Virus record (IMG/VR): IMGVR_UViG_3300045125_000158
Location: 118,618-182,617 of that record
DNA from: a virus
DNA length: 64,000 nt
Direction: 5' to 3' (one strand)
Shown: positions 1-64,000 of the stretch, in pieces
Layout: each line of letters starts with the position of its first letter
How positions within the stretch are numbered: position 1 is the first letter of the stretch
Position numbers and translations under genes: made by a program
The notes under the pieces: model-generated
Database searches by the model: none
What the model was told of the DNA's origin: nothing
Seen by the model: the letters and a program-made list of their open reading frames with translations, nothing else

Positions 1-89
1 TATGCGTCTTTTGCTTGCAACTTAATACTCAACAAGATATCTATACTGTCAACCATAGGAACTAATTCTTTAAGCGTAAATTTAATCAT
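1..89 (-). CDS. Partial hypothetical protein (N-terminus MIKFTLKELVPMVDSIDILL...), runs off the window
   Basis: ATG at 89 preceded by a GGAG RBS; open to position 1. Confidence 0.6.
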   Translation of the reverse strand, partial: MIKFTLKELVPMVDSIDILLSIKLQAKDA

Positions 90-130
90 GTTTTACTCCA
101 TTTATTTATCTTTATCGACATCTTTTATCT

Positions 131-168
131 AAAAATAGAAGGGTTGCCCTTTCGAGCAACCCTCTATT
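131..168 (-). terminator. Rho-independent terminator after the major capsid gene
   Basis: Minus strand AATAGAGGGTTGC-loop-GCAACCCTTCTATT followed by a T run, about 30 nt past the capsid stop. Confidence 0.8.
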
Positions 169-196
169 CAATCCATATTTTAACCAAATCCTAAGA

Positions 197-3160
197 TTAG
201 GTTACTGAACCAGTCAACTGTACGGCAGAGATGGCGTAATCGTTGATGATTGCAACGCCAACCTCTTCGTAGATGACCCAACCAAGACGAAGCTTCTTTG
301 GATCATCAGCAGGAAGAACTGTGATGTCCTGACGAATTGGGAATGCGCCCAACCGTGTCAGGAGATGCCAAGCAAAGAACATAGTTCGATGGCATCTTGC
401 TTGATACGTGAAGGTCAGCAGTCCACAAGTGTCCGTAGAGACCAGTCGTGAGAATTTCACGAGTAGTAGCCTCATCGAAGAAGCGATACGAAGCAGTTGT
501 TCCACCCGAACCGTTGAACAAACGAACATCCGAATAACGGAAGGCGTTCATTACAACCTTGGTGCAAACCAAGTCGTGCTGCTCGATCTCGCGATAAGCA
601 TAGTTGAGGCTCTGTGGAGTAAGAGGAGCCGCGCTAGATGTAGTCTGATCACCACGAAGTGCGTTGATGCAGGCTGTGAAAATCTGCTCGTCCTCTTCCT
701 TCTGAATGGCCTCCTTGGCTTTTATTTGCATGTGTTAATAACATTTTATTGTTATGTCCCTTCAGGGAACTCTATATATCGCTATATAGTTCAGACTTTA
801 TCTTCCGTATGGCATATCAATTCAGTGGACAGAAACGGGACCGCATAAAGTCGTTGAGGATCATTGGTAAAAAGCCCTTCAAATTTGTAGCGCATACTAG
901 GATGCACCCAAGGGAGTATAATTTGTGCAAATTTTTTACTCGTTTTGTTACTGAAAAAAACTACATACTGATTTTCTGCTCTTTTTTGTGGCTTGCAATA
1001 AATTGCTAGGTTTTGATAAAACCATTCACAAATTGATGCAACTTCATCATATCTAAAACAATTCGTATGTAGTGCTAATCCTTCATTTTTACATCTGCTA
1101 CCATCATCTGAAACCAAAATGCCAAACTTATTGGAGTAAGTTTATCAAGATGTTTTCTTGTAATTGTCTTTTGTTTAGCTACATAAACAAGCTTGTAAAC
1201 TTCGTCAAAATCAGGATGTCCTCCTGTAGAAAATATGTACCTCTGTCCATCTTTTCTATTTGTAGAAGTAATCTGATCACTGTAGCAGAAGTTTTTCCAT
1301 ATGTTGTATTTTAGTTCTATATATTCTTTTTGCGAAGTACTGTGACAGCACATGAGTCTAGCGTGCCTTGCAGTCTCAAATAAATATAAGCAATCATCAC
1401 CTAAAATACTTCCATACAATATTTCTTTCTGCACCTGCGAAATATGGGTTGGATATCTACGTTCATAATCGAGATAATACAACTAATCCATATTTTTTTT
1501 GTAGACGCTGTATACACGATCTTGATACCTTATATATTTTTGCTATTTCTTTTGCGTCAATTTTTTCTTCAAACATTAGACGAGATAAAGCATCTCTGCT
1601 CAAATTATCTTTTGCCTTCATTTTACCAATTCTTTCCTGCTGATTGTCTTGTTTCAACCGACTTGTTTTTATCCTTATCGGCCTATCTTGGTCGTTGCCA
1701 AGTTCAAGATGTTCCAGCATATGGCGGTCTTACGTACCCAAATATTTATCCAGCACGGTCCACAATGTAGAAACGACGAGCTTTGATCTCGCTAAGACGG
1801 ATGGTTGGGTTAGCTGCGATCTCCCAAGTTGGGACGAGGATTTCCTCACCCTCTTGGATTTGATCGGGTACTGCACCACGACGAGAAACGACGAATGCAA
1901 TAGCTGCAACGTCACGCTCGTAGCGAGCGAGAGCGCCTTGTGGCAATTCCTTGCGTGGTCATCCCTTTCGGGAGCCGTGGGCTATACCATCATCTCTCAA
2001 TGAACGAGAGAGTCGGACATATTAGCATCAAAACATTTCAGATTTGACGCTCCGCTCATTTTTGAGCAAGTCTCTACGGGGTTATCAAAAAGTTTATTTT
2101 TATAAGCCATGCATGGAACTGTATGTGGTTTTATAATTTCGCACACTTTCATGTACTCTTTATTATTAACTCGTATGATTTGCTTATTACTTGCCGCATT
2201 TATGGCGTATGTATCAATTTTAAATGAATCGAAAAGCATCGACCTTAAAACTTGTACATCAGAAGCCGTAAATCCTTCAGTATGAAAAGATGCAAACCAA
2301 GAATTTCTACCATTTCTACACACACTGCCATCATCATAAAACCATGCTGCTAAACTTAGAGGAGATAAATTAAAATATGGTGCAATTTTTTTCCCATTTG
2401 GATAAAAGGTTTCACGTATATCATCAAAATCTTTATGTAATACCGAAGTTAAAACGCACGTTGGTTTAGTGCCATACGTTTTTGTTTTTGTATTATCAAT
2501 AATCTTGATGTCTTGATATACCAAATTATCTAATATAGACTTCCTTCCATTGCAGATATTCAATTTGATCTATGGAATGTGTTTCAGAAAATCTGCATCC
2601 GTTCTTGCCTTCGTGATGACGATAGACTCCACCATCACCGAGCAAAGATCCGAATATCAAATCCTTCTGTTGCGCATCAAGAGACTGCTCGTAGTAATAC
2701 GAATACTCTCTTTTATGTCTTTTAATCTCAATTCCATTTCGTTTAAGAATCCTACCTATAACACTCTTGTCACATCCGTAAATAGATGCAATTTGACGCA
2801 AAGTACGATTCATTTCTTTGTATAAAGAAATTACTTCGCTAGTGTTAATGTTAAGTTTCTTACTCATTACGATCCTCAAGAACTTTTCTTAAACTTCCCT
2901 CGGGATTGCCTTGATAACACAAGTTATTTTAGGGTTCCCCGATATGAGTCCGATTTTTATTAAGACTCTCACGAGTCTAGGTGGACAAATTGCGTTAATC
3001 CACCATCAAAAGCTTACGACCTACTGCTTGATATTCAAGCGAACGACGGATTGGCTCGACCATCGCCTGCGCTAAAGCTGTACGACCCTCGTCGGTCTCA
3101 AGCTGCCTGAGCGATGATCATTTCCTTCTGTTCATCAGTATATGATTTAGTTAGACTCAT
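197..3160 (-). CDS. Major capsid protein (HK97-like, about 296 aa after splicing); exons 3160-2998, 1949-1752, 728-197
   Basis: AAGGAG RBS and ATG at 3160. Exons join as MSLTKSY...RKLLMVD|ELPQGALARYERD...YIVDRA|QIKAKEAIQKEED...LGWVIYEEVG...SVT*. Lies after the scaffold and decoration genes and before a strong terminator. Two single-base insertions (about 3100 and 350) must be corrected. Confidence 0.85.
729..1751 (-). mobile_element. Group I intron 2 in the capsid gene
   Basis: 5' exon ends in U (GCT) and the intron ends in G (...ACACATG|CAA). Core elements: P ATATGCTGGAA, Q AATCAGCAGG, R TCAACGACT, S AAGATAAAGTCT. Removal restores the frame (VDRA|QIKA). Confidence 0.9.
791..1621 (-). CDS. 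Intron-encoded LAGLIDADG homing endonuclease (two-motif type, N-terminal HTH-like segment; frameshifted)
   Basis: ORF pieces 1463-1720, 1075-1482, 791-1117; motifs ILYGSILGDD and LAFWF..DDGS. Confidence 0.85.
1950..2997 (-). mobile_element. Group I intron 1 in the capsid gene
   Basis: P1: exon GTGGAT pairs with intron GTCCAC, with a U.G pair at the splice site. P10: GCAATT pairs with 3' exon AATTGC. P ATATCGGGGAA, Q AATCCCGAG, R GTAGAGACT; terminal G (...CGCAAG|GAA). In-frame TAA at the intron start. Confidence 0.9.
1997..2867 (-). CDS. Intron-encoded LAGLIDADG homing endonuclease (frameshifted)
   Basis: ORFs 2526-2879 and 1997-2563; motifs LIFGSLLGDG and SLAAWFYDDGS. Confidence 0.85.
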
Positions 3161-3242
3161 TTTAAAACTCCTTAATTTTGTATGTTACGGTTTTTATTTC
3201 CGTGACAATTATTTCCTAGATGAAATCTAAGACAATGCAGAA

Positions 3243-3873
3243 TTACAGCTGCATGATTAAGCTAATGAAGCCCGAACCATTGAAGGACTTCAAAGCCATC
3301 GAGTAATCCGAAGAAGAGCCACCGTCAACGCCGGGGACGCCGCTTGGATACTGAGTAATACCACTGGTAAGAATACCAATTTGTGATGCGTTAGAGGTTG
3401 TTGAGCAGGTGATCAAACCAGCGTTAGCCGTAGTATAGGCTGCGGTTGGGTTGGCATACACCTTAGCACCAACCGTGAAAGTATCGGTGCTGAGGAACAT
3501 GTCGGTATAGAATTCACCACCCGTGATGTAAACAGTCAACAAACCAGAACCAAGAGTTTCGTTGAAATAATCTGAAACTCTGTTCTGCGTTGACTTCTTG
3601 CTTCCGCCTGAGCTTATAAGAACGCTGTCTTGATAAGCGGTGTGACCAGCAGAAAGCTGCAAGCGAATCGCCAGCAAGTCCTATTGGGAGGATTGTTGGT
3701 GATGCGTTGCTTGCCGTAGCATGCTTAACGTAGCCTGCGCTTGTCAAGCCTACGACTTCGCCGGCGTAAACACCGTAGGTTGCATCTGAGCTACCTGCGT
3801 TGATCAAAGCAACATCGGCTGGATCAACTGGGAACATTGCGACTGCTGTGTGATACTTGGGAATAAGTGCCAT
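3243..3873 (-). CDS. Putative head decoration/cement protein
   Basis: Two overlapping ORFs joined by one frameshift; small-residue-rich beta-type sequence (GEVVGLTSAG, FTVGAKVYAN); immediately upstream of the capsid gene. Confidence 0.5.
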
Positions 3874-3900
3874 AATAAATCTCCTTAAAATTACCTAAAA

Positions 3901-6900
3901 TTACTTGAACCTAACATTGTTATTCTTCAACTCAAAATTTGGATCGTCCTGAGCGAGTTCGTTGCTCTTATTCAACGTGAATAAGCTTTGTATTGAATCT
4001 TTCAATTCTTGTGCAACTTTTCTCTGATTACTACGCTCAGATATAACTAAAGGCTTTTCTGTGCCCTTCGCAACAGTATCGAATCCTTTCTTGGAAGCAC
4101 CAAAGAGTGTTGTCTCCAAATCTTTCAAATCACTAGCCTCATAGCGTGATAACTTTTCGATTTCTGATGCAAGCTTATCTAAAGTTATCAATCCCGCCTT
4201 GAGCTTACGACCTGCAAGCTTTGTAGCAGCCTCTTTTTTGCCGCCAAGGATTCAGCATCGCCACTAGCAATGACTGTTCCTTTAATGTCTGTTTGCTTTT
4301 CTGGAGCATTCTTCTCATTCTTGTCAAACTTAGAATTCATTCCGCCGCCAACTGGAATGCTTGGAGCATCCTTGCCAGCCTTGGGTACATCCTTGATTGT
4401 ATCCTCTCGTGCCCCATCAATTTGCTATCCTCTGTCTTGCCTATATCGCAGGATTCAGAAGGCTTTATTGGGTTTCCGCTATCAGGAAGATCTTTGTCTG
4501 CTGAATGCTTACCAATATCACCATGCTCGGAAACTGGCTTGGCATCGTTAATCTTCTTGTCTGATGCTGTCTTGATATTCTTCATAATCTGTTCGGCAAG
4601 AACGGTCGTGCGGGCTTTGCTGGAAGCAGCATGATTTCCTGCACCTCTGTTTCCTCCTGTCATCTCGTGAGTTTTCTCACTTGTATAACCAAGCTCTTTT
4701 TCATGACCCATTTCGCCACCGCCAGCATCAAAAGCAGGTTTATTAGTTACAACCTCAAGACCCGCATCTGCTTTCGCCACCCATCAGCGCCTTTTTACCT
4801 GCCTCAGGCACTTTGGGCTTATTCATTTCGAACTTTCTTCATGACCCATAGTCTTGTGATCCTGCACCTTACCAGCAGCTGTCTTGCACGTTCTTGAGAG
4901 TTACTTCTTTGCTTGCTTGATTTGTTTGCCCTGATTAGCAAGAACTTGAAGTACATTACTGAGATCCAAATTTATTTCTCCGGTACTAGAAATCTTGCCT
5001 TTTCTGAAAACTTGTGCCACAGAAGCCTCCTTTTTAGCTTGCTCTGTATCCTCTCCCTCATCTTCATCTCCCGTTTTCTTGAGGAAATCGGGTTTTGAAT
5101 CATGAGCGTGATCATGATCTGCTGGCTCGTCTTTCTTATCATCATGCTCATGTTCATCATGCTCATGTTCCTCGCTCTCATGCTCTTCGTGCTCTTCTTC
5201 CTTGTCATGATCTTTATTGGTGTGACCTTTTGGCTTGTCACCATCATCATCGCCATCGTCCTCACCACACTCCTCGCATTCCTCATCCTCTGCATCTTCA
5301 CTACTCATAGCAATTTCTTTCTCAGTTGTTGCAGAAGGAGGCATCCCAACATCAGTTGCTGCAGTTTCGGCTTCTGCAGATTCAAGTGCTGCTTCGCCCG
5401 ATGGCAAATTGCCTACAGCCTCTTCAATTCCTTCAGTTGCTTCTGCTGGCGTTTCAATTGCCTCGCCAACTGGCATTTCTTCACTCATAGGCTCGTGATG
5501 AGCTTCCTCTGATGGCTTCTCGCCCATAGCCTTACCCCCATAGCCTTATCCAATGCTGCATCGAGATTCTCAAGAACATTTTGTGGCAACTCAATTGTTA
5601 CCATATCGCCCTCTGGTAAACCCTCAGGCTTGGCAAATGGATCTACTTCTTTCATATCCATTACGTCGGCTTCATCAGAAGCCTCTGGCATGGGAACCTC
5701 ACCAACTGGGGCTTCTGGCTCTTCTTTGATTGGAGACATTTCCTCAATTGCATCAGCAGCGCGATCCTGAACTTCAGCGTATTTATTCTTCAACTGATCA
5801 CAAACTATGCACGCTTCTTTCATGCTGAACTGTGCAGTCTTAACAAAATCTTCTACACAGTTAACCATCTGATCTTCAACAGACCAAATCGAAGCTATCT
5901 TGATTGCAAGATCGTTGGCGTAAACTCCAGCTGTCGCAAGCTTCTTGCAAGCACATTCAGCAAGTGGCTTGCCCTCGCAAGGACCACTCATCGCAAGTGC
6001 ATTCTCTCCAAATTTACGTGCAATCTTTTCGATGCATGTTTCGATTGGGAACTTGCTACCAAAACCAGCAGTCTTCTGCAATCCGGCTATAACATTATCT
6101 CTAGATGCGGTCTTAACCGTCTTGAACAAGCCTTTCTCGTTCATGGCAAGAATTGTTTGCCCTTCTCAGTTAAAAGCATGCCATCAAAATCTTGTTCCGC
6201 AATTCCATGAGCTGAAAGTGCAGCGTTAAAAGATGCTTTTCTGCGATTGCATGTATCACACTCTCTTGTAAGAGGTATGGCATCATAACGCCATTCAGCA
6301 AATACAGCCTTCTTGCCACCCTTATCAACGCCAGCTACATGCACCTCAAACTTTCTACCAGTATCTAGGCACATGAACGCATTACCCGCAAGCTTCATAG
6401 TGCTGTTATTGCCTGTGTAAGGGCTAACTGCGCCAAGGCTCCAAGTTTTACCCTCAGCCTTAGCAGCCTCTTGCGCAACCTTAATCATAGTGCTGTTGAG
6501 ACGCGTCATAGCTGCAACAGGCATACTCTCTGGCTCCTTAGACTCTGGCATTGCAAAGCCTTCGCCCTTATCTCCCTCTTCTTCTTCTTCTCACCGGAAT
6601 CTAGAACGCTTGGATACTTAGTTATTGAAATATTTACCTTAACATCAAACTCAGCCTTGCAATTATTGCAGCGGCACTTACCTTCAAGCACATCAACGTC
6701 GCTAGATCCGCATACTACGCAAACAGTTCCGGGTGGCTTGGGCTGCATATCGGTATCAGTTGCCTCATCTGCACCCTCCATTCCACCCATACCAGCTGCA
6801 CCACCAGCGGCTGGAGCAGTAGACAAGGCCTCGGCCCCACCCATACCACCCGCACCCGCGTTCATATCAGCGCCGCCCATCATGCCACCAGCTGCACCAC

Positions 6901-9900
6901 CAGGAGCTGGAGTACCCATACCGCCAGCAGGACCGCCAAATTGTGCTTGCTTTAACATATTTTTCCTATTTTCTGAACGTGCTTTACGATTCATGCCAAA
7001 CCTGTTCTCATAAGCTTCACCAAACTCTTCATCCATAGATTTCTCTTCCTCATCTGAAGAAACCGACATTTGTGCAACCTTGAATTGCGATTTGATTGCA
7101 CTTGCAAATGCTCGCTTCTCGCTATCGGAGCAAATCGCCGTTTCCTTGCAATCCATTTCGAATGTGCCATTCTCAGCATTAATATCAACATTAGCAATCA
7201 CAAATGGCTTGTTAATATGAGACTTAGCGAAACGATAGAGAGCCTTCATAAAAGCGTTACGGTCAGATGGATCTACTGTGACATCATCAGTCAAAGTTCC
7301 GCATACCTTGTAAAGACCATCATCTTCTTGTGAAGCTTCTACAACATCAGAATCTTCAACATTCTGCGATGCAGTCTTAAATTGTGAATTTACCAATTTG
7401 CTGTAAGCAGTCTTCTCAATTTCAGTGCATATTGATTGATCTTTGCAATCCATTTCAAAAACGCCAGCCTCTTTATCAAGGCTTACATTTTCAATAATGA
7501 ATGGCACATCAATATGACTTGAAGCAAATGCGTGTAATGCCTTCATGAAATTCTGACTTATTATCAGGATCAACAGTTACGTCATCAGAAAGCGTACCGC
7601 AAACCTTGTATAGGCCATCATCTGAACGATTCATTTCTGCAAATGCACTGGCAAAAATATCTTCCTTGCTCATTGGATTGCTGTTTACTGCATTGGCAGA
7701 AGCAATCTTGATTTGAGCTTGAGATTCGGCTGAAGCAAATACCTTATTATTTGATACCGCAAACTTGAGGGCATCAACAAAATCCTCAGCCTTATTATAT
7801 CCTATATTATCACCCATGGCTGCGAGCATGCTATCAACTGGATTGTCAATTGATACGCTGGCTAATTTATTAAAATAATTCTTACGATCAATATTGGCTT
7901 TTCTGGTCTCTACTTTATTTGGAGCAGCATTGACAAGAGTCAACAAACCAGCCTTAATCTGTGCATATGGATTCACTGTCATCACATTTATAGCCTTAGA
8001 TATGTCAGCAGGAGACAAGCCGTAGTTAGCAATAGCATCAACAATCGTATTGGAAGCAGCCTTAATCAAGTCCTTAGCAGACGAAGCAACTCTTTCGCTA
8101 TCTGTTTGTAGCGCAACTTTCTTTTGCGCATTTAATTGCGCTTGCGTAATAACTTCTGGAGCAACCCACTTGTGAGACTTCTGCAAGCTAGTCAATTGAG
8201 CCTGGGTGATTTGACTAGTGTAATCAGCTCCCAAGGTAGTCGATACACGACGGCTCATTTCGTCCCACTGAGCTTCGGTAATAACTTCTGGGAAACTATT
8301 CCATCTTGCAAGATCACCTGCAAGAGCCGCAAGCTGAGCCTCGGTAATAACTTCAGCAGCTTTTCCGTGCTGCAATTGATTTGAATCGGAGGTAGTGTCC
8401 TTGAGTGGCTTGATGTCACCTTTGCCAGCTAACTGCGCTTCGGTTGTTACTGATACAAGAGTATCAGTTCGAGCATGTAGTGGGCCTGCATTATCTAATT
8501 GTTTCTGAGTAATAACTTCTTGCTGTGATGCCTCGGCAGCCGCTACTTTAGTTGTTTTGTTATCTGACATGTTAACTCCTGATTCTTTTTGATATTGATT
8601 AAAAATAATTTATGCAGCTTCCTGAGGATTAGTGGAAGCAAGTTTTACTATTTCATCGCCAAATTCTTCAGCTGATGCCCAACTAACAAGTTTATTTTCT
8701 TTCCATTTACCAACAACAAAACCGCTGCCTTCAACATTAGCAACGGTCACACGTAAATTACCATTTGTATATTCGTATACGTTCTCGGTATTGGCCACTT
8801 CGCTACTCCTTTGTGCAAGCAAAACTATAGATCTTCGCAGTTCTGAGCTTACACGATCAAGCTTGTCATTTACATTCTGTGCATTCTTTAAAAATCCTTC
8901 TTAAATTCTAAAGAACTTTGCACAAAACTTGGTCTTGTCACTGAACCTAACCCGTCAAGACTAGATGTTTGAGCTGCCAGATGGACTCCTTGTTGGTGTA
9001 ACATTTGTTGCTGGTGCTGACGAAGCCGCAGGCGTTGGCGCTTGCGTTACAGGCTGTCCTACTTGTGCTGGATTCATGACTTGCTGCGATTGACTTGTTG
9101 CAGGAACTTGCGATCCTCCACTTAGCATATTTCCTATTGCAATTTCCTGTTCTGATGGAGAAGGTAATTGTCCATAACCCATTTCAGTTAATTCGTCAAG
9201 CAAACTTTGCACTTTAGCCATATGCTCTACAAGATCACTAGCATAATCTAACTCAATTTGTTGTTTATGTGCCATCATAGAACGCGCAACATGCTCCATT
9301 AAATTCATAGCTTGTGACAGAGCTTGCAACTCCGATTTACCTGCTGTTTTTTCTAACGAACCTTCATTCATCGTATCAACAGTACCGGCAAGAGAAGACG
9401 CAACCTTTTGAGTTGTTGTATGTTTTCATGCCACTTTATTTTTGATAGCATCCACATCAAGAATATCACAAACTAAAACAATCATGACATGCTGGATTTA
9501 CAACGAAGCTATCTTCAATAAATTTTATATCAAAGTTCCATTCATAAACTTTAGCTTCTTTTGTGCATCATTTCATGTTTATGACCTTTTTGCAATTATC
9601 AAGCGGGCAATCGTCTTCTGGTTTACTGCTACTTTCGTGATACTTGCAATCATATTTGCCGCTTATTTTTCTATTTTTACCGTTTTGATGTGTGCGTACA
9701 ATTATGGACGCTAGTATTATTAGCTACACTTAACTATGTGATTCTGTTTCAAAATTATAAACACTCTCCGATATATTCAATATCTTCAACGGAATATAGA
9801 GAATGTTTAGCAAATTGACCATCATCTGTCCAAACATTGTCTAGTTTGGTGTATTCATAACTTAAGTGTGGCTACCTTGCTTGCCTTATCTCCACCTCCA

Positions 9901-11325
9901 AGCAAATTGCTTTAACTTGACTATTTTCAAAGATACTCGATATATTTGCGACTCTTTCTCTCTATTTATTGGCCCACCTCTATTTACGTAACACTCATAG
10001 ATGGCGATGCCCCAACAATCATAAGCAGTAGTATATTTGACTTGCTAATCCTCTACATGCAGAAGAACATGAAAGTTTTGTCTTATTGTCAATGTAACCA
10101 TCGCCATCAACGCATGATAGCAATTGCTTTAAATTATCATTAGAAAGAGATAGCACATCCATATGATATTTTTCTTTTTTCTCTATGACACGCCTGGACA
10201 TAGATTGACAATTATAATTCAGCAATTTTTCATTCCATAACCTAATTCTTGCTGTATTTTTTTGTGTATTCGTTCGAATAAACTTGCGGACATACATTGA
10301 AAAGTGATTTACAAATGTTTATTACATCATCTATGTAGTCTGTTTCTTCATTGGCAAATGTAATTTCAAAAGCTTTTATTTTGCCGTCTCTTTTTACTCT
10401 TGATCCTTCAGCTCCATAATAACCAAGAAGTCTTGCAAATTTTGCTTGTTGATCAGCTATTAAAATGTCCAAGCTCCATATTTTTCAAATAAAGAATTAT
10501 CTTGAATTAAATTAGGTTTACAGGTGTAAAGTGTATGGTTGTCGGTTAAGTGATCCGCACAAACGAATCTATACTCACCTCTGCTAAAACCATAAATGGG
10601 TGGTTTTAGTACACAATAATTCTCCCTCGATAGCTCTTGATTTCAATGAAAGAATTTTTTCAGAAGCATTTCTTTTGAATAAATGTGTAACTTTAGTTTT
10701 GCTACCAAAAGCATCAACAACTTCGTCACCGACAACTATATCTTTGATCGGTTTGGTAGAAAGATCTGACATCAATATGGGAGTGTCACCAACAAAACAA
10801 AATTCATCTGCGGTGTGTGCTTTATTATGACAAATTGAACATAAAGAGTATCCAACTTGCGCGTCATGCTAGTGCCATTAATGTATTTTTCTTCTATACC
10901 ACGAGCTAATCTTGGATAGGCGGCTCTGTCTACCATGTTGATGCAATATATGCCCTTTTACTTTCGTCGTACCAAGCGTGAACAACCTTACCACGAGCAT
11001 TTTCAACATTATCATTTTGATGGTTCACAAAAACAGGAACACCAATAAATGTATGTGCAGCTTTCTTAAGCTCACTTTCATTGAAGCAGTCACCGTTGTC
11101 ATTTACTTCATTTGCTTTGATTGCAAAAACTTTTACGAATAAATTATCAGGGTTATCTTTGACAGCCGCAGTCAAATCAAATCCGCCAAGATCAATTGTT
11201 TTGGTCTTGTCTAGTGAAGCTGTTTTAATTTTTGATGTGTTATAAAATGACCATGAACCTTCAGTAGGAACGTGGAGTGGCTCAATTTCCATTTTAAAAT
11301 CAAGTTTAGCTCTCTTCTCAAACAT
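3901..11325 (-). CDS. Giant prohead protease/scaffold protein (about 2,400 aa including the intein; multiple frameshifts)
   Basis: Protease motifs VFVNHQND (His), GTSM(G) (Ser), FIEDSFVVNPA and a CSIC..H..C.H zinc site. Consecutive ORFs 8961-9371, 8610-8822, 7509-8570, 6506-7573, 6141-6551, 5485-6144, 4901-5527, 4337-4780, 3901-4191 read through with single-base corrections. Ends in an acidic, scaffold-like C-terminus. Confidence 0.65.
9701..10799 (-). mobile_element. Intein with LAGLIDADG endonuclease in the prohead protease (about 366 aa)
   Basis: TADEF|CFVGDTPILMSD ... ARLLGYYGAEG ... VDGDG ... VYNFETESHS..NNTSVHN|CTHIK. Confidence 0.85.
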
Positions 11326-11358
11326 TGATATGTTTCTCCCTATCGTATATACGATAAA

Positions 11359-13172
11359 TTATTGTTTTTCCGGATTTTCAGGATTAACTGGTTTAGCTGG
11401 ATTTTGCTGCATTTTTGGGGCTTCTTCTTTGTGCGGATTAATTTCTTGCTCACCTTTAGATCTTTCAAAAAGCTTCTGTGCAACACCCGTACCTTTTGAA
11501 GGTGTCAGACCTGGTAATAAGTCAACCATTACCATTTCACCCGTTTCATCTTCTTCATAGGATGCACCCATGCCTGTAATCATGTTTTTCATAATAAGCA
11601 ACGCTTCGTCAAAGGTGTCTGCTAAAGCCACGGTTCTCCATGGCGGCAATCTGTGCTTTCCTGTGGCTGTCATTCTTTCTGCAAATTGCCATCTATTAGA
11701 AGCTACTGTTTGTGTATAAACACCAAATTTAAGCCTATTTACAATTTCTGGCTTGCCCTCCTCGGCAACATATTCATGCTTGGTAGTAAATATTCCGCCT
11801 CTTGTTTTTCCTGGTGCAACATTTCGTGGGCTTACAAAAAATAGGTGACAATAAGAAAAATGTATAACCCTCAAGAGCCGTATGTGCAGACAGTAGCATC
11901 CCCACCCCTAGCAGCGACCTTATCATCTAAGTATTTTTTGAATGCCTTCAACGCAGGAATTGAATAGGGATACTCTGGCGTGCCAGGCTTTGCGTTACGC
12001 AACTTTTCAAGCTGTTGCAGCGTCAAAAGCGTATACATATTTCCATTTTTCTTTCATTTCTGCAAAAGACATACCCTCAGCAGCAACATCAACATCAACG
12101 CTTTCTGCAGGCTTCACGCCATGCATTTTATTTAATTTCTCAGGTACGATCAAGTTTTCAATTTGTTCTTTTGACAGATAAACTTCATTACCCACAGGTA
12201 AAGCACCTGGTCCTGCAGAATATCTTGTCATTTTTTGTAGATAAAATGCACCAGTTTCAGGCTCTGCAAATATCTTGAATACCTTTGCGTAAGTTACTGG
12301 ATCGGTTTTTCTAAGATTTTCAGCTACATTACAGCTTTCAAGCTTCTGTATATCTATAGAATCGAGAGGTCCATTAATCACAACACAACTTCTACCAATA
12401 TCTAATGGCTGCTTGAACCACTTTTTCTGCATCTGGGTAGCAACTCCTGGTTCAAAAATTCTAAACTGCTCTCTGTTTCTTTCTCCATCAGGATCCATAA
12501 ACCTACTGTCATCCTTCTATAACAAGAGTGAATCCATTTGCAACAGGAGCAACTTTGTAGCCTGCCATTTATATAAGATTTTGATTCAACTTCTCTTGTA
12601 TTATCAACAATTTCTCGTGTCTTTTGAATTTAGAACTCTTTTACGTTAAAAGGAAAGCCCTGATCTTGCAAATCCATATAGGCATATCCATAAATGCTAA
12701 ACCAATGATCCGAGCCTATATTTTTATGGATAATAGTACCAGCAACATCTTTTGGCAAACGACTTACAAGCGTTTCTGTTTCTGGGTTAAGCTGAATGTT
12801 GTATTGATCAATAAACTTGGCGGTTTCAACAAGTGTAGGAAAATTCTTTTCCAAATCCCCTAAAACCTCTGGTGTAACATGCGTATCTTTAGCAAAAGCT
12901 ATTCTTATCATGCCAGCATAATTTCTTTTTTCTTGATCTGTAGTTAAATATTTTGCGAATTCATTATAGAATGAATCAATTTTTTGTGCAAGATTTTGTT
13001 TGATATCTTCTGGTAAATCTAGCATTTTTTGCTTAGCAGAACTACGATTAAATATCTTAAACTTTAAACCATGCTCTTGGGTTCTTGTTTTTGTCCAAGA
13101 GCCACCAGTTGGAGGCATGTCTGCTATCTTAAGAATTTTATTGATCAGTTGTTTTGCTAATATATTTTTCAT
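11359..13172 (-). CDS. Hypothetical protein (three ORF pieces, probably one or two genes)
   Basis: ORFs 12630-13172, 12007-12498, 11359-11874 separated by apparent frameshifts; N-terminal ILKIAD motif. Confidence 0.45.
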
Positions 13173-13216
13173 GCTTTAACGTGCTCCGGAACCTCTGCAT
13201 TCAATAAATCTTCTTT

Positions 13217-13612
13217 TTATATTGAGGTTGATTTTCTCGGAATGGGTGTACCCCATCTTTTATTTGCGTATACAAGAGCTGCCTTAATATTGTGAAAATA
13301 CTCACCATATGGACTATAAGTTTTAGTGTCTGGATCTTTCGTAAACTCTTCAATAGGTATTTTCTTAACACCTGCAAAATAAACCTTACCTAAATTTTTA
13401 TGAACCGATGGACCTATAACAACATAGTAGATTGAATTTGTTGTATAATCATGACCTTCCCAACGATAATACGATCCAGCTCCTATTTGCTTTTCGAATC
13501 GTTTCTTCAATGGTTTTGATCTGGTACGATATGTTTCTTTCCATATAATACCACGATCACGTATTCTTTTGCGACCCGCTTCTTTGTATAAATTGTATGG
13601 CTCCGTACTCAT
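13217..13612 (-). CDS. Hypothetical protein
   Basis: 131-aa ORF with a GGAAGGA RBS; starts MSTEPYNLYKEAG. Confidence 0.6.
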   Translation of the reverse strand: MSTEPYNLYKEAGRKRIRDRGIIWKETYRTRSKPLKKRFEKQIGAGSYYRWEGHDYTTNSIYYVVIGPSVHKNLGKVYFAGVKKIPIEEFTKDPDTKTYSPYGEYFHNIKAALVYANKRWGTPIPRKSTSI

Positions 13613-13721
13613 CCTTCCTTCACCTCATTAACAATTTTACCAGCTAATATCAAGCATCCGTCGAACGGACTAAATTCAATAATTTTATAATTCACATTTA
13701 TTCCGCTTTCAGCCTTCTTAT

Positions 13722-16700
13722 TTATTGATTTTTTCTCTTTGCTGCACTTGCAATTTCTCTTTGTATTACAGTTGCAACTTTATCTATATGCTCATTTATT
13801 GCTTCTTCAGTAAACCTCACAACACGCCAACCCATGCTTGCAAGGTTATAATCTCTTTCTTTATCTTTTTGCTTATCTTCTGGTGATGAATGCCATTTCT
13901 GACCATCACATTCAATATCTATGCCTAACTCAGGCACAGCAAAATCCATAAGATAAAAATTAGATTTATTTTTGACTGGCTGTTTATACTGCGCAAATAA
14001 TCTAAATGGCAATTGCATCGAAATCAAAGTGCGATACATTTTTGATTCTGGTTTAGTCAATTGAATTGTGGCCATCTTAGGTTGCACAATTTCTTTTTCT
14101 TCAATCTTTGGGGCTCTGCCTCTGCGGTATATCTTTCCACTACCTGCCGCCGCCGCAGGCATCCCACCCGCAGGAGGTGCGCCTGCGCGCCTCCCATGCC
14201 CATGTCCATACCCGGCATACCACCGCCAGCAGCACCAGCTTCACCCGGAGCCCCACCAGGCATACCGCCCGCACCACCTAAATCTGCAGGCATAGCTCCT
14301 GCGCCACCACCCATACCGCCTAGACCACCAAGACCGCCTAAGCCACCGCCTGCACCACCTGCACCGCCTGCCAACTGGCCTGATTGCATAGCATTAACTT
14401 GTTCGCTACGTATTCTTTCAATTTCAATGTCATAATCTAAATCAAATTGTTCAAGCAAAGTCTGTTGCGATATAATACCACTCTGCTGTAATTGAATAAA
14501 CATTTGCATTTGATTTGTATTGTCTCGCAAACGCAAATCATTCCACTTTACACGCGGATACATGTAAACTGTTTCTGCCGTATTCTTCTGTTTCTTCTTC
14601 ATCAATAAAACCTTGCATCTTGGCTACAGGCAAAAATACGTGCTTCTCAATCCACTGTCCCAGTTCATTACGCCACGATTCAATTCTGCGAATCATTGTT
14701 TCAACACCAACCTGTGCAGAACTATATCCGGCCATTTCACCATTCAACAATGTTTGATTTAACATCAAACCATCAAGAATTTCTTTACCTATAGCTTCCA
14801 ATTCTTGCGTAATTTGATGTATCTTTCCGCTATTGCCGTGTATTTGCAATTCTTCCATTCCTACGAGTAATGATGAAGCCAGAAGGAACAGTTACGCAAT
14901 ACAACTTTGCCGGTGTAATCAGACCGAGAAATATGTGACTACGCACCTCGAATTTTGTATCAGTTCGATGTTCGGACCAATAAATTCTAAAAATATCTCG
15001 GCAATTTATATTTCTGCCATTTTCTTTTCTTGAATAAGATATATAACCTAGCTTTAGAAGAATTTCTTCGAAACTATTTGCTAATTCTTTAGATGTAGTT
15101 GTATATTTATATCTCGGTTTTTTGTTATCATGCCTTGCGCAACCGTCACCAGCCATCAATGCATTATAAAGTATTTGCAATTTATCTTTTTGGCAAATCT
15201 CGTATCCAACGTGGAATTTTCTTTTCTTCCGAACGTGAACCAAACTCTTCTGCCATATAACGCGCAATTTTGACGTTGTTTATTGTGAAGTTACAGAAAG
15301 TATCGTTACCTCTATCATCCTCTGTCTCAGAGAAATTAGGATACACAAGCCCCACAACTTCTTTCATAGATGCATAAATTGGACTATGACGATTTTGTCC
15401 AATTGCACAAGCCTGAATTTTGCTTGTCTATTGCCAATCTCTTAGCTGTCTCCTCTCTCTAACTCCGCCTTCACTTAGATAGTAACCAACAAACTCAAGA
15501 TAATCATCAAGAACTAAATATGCGCAAGCGGACTATCTCTGTATGGCAGATTTGCAGGAATTCTACCTTTGCCATTCAACTCTGTCAACGAATTTGTCAC
15601 CATGCTTGACATGTTGCGATAGTTCTTCTATCAAATTGCCATTTCTTTCGACAAGCATTCTGTGATTAGGTGTCGCCACAAACATCCACGCCTCTCGAAT
15701 TAAAGTTGATCATCTTTGTGGGTGTCTGATGATTTTAAAGTCATATTGATGATATTGCTGTATTTGCTGCCATTGCATTTTTTGACCACTTTGCTTGTCA
15801 TATGCAGCAACTATTACGTCTTTGTCAATATCCCTTCAACAGCTTCCAGCCATCAACAGTAAGTATTTCTGTTTGGTTCATCGCGACATGCCGTACCACT
15901 CATAGTCAAAGTGATTGTGCGTAACTATAGTTAAGTTAGGATCATTGGCTACAGCCGCAAGTCGCGCAGAAGCGTCAGCAATTGCATCATCATCAGCTGG
16001 CCTATCATCACTACCTATCTTTACCACACGCACAGGCAAAATTAATCGTTCTGCAACGATCCAGTTTGCTGTCATGAGTTTTGTTTTATAAGCTAAAATA
16101 GTAAACAAAGCGACGTATCAACGACTCACCGTATGTACCATAAGGCACGCCACCATGTTTCAAATGACTTGTTACTCGATTAGATAACAATATTGGCTTT
16201 TTTACCGAGAATTCTGCGGCTTTTAATATTTTCAGGTATTTGATCGTACAGAAATTTAGGCTGTTTTGTTGCAATTACTCTCTGGATTTCCTCGTCTGGC
16301 AACAAAACTATTTGTGGCTCTTGCGAAATAGGAGTTTTCATAACCTCAATCCAGTCAGGATTAAGAACAGTTATCTTAGATATAGTACCGTCAGCGTGAT
16401 TGCAAACTTCGCCACTATCTTTATCTACTCCGCTTCCATGACAGTGAGGGCAAGAAATTTCCGTCATCACAAAAACATCACCCAACAAAAATCGTTGGTG
16501 ACTTATCATTCTACACCAGTACATCAAGTCTATTTTTTCTACTAAACGCTCAAAATAACGTAATACGCTTTTCTTCTTGCACTCTAGCTTCATGCCGTTA
16601 ATTGGAAATTGGCTATAAAAGTCGATACCAGCGGCAACTTTTGGTTCATTTTCATAATAGAATCTAGCCCATTGATATACTTCTTTTCTTTTACTTGCAA

Positions 16701-16941
16701 TTTGCCAGTTTTGAGGCGTATGCAAAGGAGAAAAGAACATGGGCTGCGTCATAATAACATTAGCACCAGCACCAGCAAACTGTGCTGCTTTTGTAATAGG
16801 CACGCTTACAACGCTACTTGCTGTATAATTAGCATTGCTTGCATCACTATTTTTTACGACTAAACCTTTTGCTGCCATAGCTTTTGCTGCCGTTTTCTTA
16901 GTAGGCAATTGCATTTTAATCGGTTTTTGATTTTCATCCAT
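13722..16941 (-). CDS. Portal protein with an intein, Gly-rich linker and C-terminal DUF559-like nuclease domain (frameshifted)
   Basis: WARFYYENEPKVAAGIDFYSQFP, VLNPDW, KHGGVPYGTYGES, EWYG(A)|SGKI, VKWNDLRLRD; lies between head genes and terminase; C-terminal MDFAVPELGIDIECDGQKWH...GWRVVRF. Confidence 0.8.
14832..15888 (-). mobile_element. Intein with LAGLIDADG endonuclease in the portal (about 350 aa)
   Basis: Begins C.DE.TEILTVDGWK after EWYG (needs a 1-nt correction); contains ALMAGDG; ends YCVTVPSGFIITRRNG..IHGN|SGKI. Confidence 0.8.
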
Positions 16942-16988
16942 AGCTTACCTCAGTCTTCTAATCCTAAATTTTCTGCCGAAGATTTTAT

Positions 16989-18564
16989 TTATGCGTCTAA
17001 ATCTTCATCAACAGTTTCTGTTTCAACATGCGGATCAGAGTATGTTTTACTAGGATTTATCGGTTTGATGTCTAAATTTGCTTGTGCAGATTTTTGTACG
17101 GATGGATTTATTAACACATCAGTAGGTCTTGCATCAATTGGTTTTTCCTTTTTCGCATCAGCCTGCTGCGGCTTAATCGTTGTAGGAACACCTCTTAATG
17201 AGCCATTGCAATTCTCGCAATGAGTAGCAATAGCTGAATTGGTAGAAAAACAGAAAGGACATGTTTTTTGTCCCTTCAGTTTTTCCTTTTTATATATACC
17301 TTTTGAAAGCGAGAACGGATCTTTAGACGCTGTTACTTTTTTTACAGTTTGACCACTCCAATCATAAAGATTGGATGGCTCATACTCCGTCTCTGTAGGC
17401 GAATAACCACGATCTTTTGCATGTTCCTTACGTGCTGCAGTCAACGCGCCTCAAACGTCGAAAATTCTGGCATATATGGACGACGCTTTTGTCCTGGCAA
17501 CAATTGCAGATTATTACCTTCAGGAATGTTGCGATCAACTTCAAAACGCTTGTTGATATAACCGCCAACGTATTCACCCTTTTCATTGCGATAAGGACGC
17601 GAATACTTGTCCATAACGTTGCCACGCCAGAATGTATCAAAGTCAATCGCCTTATCATCAAAAATAAAGTTATGATCTCTGGCTCTTAACCACGTATGCC
17701 AATCACTAGCCAAGAAACCTACGTTACTCCACTGGCAGAATTCTCGCAATGATTCTGGACCGAAGTTTAAGAACTCGGTATGATGCTGCCCATTAAACTG
17801 AGCTTGCTTTTTAAGATTATAAGACTTCGCAGTCTTAACATTAACTGATTTAGCTGCTTGCTTAGCAAATGCTTTTATTTTGCTTTCAGCTTCTTTAATT
17901 ACATTTTGTATAGAAGCTTTAGTATAAGTTGCTTTCACAGATTCCACTCCTTCACCGCTTGGGCCTATAGCCTCATAAATGTCAGTCAAAATTCTTATTC
18001 TATCAACTTCGCTTCTATCGGGTTCAAAATATCTTTGTGCAGCATCTTTTACTGTCTCTTGCTTATCTACAGGAGACTGCGTAATTAAATTATTGATAAA
18101 CATCGGGTCTTTTTCAGCGTCATCTTTTTTGCAATTCTTGCTCAAACATTTGCTTCAATTCATCAAAACTATTTACGCGAAACTCTTGTTCCTGAGTTGC
18201 TGGCTCCTGCGTTGGCTGATTTATTTCAGTCATTTCATTTTGTGGAGCAACTAAATTTGTGTCTATTTGAGAAATTTTTCGCAAATTATATGGCATTTTT
18301 GTTGACGCTGTAGCCAAAGCTTCTTCTACCTCAAACATCGTCTCCACAGTGTCTTGTCCTGTTTCTTTTGCTATTTGCTGCGTTTCATCCAATCCGTCTT
18401 TTAATTTTGTCAATTGATTTATTTGGCTTGCTGGTGTATCTGCGCGGATCCACCATAGGCTTGATTGTTTCCAGTTTTTTATTGAGATTATCACCTCAAC
18501 AGCTGGATTACCAAGCGTTTGCGTAAGCTCTCACAGAAATTGGCAGATTGGAATTTATAGGCAT
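16989..18564 (-). CDS. Hypothetical head-associated protein with C-terminal CPFC/CENC zinc ribbon (frameshifted)
   Basis: ATG at 18564 overlapping the upstream stop (TAATG), AAGGA RBS; ORFs 18120-18494, 17441-18145, 16989-17444; motifs YNLRKISQ and YNLKKQAQ. Confidence 0.55.
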
Positions 18565-19335
18565 TAAGATTCCTTATTTTGACTATTTAATGCATTGAAC
18601 AATCTATCAACGGCATCATTGTGCATGCTTTTGTAGTTGCTACTCTTGTTTTCGTCCATAAGAGCGTCTACTAATTTATCGGTTGCTTGTTTAGCTGTTT
18701 TTACTTGCTTTGTATTATGGACTTTGGCTTGCTTTACTTCTTTTCCTCGACCTTAGGATTTACTCTATTTTCCAAAGCTGTAAGTCTATCAAAATTAGTG
18801 TTCTCATCAAACATGCTGATTTTATTGGCAGGAATCCACCCTTTACCGCTGCTATTTGCGCTTACAGAATTGACGCTTGCAGACTTGTTAGTAATAACAT
18901 CTTCTGCACCAAGTTTAGGAGCAAAACTTTGCTTATACTCTGCTTGTTTGAGTTGGCGAACTCTATCAGCTGATTCTTTTCAATTTGCGTTGTTTCTCTA
19001 GAAGATAGAGTGCCAGCAATTTTCTCAAGACTTGAAGCGTCCCATATTGTGTTTTTATTTGACGTATTGCCTTGACTCTTTGTTCCGCCATTATTGGTAA
19101 TACCACCATCTACCGCACAGCGACTTGATCTTACGCTTGAAGAATTACGAGCAAGAGTATCTCCATAACGACTTTGTGCAGTTTTAGGCTCAGCCCAACT
19201 ACGGTCTTTTTGTATAACTTTTTCCTGCTTCATTTCAGGTTGACGCTCGTTCATTTCTTTACGATAGTCCTTTTTATCCTCATTATTGATAAACGAATTC
19301 AGAGAATTCAAATTCTGAGATTGCTTATGTAGCAT
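18564..19335 (-). CDS. Hypothetical protein (frameshifted)
   Basis: GGAGG RBS and ATG at 19335; ORF 18862-19347 plus its continuation. Confidence 0.5.
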
Positions 19336-19392
19336 GCTTTCCTCCAAATCCCTCGTTTGACGAGAGAATTTATAATATTATTTTTACTTTCT

Positions 19393-20043
19393 TTAATAAA
19401 CGTATTGTTGCGAATGAGCTGCTTTTTCTGACTGCGGATTAAGAACCTCATCCAATGAACTATCCGTAATAGTTTCTTGAGTTTTAGGCGCAATCTTAAA
19501 GGTAAACTTATAATTTGCTTTTGTGCCTTCAATAATTTGCAAAGTTAACTTTGTAACATTAAATTTGCCAGCAAATATTTTTAGCAATATCAACCGCTTT
19601 TTCCTGCTCAAGCGATTCGCCCTTAATTTCTGCAGGTAGAATGAAAAAATCCGCTAGATCCTCCACCACCCATTACGTCTACATTTATATCAAACAGACC
19701 ATTCTTTTTACCAAGTTTTATCTCGATACCCAGATCATGGCAACAATTTATAATAGGCAGATCTCATATCTTGCCTATCTGTATTAGATTTTTTGCACAT
19801 CTTTTGGGCGCAGAAAATAAGCTATCAAATTTATTTTTATTAAAACCAGACGGTTTATTACCTTTGCTTTCAGAAAGATCTCTTTTGCAAATCAGCAATA
19901 GGATTATAGTTTGATCCTATATCCTCTTGTTCAATTAATGGCCTAGATTCTGGTGATGCAGAATCTAAATCACCAATAGCATCATATTGCATGGATTTCT
20001 GAGCGGTCGTAATTTTACGTTTACCATTAGGAGATATACGCAT
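19393..20043 (-). CDS. Hypothetical protein (frameshifted)
   Basis: GGGAG RBS; starts MRISPNGKRKITTAQ; C-terminal ORF 19393-19611. Confidence 0.45.
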
Positions 20044-20059
20044 TATGCTCTCCCTTGTA

Positions 20060-20489
20060 TTACTTGTCAGCGAACATAGCCTCTACATACTCTGATGGAT
20101 AAAGCTTCTTCCAATAAGCCTTCCACTCGCTCTTGGTTTTGGCATCAAGATTGGCAATCTTTACCATGTTGGTGGAATTTGCATAGCAAGCTTCTTTTTC
20201 TTCCTTTGGCTTTTCACCATCAGATTTAGCCCCATCAGGATGACATTCGCCTTCCTTTTCTTTCTTGTCAATGATTTTTCTGCAGTTTTTCAGGCAACTT
20301 ATCTTGCTTGCCCGTCTAGACACTCATCTGCGCCCTTTAACCTCTGCCTCTACAACCTTTGCAGTCACTGCTGAGGTATTTGCAGATGCTTGTTTTGCAA
20401 TCTTGTTATTTGCATTAGCAATCTTTTCTATAAACTCTGCGAAATTTTGGGTCTTACCCGTTGATATCTTATTTTGTATAAAATTTCAT
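20060..20489 (-). CDS. Small hypothetical head protein (frameshifted)
   Basis: AAGGAG RBS and ATG at 20489; ends KIANLDAKTKSEWKAYWKKLYPSEYVEAMFADK. Confidence 0.55.
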
Positions 20490-20610
20490 ACTTTGCTCCT
20501 TATGAAAGCTGATTTTATTGTATTCATTACAAGAAATATTTTTCCTTCATTCAACTGTTATTAATTTTTATTACGCATTCAGTCTACGTCATAACCTCCG
20601 AATTGCATTC

Positions 20611-20669
20611 CTCCAGGTGTCGTTGGGGTTCCAGGTGTAGTTGGGGTTCCAGGTGTGGTTGGAGCTGAA
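20611..20669 (-). repeat. Coding 18-nt tandem repeat, about 3 copies (PTTPGT)
   Basis: Plus strand TCCAGGTGT(C/A/G)GTTGG(G/A)G repeated three times. Confidence 0.7.
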
Positions 20670-21111
20670 GGCATTTTTAGACCTATACTCTTAGCCAAAT
20701 TAGTGCCAAAATTTTTGTCGGATCTCTGCTGCCAAATTGATTATATGGGCAGTTGTTTGACGAGATTCTTTGCCTTTGGTATTAGCTATGACATTTATAT
20801 TTGTATTTATTTGTTTTATTATTTCTGCTGCTAACTAAAGGCTTGACAGCCTGATTGATTGCTTGAGTGATGTTGGTTTTAAACTTATTATCTACTGACT
20901 TCATTAAATTAGCTAATTGTGTCATTTGTATTTTATTACTCATAGCTGCAGCTTTAAGGTATTATCAATTTCTTGCACTATCATATTGAGAGCTTTGTCT
21001 CTTTTTTGAGGTAACGCAGCTTCTTTTATAAGTTCAACTTTGCTTGCTTTTTTCAAAACATTTTTCACAATATTTTCATTACCACAAATTTTCACTTTTT
21101 GCTCCAATAGT

Positions 21112-22253
21112 TTATGACATAAAGAAATCACGCAATGCTAATTTACGATCCGATGGTAGTTTTTGTAAATATTGGGCAACAGCCACTCTACCAGGTTGTG
21201 TGGGTGTTGGACCTTTTCCAAATACATGATTCATAATTTCCATAGCTACTGCTGGCTTAGCTTGGAATATATTCTTGATATTTGTTTCATCAGGAGTAGG
21301 ACTGAAAGCCGCAGCAGCCGGGACGCGACCAGTGGCTGTGCTGATTCCATTTGCAATATTATTGGTCATATATTGCAATTGCTGCATTATCTTATCTACA
21401 TCATCTTTGCTTCTTCCTAGCTGCATAATAGCCTCGCCCAGAGCCTTGTCTGTAGCTGCGTCCTTATTTATTTGCTTAAAATAGATTAGTGACTTCGACT
21501 GAGCAACAAACACAGCTTGCATTTGCTTTAACATAGCCTGGGTATTAGCAAGGCTTTTTTGTAGTGATGAAATACTTTTTTCCGCTTGATTGGCCATAGC
21601 GTCACCAGCTCTTCGATTTTTCCCTGCTTGACCTCTAAATTTATCTACAAATTTACTAATGAAGTTTTGTGATTCTTTAAAGATTTTGCAATCCAGCATT
21701 CGCGGTTTTTATAGCACTGTTTATGTCTAATTTTTTGTTACTTAAAACATCGTTTATTTGACTATGTATCTGTGCATGCTTTCTAAGAACTAATATATCA
21801 ACATCTGCTGTTTTAATTTGCTCGATACTATCAAATACAGCGGTTGGAAAATCTTTACCTTGATCAATATTTGCTGTTACCAAATTTACAAATTCTTTTG
21901 TGAAGAATATTGTCTCGACTCTTGAGTTGATGCGCTCTTAATCAACTTACCATTTTCTGAAGCATATTTGTCCCACTTTGAACCATCATTATTTAATGAC
22001 TCAACATATTCTTTCTGACACTCCATCCATACTTCTTGTGCTGCCATTTTTGGTTTTTCTGTTCTCTTGTGCCTATAGCAATTGCTCCAGCATCTACTAT
22101 TGCGAACAGCATAACCTTGGAAACCCACGCATGCGCAGTTTTAATAAGCATTAAATCGCTTGCTACTTTATCTAATTGTAAAGCTTCTTGTACATTATTG
22201 TTTTTGTCAAGCTGCTCAGCCAATTCAATTAATGATTTGATAACTGTTTCCAT
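21112..22253 (-). CDS. Hypothetical protein(s) (frameshifted)
   Basis: ORFs 21993-22253, 21886-22128, 21677-21883, 21112-21699; GAGG RBS; motifs IKTA, WDKYAS, IKSAS. Confidence 0.5.
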
Positions 22254-22387
22254 ATTTATCCTCTAAAATTGCAATCTTCCAACAAAATCGATTCTTATTG
22301 TTATTTGCCAGAAAAATTTACAAATCCTTTTTTTATTATACAATTAATTTTATTGATTATCTAACTACAAACTTGGGTTTAAATTGT

Positions 22388-23331
22388 CTACCTACAAAAG
22401 AAAACTCTTATATTCGCTAAGCGAAATGCACGTATTCCGCCTGCAGTTTCGTCGTATGTAACCAAAATTTGATGACTTGGCTCATTTTCTGGATGCGATA
22501 CAAATCTACCATGCGGTTCAATATAGCGTGTTATAAGATTATTACCTAACAACTGATTTTTACGTCTTTTTCTTGTTGTTTGATAACTTATTTTCACGAC
22601 TTGCTGATTTTCTAGGCCCCAATTGAAAGCGTCAGACATATTACTAAATCTTGGTATTTCTTTCTCAAGCTGATCTACCGACTTCGGCTCCAATTCTTTT
22701 ATAGTCGGAGGCACGGTTGGTTCTATGCCTTCCTCTTCTTGTTTTTCTCTTTGTTCTTGAATGCTATCTTCAAGATACTGACCGATTTCATCTTGATCAA
22801 AACCGGAAGATTTCTGTAGCTGATCTTTCTTGGCTTTTTCTTCATCATAATATTTAAAATAATCTTCAAGAGTTGGATATTTTGCAACAATTTCATCTGT
22901 TACTTGTTAGTGTGCTTTTTATCTAATTTACTTTTACTTTTGTCATCTTTGACGAATTTTAAAGTTGCAAATACTTTTTATCACGATCCTTTTCAATCAA
23001 TATTCGATCGCCTACACGTATACCATGATCTTCAAAAAATCCAAGATTAGTTTCAACTGCATACTTACATTTTTCAGTACTCTGCACGCTTTTTCTTGAC
23101 AACGGCGTTATGATTTCTATATTTTTTATGACGCCTTCTTTGTCAACAAAAGCAATGTCTAAGGGAATGTACGTATTTTCTCCCAAAACTTAATTTTTGT
23201 GATGATCCAAATACAAATAACATACCATCGTTTTTAGCCATCTTTTTTACAAACATCAAACCTTTTGCTTGTAACTTCAGGAGTGTCAGCTATTTTAACA
23301 TGTAAATTTATGGTACATTATTTATTGTCAT
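22388..23331 (-). CDS. DUF192-family protein apparently fused to a C-terminal WYL-like domain (frameshifted)
   Basis: KIADTPEVQAKGLMF...GMLFVF...WGENTYIPLDIAFVD...YAVETNLG (DUF192); VKISYQT...RYIEPH...TYDETAGGIRAFRLANI (WYL-like). Confidence 0.65.
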
Positions 23332-23776
23332 AGTTATTCAAAATATTTTATTTTACTTATCTCAAGTGAGTTGCAAATATAATCATAAACATCATCTTCT
23401 ACATTTATGGCTATTATATTGAGATCTGAGCCTTCTTCGTTTCTATCAATAAACCTGCTATTCTGCCTAATCCAGCTTTCAATATGCATCTTGTTATTGC
23501 TTTTTTCTGCAACTTTTACATTTTTTGCTCAACATCAACATCTATTTTCTTGCTTGAGAAGTTGTACTTAAATTGCAAATTGGAATCCTGAAATGTACGC
23601 ATCTTCTTATCTTTGATATCATACCAGAACAATTGCTGTTCAATCTTTTTCTTTTGAACAATAGAGTTTTGTATTTCAAGATAAATAGTTTTCATATTTC
23701 ATCTTATCGTACCAGCCAAGAAATTGATTATAACCTGCAGTTTTTTCCAAAGCAAAACTATTATCATTAAGTATCA

Positions 23777-24052
23777 TTACCTTAAGTGAGGCTGCGCTTT
23801 TTCGGTTATTTTTATATATTTACCATGCTCTTCTATCAAACCAGCAGATATCATTTTTGTAATATCAGCATTTGGTAAATTCGATGGTTTTTCAAATTTC
23901 CTGTTGGCGGTTTTGCCAGAATTATTCCATAAAGAATATAAAAAGTCTCCGGTCTTGTCATTTTTCCCGAGGTTGTTATTTTTGACATTTTGTAGAGCAG
24001 GCATAATCTGCAATAACATGTCCAATAAAGATTGTTGTGCTGTCTTTTTCAT
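23777..24052 (-). CDS. Hypothetical protein
   Basis: 91-aa ORF starting MKKTAQ. Confidence 0.5.
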   Translation of the reverse strand: MKKTAQQSLLDMLLQIMPALQNVKNNNLGKNDKTGDFLYSLWNNSGKTANRKFEKPSNLPNADITKMISAGLIEEHGKYIKITEKAQPHLR

Positions 24053-24277
24053 TTAGTTCCTTATTCTGCTAGCTGGAAGATTCATTCCTGGCTTACGAAG
24101 TAACACTCTTATTTGATATTGCATATTTTCAAGTTCAGCAGCTTCGCCAGGAGTAATTGCAGTAAGAGAAGGTAATCGTAACAGTTTGAAATTACGAATG
24201 AGTTGCGTAACCATAGGATTCACAGGCGAATTGTAATTTTGCGCAATTTTTTTGATTGAAAAATAATTCATTTCCAT
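24053..24277 (-). CDS. Hypothetical protein
   Basis: 74-aa ORF starting MEMNYFSIKKIAQ. Confidence 0.5.
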   Translation of the reverse strand: MEMNYFSIKKIAQNYNSPVNPMVTQLIRNFKLLRLPSLTAITPGEAAELENMQYQIRVLLRKPGMNLPASRIRN

Positions 24278-24452
24278 AGTAAATTCCTGTGAGGATACGG
24301 ATTTTCACCCTCTTTACCCCAAAGATATGGCTCATTCCTAATTTCACGCCAGTAGGTGCCATTATTGTTTAGTGGATCATTGTAGGTAGTAAAACCCTTA
24401 GTGTACCTTTATCTGTGATCGCAAATCTCTGCTTCTACCTCTTACTTCTTCA

Positions 24453-24755
24453 TCAATCACTGACCAAGAAAAAACTCTCTTCCATAGGAAGATCAAGGTT
24501 GCTATAGGGGCCATGAACGCCTTTTGCTTCAGCCTTAAGCTTATCAGAATTTTCATATGCCAAAATAAGTGACCGCAAATAAAGATTTTTGGTTACTAAG
24601 TGGGTTAGCCACTCTATGGCTAACTTATATTCTATAACTTTTGACATCACATTATATGAAAAAGTATTTATATCAGCACATAAAGCCATGCATAGAATCT
24701 TTTCTATATCTTTATAATTTTCAAGACCTGGATATAAGTCTATTATTCTTTTCAA
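24453..24755 (-). CDS. Hypothetical protein (probably extends to about 24300 via a frameshift)
   Basis: 100-aa ORF with a CAGGAAG RBS. Confidence 0.45.
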   Translation of the reverse strand: MKRIIDLYPGLENYKDIEKILCMALCADINTFSYNVMSKVIEYKLAIEWLTHLVTKNLYLRSLILAYENSDKLKAEAKGVHGPYSNLDLPMEESFFLVSD

Positions 24756-25861
24756 GCTTCCTGAAGTGAATTTATAAATATATTATCTACACCTTCGCTT
24801 GCTAGAGTTTCTTTGCAATTTCTATTTTTAAGCAAAGCTGCGAGATCATTCCATAATGTTTTGATTATATCATATGCTTTTTAGCTTTATTTTTATAATA
24901 CTTACGTGCATCTTTTCAAATTAACAGTCAAAGAATCATTGATAGTAACAGAATTATTCTGCACTACTATATTATGGATAAGCAATTCTTTGGCAATTTC
25001 ATTACGCAAATCCACTCCTTAGTTCACGATTTTATTCTTAGAACGCGCTACCATTTGTTTAGCACTAACTTTCTGGATATAAATTGGACCAATATCTAAC
25101 GAGCTTTGCTTTGTCTCGCTTTCTCTTTTTTAACCCAATCTTTACTTACTTGTTTGCTGACAATTATTTTCATTTTGTTTTACTCAAAATTTGTTTCTCT
25201 TGAATAACTTTCTGCAATTTTGTAAGTTTTTCCTTTTTTGTTCTTTATCAACAAATTTAATGGCGTCCTGTTCTTCCGAAATTTCCTGATCCGGCGGCTA
25301 TTTTTAGTATCTGACTTTTGTCATCAAGTTTTTTTGCTGGCTCATGAATATGCATGTTTGCTGGAACTTTCTGACTTTGCATCACTCTCTTGCAGAGATT
25401 TTGGATCCTTAGCAATTTCTTTGATATTAATAACTTCATCCCGCTTCCTTGTTTTATTCGCTTTCTTAGCAGTACTTTGTTTCGAGTTTTTCTGCGAAAC
25501 TTTATTAATATCTTTTACGGGTACAACTCTGGTGATAAGACCCTCTTTGACAAAGCTCTTAATTTCCTCACCACCAAGATGCTTATTATCAATAAAAAAG
25601 TCTGCTTAGATCTTACGTTTTGCCCCCAAGAAAAACTTAAAGTACAATTAGCAAGATTCTTATATTCAGTTAAATAATTATCTACTTGCGAGTTATCGCC
25701 TTGCAACAAACCCATGCGAATAAAATTTTGTACTTCACTGTTTTTGAATTGCTCGTCAGTAAGATCAACTTCTGCGTGTGGCTTTGAAAACCCCATATAC
25801 CCCTGGGATTACTAAAGAACCTTTTATATTTGGCGATACTTTAAACATCATATACAGCTCC

Positions 25862-27311
25862 TTAAATACTTCTTAATCTTACACGAAGGTCTTTCATTAC
25901 GCCAACATGCGTATTGACATTATAAGGCTTTCTATCGTGTGGTTTGTCTTCGTTTTTATCGTCTAACATTCTTGTAACAGTACTATTTCGCCCTAATACT
26001 GAATCGCTACTAAAATCTCCACCCTGTCCTTCGTAATCGTCTTGCAAATCTATTCCGTAATCTGTGGTCAAACCCATACTGCTTGCGTTGCCCGTCTCAG
26101 ATTGTGGCGTACCTTCAAATGTATCAAACAAAGGCACATCACTAGGCCACTCTTTGTTATTACTAAAAGAAGAACCTCCACCAGGCATGCCTTGACTTTC
26201 AGGAGGATTATGCCCAGGTCTTAGCTTATCTACAGTATCCTCACTACCAGGAACTCCAACTCGCTTGCGATATGGGTCTGTTCTCTCTGGAGCGTATGGA
26301 TTAAAAGCTGTAGGTGGATCTCTTCTAGAAAATTTTTGCAAGTTAAAAGGGAACATCGGAACCTGATATCCTTGGGCCATCAATACTGTCCGCTTTTGCA
26401 ACACCTTCGTTATTGGGTTCTTCATCCAAATTCGGTTCTTCATCCAATGGCTTACCTAGTCTAGATAACATCTGCGCCTCATCTTGACGCAACGGATCAA
26501 CATCAACAGGATCAAATCCTTCTTTGGTTTTTACTGGGTCAGTCTCAGCCAATGCAACCAACATAGTTTCTTTATCTCTATTAATATTATTAACTAGCTC
26601 TTGTTCTTCGCTATTAATCTCTCTGTTTTCTGCACTTGCTTTTAAGTATATACCAAACAATAGCTTATCAGCTGTCTCAAGAGCTGCAACAATCTTTCTG
26701 TCTACTCTCTTATCTGGGAGACCAGCCTGATTTTCTATTGTAATTTTTTTGTTGGCATTACTTCTATTCTCATAAGCATCGCTACTAGATGGCATTCCAT
26801 CAAGATTCTTGAATCGCATAGGATTTGAATTAAGCTGACTGCCCTCTTGTGGAACATTCACCAAAACTTTAGTTGGCTCACCATCTAATTGCTTGTTTAC
26901 ATACTTGTCCCAAAATAATGTATCTGCTTTCTTGTTTGCTTTTGAAAAAGCATTACGCCACTTCTGGTCATACGCTTCACTAAGCATATTTATAGGCATC
27001 ATAAGATACTTATCATCACCATCGCTAAACTGCCTATGAGGGAAGAGTGAAGAATCACTATCAGTTAGTGATCCTTCTGTTATTTTTTCTGCTTTCTTAG
27101 CCTTTTTTACGTACATCATCAAGCATGGCCTCATGAGTTTGCGGGCCATTCTTTAGTTCGCGTCTATCTTTTTCTAGATAAGTATTAAAATTGCTTACAT
27201 ACTTTTCATTATCCAAAGATAAATTATATTTTTCATTCATTTCAGGCAGAGCGGTTGACAATGGCATGACGCTCTGATTTACTTTTGTGCTTTTTTCAAA
27301 TTAAAACTCAT
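25862..27311 (-). CDS. Hypothetical protein (frameshifted)
   Basis: GAGGAG RBS, starts MSFNLKKAQ; ORFs 26343-27149 and 25862-26443. Confidence 0.5.
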
Positions 27312-30300
27312 TTTAAACTCCTCTACGGGGATAAGATGCCGTTTTTCTAAATCGTGAGCAACTTTTCCACCAGACCCAATTCCATAAGGCACGCCCTGCA
27401 TAGATCTCCACACAATATCGTTATTACCATTTACTGGTAAATTAATCAATTTTCCTTGCGGCAATCTGTCAACTTCTTTTTTCAATACAATTATAACAAG
27501 CACCTGCTAAAGCGTCTACGATATCATCAGTTGTAACGTCTCCATCTCTTTTGGGGTATACTTTATATCCACTATTCAACCACTTTCGTTGTAAATTTTT
27601 CATTTCATTCTTTAGCAATAGATGATTAGGAATAAACAACTTCCTCTGAACAACTAATTGATATAAATTGTCATAAATAATGTTCTTATATCTTTTAGTA
27701 AACGGCGTCATCTTGGTAGGAACGCCTTTTTTACGTAATTTTTCAATGCTATAATGGCTATTAAAATGGTCATATGTCACAACTCCAAGACAAAAATCGA
27801 ACGTTTAAACTTGCAACATATTCATCCACCTCGTCTATAAGTATTGGCCTATTAGGAGCAGGACTCCAGTATTTAATATGATCTACTATTATTCGCCAAT
27901 CCTTTTTCATGTTCTCTTTATCAAAATATACCTCTTTGTGGGCCATTACAAGAGCGTAATTGTGACTAGATGTCGCAGGATCTAAATGTGCAAAATAATA
28001 AACACCAGCTTTTCCATGATCAATTAATTTAAGCAACTTGTCGTTGAAACAGTCCTCAACTGCTTCTTCTGGAAAAAGTTTTCACCAGAAGTACCTGAGG
28101 AATTCTGCACCAAATTCCATTCTGAATTTTTCTTCAGGCATACTTGGAAATGCAGCCATAAGGCCTTCTTTGCTCTGCATAGGGTTTACCTGCCATGTTG
28201 CAGCCTGACAAACTAATCTATGATCAACCTCTGCATGATTGACATACAAATCGTAAAAAATACCTTCTTTGCCTCTTGGCGTACTCAAACATATGATTTT
28301 ACCATCATATATCTTATCTACAATCTGTTTATTATCCTTATCAAGTACTGGTTCGCCTTTATCATCAACTTTAGGCACTTCACGTACATATGTTTTTACT
28401 GCAGGGGCAAGAGAGTTAAATATCGCATCACCAGAAGATGCACCAGCCGTGTTTTTATAAAGTCCAATTTCGTCAAGCAACAAAACATAACATGATATAC
28501 CTACTAGCGTGTCTGAGTTACTGTGACCGCTTTTGACAACTATACTCCCAAGATTTGGCGCGAAAACCTTTTGATACGAGTTCTTCGTTTCTCTTTCTAT
28601 CTTCTGGTGTTAAGAAATGTATACCATCCGAAGTTACACCCTCAGGCAATATTTTATCTCTAAAATATTCGCTTTGTAAAACTTTATCTTTGATTTCGCG
28701 AAGAGAATTTTTGCTTGCAGAAGAATTTGCAATTGTTAAAATTGTGAATGGTGTAGCTGAACCCAAATTATAAATTTTATACGGATCTCCGCCAGGCAAT
28801 TCTAACAACCTCATCGCTTCATACAACGCAATAATTGAACACAAAAATCTTTGCCTGAATTTTTTACGATGGAATCCCTGACAAACAAAATTTTGCAAAT
28901 GCTCTTGATCACTAACTTGTAAGTCAAATACTCTTTTTCATCAATTGATAGATTTTATTTTAGAAAATGAAACTTTCGCATGTCTCTTTGACACTTTGCA
29001 TTTTTTATAAGATTGTCTATTAGATTATTTATATTACTGTTTCTTCCTATAAATCTAATTTCATCAAGAAAAGTTTTTATATGTCGATATTTTTTAAACT
29101 CTAGACAATATGATAAACAATCATAATTGTAAAGTTTTCCTTCTGTCTTTATTTTAGTTTTTTGCTTTCTTGTTCTAATCGTTGCTATTATTCCGAATTT
29201 TTGCAACAGTGCTTGCACGGCCTGCACTTGCGATTTATTTATCGATGCAAAACCCACAGTCATATTTGCTTGGTTATTTTTTCTAAAATGATAAACCCAT
29301 CCGTCACAGCTAAACAGGGATTTCAGATAAGCGGCCACAACATTCTTGGGGCAATTAAATAATGCACTTGGCACGCACTTGTTGTGACTCGTTTTACCCA
29401 TAAGATCGTGCTTTATTAGAAGTTTTACAAGATCGTTTTTATCTCTTGTTGATATGTTTCTCTGCTTTTTTCTCATCAAAATAATTTAGAGTAACAAATT
29501 TTTTGGATCGTATTTTATAAGCATATTTTTTACTGTCAGCCTTAGTCCATGTATCCTTGATTAATTCGAGATTATCACTCAGATTATTCAAATGCTTTTA
29601 CAAAATCTGCACGTATATCTTCGTTTTTTGCAGTAAAAAAAACTGCTGCTTGAGAACAACAGCCATCACCTGTTATATATCCTAATATAGCAGCTTCATC
29701 CTCACTAATTGCATTTGAATTGCCAAAAAATGGAATTGATTCGGTTATTGCTATTCTATCACCAGTATTTAAATCTTTACACTCGATCCATCCCCTGTCA
29801 GTAAGCATCGGATGATTGTCTGTAACTTCTATTTCATGCCCTGTAGAAGATGTAATCTTGTAAACACTTCTTCGACCCTGCGGTATGACGCCGCAATTGT
29901 CCATCACAACCATTTTGTTTTGCGATTCATCGTATGTCCAAGAAGATACTATTTTCTGTTCTTCCCACGCCTGTTTAGAAGTAAATTTCTCACCTGTTCT
30001 AGCATCAATCAAAACGCCATCTTCAGAAATACAATTGTGGCATATAAAACCATTTGCCACAAAATTTTGCAAGCTTTCATGTTCACTAACTTGAAGATCA
30101 AAAGTTCTTTTTGTACCTATTTTTTTGATTATTTTTACTGTCGCAAAAATTGGAGCTATCTAAATCATGCTCACCCTTAACATTCTGTTGAACAAGTTCG
30201 CTCTCATATGAATAATTAAGCAAACCAATTTCTTGTATAAATGTTTTAACATGCACATTTTTATCAATTGTAATAATAAAACTAGAACGATATTTATCGA

Positions 30301-31481
30301 GCTTATTTTTAATCGTAGCAAATATGCCAAACCTTGACAGCAGATGCTGAATATGCTTAGCTAACAAAGAACTGTAAACTTTTAGTTCTAGCTTTGCTGT
30401 AAACTTTTTCCTTGCTTACAAATAAACACTGCATCACTACTATATATTGCTCTCAAATATGTACTAATAATATTCTTAGATGAATTGAAAATACGCACAG
30501 GAACAAACTTTTTGACTTGGACTTTTGTTTTTTAATCCATTTTGAGCCAGTAAGTTTATAATATTTGTATCGTTGTCTAAATAATTTTTCATCGTATATA
30601 AATACGAGTACTTTCTTTCATCAAAAGATCGTATATTATGTTTATCTGCAAAATCTACAAGCATTTCTGTTTTTAGCGATTTCAAATTTGCTTTGAAATC
30701 ATCATAAACAGCACCATCATACAGCGTTGTAGCTATATGTATACCCGTTGAATCAAAACTGTTACTGCATATATATCCTAATATAGCGGCTTGTGATTCT
30801 TGCAAATCAAAATTGTTACCAAAGAAAGGCTGTGATGCTGCAATAGCAATCTTATCTTTTATTTTTAAGTCTTTTGAGTTTCTTCCATCCCTTATTTGTA
30901 AGCATTGGATGGTTTTCAGTTGCTTCTATCTCGTGACCAGAGTCAGTTTGTATCTTATAAACTTCACGCATACCTTGATATATCAAGTTTGAATTTGGCA
31001 TGAGAGTCATGACTTTGTTTTTTCATCAAATGTCCACGCATCTAATGTTGTTTTCCAAAATTCCATAAATCGCCCAATCTCCAGATTCTGCCTGTTTTGG
31101 GTTCAACAATTTCACAATCTTCACTAAGGCATCTACGACCCCATACTAAAACTAACTCTCTAAAATCATGCTTTGAATTCCATTTATCAATCAAGTTGCC
31201 TTTTTCAATAGAATTTAGAGAGTTTTTATTGATGAGATCAATATCTTCCTTACTAAGCGCAAGGTCTTCGTTACCTTGACTGCCTCTGTAGAAGCATTTT
31301 AAGAACTAATTTTTGTAGATCAAATAGCTTATATGGAAGTCCCAAATACTTTTTGTTATCCACAAACTCTAGGATACTAGGTATTTTTGTCAAAGACTTG
31401 CGAATCGTGCTGTATCTTTTCGCGAAGACCTTTGAACAATAGATTATCATTAGTTTTTTTATTTTGTTTATCCTTAGCCAT
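27279..31481 (-). CDS. terL: Terminase large subunit with two tandem inteins (frameshifted)
   Basis: Spliced Walker A ELVLVWGRR|SGKDF; Walker B CYVLLLDEIG; coupling motif CLSTPRG; nuclease domain YFAHLDPATSS, TYDHFNS, DDIVDALAG. Confidence 0.9.
28859..30033 (-). mobile_element. TerL intein B (about 390 aa, LAGLIDADG motifs intact)
   Basis: CISEDGVLIDART...EVTDNHPML...AAILGYITGDG...AYLKSLFSCDG...FDLQVSDQEHLQNFVCQGF(I)VKN|SGK; the last codons need a 1-nt correction. Confidence 0.85.
30034..31131 (-). mobile_element. TerL intein A (about 366 aa, LAGLIDADG motifs degenerate)
   Basis: WGRR|CLSEDCEIVEPKTG...EATENHPML...AAILGYICSNS...YLRAIYSSDA...FDLQVSEHESLQNFVANGFICHN|C. Confidence 0.85.
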
Positions 31482-31483
31482 TT

Positions 31484-32013
31484 TTATCTCAAATCAGAGC
31501 CCTGCTTATATACGTACCAGACATTCCCGCCATCAATACTTATAAACTTTAATATATCTACAGCCCCAGCCGTAGCACTTAAACTTATAGAAGCAGCACC
31601 AGGAGTTTTAAACGTTCCACTGAAATTTAATGAATGTCCTCCGGTAGACTGCGCCACCAATAAAGTCAATTCAAATGCTGCATCGTCATTCAAATTTGAC
31701 AATATACTAAAGTAGTATTTCCTGTCAAAGTAATTTTTTGCATGTTTCCAGCAGCTTGTACTTATTTGATATGTTGTAGCAATAGATCCAGCATTATTTG
31801 GTTTTATAAAATAACAATCTAATAAAGGCTTCTTGCAACTTGCTTTGTTGAAATCTACTGCAAAAGACGTTTCGCTTATTTGCATAGTTGTTTTGTGCCA
31901 TTACCGCTATACAAGAATCGCAAATCAGAATCTATACCTAAATTTGAATTATTCAAATAAAACAAATCATTATAAGATTGTGCTGGAGTTTTGCTGCCAA
32001 GATTATTGCTCAT
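31484..32013 (-). CDS. Putative virion structural protein with a tail-fibre-like C-terminal beta domain
   Basis: AAAGGA RBS and ATG at 32013; FELTLLVAQSTGGHSLNF...SATAGAVDILKFISIDGG resembles phage fibre C-termini (recalled, not searched). Confidence 0.45.
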
Positions 32014-32031
32014 GGTTTTCCTTTTTACAAA

Positions 32032-32520
32032 TTAACCCAACCTATGAATTGATACTCCAAATCTATATCTGCCCAAGAGATTGTACAAATCGCCAAACCT
32101 ACCTTTTGAGTCTCCTACTATAGTAATCGGATAACCAATCGACTCGGATAGAACTGCATAAGTAAGCGGCACTGATATATATTGATCTATAAGAAATTGG
32201 TCTATAGTTTGATAACCATAAACAGAACCATACTGTGTTAATATATGATCATTTAATGATCTAATTGCATCAAAAATGGTTCTAGCATTATTAAAATGCT
32301 CAGTTATAATTAATGCATAGCTTTTTACTATACAATGATCAAGATCTATTCTTCTTGTTGCATCAGTATTTACATTTGCCTTCTGTAACTCCGTATGCAT
32401 GTTATATAAATACTTGAGACTCGTGAGGCTTAGATCGTAAGCTTCAGATATAAACTCAGTTACAACGCGATAGTCATATGTCCCAATTCTACCAGTTACA
32501 GAAGTCATATTATTTTCCAA
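32032..32520 (-). CDS. Hypothetical protein
   Basis: 162-aa ORF. Confidence 0.55.
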   Translation of the reverse strand: MENNMTSVTGRIGTYDYRVVTEFISEAYDLSLTSLKYLYNMHTELQKANVNTDATRRIDLDHCIVKSYALIITEHFNNARTIFDAIRSLNDHILTQYGSVYGYQTIDQFLIDQYISVPLTYAVLSESIGYPITIVGDSKGRFGDLYNLLGRYRFGVSIHRLG

Positions 32521-34260
32521 TTAACGATATATAATCATTTCAAAATAACGCCAATCAAATGATTGTAACTCATCTATCTGTCGAAATCTAAACCAATAAT
32601 ATTCGCCTCTTTGCAACAATTCTGTGTCTTTGCAAACGTATTTTATTTTTTGCCCTACAAAATTACTTGTTATACCATTTGCAGAGAATGGCTTGTAATT
32701 ACCATCCAAGATCTTCAAAATACCAATTCTGTACATCATCAAAAGTTTTCTTAATGAATATCTGTTGTCCCAAATCAAAATCATCGTAATATTTTGCTAT
32801 CTCCAATTCCAAGATTGTAAAATCTAAAATCACCAGAATAATGTTCCAAATCAGCAATAAATTCCCATGAACCTATTGTTCTTATATTTTCCAGCAGGTA
32901 TAACAGCCTCATAATTGGCATCTATCTGCGTTTGTAATATAATATCGCAAATCTTATTTTTAGTGTAACTGAGATAATCTCCAATTGTCGTGTAAGTTAC
33001 ATCATATTGTTTTCTATTCAGATCTGTAGCGTAGTTGAAAAAATCTTTCACTACACGATAATAATCTGATCTCCAAGAAGTATCGTTGTACTTAATATAG
33101 AGATCATTAAATGGATATAATAAATCCTGAAGTACTTGAACGTCTGTTCCTCTTGCAATTTTGTTTCGCAAATTTTTTATTACATTACTTCTTCGATTAT
33201 CAAAAATAATTGCTTTTGCAAGAATATCTTCCATATTCTGCCAAGACGTATCGATTGGCAAAAGATTAGATGTTTCAAAAGCTGTTGGAAACTGAAATAC
33301 TTGCAAAGGGTCGCCAAAACAACAGAGGCTACTATCTAGATATGGTTGCATAAAGAAAAGCCTCGCAACGTCGCTCCTCTATATAATGTATCCATAAAGG
33401 AGTTGGACGTAAAAATTCTTTGGCGTCGTCAGCCTTCATACTACCAGCTGTAGCTATATAATCACTACGCAAAGCAAGAATAGGCCAAGTTCTACCAGCT
33501 ATATTACGAACTGTTCTTGCTCCATCACTGTCAGCATTATAGAAAAAACCTCTTATATGCGCAGTTGTCTTAAAAAAACTTGTTGATCCTCTGTTGATTC
33601 CCCATCCCCAATAAAATGAGTCGTCTGACAAACCTGAGAAGAACGGATCGCGATTGGCAGCAATTTGTACTGTTTTTCTTACAGGCGACCAATTCTACCT
33701 ATAGTTATTTCCAAATTCAACTAAATCAGAAGTATATGATGAAGCCCCACTATATGTATAGTTAGAATATGCGTCAAGATAAAAAAGCACCACTAGCCAA
33801 CAATCTTGAGTTTGTATTTTCTATGTTTTCCTAACCACCTTTCCACAACTGAATATTGGTCCATCTATTCTGCTACAAATCATAAAATTTATAGCATCGT
33901 CATCATTGAATCTTTTGAATATCTGTCTATTATATATTGGATTTGTATTATTTCTTGCATAGCTAGATTGCATTCTACTCAGTCTACTTGTAGCTGAAAC
34001 TATATTTTCACCATCATAGAAACCACCAGGAACGAATGGCATCAACACAAAACCAAAAACATTTCTATTCACAAGAGTTCCGCTATTCATTGCTGCAAAT
34101 ATTGGCAACTCTACTTGTGTCTGAAAATCTGTATAATTTGCAAGTATTTCAACGTTAGAACATGGTATGGGTACTAACTGGTCATTATCTAAATTATGCA
34201 GTTTCTTATATTTTTGCGCAAAGAATAACTGTCACTGTCGTTATTGCGATATATACAAAT
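32521..34260 (-). CDS. Hypothetical protein(s), frameshifted
   Basis: ORFs 33821-34108, 33332-33631, 32851-33351, 32521-32784 in series. Confidence 0.4.
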
Positions 34261-34320
34261 TAGATTTTCTTTTGCGAAATTGCCCATTTATAATTTTGCC
34301 TAATATATAGATTATCGTAC

Positions 34321-34353
34321 TAAAAAAAATACCATAGAATATATCTATGGTAC
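34321..34353 (-). terminator. Terminator after the nrdJ-dut operon
   Basis: TACCATAG-N7-CTATGGTA hairpin followed by T8 on the minus strand. Confidence 0.65.
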
Positions 34354-34386
34354 TAAAAAAACATCGTTTTTACCTTTAGACAGAAA

Positions 34387-34860
34387 TCAAGTTCCTGTCG
34401 ATCCAAAACCACCAGTCCCTCTATCAGATTCAGTCAAAGTATCTACTATTACAAAATTCGCTTCCTCAGTTTTCCTAATTACTAATTGTGCAATTTTGTC
34501 ACCTTTTTTATATTTATTGTAAATGTCTGGAACAATTAAATAATCTTCATTATTAACTTCTGGTGCTATTGCTCGCAAGACAGCCTTGAATCTTACTAAA
34601 ATTTCTCCTCGATACCCATTGTCAACTAAACCAATAGAATTTGCCAAAACTAGATCATATTTACTAATGCTGCTTCGTGGAAAAATTTCAATATGATAGC
34701 CTATATCTGGACATACACTCAGGCCAGTTCTATATTGTATAAATCCTTCTTTGCTTACAACGCCATCATCAATTGCAACGATATCGTAACCAGCATCTGT
34801 TGCATTTGCTTTAGCAGGAATAACTGCATCCTCTGACAACTTCTTTACTTGTATATTCAT
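34387..34860 (-). CDS. dut: dUTPase (trimeric)
   Basis: Motifs AGYDI, PRSS, GLVDNGYRGEI, KIAQLVI, RGTGGFGSTG. Confidence 0.97.
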   Translation of the reverse strand: MNIQVKKLSEDAVIPAKANATDAGYDIVAIDDGVVSKEGFIQYRTGLSVCPDIGYHIEIFPRSSISKYDLVLANSIGLVDNGYRGEILVRFKAVLRAIAPEVNNEDYLIVPDIYNKYKKGDKIAQLVIRKTEEANFVIVDTLTESDRGTGGFGSTGT

Positions 34861-34870
34861 CTCATTCTCC

Positions 34871-37800
34871 TTAACCACACTTTGATCCGCCGCAATCCTT
34901 GCAAGTCAAACATCCTTCCATTCTTACGACATTCGCTCCGCCGCATGAAGAGCATTGAGAACCGGTAACCTTAGTTCCATCAGCTATATACTTTTTCAAA
35001 ACTCTAGCCATAGCTTTACCAAAATTAGTCATGTCTCCCGGCGACTTCTCTAGCTGATCAACGATAAATGATATGTCGGAACCATGCCTCAAAGCCAAAC
35101 TAATCATGCGTGTGATAACTGCCTGTTCGTCAGTAAGTAAATCGCAAACATTTTCAACCTTTGACCCGTCCTCTGCATGCAACTCGTAATGTCCTCGTTT
35201 ATTTTTGGTAAGAGTTCCTTTCTTTAGTGTTGTGATGCATCCGTTCTTACCCGCAAATACTTCGTACGGATGACCCTCAAGCATGCTAACAAGAACAAAG
35301 AAATCTTCACCACGAGATTTGATATGATGTATATCACAATCAAGAGTCTTGGGTCGCTTTGGAGCATTCGTCTTAGTAAGCGATTCCTTCTTCTTTTCAG
35401 TGTTTGATACAAGAACGCCAGTGCGACATCCGTCACGATATACAGTAAATCCTTTGCAGCCAGCCTGCCATGCTTTCATGTAAACTTCTGCAACAACTTC
35501 TTGCGTTGCTTCGTTAGGCAAGTTACATGTTTTGCTAATAGCGTGATCAACCCATTTTTGAGCAACGCCCTGCAAATCTACGCTAGCAGCCCAATCTACG
35601 TCGTTGCTTGTTGCCTTGTAATAAGGTGACTCCTTGTAAAATTCAAGATCTTCGGCAGTTGCTATGTTCTTAATTTGATTCGTCTGGAATTTCATATCCA
35701 TTAGCGTCCATCCACGCCTTGAATTGATGATGGAATACTGGGAATTCTTGCCACTTATCTCCGTTCTGATCAACAAAATCAACTCGCACATTCTGGCCAT
35801 CACCGGGATTTATTTTCTTACGACGCTTGTAGAAGACTAAATATGCTGGCTCGATACCAGAGGTGGTTTGGCGTAACTGTTGATACAGAACCCGTAAGGC
35901 GCAGTTGTTAGGTTAGCGATATTTCTGCGACCGTACTTGCTATACAATTCATATACATCTGGTGCGGCATCCCAAATTCTTTGCAAATAAGGATGATTCT
36001 TTTCAAGCTTGTGATCAAAAATAGGGAATGCACCACGATCTTTGCCATCTTGCAACTAGAGCGATAAGAACCAACAGCAAGACTCTTATAAATCATTTCT
36101 GTAATCTCAATGCTCTCTTTGCTACCATATCGGACATTCAAAGCAGCAATAGCGTCACCTAGAGCAGTAATTCCAAGTCCCGTTCTACGCCCCTCAATAC
36201 ATGCCTTGCGTATGTTAAGCCACAACTCTTTTTCAACCAGTTTTACTTCATCAGATTCTGGATCGCTCTCTATTTTAGCTAATATTTTAGCAATCTGCTC
36301 TAATTCAAGGTCGATCATGTCGTCCATGAGTCTCTGTGCAATTTCCGCCATTTGCTCAAGTTTTTTGATAATTAAACTTGGCATTTTTGTAAATTTATCT
36401 GTCTACAAAACTCAACAAATTAACGCACATAAGCCGGCACGAATCTCTAGGACTTAAGATGATTTCGCCACAATTTTTGCTGCAAATCATATGCCATTCT
36501 TTTGCCATCTTTTTCATTTGACCAACCACCCATGTAGTAGTTATTAAATTCATCAACTGTACCATTATAGACAATATCTTTGCCTAGGTATTCAACAGAT
36601 TGGACACGATGATTGTGCTGCAAAGCTGCTGCTTTGAGTTCGGAAAAACTATAAAATCCGTTTTTAGTTCGCAATCTAAAAGATATCTTTTGAGTTCTAC
36701 ACTCGTTTTCCCACTCCTTAAGCAAAGGCTCTCGACACAAAGCCTGCTTGAGTTTTGTATAGATATCTAACTTGTCTTTTTTGTTTTTGTTAGCGTAATT
36801 ATGATACGTTGCATTTATTGATTCTTTTCTGCGAATATTTACATTAGTAGTATTGTTAAGATAAATATTGCTGCAGCTCAGGCTACATACAGATTGCTCT
36901 CTATTGTAGTAATTTACAGCGTATGAATTTTTGCAGCATTTACAATTCTTGATTACATAAACTTCAGATCCTTCGATGTAAGCTTCATAACCTTGCTCGA
37001 TAGCCTTTCGATGAGTTTTAACTAAACGCGGATCAATATCGATATCAGCAAAATTGAGAGCAAGAGCACATTCCTTTGCTAAATCCAAAATATTACCCAA
37101 TTCAGAAGATCGATATGCGGTAAATGTTTGTGGCAAGTTGTTTTTCTTTGCGTACTCAATCCACTCAAGATGTGAAAATCTTGCTCCAACTTGCTTAGTA
37201 AGAATCATTGCGTGTTCTCTAATTTCATCATTGGTATAATTTTTGCGTTTCCATTTTTATCATTACTACAAGCCTCAGACATTACTTGTGAGTAAGCGGC
37301 AAATCTTTCTTTATCAGATTTGATCTTGTAGATGGGGGTTCGCTAATCCACGAATCATGTTGCCGTGATACTGTGCATGAGCATCCTTGTGCATGCTTTC
37401 TAAATTGCTCGGGTTATTATTCTTAGGATTATGATCCTTATGATGCACATGATGATGCTTAGCTACTGGCCCATAATGATGTTCGAACACGTAACGATGC
37501 TCTGACTTTTTAAAATTAGAATTACTATTAGCGAGTATATAATATAAAAGCTTATTGTTTGTAGACTTTTGGGTTGAGAATGCATCTACTATTGTTGACT
37601 CAGAATTTTCTTGCAATGTGCAAGCTGTCGCCATGTTTCAAATTTTTTACTTCGACGAAATCACCAGTATTCAATAGCACTTTATGGTTGCCAGTAGTTT
37701 TAAATTCCGAACCATCATCCAAAACAACTTTATAAACATCCTCACTATGTCCAGTTATTCTTGGGTTACGCATTGTCCTTACAGCAATCCTGCCTTGATG

Positions 37801-38828
37801 ATCGCAACAATAAACAGGCACATCTAAGCCTTCTTCCGCAAGCTTTTGTATTTCAACGAAACCACGTCCATCAGCGACAGCAATCTTGGTGTCACCCGTT
37901 ACACAAGGATTAGTTGCTGTCGATGCGAAACCAAAATCCTTATAAATATCAGATGGGGTATACTTCTGAGCGGTATCCCAAAATAAGCAGATCCTGGCTC
38001 GGCTGATTCCCAAGCAGCATGTATAATTTCTTTCCACAACTCTACTGCATCAACTTCTTGCCGCACTTTTGGATTGCTGGAATTTACTGGCCAACGTAAT
38101 TCAACTTTGCTCTTATTCTTGACTGCATTCATAAATTCATCAGACAAGCGTATAGATATATTTGCTCCAGTGACTTTAGTTTTATCTTTCTTAATATTGA
38201 TGAATGTGCGTATCTCAGGATGATGGCAAGATATTGTTAGCATCAATGCCCCACGACGACCATTTTGCGCAACCTCACGGCAAGTATTACTAAATCGCTC
38301 CATAAATACGCCAATACCATCAGTAGTACGAGCTGCGTTCTTAGTAATGATTCCTTTCGGTCGAATGTGGCTGATATCAAATCCAACACCACCACGACGC
38401 TTCATAATTTGAGCTTGCTCTTGGTCTGTTTTTAATATTCCACCATATGAGTCTTCAGGCGATGGTATCACGAAACAATTCGAACAGCTCTGTATTTGAT
38501 AATCATTTCCAATAGCGCTCATAGGTGAGCCTTGAGGAATTATCCACTGGAAATCCTTGAAATAGTTGCATATTTCTTCTTCACTCAATGCATTGCTATA
38601 ATTCTTTTCTATTCTCGCAAATTCTTTTGCTAATCTTCTGTGCATTTCGTTTGGCGTTGGTTCTAAAATATTACCATTTTGGTCTCGCATAGCATACTTG
38701 CTTACGAAGACACTGGCTGCTAAATTGTCTCCGTCAAAATATTCTAAACTCATTTTCATGGCCTCTTCATGAGTGTAGACGCTTTGACCTTTAGCTATAT
38801 CTTGATTAGCATTTGCGAACGTTGTCAT
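34871..38828 (-). CDS. nrdJ: Class II (B12-dependent) ribonucleotide reductase with an intein, C-terminal TSCPD-like domain and zinc ribbon (frameshifted)
   Basis: PQGSPM, SCSNCFV, RRGGVG, QNGRRGALM, SAEPG, TNP|CGE, RRTGLGITALGD, TAP.G, QKWVDHAISKTCNLP, KGFTVYRDG, terminal CSSCG...CLTCKDCGGSKCG. Confidence 0.93.
36473..37905 (-). mobile_element. Intein with HNH endonuclease in NrdJ (about 477 aa)
   Basis: ATNP|CVTGDTKIAVADGRG...FKTTGNHKVL; HNH HRYVFEHHYG...VHHKDHNPKNNNPSNLESM; VYNGTVDEFNNY...ICSKN|CGEIILSP. The +1 residue is the Cys of the NPCGE active-site motif. Confidence 0.88.
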
Positions 38829-38864
38829 ATTCAATTTCTCCATTTTAATTTATTGGTAAACAGT

Positions 38865-38892
38865 ATTTTCGGCTAAAAAAAATTCGTTCCTT
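38865..38892 (-). promoter_or_regulatory. Candidate phage-sigma promoter (AAGG-N17-CGAAAA) upstream of nrdJ
   Basis: The same spacing recurs at 125-152(-), 20521-20547(-), 43403-43429(+) and 45713-45740(+), with N16 at 61986-62011(-). Confidence 0.45.
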
Positions 38893-38990
38893 CGACAATT
38901 ATTTTTTTATTATTTTTGTGATGTCTATATGTGTGTTTTTATATTTTTATTCAAATATATTAGTGTTTTGTTATCTTTCGTCTATATTTT

Positions 38991-39188
38991 TTATTTTTGC
39001 TTTAATAAAAAATAATCAAATGATAGTAAATATTTACTCTTTGATGAAGGAGTTTTTTTCCTTCTGTTTCTTTTTATTTTAAGGTTTCTTTTTAGCCTTC
39101 TAAAAATTGGATTTGTTATGTATAGATTTTGCATTCTATCTTCATCGTCGTATTCTTCATAACCATCAGAGTAGTTGTAATCGTTCAT
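38991..39188 (-). CDS. Small hypothetical protein
   Basis: 65-aa ORF. Confidence 0.4.
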   Translation of the reverse strand: MNDYNYSDGYEEYDDEDRMQNLYITNPIFRRLKRNLKIKRNRRKKTPSSKSKYLLSFDYFLLKQK

Positions 39189-39254
39189 ATTTCACTCAAA
39201 TTATCGTAATTTCCAATGATCAATACAACAAGCAACACTGTCAATAAGAAAAAA

Positions 39255-39877
39255 TCATTGATCCACCCAACCGAATGGATTACCATCAAGAGTAATAAAC
39301 TTCATCCACGACTTTGGAACATTTACGGTAGCCAACCTTGCAAATCTAGCAAAAATTGGACTCCATTTTGGTCTTTCAGGCTTTCTTAAAAGCTTTAAAC
39401 CTGCTTCTTCGGGGGTTCTGTCTGCTTTTTTAGCATTGACTTCAAGCGAGCACATAACAAGATTTTCCCAAGTACTTTTTCCTCCTCTACTACGAGGAAG
39501 TATATGATCAATCGTTCCTGTTTCATAAGTGATTTTCTTACCTGAATATTGACAAGTATAATTATCTCTAATAAGTAGAATTTCTACGTGTCAACTCTAA
39601 CTTCTCGCAAAGGAAATCTTTCATATTCTGTGAGCACTATAACTTCTGGAACTTTGATTATAGTTCTTGAGGTTTTTATATGCTTGTCATGAAGAGACAC
39701 TGGAATTTGCATCCAATCTTCAAAATTGAATAAACTAAACGTTTCAGTATCCAGAATAGAAGCTAAGCCTAGCATTGTTTTGCTAATAGCTTTCTTTACT
39801 GGAGTGATTGATATTGGTATCCAACTTTTGTTAAGAACAAGAGTTGGCAAACACATGACGCTTTTTTCTTGCAGCAT
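39255..39877 (-). CDS. HNH endonuclease (McrA-like, frameshifted)
   Basis: TLVLNKSWIPI...PEVIVL...IRDNYTCQYSG...TIDHILPRSRGGKSTWENLVMCSLEVNAKKADRTPEEAGL. Confidence 0.88.
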
Positions 39878-39939
39878 ATCAGGTTTCGTATGGTATTTGC
39901 AAATTGTTTATAAAAGAATTTATAAATCTTGGACTAGAT

Positions 39940-40415
39940 CTACAACATGTATTTTATTTTACCGGCATATGAGGAAACTACCGAACTCATACTTTTTGCA
40001 ACGTCTTCATACATAAGACCGCCTATACCGCATCCTAAACCACATAAAGCAATAGATCTTACATTATTTTCTATGGCTAATTCCATAACTTTTTCTGTCA
40101 ATTTAGGAACAACACCTATAGAGCATAAGCTTCCTGGATAAGTCATAGTAACTGCGTGATAAATATATTTGATTCCTCTACGCTTGAGCAAGCCAGAGTC
40201 TGTCGTGTAAACATCACCAGTTTGAAACGGACCTTTTTCAATGATAACTTGCTCTACAATATCGTGTATGTTGGTACCATTTTTATCATTACTTTGACCT
40301 GCGGACCTTGCTATCGCTCCCGCTACTCCTGCCCCATAATTCCCAGTCCATTGGCTGCGCTGACAATTGCATCAATATTCTCAACTTTTGTAATATCACC
40401 AGCATACACTTTCAT
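39940..40415 (-). CDS. Macrodomain (ADP-ribose binding/hydrolase) protein (frameshifted)
   Basis: MKVYAGDITKVENIDAIVSAANGLGIMGAGVAGAI...IYHAVTM...SIALCGLGCGIGG. Confidence 0.9.
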
Positions 40416-40424
40416 TTCTATTCC

Positions 40425-41236
40425 TTACGATTGCAACATAGATTCTAAGTTAGCCATGTACTCGGGATTAAGCTGCACTCTTCTGTAATCTTTCAATTAT
40501 TTTTGTATGCATCTGACTAATTCTTGATTCACTGTAACCTATTCTATCAGCAATTTCTTTCATAGTCATATTTTCATAATAATGCATATGAATTATTTTT
40601 CTTTCGATTGGGATAAAATTGCGTCCCATCAATTTTTTAAACATTTCTTCCTTCAAAATAGCTTCTCTAGGTGAATCATCAAAAGATCTTATGCTTTCTA
40701 TTTGTATTTCTTCAAATTCGTTTTCATCAGAACTATTAGTTGCATAAATGCTTAAACAGCCAACGGGGTTAGATTTAGATTTTATTTCTAAAAATCCTCA
40801 ACCGTCATGCTCATATATTGAGCAAGCTCTTCGTCAGTTGGAATTCTACCAAGATCTGTTTGTAGAGCTTGCGTTGCTTTTTGTATTTTACTATAACGCT
40901 GCCGAACCAAACGAGGCACCCAATCAACTTTTCGTATATTATCTAAAATCGCACCACGTATACGATGTATAGCGTAGGTTTCAAATTTAATATTTAAAGT
41001 AGGATCAAATCGATCGACGGCATGGAAAAGTCCATCAGTCCCCCATTGCACAAAATCATCATAATCTACCTCTTTAATTTTTTTGCCATGTTATCGGCAA
41101 CTTTAAATACAAGGTGATAATAAAGTTCTAAAAAGAAATTCCTTTCTAACTGATACTGGGGATCATCTTTTTTGCAAACGATTCTAGTTTCACAAAACTT
41201 CATCCAACGCATTTTGACATCTTCGGTATTCTGCAT
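40425..41236 (-). CDS. FliA/WhiG-family (sigma-28-like) RNA polymerase sigma factor (frameshifted)
   Basis: AAGGAG RBS; GLFHAVDRFDPTLNIKFETYAIHRIRGAILDNIRKVDWVPRLVR; region 4 YYENMTMKEIADRIGYSESRISQMH. Confidence 0.9.
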
Positions 41237-41316
41237 TTTTACTCCTTATTTTCGACGTGCAAGCATAGATGCCATGTTTTTCACATGTACATTTAAATTT
41301 TATTAGTTATCTTTTT

Positions 41317-42252
41317 TTATGCCACTGATGGAGCTATGCCAATGTTGTTTATCTTTTTAGCTTTATTTCTTATTTTTCTTACAATACTCATGGTACTATC
41401 AGACTGTATTACATGGGCTACTCCGGGCAAAACTTTATTTCCAAATATTTTTTCTCTCGAATCATTTGGTAAAAATGTTTTCACAACTTCTCCAGTATGT
41501 ACAAGCTCACTAACTGCCTTATCTTGAGTCTTGATTTGCCAAGCCACGTAAATCACTGCTATTACAAAACCTATACCAAGCAAAACTAACGCTATCCAAG
41601 CAATATATTGCACATATATTGAGACAGCAACTGATACGCCAAGTGTAACTAGGCAACCGGCTGCTATAATAAAAGCTGTAGGCGTTTTGAAGAAAGCACC
41701 TATAACAAGACAAGCACCTATACCCACAACACAACAAACACTTATCCAAGCCATCATGGTTTTTAACAATTTTTGATTTGAACTTTCAAGCTCTTTTATT
41801 TTTTCTTGTAATTTTGCAATCTCGACCTGAGATTTCTGCGTAAAAGCAGTATACTCTTTTATTAAATTTTGTTGTTCTTCTAACTGAGTTTGCGTGTCTT
41901 TAAGTTTTTCTTCTGTAATTAAAAGAGTTGTTTTGTCATTCCGCAACCCTTGTGTTTCATCTTTTATGCCTTTGATATCGACTGCTATATTTTGTTTTTC
42001 TTCATCAGTTGATTTGTTTTCTATTGAATTTGTGTGTTTATCTATCGTATCGGCTTTTGCTCCTATACCAGATGCTACTTCACTTATCGTTTTGGATACT
42101 TCAGCTATTTTCTCTTTTTCTTTTTCAACGTTTGGTGTTTGCGGATTTTTTGCATTTGCTTTCTGAACAGAACTACAGGAACTCATGAAGACTACTGCAG
42201 ACAGTAAAAAACAAACAACAATTGTATAATGACAAATTTTATTCGAGATCAC
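41317..42252 (-). CDS. Lipoprotein-signal, coiled-coil, multi-TM membrane protein (spanin-like candidate)
   Basis: N-terminal hydrophobic stretch ending FMSSC, about 130 aa coiled coil, then three hydrophobic segments. Confidence 0.5.
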   Translation of the reverse strand: MISNKICHYTIVVCFLLSAVVFMSSCSSVQKANAKNPQTPNVEKEKEKIAEVSKTISEVASGIGAKADTIDKHTNSIENKSTDEEKQNIAVDIKGIKDETQGLRNDKTTLLITEEKLKDTQTQLEEQQNLIKEYTAFTQKSQVEIAKLQEKIKELESSNQKLLKTMMAWISVCCVVGIGACLVIGAFFKTPTAFIIAAGCLVTLGVSVAVSIYVQYIAWIALVLLGIGFVIAVIYVAWQIKTQDKAVSELVHTGEVVKTFLPNDSREKIFGNKVLPGVAHVIQSDSTMSIVRKIRNKAKKINNIGIAPSVA

Positions 42253-42451
42253 GGCAAGAGTCCTTTCTATTGTTACTTAGTGACTTTTTCACATCATAAG
42301 TTATAGATTAAAAGTCACAATACTTGAAGATTCGCTCATTACCGATATACGTTGTTTTTGAGTATAATCCTACTTTTGTATTCTTTCTTTTTGTTTTTGG
42401 TTTTGAAAATCCAAAAAGATGTCTAATCATATTATTTTAATTTTATGAAGT

Positions 42452-42775
42452 TTACTGTTTTTGCGATGTTTCTAAGGAATTAAGAAAATCTATAACAAAC
42501 CAAGTAAAACCCAACGTTATAATACCACTAAAAGGCCACATGAATATGTTTGTATACAAGAAATATAAAACAATTTCTCCAATTAAGGTTGTCCAAAAAG
42601 ATGTGCAAACTGTGCAACTAAGCATATTTTTAAGGTTGTTATTGATTTTGCCAAACAACCATATTATTGGTTTTTTAAAAAAAATAACTGGCCAATCGTC
42701 GCCTTTTTCCACAATAAGAATTGCTAATGAAAATCCAAATAAAACAGAGAGAAAAACATGTACTAATAACGCCAT
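42452..42775 (-). CDS. Small membrane protein, DUF1360-like
   Basis: Three hydrophobic segments and the motif LSCTVCTSFW. Confidence 0.55.
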   Translation of the reverse strand: MALLVHVFLSVLFGFSLAILIVEKGDDWPVIFFKKPIIWLFGKINNNLKNMLSCTVCTSFWTTLIGEIVLYFLYTNIFMWPFSGIITLGFTWFVIDFLNSLETSQKQ

Positions 42776-43002
42776 TTTACAATCTCCTTGAAATCATACA
42801 TGTAACGATAGCTATCTATGTATGACAATATTTCATCAAATCCACAAAACTCTTTTTTCTTGTTAACTGTTGATATTATGAATATGTATTCTTCATCGTA
42901 TAATATAAAATCATGCTTTATATTTCTACTAATCAATAGATCACTAATTAAAAAACTTTTTACATCTACATTCCCATAGAAAATGGCCGAATACTCACTC
43001 AT
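42763..43002 (-). CDS. Hypothetical protein
   Basis: 79-aa ORF overlapping its neighbours. Confidence 0.4.
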   Translation of the reverse strand: MSEYSAIFYGNVDVKSFLISDLLISRNIKHDFILYDEEYIFIISTVNKKKEFCGFDEILSYIDSYRYMYDFKEIVKWRY

Positions 43003-43325
43003 GCCTTTTTTTTATTTTGCTTCGTTGCATTCTCAACTGCTGATTGAATTATTTCCCACGCCGTTTTTCCGGCTGGATTTTCTTGATCAAATAGAACCTG
43101 ATTGCTTTTGGTAATAATCATCGCTATTACAGTAACATACAAGAATTTATTTTGAGATTCAGTTATGCTGTACTTTTCCAAAAACCCCCACTCTACAAGT
43201 TCGTTATAAATTTTGAGAACTTCTCCTCCGATTGCTCGATCTGGTCTTTGCACGCTTCTTTAATTTGTTCATACATAATTACAGCTTTATCTACTGCCTT
43301 CATTTTGGAACTAAGTGTAATAGCC
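42999..43325 (-). CDS. Hypothetical protein (frameshifted)
   Basis: GGAGG RBS before MAITLSS; ORFs 43193-43432 and 42999-43253. Confidence 0.4.
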
Positions 43326-43434
43326 ATAAAAAGCCTCCAGTAATTCAAAGTATCGTCAATTATTAAATTGACAATTTTGAAAAAAATCCTTCCACCAACT
43401 CCAAGGTTAGGAAACTTTATTGTCGTATACAAAT

Positions 43435-44168
43435 ATATGAATAATACATGTTACAATCGAAAACTTTGGATGGTACAAAAGGCTTCTTTTCAAGATTTTT
43501 GCAATTAAAGAGGCTGATTTCAATTGGAAAGGCCCAGCGGCTGCAGCCGCAGGAGCCGCAGCAGGAGCGGCTGCTATTGGCTTAGGATCATTACTTTACA
43601 ACCCCACACCAACCAAAACACCTACGCAAAAAGTTTCGCCTTACACTCAAATAGGTCCTACGCATGAAGAAGACAATACTACTTCTAAATTGCAAAAGTA
43701 TCGCCAAACGACACGAGTAAACAACAGTCTGTATCAGAGAAAATAAAGCTACGCCTAATGATAAGGAATCAGACATGGACGCCATCATGTACGCCATACA
43801 TATGATGGAATCTTCTGGTGGAATAAATAATAAACCTAGACACGAGCCTGGTTTTCAAAAAAGATATGTAGAAAAATGTCTCACAGACAAGAAATTCCAA
43901 ACACCACAATATCAATTTCGTGCGTGATTTAGTTAAAAAGCACGGTAAAAAAGCAGCTGCAACAAGTTACGGTCCCTATCAAGTTATGCTTTTTGAAGCA
44001 TGGAGAATTGGCTACAGAGTATCTCCAGAAGAACTTTCAGATCCAGTAAAATCAAAAGAAATAGCTAAAGCCTATATTAAAAATACCTCATCCGGAAAGA
44101 CTCCACCAAATATTTTTAAAATACAACGGAAGTCCCAACTACGCGAAAAAAGCCATGACATATTATAA
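43435..44168 (+). CDS. Lysozyme-fold muramidase/lytic transglycosylase with an Ala-rich hydrophobic N-terminal segment (frameshifted)
   Basis: GWYKR...IKEADF...AAAAGAAAGAAAIGLG; MDAIMYAIHMMESSGG (catalytic Glu-Ser); ATSYGPYQVM (GxxQ motif). Confidence 0.65.
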
Positions 44169-44189
44169 TGCCTACAAGAAGAAACAATA

Positions 44190-44748
44190 AAATCAAGATG
44201 TTTTTTGTCATTGATTGCTTTTGCTATATAAGCTGCTGCTAATGCATCACTAGTCCTCTGTGTAGAACTTCTGAAAAATTTATATCTTCTCTTAACAAAA
44301 CAGTTTTAATACTGCATTTGTCAACAATGCCGTGGTTTCCCGTGTTTTTGCGTAAATATTTCTTAAATTACGATGCTCGCCAAATGGAAAATTAATATTT
44401 TGACGCACACAATCATTATTGAGGCATTTTAAATCCCAATCACCCCAAGTAAACCATATGCTGTTGTTTGTTTTTATATTATACGTATTATCAAAATAAA
44501 ATATAAACTGTTCGATTACAATACTTAGATAATTTGCTTCGTCTATATGTTTTTGCTGTATTTTAGTAAGTTTCTTACAAAAAGGGAGATAAAATTGAAT
44601 TTACTTTTGGTTTTACAAGACTTACTCCATGATTGTAAAATTGTAAAATTATCATCACACAAAACGATGCCAATATCAATAATTTCGTTCAAATCTTTTT
44701 CTTACTCACTTCCCAGCACGTAGCTTCAATATCCACAAAGAAAAACAT
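44190..44748 (-). CDS. DEDDh 3'-5' exonuclease (ERI1/KapD-like; frameshifted, absent from the ORF track)
   Basis: MFFFVDIEATCWE...NEIIDIGIVL...WFTWGDWDLKCL...FPFGEHRNL. Confidence 0.75.
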
Positions 44749-44764
44749 AAAAATTACTCAATAG

Positions 44765-45611
44765 ACTTTTGATACTCTAATAATAGATTATTAAGATCGC
44801 ATTTGCGATTTTCCTCTACAAAGTGATGTCTATACTAGTTGCCAGCCTACAAAATTACCCTTGTATTCTTTAGATGCGATACAGGCATGCTCAGCAGGTG
44901 ACCACTGCATTCCGCTTGAAGCTAATGCATCGTGCGGCTCTATATCTTTTTCAACATTTATTTCACCAGTAATCGTAAGATAAGAGACGTTCTAGCAGCT
45001 CTAGCAACTGCAACTTTAAGTTTCGTTTGCAAAATCATAAACCGCATCTATCTGATCTCCAAATGGTAAATGCCATCAGCCTGCCCCAATCACTTTCTTG
45101 AAGCTTATTAGATAAGTACTCTTGTAACATTAAAAAAGCAAGATGCTGAAACTCAGGTTACGCGTCATATGCAATCTAAGTGAAGAAATTTTCCCACTCA
45201 GTAGCGGTTACCAACGTCGTCATCCACATGTAGGGCTCTAAAATACGATTTACGACCTGCTTGTGAAGCCCAGCGTCTTTCAGCTTATTTGCATGCTCTA
45301 CAGCCGATCGTACTGCATTTATCCAAGAGTTTTCTATCTTCTGCTTCAGCGTCACAAAAGAAACCGTGATCTTGCATGCTGCTTTTTCCATTTTTGCCCC
45401 AACGGATAGGCGTTGCAGGATTAATACTTACTTGTTCTATAATTTTTTCAATGGGGAATAGCTCTACTACTTGCAGCGTTACGACTGAAAGCTCTATGCG
45501 TCGATATATTTCGGAGTGTATAAACCTTGGATATGTTAACAGAAAAGTTGTTACTCTGTTGTTTTCGGGATTTATGCTATCAGCAATAATCTTAGCTTCA
45601 AAGTTAGCCAT
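44765..45611 (-). CDS. thyX: ThyX/Thy1-like flavin-dependent thymidylate synthase, phage type (frameshifted)
   Basis: AKIIADS...TTFLLTYPRFIHSE..HR.FSRNAASSRAIP...HKQVVNRILEPY...TATEWENFF...AQPEFQ...WHLPF...ARAARVSY...SPAEH. Confidence 0.75.
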
Positions 45612-45771
45612 TTTACTCTCCATAACTAGTTTGATTTGATTTGAATAGATATCGTCTAATAAAATCAAGCTTTCCTTACTACCACAATTGTCTTACAAAA
45701 ACCACAAAAAGAAAAGGTTGACGTAAATTTTTTCCGAAACTACAAATGTAACTACTTTAGAAAGATATTAT

Positions 45772-46383
45772 ATGAAATGGTACGAAAAGCAATTCCAAAG
45801 ATTAAAGATATAATTCCATCAATCACAGAAATGTGTAAACATATACATAAGCTTCCTAATGTTAAAAATGTTTATGCTTGGAGAATTTTGCTGAAAAATA
45901 TAAATTCTTCAGAATCAAGAATTAAAAGATATTGACATTCTTATAGAATCAAATTTCGATTCAGGTAGATCTTTTAGTCCATAGACAATAGTAATACCAG
46001 GTGCTTTAAAAATTGCAAAAAACAAATTAGAAGATTTAGGTTCAATCCTGACTGCTGTGAATTTTACCAAATCGTTATTGATGAACAAAGTAGCAACAAT
46101 TGAAATTTGGGCTATTTCAGCTGACAATAAACTATTGCATTGGGGTCCTATATCAGAAACGCTAGAAGACTGGAATCAGCTTAAAGAAGCTGAAACAAAA
46201 GCAATAAACATGACTGGATCTCAACAAAAAGAAATCTTACAGTCAAATGAAGAAAATCGTAAAAAATGGCAACGAATATATGAAAACCATATTCAAGAAT
46301 TCTCCCAAGGATGCCCACAAGGATGGTATGCCTCTCAAAATAATATAGATAAAGTAATTGACAAAGCTGTAAAACTTTTTTGA
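45772..46383 (+). CDS. Putative pol-beta-fold nucleotidyltransferase-like protein (frameshifted)
   Basis: Starts MKWYEKA; VKNVYAW(G)...IKDIDILIE resembles the hG[S]...DhD NTase motif; C-terminal ORF 46057-46383. Confidence 0.45.
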
Positions 46384-46384
46384 G

Positions 46385-46585
46385 TTAAAAAAAATCTAAG
46401 TTATTATCATTATATTGATCATCGTTTTTGCAAATAAATAACTGTCTCCAATCTAAAAGCATAGATTCTTCATTTTCCTCGTAAATATAAAACAAAACTT
46501 CATCATTTATGTAACTCGCTAAGGTTTCATAATCCATGTATTGAGATGGCATTCTCAATGGTATTCTCTGTGATTCTGTCACCAA
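46385..46585 (-). CDS. Small hypothetical protein
   Basis: 66-aa ORF with a GAGAGG RBS. Confidence 0.4.
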   Translation of the reverse strand: MVTESQRIPLRMPSQYMDYETLASYINDEVLFYIYEENEESMLLDWRQLFICKNDDQYNDNNLDFF

Positions 46586-47060
46586 AATAACCTCTCATAA
46601 AGGTTGTGTACAATAGTAGAATTAGCAGATCCAACAAGGCTATATCTATCTTTATCAATAGTTTCTTCACGAATATTGATTAAATTTTGTACAAATGCTT
46701 TTTGTGTTTTGTTCATGTAATTACTTCCAATGTCTTAATTGTGTATATTGTTTTTTCCATAATAAATACTCGAATTTAAATTTATGTCGATTTTATAAAA
46801 AAATGAGCTATTTATAGTTTGTAAATATTTTAAAATCAACTCAAAATTTAATAGCAAAAATAATTCATGATATAAACAACACTAATACTATTTTCTATAG
46901 GCAACAAAAATATAAATATTACTAAGTGTGATAATTCTGTGATAGAAACACAATAACAATATATCTACTAATTTTTATCTTATAAACAAAAAAATGATAA
47001 TACTATTGACAATACTCGTAACGAAAATTTATTTTCAACCCAATTCTATAGGTAGCAAAT

Positions 47061-47325
47061 ATGAATTCCGTAGTTTCAGAAAGAGCCAAAACTAGATAAA
47101 AATCAATTCACTCACAAAATTGTTATTGATTGTAATCAAAAAACTGTTTTACAGATTGAAAATCTTTGTAGATATTTTGAATTAACTCCAAATTCTCTTA
47201 TTTTGCGAGGTCTTTGGATGTTGAATATGATTAAGGAAGTAGAATTATCTAATAAAAAAATCGGTATCATCACTTTGGATAACTCTAATATTGTAACTGA
47301 TATATCACCAATAAATATTGTTTGA
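47061..47325 (+). CDS. Small ribbon-helix-helix-like DNA-binding protein (frameshifted)
   Basis: HKIVIDC...QIENLCRYFELTPNSLILRGLWMLNMIKEVE pattern; upstream TTGACA-N18-TATTTT sigma70-like site near 46986. Confidence 0.4.
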
Positions 47326-47439
47326 AATCTCAATATTGTCTTATTTAAAATATCAGATATTCCTAAACTTATTTGTTATGAGAATTATATAAATATCGAT
47401 TGTAAATGTAAATATAAATATAATAAAGAGTTGAAAATA

Positions 47440-47985
47440 TTCGATTATTCGCAAACTCCTTCGTCGTTTGCGGAATACGAACTTCTCCGAAGACTCCGAA
47501 GTTCATATTCTTTGTAAAATCATTTCTTTTGTAAAAGTCAAGTTACATTTATTTTGGATATTGGATATTTGATATTGCGCTTACGCCGCACTCCCTTTCA
47601 GCCGGAAAGAATTTTGAGGAAAAAACTTTTTCTGGCCGAAAGACAATTCCATGCGATATGCATGAAACGCTACTAAGTCGGTCTTCTTAAGGTCGGCGTT
47701 AATACTTAGTTCTCAATCAGTCACACCGTCTCTTTTACGCTATCACAATAGAAAGGGAGCAACTATGGTGAACGCTAGACTTAATTACTTAAGTCATCAT
47801 AGAGTATAAAGTAAGATATTTTATCTTTATACACCGCTTGTCAAGCAGTCTAGTACCTAGGCTCTAGACCCAAGCCTCGTCAATATTAAATGGTTATTGA
47901 CCGACTCGATAAAATATGATCGAAACTGAGCAAATATCTACTCATGGAATCTGTTTGATCTACAGATTCGACCATATTTTTTGTT
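47440..47985 (+). ncRNA. Large structured non-coding element of unknown class (RNA or origin)
   Basis: At least 10 hairpins or long-range helices and no ORF of 60 aa or more; G.U pairs favour the plus strand. Confidence 0.5.
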
Positions 47986-47990
47986 AAACT

Positions 47991-48155
47991 TTAATGATTC
48001 ACTTTAACGAATTGCAAGGGAGATTCTTTTTCACCTTTTTTATCGTCACAAGAGCAGCATTTATTAGTGCAAGATTTTATTTCTTTATTATTCTGATAGA
48101 ATGGCATGTGTTCGTCATCATCGTAGTATGGCTCGTTATTTTCAAGATTTGTCAT
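47991..48155 (-). CDS. 54-aa acidic/Cys-containing peptide (MTNLENNEPYYDDDEH...CTNKCCSC...)
   Basis: AGGAG RBS and an uninterrupted frame. Confidence 0.4.
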   Translation of the reverse strand: MTNLENNEPYYDDDEHMPFYQNNKEIKSCTNKCCSCDDKKGEKESPLQFVKVNH

Positions 48156-48196
48156 AGTTGCTCCTAATAAATTGAGTGCAAACGAGTATTAGTTCT

Positions 48197-48964
48197 TCAA
48201 AACTTCGCATCTTCCTTTTCTATATCGATTTTTTTGTAAGGCAACGATGAAATTCCAATGCAAACGTCCCAGACATACTCAGATACGAAATATTGCATTA
48301 TTGTAACTTCTACGCCAGTCTTTCCTGTAATTGTTCTGTAACTCGTTATAAGCCTATCAACAAGAACGTCTACTTCTTCTGGGCTCGTTATCCTATATTT
48401 TTTAAGAGGATACCTATAAGCTGGTATAAGACCCCTTTTGAGGAAAAAAATATCTTTCGATTTGCTTCTGTAATGATTTGCAAAAAAATCTGAATCGTTT
48501 TCTTGCAAAACTAAAAGCTCGTTCACGTTGTCGTCAAGATTCGTTCCGCCAAAAAAATGTTGAGTAACAACTATTTTGGGATCCTCAAAATCCAGAACTT
48601 CCGTATTATTTATTTTTACCAAAGCAGTATCATCAGATTTATTGTTGTATTCTTCTAACAACATACACCATGAATGTATAGAATCCGTATTATTGCAATT
48701 TAGCTTTGTCGTACGAATATTAAGTTTTTTAATAGTTTCATCTTTTTGCAAAAGATTTATACCGCCGATGGCTACGTATCGTTTTCCGGTGCTCGTATCT
48801 ACGTACTTGTATGCATATATTTTGACTAAGCTTTTATTCTCATACTCTATTGCTTTTTTTACACTTTCGGATACAAGTTGATTACAATGCGAAAATGCAA
48901 GACAAAGCAAATCTACTAAATCGTCAATGCGATTGATCATATCTTGCTTGCTTTGCATATTCAA
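48197..48964 (-). CDS. Hypothetical protein
   Basis: 255-aa ORF. Confidence 0.6.
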   Translation of the reverse strand: MNMQSKQDMINRIDDLVDLLCLAFSHCNQLVSESVKKAIEYENKSLVKIYAYKYVDTSTGKRYVAIGGINLLQKDETIKKLNIRTTKLNCNNTDSIHSWCMLLEEYNNKSDDTALVKINNTEVLDFEDPKIVVTQHFFGGTNLDDNVNELLVLQENDSDFFANHYRSKSKDIFFLKRGLIPAYRYPLKKYRITSPEEVDVLVDRLITSYRTITGKTGVEVTIMQYFVSEYVWDVCIGISSLPYKKIDIEKEDAKF

Positions 48965-49763
48965 CGAAGGGAATATAAAAGCAGCCAGTATCGCAATTGT
49001 CGTTGATAAAATTTATGTTTTGTTCGAAATTAGCAAAGCCAAAAAAAGCTATATTCCTATCTAACGGGAAAGAAATATAACCAGAATCTGGTTTTTCACT
49101 GTCAATAATATTCAATTCGTAGTAGTAATTGTTTTTAGAACATAGCGTCGTCGTATAGGTCTTCATCTTTTCCTTCGGGTTGATCGATTGTGCTGGTAAT
49201 TCCATACTCGTTCAACTCAAAATTGTCTATTGTGTTTGAAACGTTTTTTCCACACACCGCAAGTAACAAGCATAAAGAACGCACAAAAAATTCTTGTGCT
49301 GGTAAATCTAAGTGTTCTAGCTCACAAATTTGAAAATACGTACCTTCCGATTGACAACTGATTGTGTTGTCCTTTAAACATACCGCAATCGATTTTCTTT
49401 GCTTCAAGAAATCACATAAACTTTCACAAAAGACCAAATCGCTCTCTTGTGTTGAAACATTTATATTTGCTGATTTTAAAGATGCAATCACAAGATCTTG
49501 CAAGAAACTTGTGTTATGAAAACCTATACAACAAAATAAGACAATTTTTTTCTGAGTTGGGCTTACAGAAAATCTTTGTCGACCCACTTATTTGATTTGT
49601 GCTGTAAGAAAATCTTTTCGTTGGAGAAAATTATATCTTTTGTATCGAAAAGATATTTAACGATTTGATCAACTACATGTTTGTTGAATTCGTGTATGGG
49701 TATTTTTTTCATGTTCAATCTATGAGTGGTTGACCTTTGATGACAGGTATGTCGTACAGGCAC
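48924..49763 (-). CDS. Hypothetical proteins (ORFs 49563-49763, 49135-49587, 48924-49205; some may join by frameshift)
   Basis: Overlapping ORFs in series. Confidence 0.4.
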
Positions 49764-50719
49764 TCGTTGCCATATATTTGACCAACATGTTCTATCATAA
49801 TACCACTATGGCTAGTAACGATGAATTGTTTGTTTGGAAAAGAATCTAATATCGAATCAATCATTTTTTTGTGCCGTTTGAAGTAAACGTGCAGCTCTAT
49901 ATTATCTACCAGTACAATATCACTTCTATCTATGACGGTTGGGTCGCATAGGTTTCTCAAAAGTGTTGCTATCTTTTTTTCACCAGCACTCATTGACTTG
50001 TAGTGAACCTTGACATCACCTTTGTTTATGACAAAATCTTGATAAAAACAAAATTCTTCATTTGCGACATTTGTTGTCAGAGCTGTATATATTTCTTGTT
50101 TTGTCAACAAAACATCTTGAGTTTTTATGGTTGTGTCTTTGATGCTGGCATATGCAGCTAGAGCTTGCTTTAAAGCGTCTTTGTTTGCGTTTACGCCTTC
50201 TGCTGCGATTGGTTTCTCTAAGCAACAATCATACCCGTAAATGGCTTTTGCGAGGGTTATAAATGTCTGGGATCTGTCTGTTGGTATTTGAAATTTAGCA
50301 GTGCTTAGTGGGTTGTCAGCATCAATAAATATTACGCTATCACCTTTTCTGTCAACCAAATCATTTCTTACAACATCATCATTAATTATTTCTACATGAT
50401 AATCTTTGATGCCATCTGAAAAAATTCCATGAATATGCATTTCATCTGTGTATTTTGTAAAACCAGCATAATTTGGGTCGTAGTCAGGATGAAACTGCAA
50501 CTTACGTAAAAGCAAATTATCGTCTTCTGTGCTTCTCTTTATGTACGCTTTTGCTCTACCAAGTAAAGTAATTGCGTTCAAAGCTGTGCTTTTACCGCAG
50601 CCGTTTGGGCCGAAAAACATATTTATAGGCTTATATATATTGTAATTTGTAAAATCAAAAGTAACTGGATCCTTAAATCCAGCGTAATTCTTCAAAAATA
50701 AAGATTTTATCTTTAGCAT
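49715..50719 (-). CDS. ABC-fold ATPase (AAA_15/AAA_21 or Rad50-like)
   Basis: Walker A GPNGCGKST, signature MSAGE, Walker B VLVDNIE, H-loop VTSHS. Confidence 0.85.
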   Translation of the reverse strand: MLKIKSLFLKNYAGFKDPVTFDFTNYNIYKPINMFFGPNGCGKSTALNAITLLGRAKAYIKRSTEDDNLLLRKLQFHPDYDPNYAGFTKYTDEMHIHGIFSDGIKDYHVEIINDDVVRNDLVDRKGDSVIFIDADNPLSTAKFQIPTDRSQTFITLAKAIYGYDCCLEKPIAAEGVNANKDALKQALAAYASIKDTTIKTQDVLLTKQEIYTALTTNVANEEFCFYQDFVINKGDVKVHYKSMSAGEKKIATLLRNLCDPTVIDRSDIVLVDNIELHVYFKRHKKMIDSILDSFPNKQFIVTSHSGIMIEHVGQIYGNECLYDIPVIKGQPLID

Positions 50720-50756
50720 ATCTTACTCCATATAGATATGCTATCGGCATTATTAA

Positions 50757-51242
50757 TTACAAACCAAAATTACTGTAATTCAATATCGTATCAATATTTT
50801 CGTTATAGAAAAACCATCCGATATACTGCTCATTGTAATAGCTGCATATTACTATGACAACATGCGTTGTCGCCCAGTCTATTTCTGGGCAATATTTACC
50901 ATTGTATGTTGCGCTAGCGATATCATTTAGAATAATCCCATTTACCATGGAATCATAAGAAATATCAGCATAAGTCCATCCTGATTCCATCGCGCTATCG
51001 TATACAAATTGTATATTTTGTCCAGAATCTTTCAAAACTTTCATAGCAGCACTTATGATTTTTTTGCTTGAAATAACATGAAGAGGATGTGACGTTACTT
51101 TTTGATTACTATTACGTAAAACATTCACATACGTCAAACGTGCATCATTTTGTAACTCAGCCGTTACGGAATCTTTAATTAAATGAATTTTTGTTTTGAT
51201 ACCACATAACTCAGTTGGAGTAAGAGCTGCCAATTCTTTCAC
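50757..51242 (-). CDS. Hypothetical protein
   Basis: 161-aa ORF. Confidence 0.55.
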   Translation of the reverse strand: MKELAALTPTELCGIKTKIHLIKDSVTAELQNDARLTYVNVLRNSNQKVTSHPLHVISSKKIISAAMKVLKDSGQNIQFVYDSAMESGWTYADISYDSMVNGIILNDIASATYNGKYCPEIDWATTHVVIVICSYYNEQYIGWFFYNENIDTILNYSNFGL

Positions 51243-51359
51243 GTAGAGGACCAGGTAAAGATCTAAATTTCATTACAACTCTCCGTATGGCAGATTTGTA
51301 TATAATCGAAATTAATTTTAATAATTAAAAATGTACACTTTTTTTAGGGTATATTTTTA

Positions 51360-54300
51360 TTATTTCTTTTCATCTTCTGCTTCTGCTTCTTTTTGATTAT
51401 TTTCAATAGCCTTAGCTATAATCTTTTGCATTTCTTGAATCTTCTGTGCTTCTGTCAAACCTGGATTTTCCATGATTGCGTCAAAATCTATATTCTGTTG
51501 CTGTGCATAATCTTCTATATCTTCAAGGGTTTGTGCGATATCTCCCTCGCCAAACAAAAATTCTTGGTCATTTTCTATTCCGCCCGCCTGTTTCAAATTT
51601 TTATTCAGTTCAATTTCTGCTGCTGCTCTTTGTTTTTCAAGATCAACCATTTTTGCAGAATTTCCGCAAGACGCTTTTTGTCAGGTGCACTATTTAAACC
51701 ACGTAAAATAATTTTCTGCGTATCATGATCAAGTTTTTGTATTTGATCTGCTATTTCAATTTTGTTACGTACATAATCGTAGAAAATTTGATCTAAAGAA
51801 CTTTGTTGGGGAGTGCCTTCTATAAGCATATAAAAAGTATTCACGCCGGAAATATTATTAATTCTAAACGCTCTGCCTTCAGTTTGTTTTGCGGTTGAGG
51901 GAGACCAATCGAAATCATTCATGATAACATAACTTGCCGTATTTTCCAAACTTAAACCTGTGCCACCCTTTTTAGCTGATATAACCATAGCACGCGACAA
52001 GCTATCTTGGTCCTTAAATTTTGCAACTTTATTTTGTATATTAGGGCCTTCATCGTTTTGACTAATTTTCAAAACTCTTTCTCCACCAAAAGCCGCTTCA
52101 ATTTCAGGGTCGAATCCATCTTGCTCTCGCAAAAAAGTTTCAAGTTCTGCTTTGATCTTATTAACACAGCTTATGAAGTTAGAAAAAATTAAAACTTTAT
52201 TGCCTTGTTCTGCCAAGATTTTTTAGCAAAGGCAACAGTAGCAGGCACTTTAAGATTAGCCATTTCAACGCGAGCATGAATCATAGCGGCAAGTTTTTCA
52301 TGTGCTTCGCCATGGAGAAATGCATATTCGTAGCTTCGAACCATAGTATCATATGCATCACCGTCTATTTGTTCTTTTGGTACATTACTTTTATCAACAA
52401 TGTGATCTGGTAAATCGGGGTTTATGTCACGCATAGATCTGCTGAAAAATATACCAGATAGCACGAGTATTTTCTTTAGCTCGAACGCCTTATCTTGTAC
52501 TTCTTCAAGCAATTCATCAATATTTGGCGATTGATAGCCTTTTTAATTTAAGTTTCTTTACATAACCTTTTTTGAATCTTCCTAAACTCATTTCGCCCAA
52601 CGTATGACCTGTCAAGTTTAAAATATTATGAATGTCTCGCGGGTGTGTTGGCTACGGTTGTTGCCGATGCAGCCCACCTGAAAGGAACAGATTTTACAAT
52701 CTCTTGTAAATTTATCGAGGCTGCAGTTTGGCTGTTTTTAACTGTATGTGATTCATCTACGATTACTACTTCAAATTTCATGGTCAACAAAGTATTCATA
52801 ATTGCACGAATACGATTTTTTTCGTACAAGTATCTACCTTCAAAATCTTTTTTATATTCCTTAGTGGTGATGTCATTTAGGATACTGACCAATATTTGAG
52901 TATGAAATTACTATCCAGTCAGCATTTTTAACAGCATCAGCAGTAAGGTCTTGACTAATAATATAGGGTATATCTTCAAGACCTTTTTGTCTCTCCATAG
53001 TGCATACAACTATTTTTTGAGGCGAAACTCCAAGCTTATTCATACCTTCATTTGCCCATTGGAATTTCAGATTGTTCAGAGTTACTATAAGAACCTTTAC
53101 CACCTTCTTTTACTCTCCTTACCTGCAGCAGTTAACGTTGAAAGAGTTTTTCCGGTTCCAGGATCGTCTCCTAATATTGCGCCATTTCTTTCGTATAACC
53201 ATCTAACTCCGTATTTTTGTTGATCGAACAAAGTAATATCTGGCGTTACAACTTCTTTGATATCATCATAAAAAGCCTGATAATCAAAGCTTGGGTTACC
53301 ATTTTCGTCTCTTGTTTGTTCCGTTACTTTTTGATATACTTGCTCGCCATCTTCGTCGTATACGGGCTCTCCTCGGCGTTAAGCATAGGTATGTAATGAG
53401 TTCGAAGCACCTCATAACCATCAAGGGTCGCAGTATATCATAAGGCGACCTTTGTACACGAGGCTTTTGTAAAAGCCCACTTTTTGTATTTCTATAAAAG
53501 CCTGTCTATATTCTGTAACGTCCCAGCCTGTGTTGCTTAATATTTTGCCAAACTTATATAAATCATCATATTTTCCGTAAACAAAAAATCTGCCATTATG
53601 CCTATCATCTATAAGCATACCTTCGGGTTTTTCTCTGCGGTCTACAGGTATTTCCAAATTTGGACGAACAAGATCTTTTTCCATGTTAGCAAATGTTGGA
53701 AAGCTAAACCTTAAATAACTGTATAAATCCGTCATTAGATCTAAATCTCGTGGTGCTTCAATTTCAATATGCATTTTTGTTGTATTTGAAACATTACGAG
53801 CATGAATTACTTTACGGAAATCCGTAAAATACTCAGGGTTTTCTTGTAAAAATATTTTATAATTTTGTATTCTTTCGTCAAGTGCTGATGAGTTTATATT
53901 TTGCTGTTTAAGAATTGATGATAATTTTTCCAATTGTTCAGCAGGTACTTTTGTGCATAATAAATGCACCCTCTGTTCCGTCAAATTTAGAAGTTCCCGG
54001 TTCTAGATATGCACTTCTAGTAAAGTTCTCATCAATAAGTTTTGTTACTGTGTCTCTTATTTGTTTTGGCGTATTATTGCCGTCACTCTGACGCACTGCA
54101 ATTCCAATTATATCTTTATTTGCACTTTTTTGATATGCTGCGTTTTTGAAATTCTGCAAAACAACTATGTCATAAGTGATAAGCTTTGTTCAGCCGCTTG
54201 CTGCATTTGTTGTTTCGATTGCACTAAGTAGGCCGCAAGAGGAGTTGTATCAAAGCCAAAAGCCGTTAATTTTTGCACTTAGATTTATGAACAAAACTGA

Positions 54301-54713
54301 TAAATTTGATTGTACTATAATTACATTTTCTTTAGGCGATCTTCTTTTTAAGATATTCGCAACAGATCTTTTTCCTTTGTCATCTTTTGCCCAGCGGGGA
54401 ATTATGTTATTTTTGTATTATCAGTTATAAATTTGTCAGCGATAGATTCTAGTTGTTTATACTCGGATCTAGTCAAGTCAGGTAAATCAATAGAAACGTA
54501 AGGTCTAACGCCTACAGTCTCTGTTCCTACTATTTGAAGATTTCGTTTCTGGCCAGGGATTTTTTTCTTTGGTGCTTCTTTTGCGATATCTTGAGCATCA
54601 TCTTCTGGTAGCTCAGGTAAGTCAAAATCGTTGTCAGGTTTATCTGCTAATTTAAAGTAATTCTGTACATAAAAGTCTCCGGGACCTATCTTATTTTTGT
54701 GTATATTTACCAT
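51360..54713 (-). CDS. SNF2/SWI2-family helicase with a long N-terminal region (frameshifted)
   Basis: GDDPGTGKT, VLIVTLNNLKFQW, IVDESH, AASATTVANTP, KVLIFSNF, SAKKGGTGLSL, DFDWSPSTAKQTEGRAFRI. Confidence 0.85.
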
Positions 54714-57682
54714 ACCAACCGGTTGAGCTGACGTTTGTTGATTCGTTCTTCTCTAGCTTTGAAGGCTGCGATTAAGCTATCATTATCTAAAAATCTAGGA
54801 TCTAAAAATACGCCACGACGATTTGGGGTGCCATCAGCTAGTAGATAAAACTCGTCATTTGTTTGTGCTCGCATAATTGATTCAATAGCAGCATCAATAT
54901 ATCCAGCAACCGCCTCTGGTCTTTGTTTGAGACTTTCTGGCAGTGAATGCCATTCTTTCAATACAATTCTACGTTTATTTGGATTTGCCTGTATTCTATT
55001 TACTATGTAAGCATCCTGCAAAATCTGATTTTCTTGCAGCTGTGGCGGAAGATTCAAAAATGCTGCAGTGTTGCTTATAATCAATTTTCTAAATTTCTCG
55101 ACATCAATATTAGCCTGACCAACTCCAATTTCTCTTATAAAATCGGGATCTTCTAAAGCCGTTGGTCAAAAATCTTAGCAGACTCTGGTTTGCCTTTATA
55201 TGCCACATAAAGTTTTTGCGCACCAAGTTTGAATATTTTGTCCTATAAGCAGCGTAGATTGAGTCGTCTCTTTTGAATTCAGGAGCGAATGTAGGGAAGT
55301 TCAAAATGTTTGCAAACAAAACGCCTTTGAGAATATCAATGGCTAATTTTGTAAATTTGTCTTTTCTTCGCATAATACCAGGCGCTAAAGCTCGCAAATA
55401 CGATTCAATATATTCTTGAGTATACACCCTTTGCATAAGCGTTTGTTTTCTGCTTTCTGTTTTGGCGACATTTGGAGATTCAAGTATTTGACTTATCACT
55501 TTATTTTTCAGTGTTTCATAATTTTCTGGATCATCTAAGAAATTTTCCATTGTATCTTGTGGCATTTCTCTAGAAACAAAACCCTCTTTTACTGCTGCGT
55601 TAATTGCTTCGTTGTTTGCAGCTTCCATAGCGGCAATAAATTCTGGATCTGCATTCAAATCTGCTGCGAAGTCTGCTATGATTTTCATCATTTCATTGTA
55701 ATATGCACTGCTTGTGATTGCGGCATTTTTATCGGCTGCTGATTTTTTAGACATACCAACAGCTCTACCTTTCCAAAATATTCCTGTACGCAGTTTTGCA
55801 AGAACAGCTTCTTTAAAAATTTCTTTACCCTCAGGATATATTTCCCAGTGCTGAGGCACTTTGGGCAATACATATTGCAAATAATTAGGATTATCTTTAT
55901 AAGAATTAGCTAATCTTGCGTGTATGGACACTATAAATCTTGGATCTTTTATAACAAAGTCAGGCATTTCAGGAAATAGATCTGTTTGCATTTTTTCAAC
56001 TGCAGCTAGAGCGTCAAGTCTATTGAGTTGTGCAATTTTTATAGCCCATGCCTGTCTGCAAGCGTCTTGGAATATATCTTTTATTTGATCAAATTCTTTG
56101 TAAGCAGCAAATTGATTAAAGTCAACACGATTGTATAATTCAGGTTTTGTAATAATTAATTTAGCGAATTCATCAATTTCCGCCATATCAATTGTGCCGT
56201 CTTCTTGGAAGAAACTTTGATTAAGATTGCGTTCCTTTAATAATTCTTCCCAGTGTCTTTTTGCGAAATATCCTGTAATTCTATCCTCCCAATTGTTTTT
56301 CTTTACGAATTGCAAAACTTCTCGCCAAAATTTTCGAGGAACCTCACGATCGCCACCTAATTGGGGACCAGCAATTTCTGCTATTTTTTCGCCTTCAAAA
56401 CGAATACCGACTTCAGCGGAGCCATTTACTATGTAAACATAAAAATCACCCGCGTTCAGATAAGGTATACCGTTTCTTTCACGAGTAGTGCACCAGTTCT
56501 GCGGTGTTGATAGTTCTGTACATTCGTCAAGATTTCTTTCAAATACTTCATCAGTTGATAATTGTTTTCCGTTTTCATCAACTTCTGGTTGTAACTTATC
56601 TTTCCTTGGAAAGTGCCTCCATATACCGCCTTGATTCTTGTGTTTGGAAGCGGCTGCTCTTAATTTAGTAATTTCGAGCATGTGCTCTTTAAGCATTAAC
56701 TGATATAAACCAGCAAAATCTTTATCTTTTACATATGATTTATGAATTGCCTTTTGTACCATATCGACAGTAATTTTATTTTCTGCTTCTGGGTTTTCGT
56801 CGTTAAGTATTTGTGCTATTTGCTCGTAATTTTTGGATTCTTCATCATCTTTTTGTGGCATCAAAAGATTTTTAATTCTGTCTTTCAATGCTTTTGTTTT
56901 TAGCATATCTTCTTCATCCAGATTAGCATCACGCATAAAATTAAACATCGTACCAATAACAGCAGGGTTTGCTGGTAAAACTGGATTGAATGCGTTTTTC
57001 CTGACGTTCCAAGCATTTTGTCAAGTAGTGTATAAACGAAAGCCGGATTTTTGTCAAATAAGGGATGTTCTTTGAAGAATTCTATCCAAGTATCATACCC
57101 TGCTTTTTTAGTTTTATTTTTAAGAGTTAAGTATTGCTTTTCGCCTGCTATTGGATCTTGTAAAAAAACCGTATACGCACGAGCAAAATCAGCGTCTATT
57201 TCTTTAATTCTTTCAAAAGCAAATTGCGGATCGTCAAATTGCTTTCTTATTTCTTCATCATCAGTTTGTTTTTTGAGTTTTTTGATAAAATCATCTAAGT
57301 GTTTTTGCATATCTATTTCTTGACGAAATAGAGTTCCGTCTGGTTTGGCTTTTCCATCCGCACCTTTTTCGTAATCCACTTTGCTAATATCAACTTTTCT
57401 ATATAGTTGAGGCAACGCAATTCGGCTGATCCAGTCATTGATGTCTTGTTCTTTGTTCTCTGGCTTGATTCTAACTGTTATAGCTTTTGCTTCACCCTCA
57501 GGATCGTTTGGATCTTTGACGTTAATTTCGTACCCAGCCCACGGTATGATTCTGTCACGATGTAATACGAAAAACTTTACAAAAGGATCTTTAATGCCAA
57601 ATGTCTCTATTCTTCGCAAAGCGGAATTATCATAATGTTCTGCCGCTAATTTAAGAAGAAATCTTAATGTAAAGAAATTCAT
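54707..57682 (-). CDS. Large hypothetical protein (about 990 aa, frameshifted) with a WCT...GDFYVY...IRFEG..IAEI motif
   Basis: ORFs 56900-57682, 55110-56948, 54707-55084; starts MNFFTLRFLLKLAA; may continue into the SNF2 gene. Confidence 0.6.
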
Positions 57683-57715
57683 AAACCATCTCCAGCCAAA
57701 GCAAGTATAGAATAA

Positions 57716-58192
57716 TTAATTTGCATATACATCAAAATTATATAAAAACGCCAGACTTCCTCTGCAATAAAACAAATTGATGAACTTATGACAGTTTTTT
57801 ATAGTTTTTTGCAAACTCATCTTCTGTAACAGACCAGGTTTTAGATTTGTTTTGTATTTCATGCATTTTGTAAGTATTATCATTTTTCTTTTCGGCCATG
57901 TTAATTGCGTTTTCTGTAGGCTTATATAAACACCAAACCGAATCTGTTGCTTTCTGTGTTTTTTTATATCTTTTATCGAAGCTTTTTTAGTTTCTGTCCA
58001 AATATTATTATCGTAATCTTTGCAAATCATCATGTCTTTACGAACTGATATTGTTTGATCTTCAAGTCTAAATCTATTGTTGCGGTCTAATAAATCATTT
58101 TCTTTAGCATCGTTGAAAGAAATAGCAAAAATGTTTCTAATTTTTTGCACTCGGAAAGATTTAGCATATTTATGTAAATTAAAATAATTCAT
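57716..58192 (-). CDS. Hypothetical protein
   Basis: 158-aa ORF starting MNYFNLHKYAK. Confidence 0.5.
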   Translation of the reverse strand: MNYFNLHKYAKSFRVQKIRNIFAISFNDAKENDLLDRNNRFRLEDQTISVRKDMMICKDYDNNIWTETKKASIKDIKKHRKQQIRFGVYISLQKTQLTWPKRKMIILTKCMKYKTNLKPGLLQKMSLQKTIKNCHKFINLFYCRGSLAFLYNFDVYAN

Positions 58193-58195
58193 ACA

Positions 58196-58894
58196 TTATC
58201 CGGTTACATCAACTCCGTGAATTAAATCTTCCATAAATTTTTTGCAATACTTATCGTTCCATGGCGATCCTTCGCAGTCGTAGGAGATATTCTTGTCTAA
58301 AACATTTTGTCCCTTAAGAAGGACCACCAACATTTTGTCTGGATTACTTTCTAACATTGCAACGATAGCCGCTGTATTGTGCGGGTTGCCTCCGTTGCTA
58401 TTCCAGTATCCAACAACTTTAGCGGCATATGGCAGAGATTCTTTGTTGGTCATAAAAGTTGCACCGTGTCTAAAGAAATATCCGTCATGTGCGTAAATCA
58501 TCCATCTATCAACACTGCCACGCTCAATACTGTATTCGTATATTGTCTTTTTAGCCCAATTTATATCATGTAAATCTTCATTTACTTCATTGTAGGAGCT
58601 TCTTCGATCTGTTTGCCACGGTGGCGTCACTGGAGCTTCACGTTGTTTGTATGAAAAATCCGTCCTACTTGATCTAGGCTTGGTAGTGCTAAGTATTTGA
58701 TTTGCATCATTAAGATCAATAAATTTTTGTGTATCGCCACCCTGTTTGTCTGGATGTAGAATTTGCGCAAGTTCACGATATCTTTTGCGTATTTCTTCTG
58801 AAGTGGGCGTATGCGTAAATCCAAATATTTGCAAGGCTTCATCATACGTAAACCTTGGCCTTGCTGCTAGTTTAACTTTTGTATACCAATTCAT
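58196..58894 (-). CDS. J-domain (DnaJ-like) protein
   Basis: ALQIFG...SEEIRKRYRELAQILHPDKQGGD..KFIDLNDANQIL with an intact HPD. Confidence 0.9.
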   Translation of the reverse strand: MNWYTKVKLAARPRFTYDEALQIFGFTHTPTSEEIRKRYRELAQILHPDKQGGDTQKFIDLNDANQILSTTKPRSSRTDFSYKQREAPVTPPWQTDRRSSYNEVNEDLHDINWAKKTIYEYSIERGSVDRWMIYAHDGYFFRHGATFMTNKESLPYAAKVVGYWNSNGGNPHNTAAIVAMLESNPDKMLVVLLKGQNVLDKNISYDCEGSPWNDKYCKKFMEDLIHGVDVTG

Positions 58895-58896
58895 AT

Positions 58897-61800
58897 TTAT
58901 ACTCTAAAATATTGTTGTGCTATGCCTTTGCCGAAAGATTCCGCCTGTGACTCAGAAGACTGAAACTGTCCTGTAGGAAATGTAGAGTGATAGTGTCTTT
59001 CGTGTTCGCTTTCGTGCGCTGCTGTTTCGGCTAATTGATTCATAATATAAGCAGATATTTTATTTATTATATTGTTTTTTACATCGGGATCAATTTTTGC
59101 ACCGTCCAATTGCGTTATAGATGGTAATGCTTGATTCTGGATTGAACGTAATATTTTAGATATGTCAACATGAACAATTCCTGGTTCGGAACTTACATCA
59201 AGTCCAATTGCGTCTGCTCTAGATATGGGGCTGGTGTCTATAGTATGCACATTATTTTTTGTAAGAATGGGTTGTATTTTCATCAAAACTTGATTCATCA
59301 ATTGACCGCCTCGTATGCTTACTCCTAGACCAGGAATATTAAACGTTGCAGACATGCCAGAGCCTATGAGCTTGACAGAGCCTGGTTGTTTGAATTGCAC
59401 ATACTGTTGTATTTGCTGCGGCGTAAGCATTTGTGCTTTTTTGAACCAGCCATAAGTTTTTTGCATACTTGCTTCCTTTTGTTCAGTTTTTTGCTCTTGT
59501 GATAATACGTGCAGTTTTTTCATTGCTCTAGTAAGTCCTACATATTTTGCATTTGCTTCCTGCGCTAGCTCTTCTTCAGTTTTTGCAAGTGGGCTTGGGA
59601 AATTTGAGGGATCGAAAAATACACGATCGAATTCCAAGCCTTTAGATCTATGTGCTGTAGTAAATGCTATATATTCATCTGGCGACTGCGATTTAATCAA
59701 ATCCTCTTTATCTGGATCAAACATCATAAACTTGCTTTTCAGGTATTCCAAGAAGTCGAATCCTGTATTTATTTTTTTGCCAGTTTTCTTGTCAGTAAAA
59801 TCATGTTGTTCAAGGTTTTCAATTACCTCTTTGATCAGTTGTTCCATTTTTTCTTTTTCATAGATTTGTGCTTTGAATTTTGCTTGATTACGGTATCTGT
59901 CAGCAAAAAGCTCTATTTGATTGCGAATTCTAAACAATAAATATTCTATATCTATGTTTGCGAGATACCTGCCAGATTTATCTTTTCTTTGACCCATCGG
60001 CGTAGTATTGTCTAATATGAAATTTTTAATATCACTAAACAGGTCTACGCCTATAATCATAAAGTTTACATCGTTTGATAAGCAGCGAAGAGCCTCATCA
60101 GTGAGTGATTTATTCGTTCGTGCAATAAATGCTGTAGACTCAGTAAATTTGCCATTTTCTTTGTATTCAGCAAAAATTGAAGCGAAAGCATCATCAGATT
60201 CTGTACCTTCAGTAACTTCTCCTTCGAAATCTAATCCAGCCACAAGATCTTTAACGTGCGTATTATTTCTTACATATTCTATAATCTTCTTACCACTACG
60301 ATAATTTGTTGGTAAAGTACGAATTACTCCGCCATTAGGCATTGCTTCTATTGCTTTTGCTACATTATTGAAAGATTCAGAATCACTACCTCTGAATCTA
60401 TAGATAGATTGGTTCGGATCGCCAACTGCAACTATTCTAGCACCAGCATCCGATAGTTTCTTAAGCATGATAGATTGACAAGCATTGAAATCTTGCACTT
60501 CATCAGCAAGTACAACGTCGTACTTAGGAAATTGCATGCGGTCATTTATGCTTGTAAACCATAGAGTATCATTATGGTCCCGCATTTTATTTAATTCAGG
60601 AATATTGCATCTTCCTGGAATGCTGTAGTTTAGAGCTTTGTATACTGCTTCTATTATTTGCAATCTATAGTCAGGTAATTCAACTTTAGCTTGACCACCA
60701 AAAAAGTCAGTCTCTTCTTTATGAACTAATTTGGTATTGATTGCATATTTTGTAATCAAATCTGATATTTTATTTCTTGCATCCCCATCAAGAGGCGATA
60801 TTGCGTAATTTTTTGCAAGATTAGACAACATCAAAACTGTTGAATAGGCGAGGCCATGCAGGTTTGCTGGAATTCCAAGATTTTCACCAATGTCAGAATC
60901 GAACATCTTAGAAACAATTGAATTTATTTTGTCATGGATTCGTAATTCGAATGGAAGCTTTTGTGATTCTGGGCTACCCTTTAAGAATGTTGCTGTGCCA
61001 ATATTATAGTCTTTTGCATTGCCCTGAAGTACTTGTCCCAAAAATGAATGGCTTGTCATGACATCAACGCCAGCAGGGAACTTTTCTTTGCTTTCAACTT
61101 GATTCTTTTTATTAAAAACCAAATACAACCATCGTTCATTAGGTTTTTTATAACTTGCGATATGCCTCAATACAGTTGTTTTTCCGCTACCAGCTAAAGC
61201 ATTTATCATTATGTTTTCTTTAGTACCAATAAATGATTGTTCGATTTCTTTTTGATGCGTGCTTATTTTGTCTTCTGGAATTCTTCCTTTAATTACTGTT
61301 TTTTTATTGTCTGCTTTTTGATCTTCTTGCTTCTTGTGTTCTTCTGTTTCTTCTTGCGGGATCTTTTGCCTGTTCTTCTTGTTCAGGAATTTCTTTTTGC
61401 ATATTTGCAAATATGCCAAATAAAGTGAGTGGATTATCTGCTAATATTTTTTGACCATTATCATCAAGGACTGATTTGAAATGTCTTTTCATCATTTCAA
61501 CATCAAGAATTTCCGTGTTTTTATCTTCAGACATAATTAGCCAACTAGTACCAGCTTGATCAACTTTCATACATGCAAAAGGCTTATTGTCTCTATTGCT
61601 TGTTACAAGAACAAAGTTTTTTTGTCCGCCTGGTTGTGGTTTTGGTGCAGGTATATTTGGTTTGATTTCATCTGCTTTCGGCGGCTTGGTGCAGCAGGCT
61701 TGTTTTGTATTTGCGGTATTTGTACAACTAGGGCATCTTCTTGTCCTAATTCCGCATTTTCTAATTTGTTATACTCAGCAACGCTCATGCTGCTTTTGCA

Positions 61801-61956
61801 ATTTTTTGCATGAAAATTTGAACAACCATAAAACTTGTGGCCAGTTGCTTTATTTGTGCGTTCAACCATGGTGCCGCCGCAACCTGGAACTTGGCATTTA
61901 ACAGCTGCAGTTTTTACTAAAGATAAGATTTTTTTCGCAAAATTGAAAGCTTTCAT
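58897..61956 (-). CDS. UvrD/Rep-like SF1 helicase with an N-terminal topoisomerase-type C4 zinc ribbon and a C-terminal HExxH domain (frameshifted in the 5' part)
   Basis: CQVPGCGG...FYGCSNF..C; ALAGSGKT, LADEVQD, VGDPNQSIYRFRG, TNYRS, TAHRSKGLEFD; C-terminal AAHESEH. Confidence 0.85.
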
Positions 61957-62044
61957 AAATTCTCCTGCTTGATACCATATTTAATTTATCTTATTTTACG
62001 CAAAAGTCCTTGATTCAAAAGATATAAATAGTTGTTATTATTAA

Positions 62045-62073
62045 AATAATAAAACCCCTTATGCAGGGGTCTT
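62045..62073 (-). terminator. Rho-independent terminator
   Basis: Minus strand AAGACCCCT-GCATA-AGGGGTTTT followed by a T-rich run. Confidence 0.7.
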
Positions 62074-62183
62074 ATCGTTAGTTTGTAATTTTTGTGATGT
62101 TTCGTTCTATGTTTTAATTTCTGCTTTTGTTTTTTGCAAAATTATTTGTATATCTTTGCAAATAAGAGATTTCAAAAGATCAA

Positions 62184-62480
62184 TTATTTTTGGGATTTGA
62201 TTTCCTCAGCCAACGGTTTTAATTTGGCCATTATTGCATCATAGTTTTTACGCTCTTCTGGCTTGAGTGAATCCATGGGATCCCATTGTAAAAGACCTTT
62301 ACCTTTTAGATCATAAGGTGCATTCATTGCTTGATTTACAAGAGTTGTGGCTGCCACCCCAAGACCAATCAAAGCAGTTGCAACTAGTTTAGGACCGTAT
62401 TTTTTTATAGCATTTGAGAGGCTCTGCATTATCGCTGCCTCTTTTTGCATTTTATATGATGCTGTCTTTATAACAATCAC
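62184..62480 (-). CDS. Hypothetical protein with a hydrophobic segment
   Basis: AAAGGAG RBS and GTG at 62480 giving MIVIKTASYKMQKEAA. Confidence 0.55.
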   Translation of the reverse strand: MIVIKTASYKMQKEAAIMQSLSNAIKKYGPKLVATALIGLGVAATTLVNQAMNAPYDLKGKGLLQWDPMDSLKPEERKNYDAIMAKLKPLAEEIKSQK

Positions 62481-62539
62481 GCTAGCACTCCTTTTTCTAC
62501 AATAATCTTGATAATAGTTATAGGATTTGCACTCGCTAA

Positions 62540-63865
62540 TCAGCAATTCCATTTACGCAGTGCCTTGTTAATTCTGCTATCTGGATCTCTTGCTGTTTTC
62601 TTGCTTGTAAGCTTCTTCTTCATTCCCTTCATTCTAAGCGCAAAAAGACTTACGACGCTTCTTCCTTTTACCAGTTGGATTCTTTTCAGTTACTGGAGCC
62701 TTTAAGGTGTCCGCCAGTTGCTCTGTTATAGCTATCACGACCCTTTTGATTCAAGCCACCCTTTTGTTTTTCCTTCACTGCGTTGCCATGCTGGGGTTTT
62801 CTTGGCTTCTTTGCTCATAGCTGATTTTTGATGCATATAAGTGTCGTAGTCAAAACCTTCCGTTTCATCTAAAGACTCTTCCATGTCGAAATTAGGCATG
62901 TTCACATCGTCTTCAGAATTATACTCTTCGTCTTCTTGCTCATACATGTCCTCATCATGATCATCATAATCTTCATCATCTTCAAAATCATCATCTTCTA
63001 ACTCTTCCTCATCAGAATCTTCATCATAGAAATCGTCTTCATCTTCTTCATCTATGTCATAATCTTCATCCTCATCCATGTCATCATGATCATTCTTCAT
63101 GAAGAGATTTTCATACAAGTTATGGTCAAGATCAAAGTTTTCCGAATCTAGGTCAAAATGCTGTAATACCTCATCAACGTTTTGTTCTGTTATTGGCATT
63201 TCATATGCAAAGTCATGTTGTTTGCCATGGGGATCAACCGCGTGATAAGCAAATTCAACATTTCCCGTTGCATGGTGCTCGCCATCGTCATCCATGCTGT
63301 CGTGATGGTGAAAATCATGATGCGGATGATGACCATGACATTCTTCGCATTCCTCACCCTCTTGATGCTCAAGCTCTTCCTCTTCTTCTTCTCTTGCCCA
63401 ATCATCGAAGCTAAAATTCTCACCCATAGCTGCGTGTTCTGGCTCGTTCAACTCATCTTGTGCCCATTCATCAAAGGTCATTACGCCATCTGCAAGACTG
63501 TCCTCGTGATGCTCTTCTTGTAACTCTTGATTTGCCCAATCTTCAAAACGTTTGACTAGCCGTTTTCTTTGTTTTCTTTTTACCTTTTACAGGAACGCAA
63601 TTAGGTACTTCTTTGCCACCTTTACCTGGTTTGGTTCCAATCATTTTGTAACCTTTCCAACAAGGGTCTTCGGTTTTCATTTTGTTTGCAGCGGTTCGAA
63701 TATCTGCGTTTCGCCTCTTTGTTATCTACTGGCACACATATTTTGGCACTCTCTCGCCCGTTTTTATTTTTTGTCCCGATCATTTTATAACCCTTCCAGC
63801 AGGGGTCTTTGCCTTTCATTTTTAGCAGCTGTTTTGATTGAAAAATAATTTATCATGTTATTCAT
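62540..63865 (-). CDS. Acidic putative internal head protein with a CWKGY motif and C-terminal DUF6321-like domain (frameshifted)
   Basis: MNNMINYFSIKTAAK..DPCWKGYKMIGTKNKNGRE..CVP; D/E-rich middle; AWQRSEGK..GGLNQKGRDSY...KAPV...RRKSFCA.M...ALRKWNC*. Confidence 0.7.
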
Positions 63866-64000
63866 ATAATTCTCCAAAATTTATCTGTGTTCCTTATAAA
63901 TCATACTATACTGTTCGTATATAAACCCAGTAATTATAGAATGCAATTTTTCCTTTTTAATAAAACTAAAAAATTAACATCATTCATATTCGGATAAAGT

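What the first reader, a model, noticed from the sequence alone, without database searches (positions are those of the whole stretch)
28859..31131. Two inteins stacked back to back, with no extein between them, in the TerL Walker A motif
The sequence reads WGRR|CLSED...GFICHN|CISED...GF(I)VKN|SGKD. The HN-C junction is in frame in the raw ORF 29584-30072, so the +1 nucleophile of intein A is Cys1 of intein B. The two are alignable but clearly diverged paralogs (GHEIEATENHPML vs GHEIEVTDNHPML; DLQVSEHESLQNFV vs DLQVSDQEHLQNFV). A has decayed LAGLIDADG motifs (LGYICSNS, YSSDA); B keeps them (LGYITGDG, FSCDG). Restoring GRRSGK needs either two sequential splices (A first regenerates R|C for B; B first gives A a Ser +1) or one cross-domain splice from Cys1 of A to the Asn of B. 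Multiple inteins per gene are known, but I know of no description of directly abutting inteins at one site. It suggests re-invasion of an occupied site or tandem duplication.
Basis: partly seen in the sequence, partly recalled or inferred. Interest (0 to 1): 0.85.

Follow-up and report, generated by a model that had tools for sequence, protein, structure and literature searches.

The report
Two inteins stacked at one site
The DNA-packaging (terminase) gene of this large uncultivated phage is interrupted at one codon boundary by two different self-splicing protein inserts placed directly end to end; related phages have the same layout in intact genes, and I found no published description of it.

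Summary
Confirmed. On the minus strand, terL (window 31481-27313) reads ...VWGRR|intein A (31131-30034)|intein B (30033-28859)|SGKD..., and the GFICHN|CISED junction lies in frame in a raw ORF. The window copy has about 20 frameshifts. They are spread evenly over exteins, inteins and neighbouring genes, so they look like assembly noise.

Six related metagenomic phages from separate samples carry the same A-B stack in uninterrupted 1384-1417-aa ORFs. All have HN|C and no extein residue between the inteins. Relatives also show the empty site (GRRSGK), A alone, and B-type inteins alone.

A and B are about 34% identical and belong to two old intein lineages, so this is not an in-situ duplication. 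A is fixed in the clade and lacks the canonical acid of its first endonuclease motif. B keeps both motifs, forms one clade, is scattered over the host-gene tree, and has its own history. That fits re-invasion of an occupied site and continued mobility.

The likeliest mechanism is two sequential, independent splices; the order is unknown. A second, unrelated case turned up in a tape-measure-like protein. Eight full-text searches found no description of abutting inteins, and a word search of this scan's earlier notes found none either. I class it as a new variant of a known kind.

The parts
27313..31481 (-). terL precursor gene (N-extein + intein A + intein B + C-extein). In the window it is broken by 19 frameshifts and 1 stop.
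   Evidence: Frameshift-aware alignment to the intact 1425-codon frame of L010. PHROG terminase hits. tblastn hits to annotated phage terminases. It is the only terL locus in the 93%-complete record.
31132..31481 (-). N-extein, ending ...FRELVLVWGRR (first half of the P-loop-like motif at 31146-31132)
   Evidence: Empty alleles read VWGRRSGKD without interruption.
30034..31131 (-). Intein A, 366 codons. Cys1 at 31131-31129; block B GHEIEATENHPML at 30938-30900; degenerate LAGLIDADG motif 1 LGYICSNSFDS at 30781-30749; motif 2 YLRAIYSSDA at 30459-30430; block F/G ...LQNFVANGFICHN at 30102-30034.
   Evidence: It groups with single A-type inteins of sister phages.
28859..30033 (-). Intein B, about 392 codons. 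Cys1 at 30033-30031, which is also the +1 residue of A; block B GHEIEVTDNHPML at 29841-29803; LAGLIDADG motif 1 LGYITGDGCCS at 29685-29653; motif 2 YLKSLFSCDGW at 29329-29297; block F/G ...LQNFVCQGFH-VKN at 28928-28859, with Lys in place of the penultimate His.
   Evidence: It is 84% identical to intein B of P0006. The stacked B inteins form one clade, 100/100.
30028..30039 (-). A|B junction, CAC AAT | TGT ATT (His-Asn | Cys-Ile), in frame in raw ORF 29584-30072
27313..28858 (-). C-extein, starting SGKDF (Ser+1 codon TCA at 28858-28856), through the ATPase and nuclease parts of TerL

Best explanation
The large-terminase gene of this ~187-kb uncultivated phage carries two complete, autonomous class-1 inteins with LAGLIDADG endonuclease domains. 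They are stacked at one insertion point of the P-loop-like motif (VWGRR|SGKD), with no extein residue between them.

Intein A is the old resident. It is present in every member of the surrounding phage clade, tracks the host gene, evolves fast in its endonuclease part, and lacks the canonical acidic residue of its first LAGLIDADG motif.

Intein B comes from a different intein lineage that occupies the same site, alone, in more distant terminases. It entered an allele already holding A, between A's last codon and the Ser codon of the C-extein. It keeps both endonuclease motifs and has since moved or recombined among A-bearing alleles.

Active terminase is restored by two ordinary splicing reactions in series:
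- A first: A uses Cys1 of B as its +1 nucleophile, which leaves GRR|B|SGK, a normal B precursor.
- B first: B treats N-extein-A as its N-extein, which leaves GRR|A|SGK, the precursor seen in sister phages.

Shown: the anatomy, its recurrence in intact ORFs, the two lineages, and B's separate history. Inferred: that both inteins splice, that B's endonuclease is active, and that it now targets A-occupied alleles. The order of the two splices is not determined.
For: - Recurrence. Intact ORFs with the same layout occur in L010/P0002, P0003, P0004, P0005, P0006 and P0007, from separate samples and assemblers. All read HN|C[IV]S, and the internal junction residues are invariant. A 1903-nt Logan contig spans the L010 junction with 0 differences.
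- Other alleles exist: empty (L016, L018, L019, L022), A alone (over 20 proteins), and B-type alone (over 20 proteins).
- Domain content. Each intein passes the Pfam cut-offs alone. The AlphaFold model shows two modules with the same order of elements, and its best PDB matches are TliVMA, PI-PfuI and PI-SceI.
- Intein tree. A-type and B-type are deep clades (97*). The stacked B inteins are one clade (100/100*) whose nearest single relative is P0012. The stacked A inteins are mixed with single A inteins.
- Extein tree. Stacks are scattered among single-A alleles. At least 4 changes are forced, and an AU test rejects stack monophyly at p 7e-36. The B tree conflicts with the extein tree (AU p 0.0004), and B is mosaic.
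- Ser+1 codon. It is TCN in all 3 stacks with DNA, against AGY in 14 of 15 distinct other alleles.
- Motifs. Motif 1 lacks the canonical GDG/ADG acid in most A-type inteins (the aligned position is Asp or Glu in P0004, P0042 and L005) and is intact in nearly all B-type inteins.
- Regional identity among stacks: A endonuclease part 44% against A splicing parts 61-64%; B endonuclease part 60%; C-extein 77%.
- There is only one terL in the 93%-complete genome, so this copy has to work.
Against: - No splicing or endonuclease experiment exists.
- The window's own copy is frameshifted, and no reads could be laid on it.
- Repeated precise loss of B, together with recombination among stacked alleles, could mimic horizontal gain.
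- DNA is too diverged to trace co-conversion tracts beyond the Ser codon. That codon test rests on 3 stacks and ignores phylogeny.
- The AlphaFold model is unsure at the first six residues of B (pLDDT under 50). This may mean the two active sites cannot both be formed around one shared peptide bond, or it may only reflect the shallow alignment for B.
- B has lost the usual penultimate His in 6 of 7 stacks.
Confidence: 0.8

Rival explanations
1. One composite splice. The N-terminal half of A and the C-terminal half of B act together as a single large intein, from Cys1 of A to the terminal Asn of B. The internal junction is never used.
For: A and B are homologous (34% identity) and their splicing blocks are alike. 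AlphaFold is unsure about the internal junction. B has lost its penultimate His in most stacks.
Against: A's terminal His-Asn, B's Cys1 and B's block B Thr/His are invariant in all 7 stacks, while only 23% of A columns and 34% of B columns are invariant. By rough chance that is about 0.002. Each intein is a full Pfam match, and the model folds each as its own module. A alone and B-type alone work as single inteins in relatives.
Confidence: 0.07
2. In-situ tandem duplication of one intein, followed by divergence of the two copies.
For: The two copies are adjacent, homologous and of similar length.
Against: B is closer to single B-type inteins of other terminases (41-47% identity) than to its neighbour A (31-36%). 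The A-type/B-type split has 97* support with singles on both sides. The stacked B clade has a single intein, P0012, as sister at 95/95*.
Confidence: 0.03
3. Assembly artefact: a chimera of an A-allele strain and a B-allele strain, or a mis-joined repeat.
For: The window assembly is noisy, at about 5 indels per kb. No run could be listed for it. A single-A relative co-occurs with the stacked phage in one sample.
Against: Six other assemblies from different samples and pipelines (JGI, ENA, Logan) give the same junction in intact frames. A Logan contig covers 900 nt on each side of the L010 junction with no difference. A chimera formed through homology would give one hybrid intein, not A-end joined to B-start.
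Confidence: 0.01
4. The window copy is a dead gene in a decaying phage remnant, so the stack here is a relic that no longer needs to splice.
For: There are 19 frameshifts and one in-frame stop in the gene, and ORFs are short across the 187-kb record.
Against: Breaks are equally dense in N-extein, A, B and C-extein (4-6 per kb) and in both neighbouring genes (2.9 and 6.1 per kb). They are nearly all single-base indels next to A/T runs, against only one stop. Between the breaks the exteins are about 87% identical to P0003 over 626 columns. This is the error profile of an unpolished long-read assembly, not of decay. The relatives are intact in any case.
Confidence: 0.07

Closest known systems
Canonical class-1 inteins with a LAGLIDADG homing endonuclease (PI-SceI / Sce VMA1, PI-PfuI, TliVMA and PhoVMA inteins)
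   Same: Each of A and B has Cys1, block B TxxH, block F/G ending in Asn before a Cys or Ser, and an inserted two-motif LAGLIDADG domain. The best structural matches of the model are 7qsu, 7qss, 7qst, 1dq3 and 1ef0.
   Different: Here two such inteins share one insertion point and one peptide bond. A's C-terminal scissile bond is B's N-terminal scissile bond, and B's Cys1 is A's +1 nucleophile. A lacks the canonical acid of motif 1. B mostly lacks the penultimate His.
P-loop inteins of mycobacteriophage large terminases (TerL1-a and TerL1-b; Kelley et al. 2016, PMC5050341)
   Same: The host is a phage terminase, and the insertion lies inside the ATP-binding loop. Class-1 phage inteins there often replace the penultimate His by Lys, Ser or Gly, as B does here.
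   Different: Those sites are one residue apart and each gene holds one intein. Here two inteins fill the same site at once. This site (GRR|SGK) lies three residues upstream of the classic GK|T position.
Double inteins at neighbouring sites, e.g. haloarchaeal MCM-a plus MCM-d (PMC10643990)
   Same: One essential gene holds two LAGLIDADG inteins. Doubles, singles and empty alleles coexist in related genomes. Doubles are thought to arise mainly by invasion of singly occupied alleles.
   Different: In MCM the two inteins sit at distinct sites, each with its own extein-derived target sequence. Here there is no extein between them, so the newcomer's target must include the resident intein's end or only half of the empty site.
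Homing cycle of selfish endonuclease elements (Goddard and Burt 1999, cited in 10.1101/2025.01.02.630785)
   Same: The resident A is fixed and has a degenerating endonuclease. Empty, occupied and mini-intein alleles occur in relatives.
   Different: The cycle expects loss of the decayed element before re-invasion. Here re-invasion happened on top of the resident element.
Twintrons, i.e. introns inserted in or next to introns (from my own knowledge, not checked here)
   Same: Two self-splicing elements are stacked and must be removed in series to restore the host gene.
   Different: Twintrons act at the RNA level, and usually one intron lies inside the other. Here the elements act at the protein level and lie side by side.

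Membership tests
Intein (class 1) | In-frame insert absent from otherwise collinear homologues of a conserved host protein | tested here: met
   Empty alleles L016, L018, L019 and L022 read VWGRRSGKD. Single-intein and stacked alleles interrupt exactly there.
Intein (class 1) | Cys/Ser/Thr at position 1 and block B TxxH | tested here: met
   A has CLSED... and ATENH. B has CISED... and VTDNH. Both are invariant in all stacks.
Intein (class 1) | C-terminal (His-)Asn followed by a Cys/Ser/Thr nucleophile | tested here: met
   A ends HN and is followed by Cys, which is Cys1 of B. B ends KN, SN or HN and is followed by Ser of SGKD. The penultimate His is missing in B of 6 of 7 stacks, which is a known variation in phage inteins.
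Intein (class 1) | HINT fold / Pfam Intein_splicing above the curated cut-off | tested here: met
   A of L010 scores 58.1 bits and B 47.6 bits against a cut-off of 35.8. Foldseek matches to solved inteins reach E 7.5e-20. The broken window pieces score 27.5 and 48.3 bits.
Intein (class 1) | Actual protein splicing with ligation of the exteins | not testable with these tools
   Inferred only. It rests on six intact ORFs, a single terL per genome and conserved catalytic residues.
LAGLIDADG homing endonuclease (active) | Two LAGLIDADG motifs, each ending in a catalytic Asp/Glu | tested here: met
   This row is for intein B. It has LGYITGDG and LFSCDG in 6 of 7 stacks; P0007 has CNG in motif 2. 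Pfam LAGLIDADG_3 scores 62 bits. Cleavage was not tested.
LAGLIDADG homing endonuclease (active) | Two LAGLIDADG motifs, each ending in a catalytic Asp/Glu (intein A) | tested here: not met
   Motif 1 reads LGYxSS[N/S/G/A]... in most A-type inteins, single or stacked, and lacks the canonical GDG/ADG acid; P0004, P0042 and L005 have Asp or Glu at the aligned position. Motif 2 keeps Asp in most. The domain is still recognisable (LAGLIDADG_3, 40.2 bits).
Large terminase subunit (TerL) | Homology to terminase ATPase-nuclease families | tested here: met
   The empty-allele homologue hits phrog_2 at E 4.3e-28 and phrog_9 at 1.1e-20. The C-extein matches annotated terminases of Streptomyces and Mycobacterium phages at about 24% identity, E down to 2e-23. 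No Pfam terminase family hit was found.
Large terminase subunit (TerL) | The insertion site is the Walker A / P-loop | tested here: inconclusive
   GRR|SGKD fits a G-x-x-x-G-K pattern at the start of the PHROG ATPase match, but Asp follows Lys instead of Ser/Thr. No structure-based assignment was made.

The most novel reading that the evidence does not exclude
Intein B has become a parasite of occupied sites. Its endonuclease would recognise the junction made of the resident intein's last codons plus the C-extein, so that occupancy by A no longer gives immunity and B spreads by homing among A-bearing terminase alleles. At the protein level, one cysteine would serve both as A's +1 nucleophile and as B's initiating nucleophile, on a single shared scissile bond. 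That would require an enforced order of the two splicing reactions. The independent tape-measure case suggests that stacking may be a general, overlooked outcome of intein competition in phages.
Probability: 0.4. Interest if true: 0.88.

Novelty: new variant of a known kind. Interest (0 to 1): 0.78.

Why it matters
Inteins are textbook single-site parasites. An occupied site is assumed to be immune to further invasion until the resident is lost. A stack of two different inteins with no extein between them contradicts that assumption and adds a step to the homing cycle: super-invasion of a decayed resident.

It also sets a clean chemical puzzle. The same Asn-Cys peptide bond is the C-terminal scissile bond of one intein and the N-terminal scissile bond of the next. 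The same cysteine is needed by both, and a mistimed reaction would cut the precursor instead of ligating it. This is directly testable, because intact natural sequences are available.

Natural zero-linker intein pairs could be useful for sequential or ordered protein ligation in protein engineering. The survey here also shows that closely packed inteins, with spacers of 0, 3, 6 or 10 residues, exist in public metagenomic proteins and could be mined systematically.

Tried and rejected
- blastn of the gene against 50,697 phage records gave no match.
- Sequencing runs for the window: none was listed. The window's own reads could therefore not be checked, and the frameshifts could not be shown directly to be errors.
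- DNA for four of five stacked relatives could not be fetched because the sample files were too large. Only L025 (P0007) came back.
- Further scans for B-bearing loci found only L010 in viral contigs and nothing in metagenome contigs.
- A sliding DNA comparison meant to trace co-conversion tracts around B failed. The sequences are saturated at 55-80% identity, so only the Ser+1 codon was informative.
- dN/dS was not attempted, because DNA was held for only three stacks (the window copy frameshifted) and the DNA comparison was already saturated.
- For the structure prediction, MAFFT placed the single B-type inteins on the A columns even with extein anchors. The B half of the model therefore rests on 6 rows. 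Its low confidence at the junction is not strong evidence for strain.
- Eight full-text literature searches for tandem, adjacent, abutting, nested or duplicated inteins returned nothing relevant. The hits for 'tandem intein' and 'intein duplication' concerned other things.
- A change of genetic code and programmed frameshifting were considered and dropped. The breaks are indels at 3-6 per kb in every gene checked.
Full report
**What is in the window.** The region lies on the minus strand of an AT-rich (36% GC) 187,259-base IMG/VR virus record that CheckV rates 93% complete. Three-frame translation shows a large gene broken into many short frames. I aligned it, allowing frameshifts, to the intact homologue found later (L010, 1425 codons). 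The window is collinear with it from 31481 to 27313:
- N-extein ending ...FRELVLVWGRR
- intein A, 31131-30034
- intein B, 30033-28859
- C-extein starting SGKDF at 28858

The key junction...QNFVANGFICHN|CISEDGVLIDARTG..., lies inside one raw ORF (29584-30072) and needs no correction. Pfam finds Intein_splicing and LAGLIDADG_3 in both halves.

**The frameshifts.** The alignment needs 19 frameshifts and one in-frame stop. Their density is the same in the N-extein, A, B and the C-extein (4-6 per kb). It is also similar in the genes on either side (2.9 and 6.1 per kb). Nearly all are single-base indels next to A/T runs. Between them the exteins are about 87% identical to P0003 over 626 columns. This is the signature of an unpolished long-read assembly rather than gene decay. 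I could not prove it, because no sequencing run was listed for the window. Other first-stage notes on this genome also needed single-base corrections.

**The stack is real and recurrent.** A search of viral contigs with a C-extein piece gave 24 loci. Most hold a terminase of about 1005-1017 residues with one intein at GRR|C...HN|SGK. Four hold the empty site GRRSGK. One, L010, holds an uninterrupted 1425-codon frame with two inteins and the junction GFICHN|CISEDG.

A protein search with intein B of L010 found five more stacked terminases of 1384-1406 residues: P0003, P0004, P0005, P0006 and P0007. They come from different samples and pipelines (JGI, ENA, Logan). All seven stacks read HN|C[IV]S with zero residues between the inteins. 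A Logan contig from a public run covers about 900 nt on each side of the L010 junction with no difference. The same run holds a diverged relative that lacks about 1188 nt, which is the length of B. An assembly chimera is therefore excluded. The genome has only one terL, so the stacked gene must yield working terminase.

**The host gene.** An empty-allele homologue hits PHROG terminase families at E 4e-28 and 1e-20. The C-extein matches annotated terminases of Streptomyces and Mycobacterium phages at about 24% identity. No close cultured relative exists. GRR|SGKD looks like a P-loop with Asp after the Lys. I treat the Walker A assignment as likely but not proven.

**Two lineages, not a duplication.** A and B are 31-36% identical to each other. 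A is 50-65% identical to the single inteins of sister phages. B is 40-47% identical to single inteins of 387-405 residues that sit at the same GRR|SGK site in more distant terminases. In the intein tree the A-type and B-type clades are separated with 97* support. The stacked B inteins form one clade (100/100*) with the single intein P0012 as sister (95/95*). The stacked A inteins are interleaved with single A inteins. This rejects in-situ duplication and supports invasion of an occupied site.

**Resident and newcomer.** All 30 members of the surrounding extein clade carry A. Most A-type inteins, single or stacked, lack the canonical GDG/ADG acid of the first LAGLIDADG motif and read LGYxSS[N/S/G/A]; P0004, P0042 and L005 have Asp or Glu at the aligned position. 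Nearly all B-type inteins keep GDG/ADG and CDG. Among the stacks, identity by region is as follows:

| Region | Mean identity |
|---|---|
| A endonuclease part | 44% |
| A splicing parts | 61-64% |
| B endonuclease part | 60% |
| C-extein | 77% |

A therefore looks like a fixed element with a decaying endonuclease. B looks like an element whose endonuclease is still under constraint.

**B has its own history.** On the extein tree the seven stacks are scattered among single-A alleles. For example, P0003 is sister to single-A P0252 (97/92*), and P0006 is sister to single-A P0251. At least four changes are forced by well-supported branches, and an AU test rejects one clade of stacks at p 7e-36. 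The B tree disagrees with the extein tree (AU p 0.0004). B of P0003 is itself a mosaic, P0005-like in one stretch and L010/P0004-like in the next. The window combines a P0003-like N-extein and A with a P0006-like B.

The Ser+1 codon is TCN in all three stacks for which I hold DNA (window, L010, L025). It is AGY in 14 of 15 distinct single or empty alleles, including L010's closest sisters. That is roughly p 0.005 if phylogeny is ignored. The two serine codon families are two substitutions apart, so this looks like a short co-converted flank travelling with B.

Together these points favour horizontal spread of B among A-occupied alleles. Repeated precise loss of B combined with recombination among stacks is not excluded. 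L017 and L019 have nearly identical exteins with and without a B-type intein, which shows that B-type inteins are gained or lost quickly.

**How it most likely works.** Both inteins have the full class-1 set: Cys1, TxxH, and a terminal Asn before Cys or Ser. Each passes the Pfam cut-offs alone. AlphaFold builds two modules with the same order of elements, and these resemble TliVMA, PI-PfuI and PI-SceI.

The internal His-Asn|Cys and B's block B are invariant in all stacks, although only 23% of A columns and 34% of B columns are invariant. A single composite splice would not need those residues. I therefore favour two sequential, independent splices:
- If A goes first, it uses B's Cys1 as its +1 nucleophile instead of the Ser used by single A inteins. 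This leaves B in the context of its single relatives (Arg at -1, Ser at +1).
- If B goes first, it has Asn at -1 and leaves the ordinary single-A precursor.

Both orders are chemically plausible. Synthesis from N to C terminus would favour A first, but that is inference. The shared Asn-Cys bond creates a risk. If B's acyl shift and A's Asn cyclisation coincide, the chain is cut without ligation.

B has Lys or Ser in place of the penultimate His in six of seven stacks, against one of about 23 single B-type inteins. Such replacements are known to modulate splicing in phage inteins (PMC5050341). A role in timing here is speculation. The model's low confidence at B residues 1-6 may reflect strain or only the shallow alignment.

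**Generality.** A HMMER search of 1.84 billion representative proteins used 80 residues on each side of the L010 junction as query. It found another zero-spacer case in an unrelated gene. P0180 is a 2299-residue protein that looks like a tape-measure protein; no family search confirmed that. It reads GIKNQN|[431-residue intein with zinc ribbons and an HNH domain...IIHN]|[424-residue intein, CLAYD...VQHQ]|SIMVDN. Each intein passes Pfam alone, at 59.4 and 44.7 bits. Six intein-less homologues read GIKNQNSIMVDN without interruption.

The same search showed near-stacks with short spacers:
- HN|TGK|C in four proteins
- HN|SYGFNK|C in two DnaE-like proteins
- a 10-residue GKYHPHGD spacer in one protein

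**Comparison with what is known.** Genes with several inteins, sites one residue apart in terminase P-loops (PMC5050341) and interacting neighbouring inteins in haloarchaeal MCM (PMC10643990) are all described. I found no description of two inteins sharing one site with no extein between them, in eight full-text searches or in the papers read. A word search of this scan's earlier notes found none either. The library does not cover subscription journals, so a prior mention cannot be excluded.

**Verdict.** It is a new variant of a known kind, and it is recurrent in nature. It poses a mechanistic question and an evolutionary question that can both be tested directly.

Noticed in passing
P0180 (Logan contig of 84 kb), residues 393-1247: This is a second, independent zero-spacer stack in a tape-measure-like protein: GIKNQN|431-aa HNH-type intein (...IIHN)|424-aa intein (CLAYD...VQHQ, which ends in Gln)|SIMVDN. 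Intein-less homologues P0213-P0222 read GIKNQNSIMVDN.
   Followed up: yes
P0088, P0098, P0102, P0175; P0079, P0100; P0173; P0166; P0093: These proteins have two inteins separated by very short exteins: HN|TGK|C (3 residues, P-loop-like), HN|SYGFNK|C (6 residues, DnaE-like), N|CLGKYHPHGD|C (10 residues), and spacers of 16 and 12 residues. The host proteins were not identified.
   Followed up: partly
window about 36000-38700, minus strand: A ribonucleotide-reductase-like gene (...RRGALMLT...) carries another intein, starting ...FASTATNP|CVTGDTKIAV at about 37890. It contains an HNH-like stretch (HHHVHHKDHNPKNNNP...) and is also frameshifted. Pfam Intein_splicing hits 37612-37779 at 26 bits.
   Followed up: partly
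whole window and genome G000: Single-base indels occur at about 3-6 per kb in every gene checked, so raw ORF calls in this record are unreliable. The largest raw ORF in 64 kb is 840 aa.
   Followed up: partly
P0016, P0020, P0034, P0047: More distant terminases carry a second intein at a far C-terminal site (...TDD|C...HN|CDALAGA, in the nuclease part) in addition to the P-loop intein.
   Followed up: no
L017 versus L019: The exteins are nearly identical (tree path about 0.02), with a 402-aa B-type intein in one and an empty site in the other. This is a recent gain or loss.
   Followed up: partly
P0074, P0274: There are 150-residue mini-inteins (CISEDMTI...CQGFICHN) at the same GRR|SGK site. 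They have lost the endonuclease domain, which is a later stage of the homing cycle.
   Followed up: no
window 28856-28858; L010 nt 5623-5625; L025: The Ser+1 codon is TCN in all stacked alleles with DNA but AGY in 14 of 15 distinct single or empty alleles (the exception is L012). The His codon before A's Asn is CAC in two of three stacks, against CAT in the single A alleles of the clade.
   Followed up: partly

Follow-up and report, generated by a model that had tools for sequence, protein, structure and literature searches.

A predicted single-copy structured RNA on the minus strand of very large phages

Comparison with related phage records predicts that positions 47577-47903 of a 64,000-nucleotide stretch of viral DNA (the window) are the conserved core of a minus-strand, single-copy noncoding RNA family, which lies outside Rfam and is carried by very large phages. 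The window corresponds to bases 118618-182617 of the 187-kb IMG/VR record IMGVR_UViG_3300045125_000158, with an estimated completeness of 93%, and all coordinates without a prefix refer to it. The best overall explanation, which we hold at slightly better than even confidence, is a stand-alone structured RNA, read from the minus strand and working via its fold.

The original prediction, made from the letters of the window, had proposed a possible undescribed multi-domain phage RNA of about 550 nt at 47440-47985, distinct from tRNA, tmRNA, RNase P and introns. Its general outline was borne out: every inverted repeat that it named was found in the sequence, neither Rfam 15 nor ARAGORN gave a match, and the checks proposed with it were answered by folding energies better than those of shuffled sequences on both strands, by clearly positive covariation in homologs and by a search with the Rfam 15 covariance models that gave nothing at gathering score. 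The predicted extent stood for a conserved core of about 330 nt, but the flanks are lineage-specific. The hairpins at 47445-47506, the repeats at 47507-47575 and the three-way junction at 47911-47981, all of which had been counted in the element, are replaced by other sequences in the relatives.

Relatives of the element and comparison with known RNA families

Relatives were reached through the AAA ATPase gene at 49715-50719, which led to related viral contigs where nhmmer matched the element at the syntenic place. The ATPase profile search was extended to more distant phage records; six of these contained the RNA according to a covariance model of the 3' half, and the same model with its filters off added two more, of 488 and 498 kb. 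Altogether, 14 distinct copies were found, one per record: the window copy and 13 more in related uncultivated phage records. Most of the 14 records are contigs of 250-505 kb, and they represent, whole or in part, phage genomes of around 0.5 Mb; two copies belong to complete genomes with terminal repeats (488 and 498 kb), and the 187-kb phage of the window has the smallest genome among the records estimated to be near-complete. Exact-pattern scans of the core yielded only known copies from the viral contigs, and in the metagenomes they added at least two records (L127 and L132); the additions comprised a short metagenome contig and a 505-kb contig with a known copy. A second viral scan gave no further copy beyond chance matches, and the same kind of scan on genomes gave only chance matches among the matches listed. 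The cultured-phage collection showed no match by DNA or by ATPase protein, and the neighbouring protein encoded at 48197-48964 has no relative in the viral contigs.

Three block models (R1-R3) were built from the three closest relatives and every member was aligned to them; their E-values are rough owing to a short covariance-model calibration. The window matched model R1 with 74 bits at 47589-47741, and model R2 weakly and collinearly at 47722-47873 (6 bits), the 5' half of the window copy being very divergent. Model R3, which covers the M2 block, matched only four members.

Across the whole window, no Rfam 15 family was found at gathering score, including GOLLD, ROOL, OLE, HEARO, RNase P, group I and II introns, HDV-like and other small ribozymes, and riboswitches. 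With lax thresholds, the surroundings of the element gave only chance-level matches (E 3.5-8.6), and in four relatives the best match, with an E-value of 0.028, lay on the other strand and scored below half of the gathering threshold. A hammerhead-like core in the junction was also considered and rejected, as its words are unconserved. ARAGORN reported neither tmRNA nor tRNA in the window and in L132, L020, L015, L013 and L017, and the conserved CACCAAA of the plus strand, tried as a tRNA-like 3' end or tmRNA, turned out to be the opposite-strand copy of the minus-strand terminator around its U-run. The literature searches brought up no account of an RNA like this one.

GOLLD and ROOL are large ornate RNAs, often found in phages and prophages, and both are represented in Rfam. 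The RNA described here resembles them in its length of several hundred nucleotides, its many helices, its pseudoknots and conserved unpaired loops, and also in being phage-borne, encoded by a single gene and without an assigned function. It differs in having a smaller core of about 330 nt, and their covariance models do not match it even at E-values up to 10. GOLLD and ROOL RNAs are reported to form multimeric cages (bioRxiv 10.1101/2024.12.08.627333). There is also some likeness to the tmRNA of huge phages, which is pseudoknotted, 350-450 nt long and found in very large phages; in the relatives, the RNA adjoins a translation gene encoding a peptide deformylase. However, ARAGORN and Rfam do not match it, and a tRNA-like acceptor and T-arm or a tag frame were not found by eye.

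Fold, covariation and strand of the RNA

The core at 47577-47903, delimited by the nhmmer match to the relatives and by models R1 and R2, contains all the family-wide helices. The fold amounts to about eleven helices, including a long-range helix and the pseudoknot PK1, and is described here 5' to 3' in the minus sense. Stop codons were read by hand in all six frames of the core, and no ORF common to different phages was found in this stretch. The fold is least certain in its 5' domain, which comprises helix M2 (47879-47901, 7 bp) and, upstream, a small alternative hairpin; by eye, the partner sequences of M2 differ between members. Hairpin M3 (47859-47877) is nearly invariant and shows one U.G/U-A exchange, which fits the minus sense. 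In the relatives, M3 is followed by the 5' strand of the long-range helix; this helix was not found in the window, where a different closing helix joins 47848-47853 with 47776-47781. Then come four hairpins: M4 (47833-47849, 7 bp), with 89-94% of cells paired and C-G/U-A exchanges; M5 (47804-47832, helix 4 of its block), variable in sequence and fixed in place, with 79% of cells paired and the worst alignment of all helices; M6 (47778-47795, helix 5), with 94% paired and three of four pairs changed on both sides; and M7 (47743-47771, helix 6), with 93% paired and nine of 12 pairs changed on both sides. The loop of M7 (47751-47759) is the 5' strand of PK1.

The 3' half starts with a purine-rich junction (47711-47742) that carries the 3' strand of the long-range helix and whose residues CGG, GACUG and UGA.A are invariant in all 14 aligned members. 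Hairpin H4 (47672-47710; helix 1) has a 7-bp stem, 47672-47678 with 47704-47710, in which 100% of cells are paired and all seven pairs changed on both sides, and a conserved loop of about 25 nt with the invariant residues CCGAC, AA and A.A.CA. It is followed by hairpin H3 (47645-47669; helix 2), with 90% of cells paired and five of six pairs changed on both sides, and by the long hairpin H2 (47595-47642; helices 3 and 4), with 93-95% paired and 18 of 21 pairs changed on both sides. PK1 pairs 47751-47759 with its 3' strand, 47591-47599, part of which also belongs to the 3' strand of the H2 base. The small GC-rich hairpin H1 (47577-47591) closes the core; it is of GCGC type and its pairing is ambiguous, with two or three GCGC words in the relatives.

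Sequences outside the core are particular to the phage of the window. On the 5' side, the minus-strand fold shows a three-way-junction hairpin domain (47911-47981) whose A.C mismatches in the plus sense are G.U pairs in the minus sense, and which probably also ends the upstream 54-aa ORF; the relatives have a plain GC-rich terminator and other hairpins at this position. On the 3' side, an AT-rich spacer with short direct repeats (47507-47576) is unconserved in the relatives, and two terminator-like hairpins (47445-47506) are missing from them; neither was assigned to a strand, and the hairpins could terminate both the minus-strand RNA and the plus-strand ORF that lies upstream of them. The full transcript may span about 47440-47985.

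Compensatory changes were counted in two blocks and in PK1. Block I (the junction, H4, H3 and H2) was counted in 14 sequences and showed 94.2% of cells paired, compared with 72.3% in shuffled alignments and 35-52% in slid controls. In this block, 30 of 34 pairs changed on both sides, a number expected to be 18.7 from shuffling and reached by none of 500 shuffles, and the covariation score was 0.596 vs. 0.237. Block II (the long-range helix and M4-M7), counted in nine sequences, showed 89.1% of cells paired (75.2% shuffled; slid controls 38-51%) and 24 of 46 pairs changed on both sides (12.1 shuffled; 0 of 500 shuffles); both blocks were aligned to the minus-sense structure, so their pair counts lean toward that structure. 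According to the per-pair tables, the cells that differ from the commonest pair still pair in 84% of cases in block I and 69% in block II. PK1 was counted on a MAFFT alignment that made no use of structure: across 12 sequences, 89.0% of cells were paired (80.5% shuffled; slid controls 36-58%) and five of 10 pairs changed on both sides, against 1.7 in shuffles, two of 500 of which reached this value; as the 14 sequences are related, none of these shuffle counts is a probability. Four sequence variants of PK1 were found and all of them keep complementarity.

In every member, the 3' strand of PK1 shares 2-6 nt with the 3' strand of the H2 base, therefore the full PK1 and the full H2 base cannot form simultaneously. 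L013, L296, L297 and L298 have a shorter H2 base and a complete PK1. These sequences suggest that the H2 base and PK1 may be the two states of a conformational switch; alternatively, PK1 may be the sole real pairing there and the extension of the H2 base incidental.

Folding energies of 47440-47985 were -139 kcal/mol on the plus strand (shuffles -112 ± 6.4; z -4.2) and -155.7 kcal/mol on the minus strand (shuffles -121 ± 6.0; z -5.8), and no shuffle matched the native energy on either strand. The better-than-shuffle folding of both strands therefore indicates more structure than expected by chance. The minus strand folded better in all six sequences compared, with z-scores of -4.7, -4.8, -3.7, -4.8, -5.8 and -4.4, vs. 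-4.2, -2.6, -0.5, -1.5, -4.6 and -3.7 for the plus strand, where the two weakest values belong to L017 and L132. RNAalifold on sequence-only alignments gave -80.9 for minus and -66.0 for plus with three sequences, and -30.0 and -24.2 with six. Between the close pair L017 and L132, the minus-sense helices show 16 one-sided changes kept as G.U and three compensatory changes, compared with six and none in the plus sense. The consensus helices contain 574 Watson-Crick cells, 95 cells that are G.U in the minus sense and 10 A.C cells, which would be G.U on the plus strand. Furthermore, H2 of the relatives pairs perfectly over about 20 bp in the minus sense only, the flanking genes are co-oriented with the RNA in every relative, and the terminator beside the RNA has a far better U-run on the minus strand. 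On the basis of these z-scores, RNAalifold energies, L017/L132 changes, wobble counts, H2 helix, gene orientation and terminator U-run, the RNA is assigned to the minus strand.

The original prediction had chosen the plus strand from G.U pairs valid on that strand only, and the comparative data indicate the opposite. Three such pairs exist in the window, two in H2 and one elsewhere, and the wobble pairs of the window H2 taken alone slightly favour the plus strand. The hairpin at 47678-47699 that had been proposed from plus-only G.U pairs falls in the conserved loop of about 25 nt of H4; as a plus-strand hairpin within H4 it was rejected, since it is unpairable in distant members.

Genomic context and expression signals

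Almost all genes of the window lie on the minus strand, with the exception of a block at about 43.7-47.3 kb. The element occupies a 660-nt gap between a plus-strand ORF ending at 47325 and a minus-strand ORF of 54 aa (47991-48155), and it is surrounded by a nucleotide-metabolism and replication gene block with RNR and helicases, and ThyX in the relatives. The plus-strand neighbour (47086-47325), which had been called RHH-like, matches nothing in Pfam and lacks a start codon in its frame; an ATG at 47062 lies out of frame with it, and the sequence suggests that one base may have been lost or gained in an A run. Other genes of the window are also split, at 43775-44168, 45777-46383, 46385-46585 and 51605-53984, each appearing as two to four ORFs against one intact gene in a relative. 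The intact counterparts encode proteins of 232 aa, 250 aa, 117 aa and about 1040 aa, the latter labelled SNF2 in the original prediction, and the comparison suggests assembly indel errors or gene decay. In addition, the ribonucleotide reductase large-subunit gene is broken (36447-38843, minus strand): ORF 37899-38843 covers the N-terminal domain but extends only about 190 positions into the barrel, the remainder may lie in other ORFs just downstream, and the break could stem from a frameshift, intein or intron.

In the relatives, the gene order on the RNA strand is a cytidylyltransferase-like gene, a phosphohydrolase (phrog_19425), an acidic ORF, a strong intrinsic terminator and the RNA, followed on the 3' side by a spacer of 210-290 nt, a gene for a basic protein of 62-74 aa and a peptide deformylase. 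The acidic ORF, which adjoins the terminator and the RNA upstream, is conserved, encodes 50-67 aa with about 70% Asp and Glu (L017:9568-9720 and L020:2709-2891, both on the minus strand, and also in L296 and L297) and recalls the DNA-mimic anti-restriction proteins. The 54-aa ORF of the window occupies the same place; only its start is acidic, and by sequence it looks like a degraded or frameshifted form of the acidic ORF.

The basic protein has a pI of about 10 and a shared WGF-containing motif, and follows the RNA in most relatives (at least L017, L015, L020, L295, L298 and L299), with the deformylase in several of them. Its gene lies on the minus strand at L017:8667-8855 and L015:2933-3139, and in L298 and L299 at about 1858-2131 in the RNA-sense orientation. 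No Pfam or PHROG family matches the protein, and the ESM Atlas gave sub-threshold matches only. It is a candidate partner of the RNA. Neither the basic-protein gene nor the deformylase gene was detected anywhere in the 187-kb record of the window phage, where the RNA is followed by the two terminator-like hairpins, present in the window only, and then by a gene on the opposite strand.

No sigma-70-like promoter was found between the upstream terminator and the RNA, in a scan that may miss phage-specific promoters, and transcription of the RNA may depend on phage-specific signals or read-through. A Bacteroidota-type promoter was considered and rejected; the ribosome-binding sites of the relatives are GGAG. 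The word UUUGGUG stands just 3' of the upstream terminator stem in L017, L132, L295, L296, L020 and L013, and UUUCGUG in L015 and L300; it could be part of the promoter of the RNA or of its 5' end. No canonical terminator was found in the relatives between the RNA core and the next gene, and no U-run follows H2, so an attenuator is not evident. The spacer of 210-290 nt has unconserved hairpins and one conserved promoter-like word, AAUGAAAA.GU, about 70-100 nt upstream of the next gene in L015, L017, L020, L295, L296 and L300; some members also have a TATAGTTAAT-like box after it. The AAUGAAAA.GU word may be a phage-specific promoter.

Possible modes of action and significance

The RNA would act by its fold, and neither as a DNA signal nor as a coding sequence. 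The invariant loop of H4 and the junction would make up an active site or one that binds a protein, a ligand or a second RNA, and the choice between the H2 base and PK1 would be a conformational switch of an RNA that acts on its own. The stand-alone reading is favoured because the phage of the window keeps the RNA without the two genes that follow it in the relatives. In its most specific form, the RNA would belong to a new class of large megaphage RNAs, a ribozyme or a ligand- or protein-sensing switch, perhaps forming a ribonucleoprotein with the neighbouring basic protein, in which the invariant junction and the loop of about 25 nt would be the site and the competition between the H2 base and PK1 the working stroke; taken jointly, we regard these proposals as speculative and rather unlikely.

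The RNA could instead be a cis-acting leader, that is, the long 5' UTR of an operon for the small basic protein and the peptide deformylase, in which a ligand or the basic protein would control the H2-base/PK1 switch, as in riboswitches, T-boxes and ribosomal-protein leaders. We consider this possible, with well under even confidence, and it has to be taken seriously as a rival, because distant members, too, have the basic-protein gene 210-290 nt behind the RNA, with no terminator between them. The common direction of the RNA and the downstream genes in all relatives, the presence of the deformylase in several of them and the conservation of mutually exclusive pairings are also what such a leader would show. 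However, the RNA is much larger than those leaders, and neither a terminator nor an RBS-sequestering platform is evident, the H2-base/PK1 alternative touching neither a terminator nor an RBS and H2 lacking the U-run of an attenuator. Moreover, the conserved promoter-like word of the relatives lies between the RNA and the next gene, and in the window the RNA persists in a 187-kb record with neither gene, where terminator-like hairpins and an opposite-strand gene come after it.

Two further explanations carry far less weight. The original prediction had named an origin or an RNA-regulated origin as the alternative. The element would then be a replication origin or a transcript that primes one, in the style of ColE1 RNA II or phage T4, and its structure would serve unwinding or an R-loop. 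The setting is suggestive: a nucleotide-metabolism and replication block, an adjoining AT-rich spacer with short direct repeats in the window, and a predicted folded transcript near 500 nt in length next to genes for replication, much as in ColE1 RNA II and the T4 oriF and oriG transcripts. We judge it very unlikely, as the cumulative GC skew runs monotonically through 47.5 kb with no turn there, the repeats and the spacer are unconserved, and the compensatory changes, together with the conserved G.U pairs, point to selection acting on the fold of a single-stranded RNA, which is the conserved thing here, and not on duplex DNA. A plus-strand noncoding RNA, starting from a promoter of its own on the left and terminated by the right-hand hairpin, could draw on the z-score of -4.2 for the plus strand of the window, on the L017 terminator, which scores in both directions, and on the three plus-only G.U pairs of the window. 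It is hardly credible when set against the plus-strand z-scores of only -0.5 and -1.5 in L017 and L132, the 95 to 10 balance of wobble cells in favour of minus, the L020 terminator, which scores on the minus strand only, and the loss of the plus-only hairpin in distant members.

To our knowledge, few classes of large, intricately folded noncoding RNAs are known in bacteria and phages, and those characterised have proved either to serve a fundamental function of the cell (RNase P, tmRNA, self-splicing introns) or to be built in an unexpected way (GOLLD, ROOL, OLE). The RNA described here is a new class within a known kind, the large, ornate, phage-borne noncoding RNAs. Its comparative support is unusually clean for so few sequences, with a well-defined invariant core and conserved mutually exclusive pairings, and the covariance models and coordinates make it directly testable in a group of phages of about half a megabase that has hardly been explored biologically.
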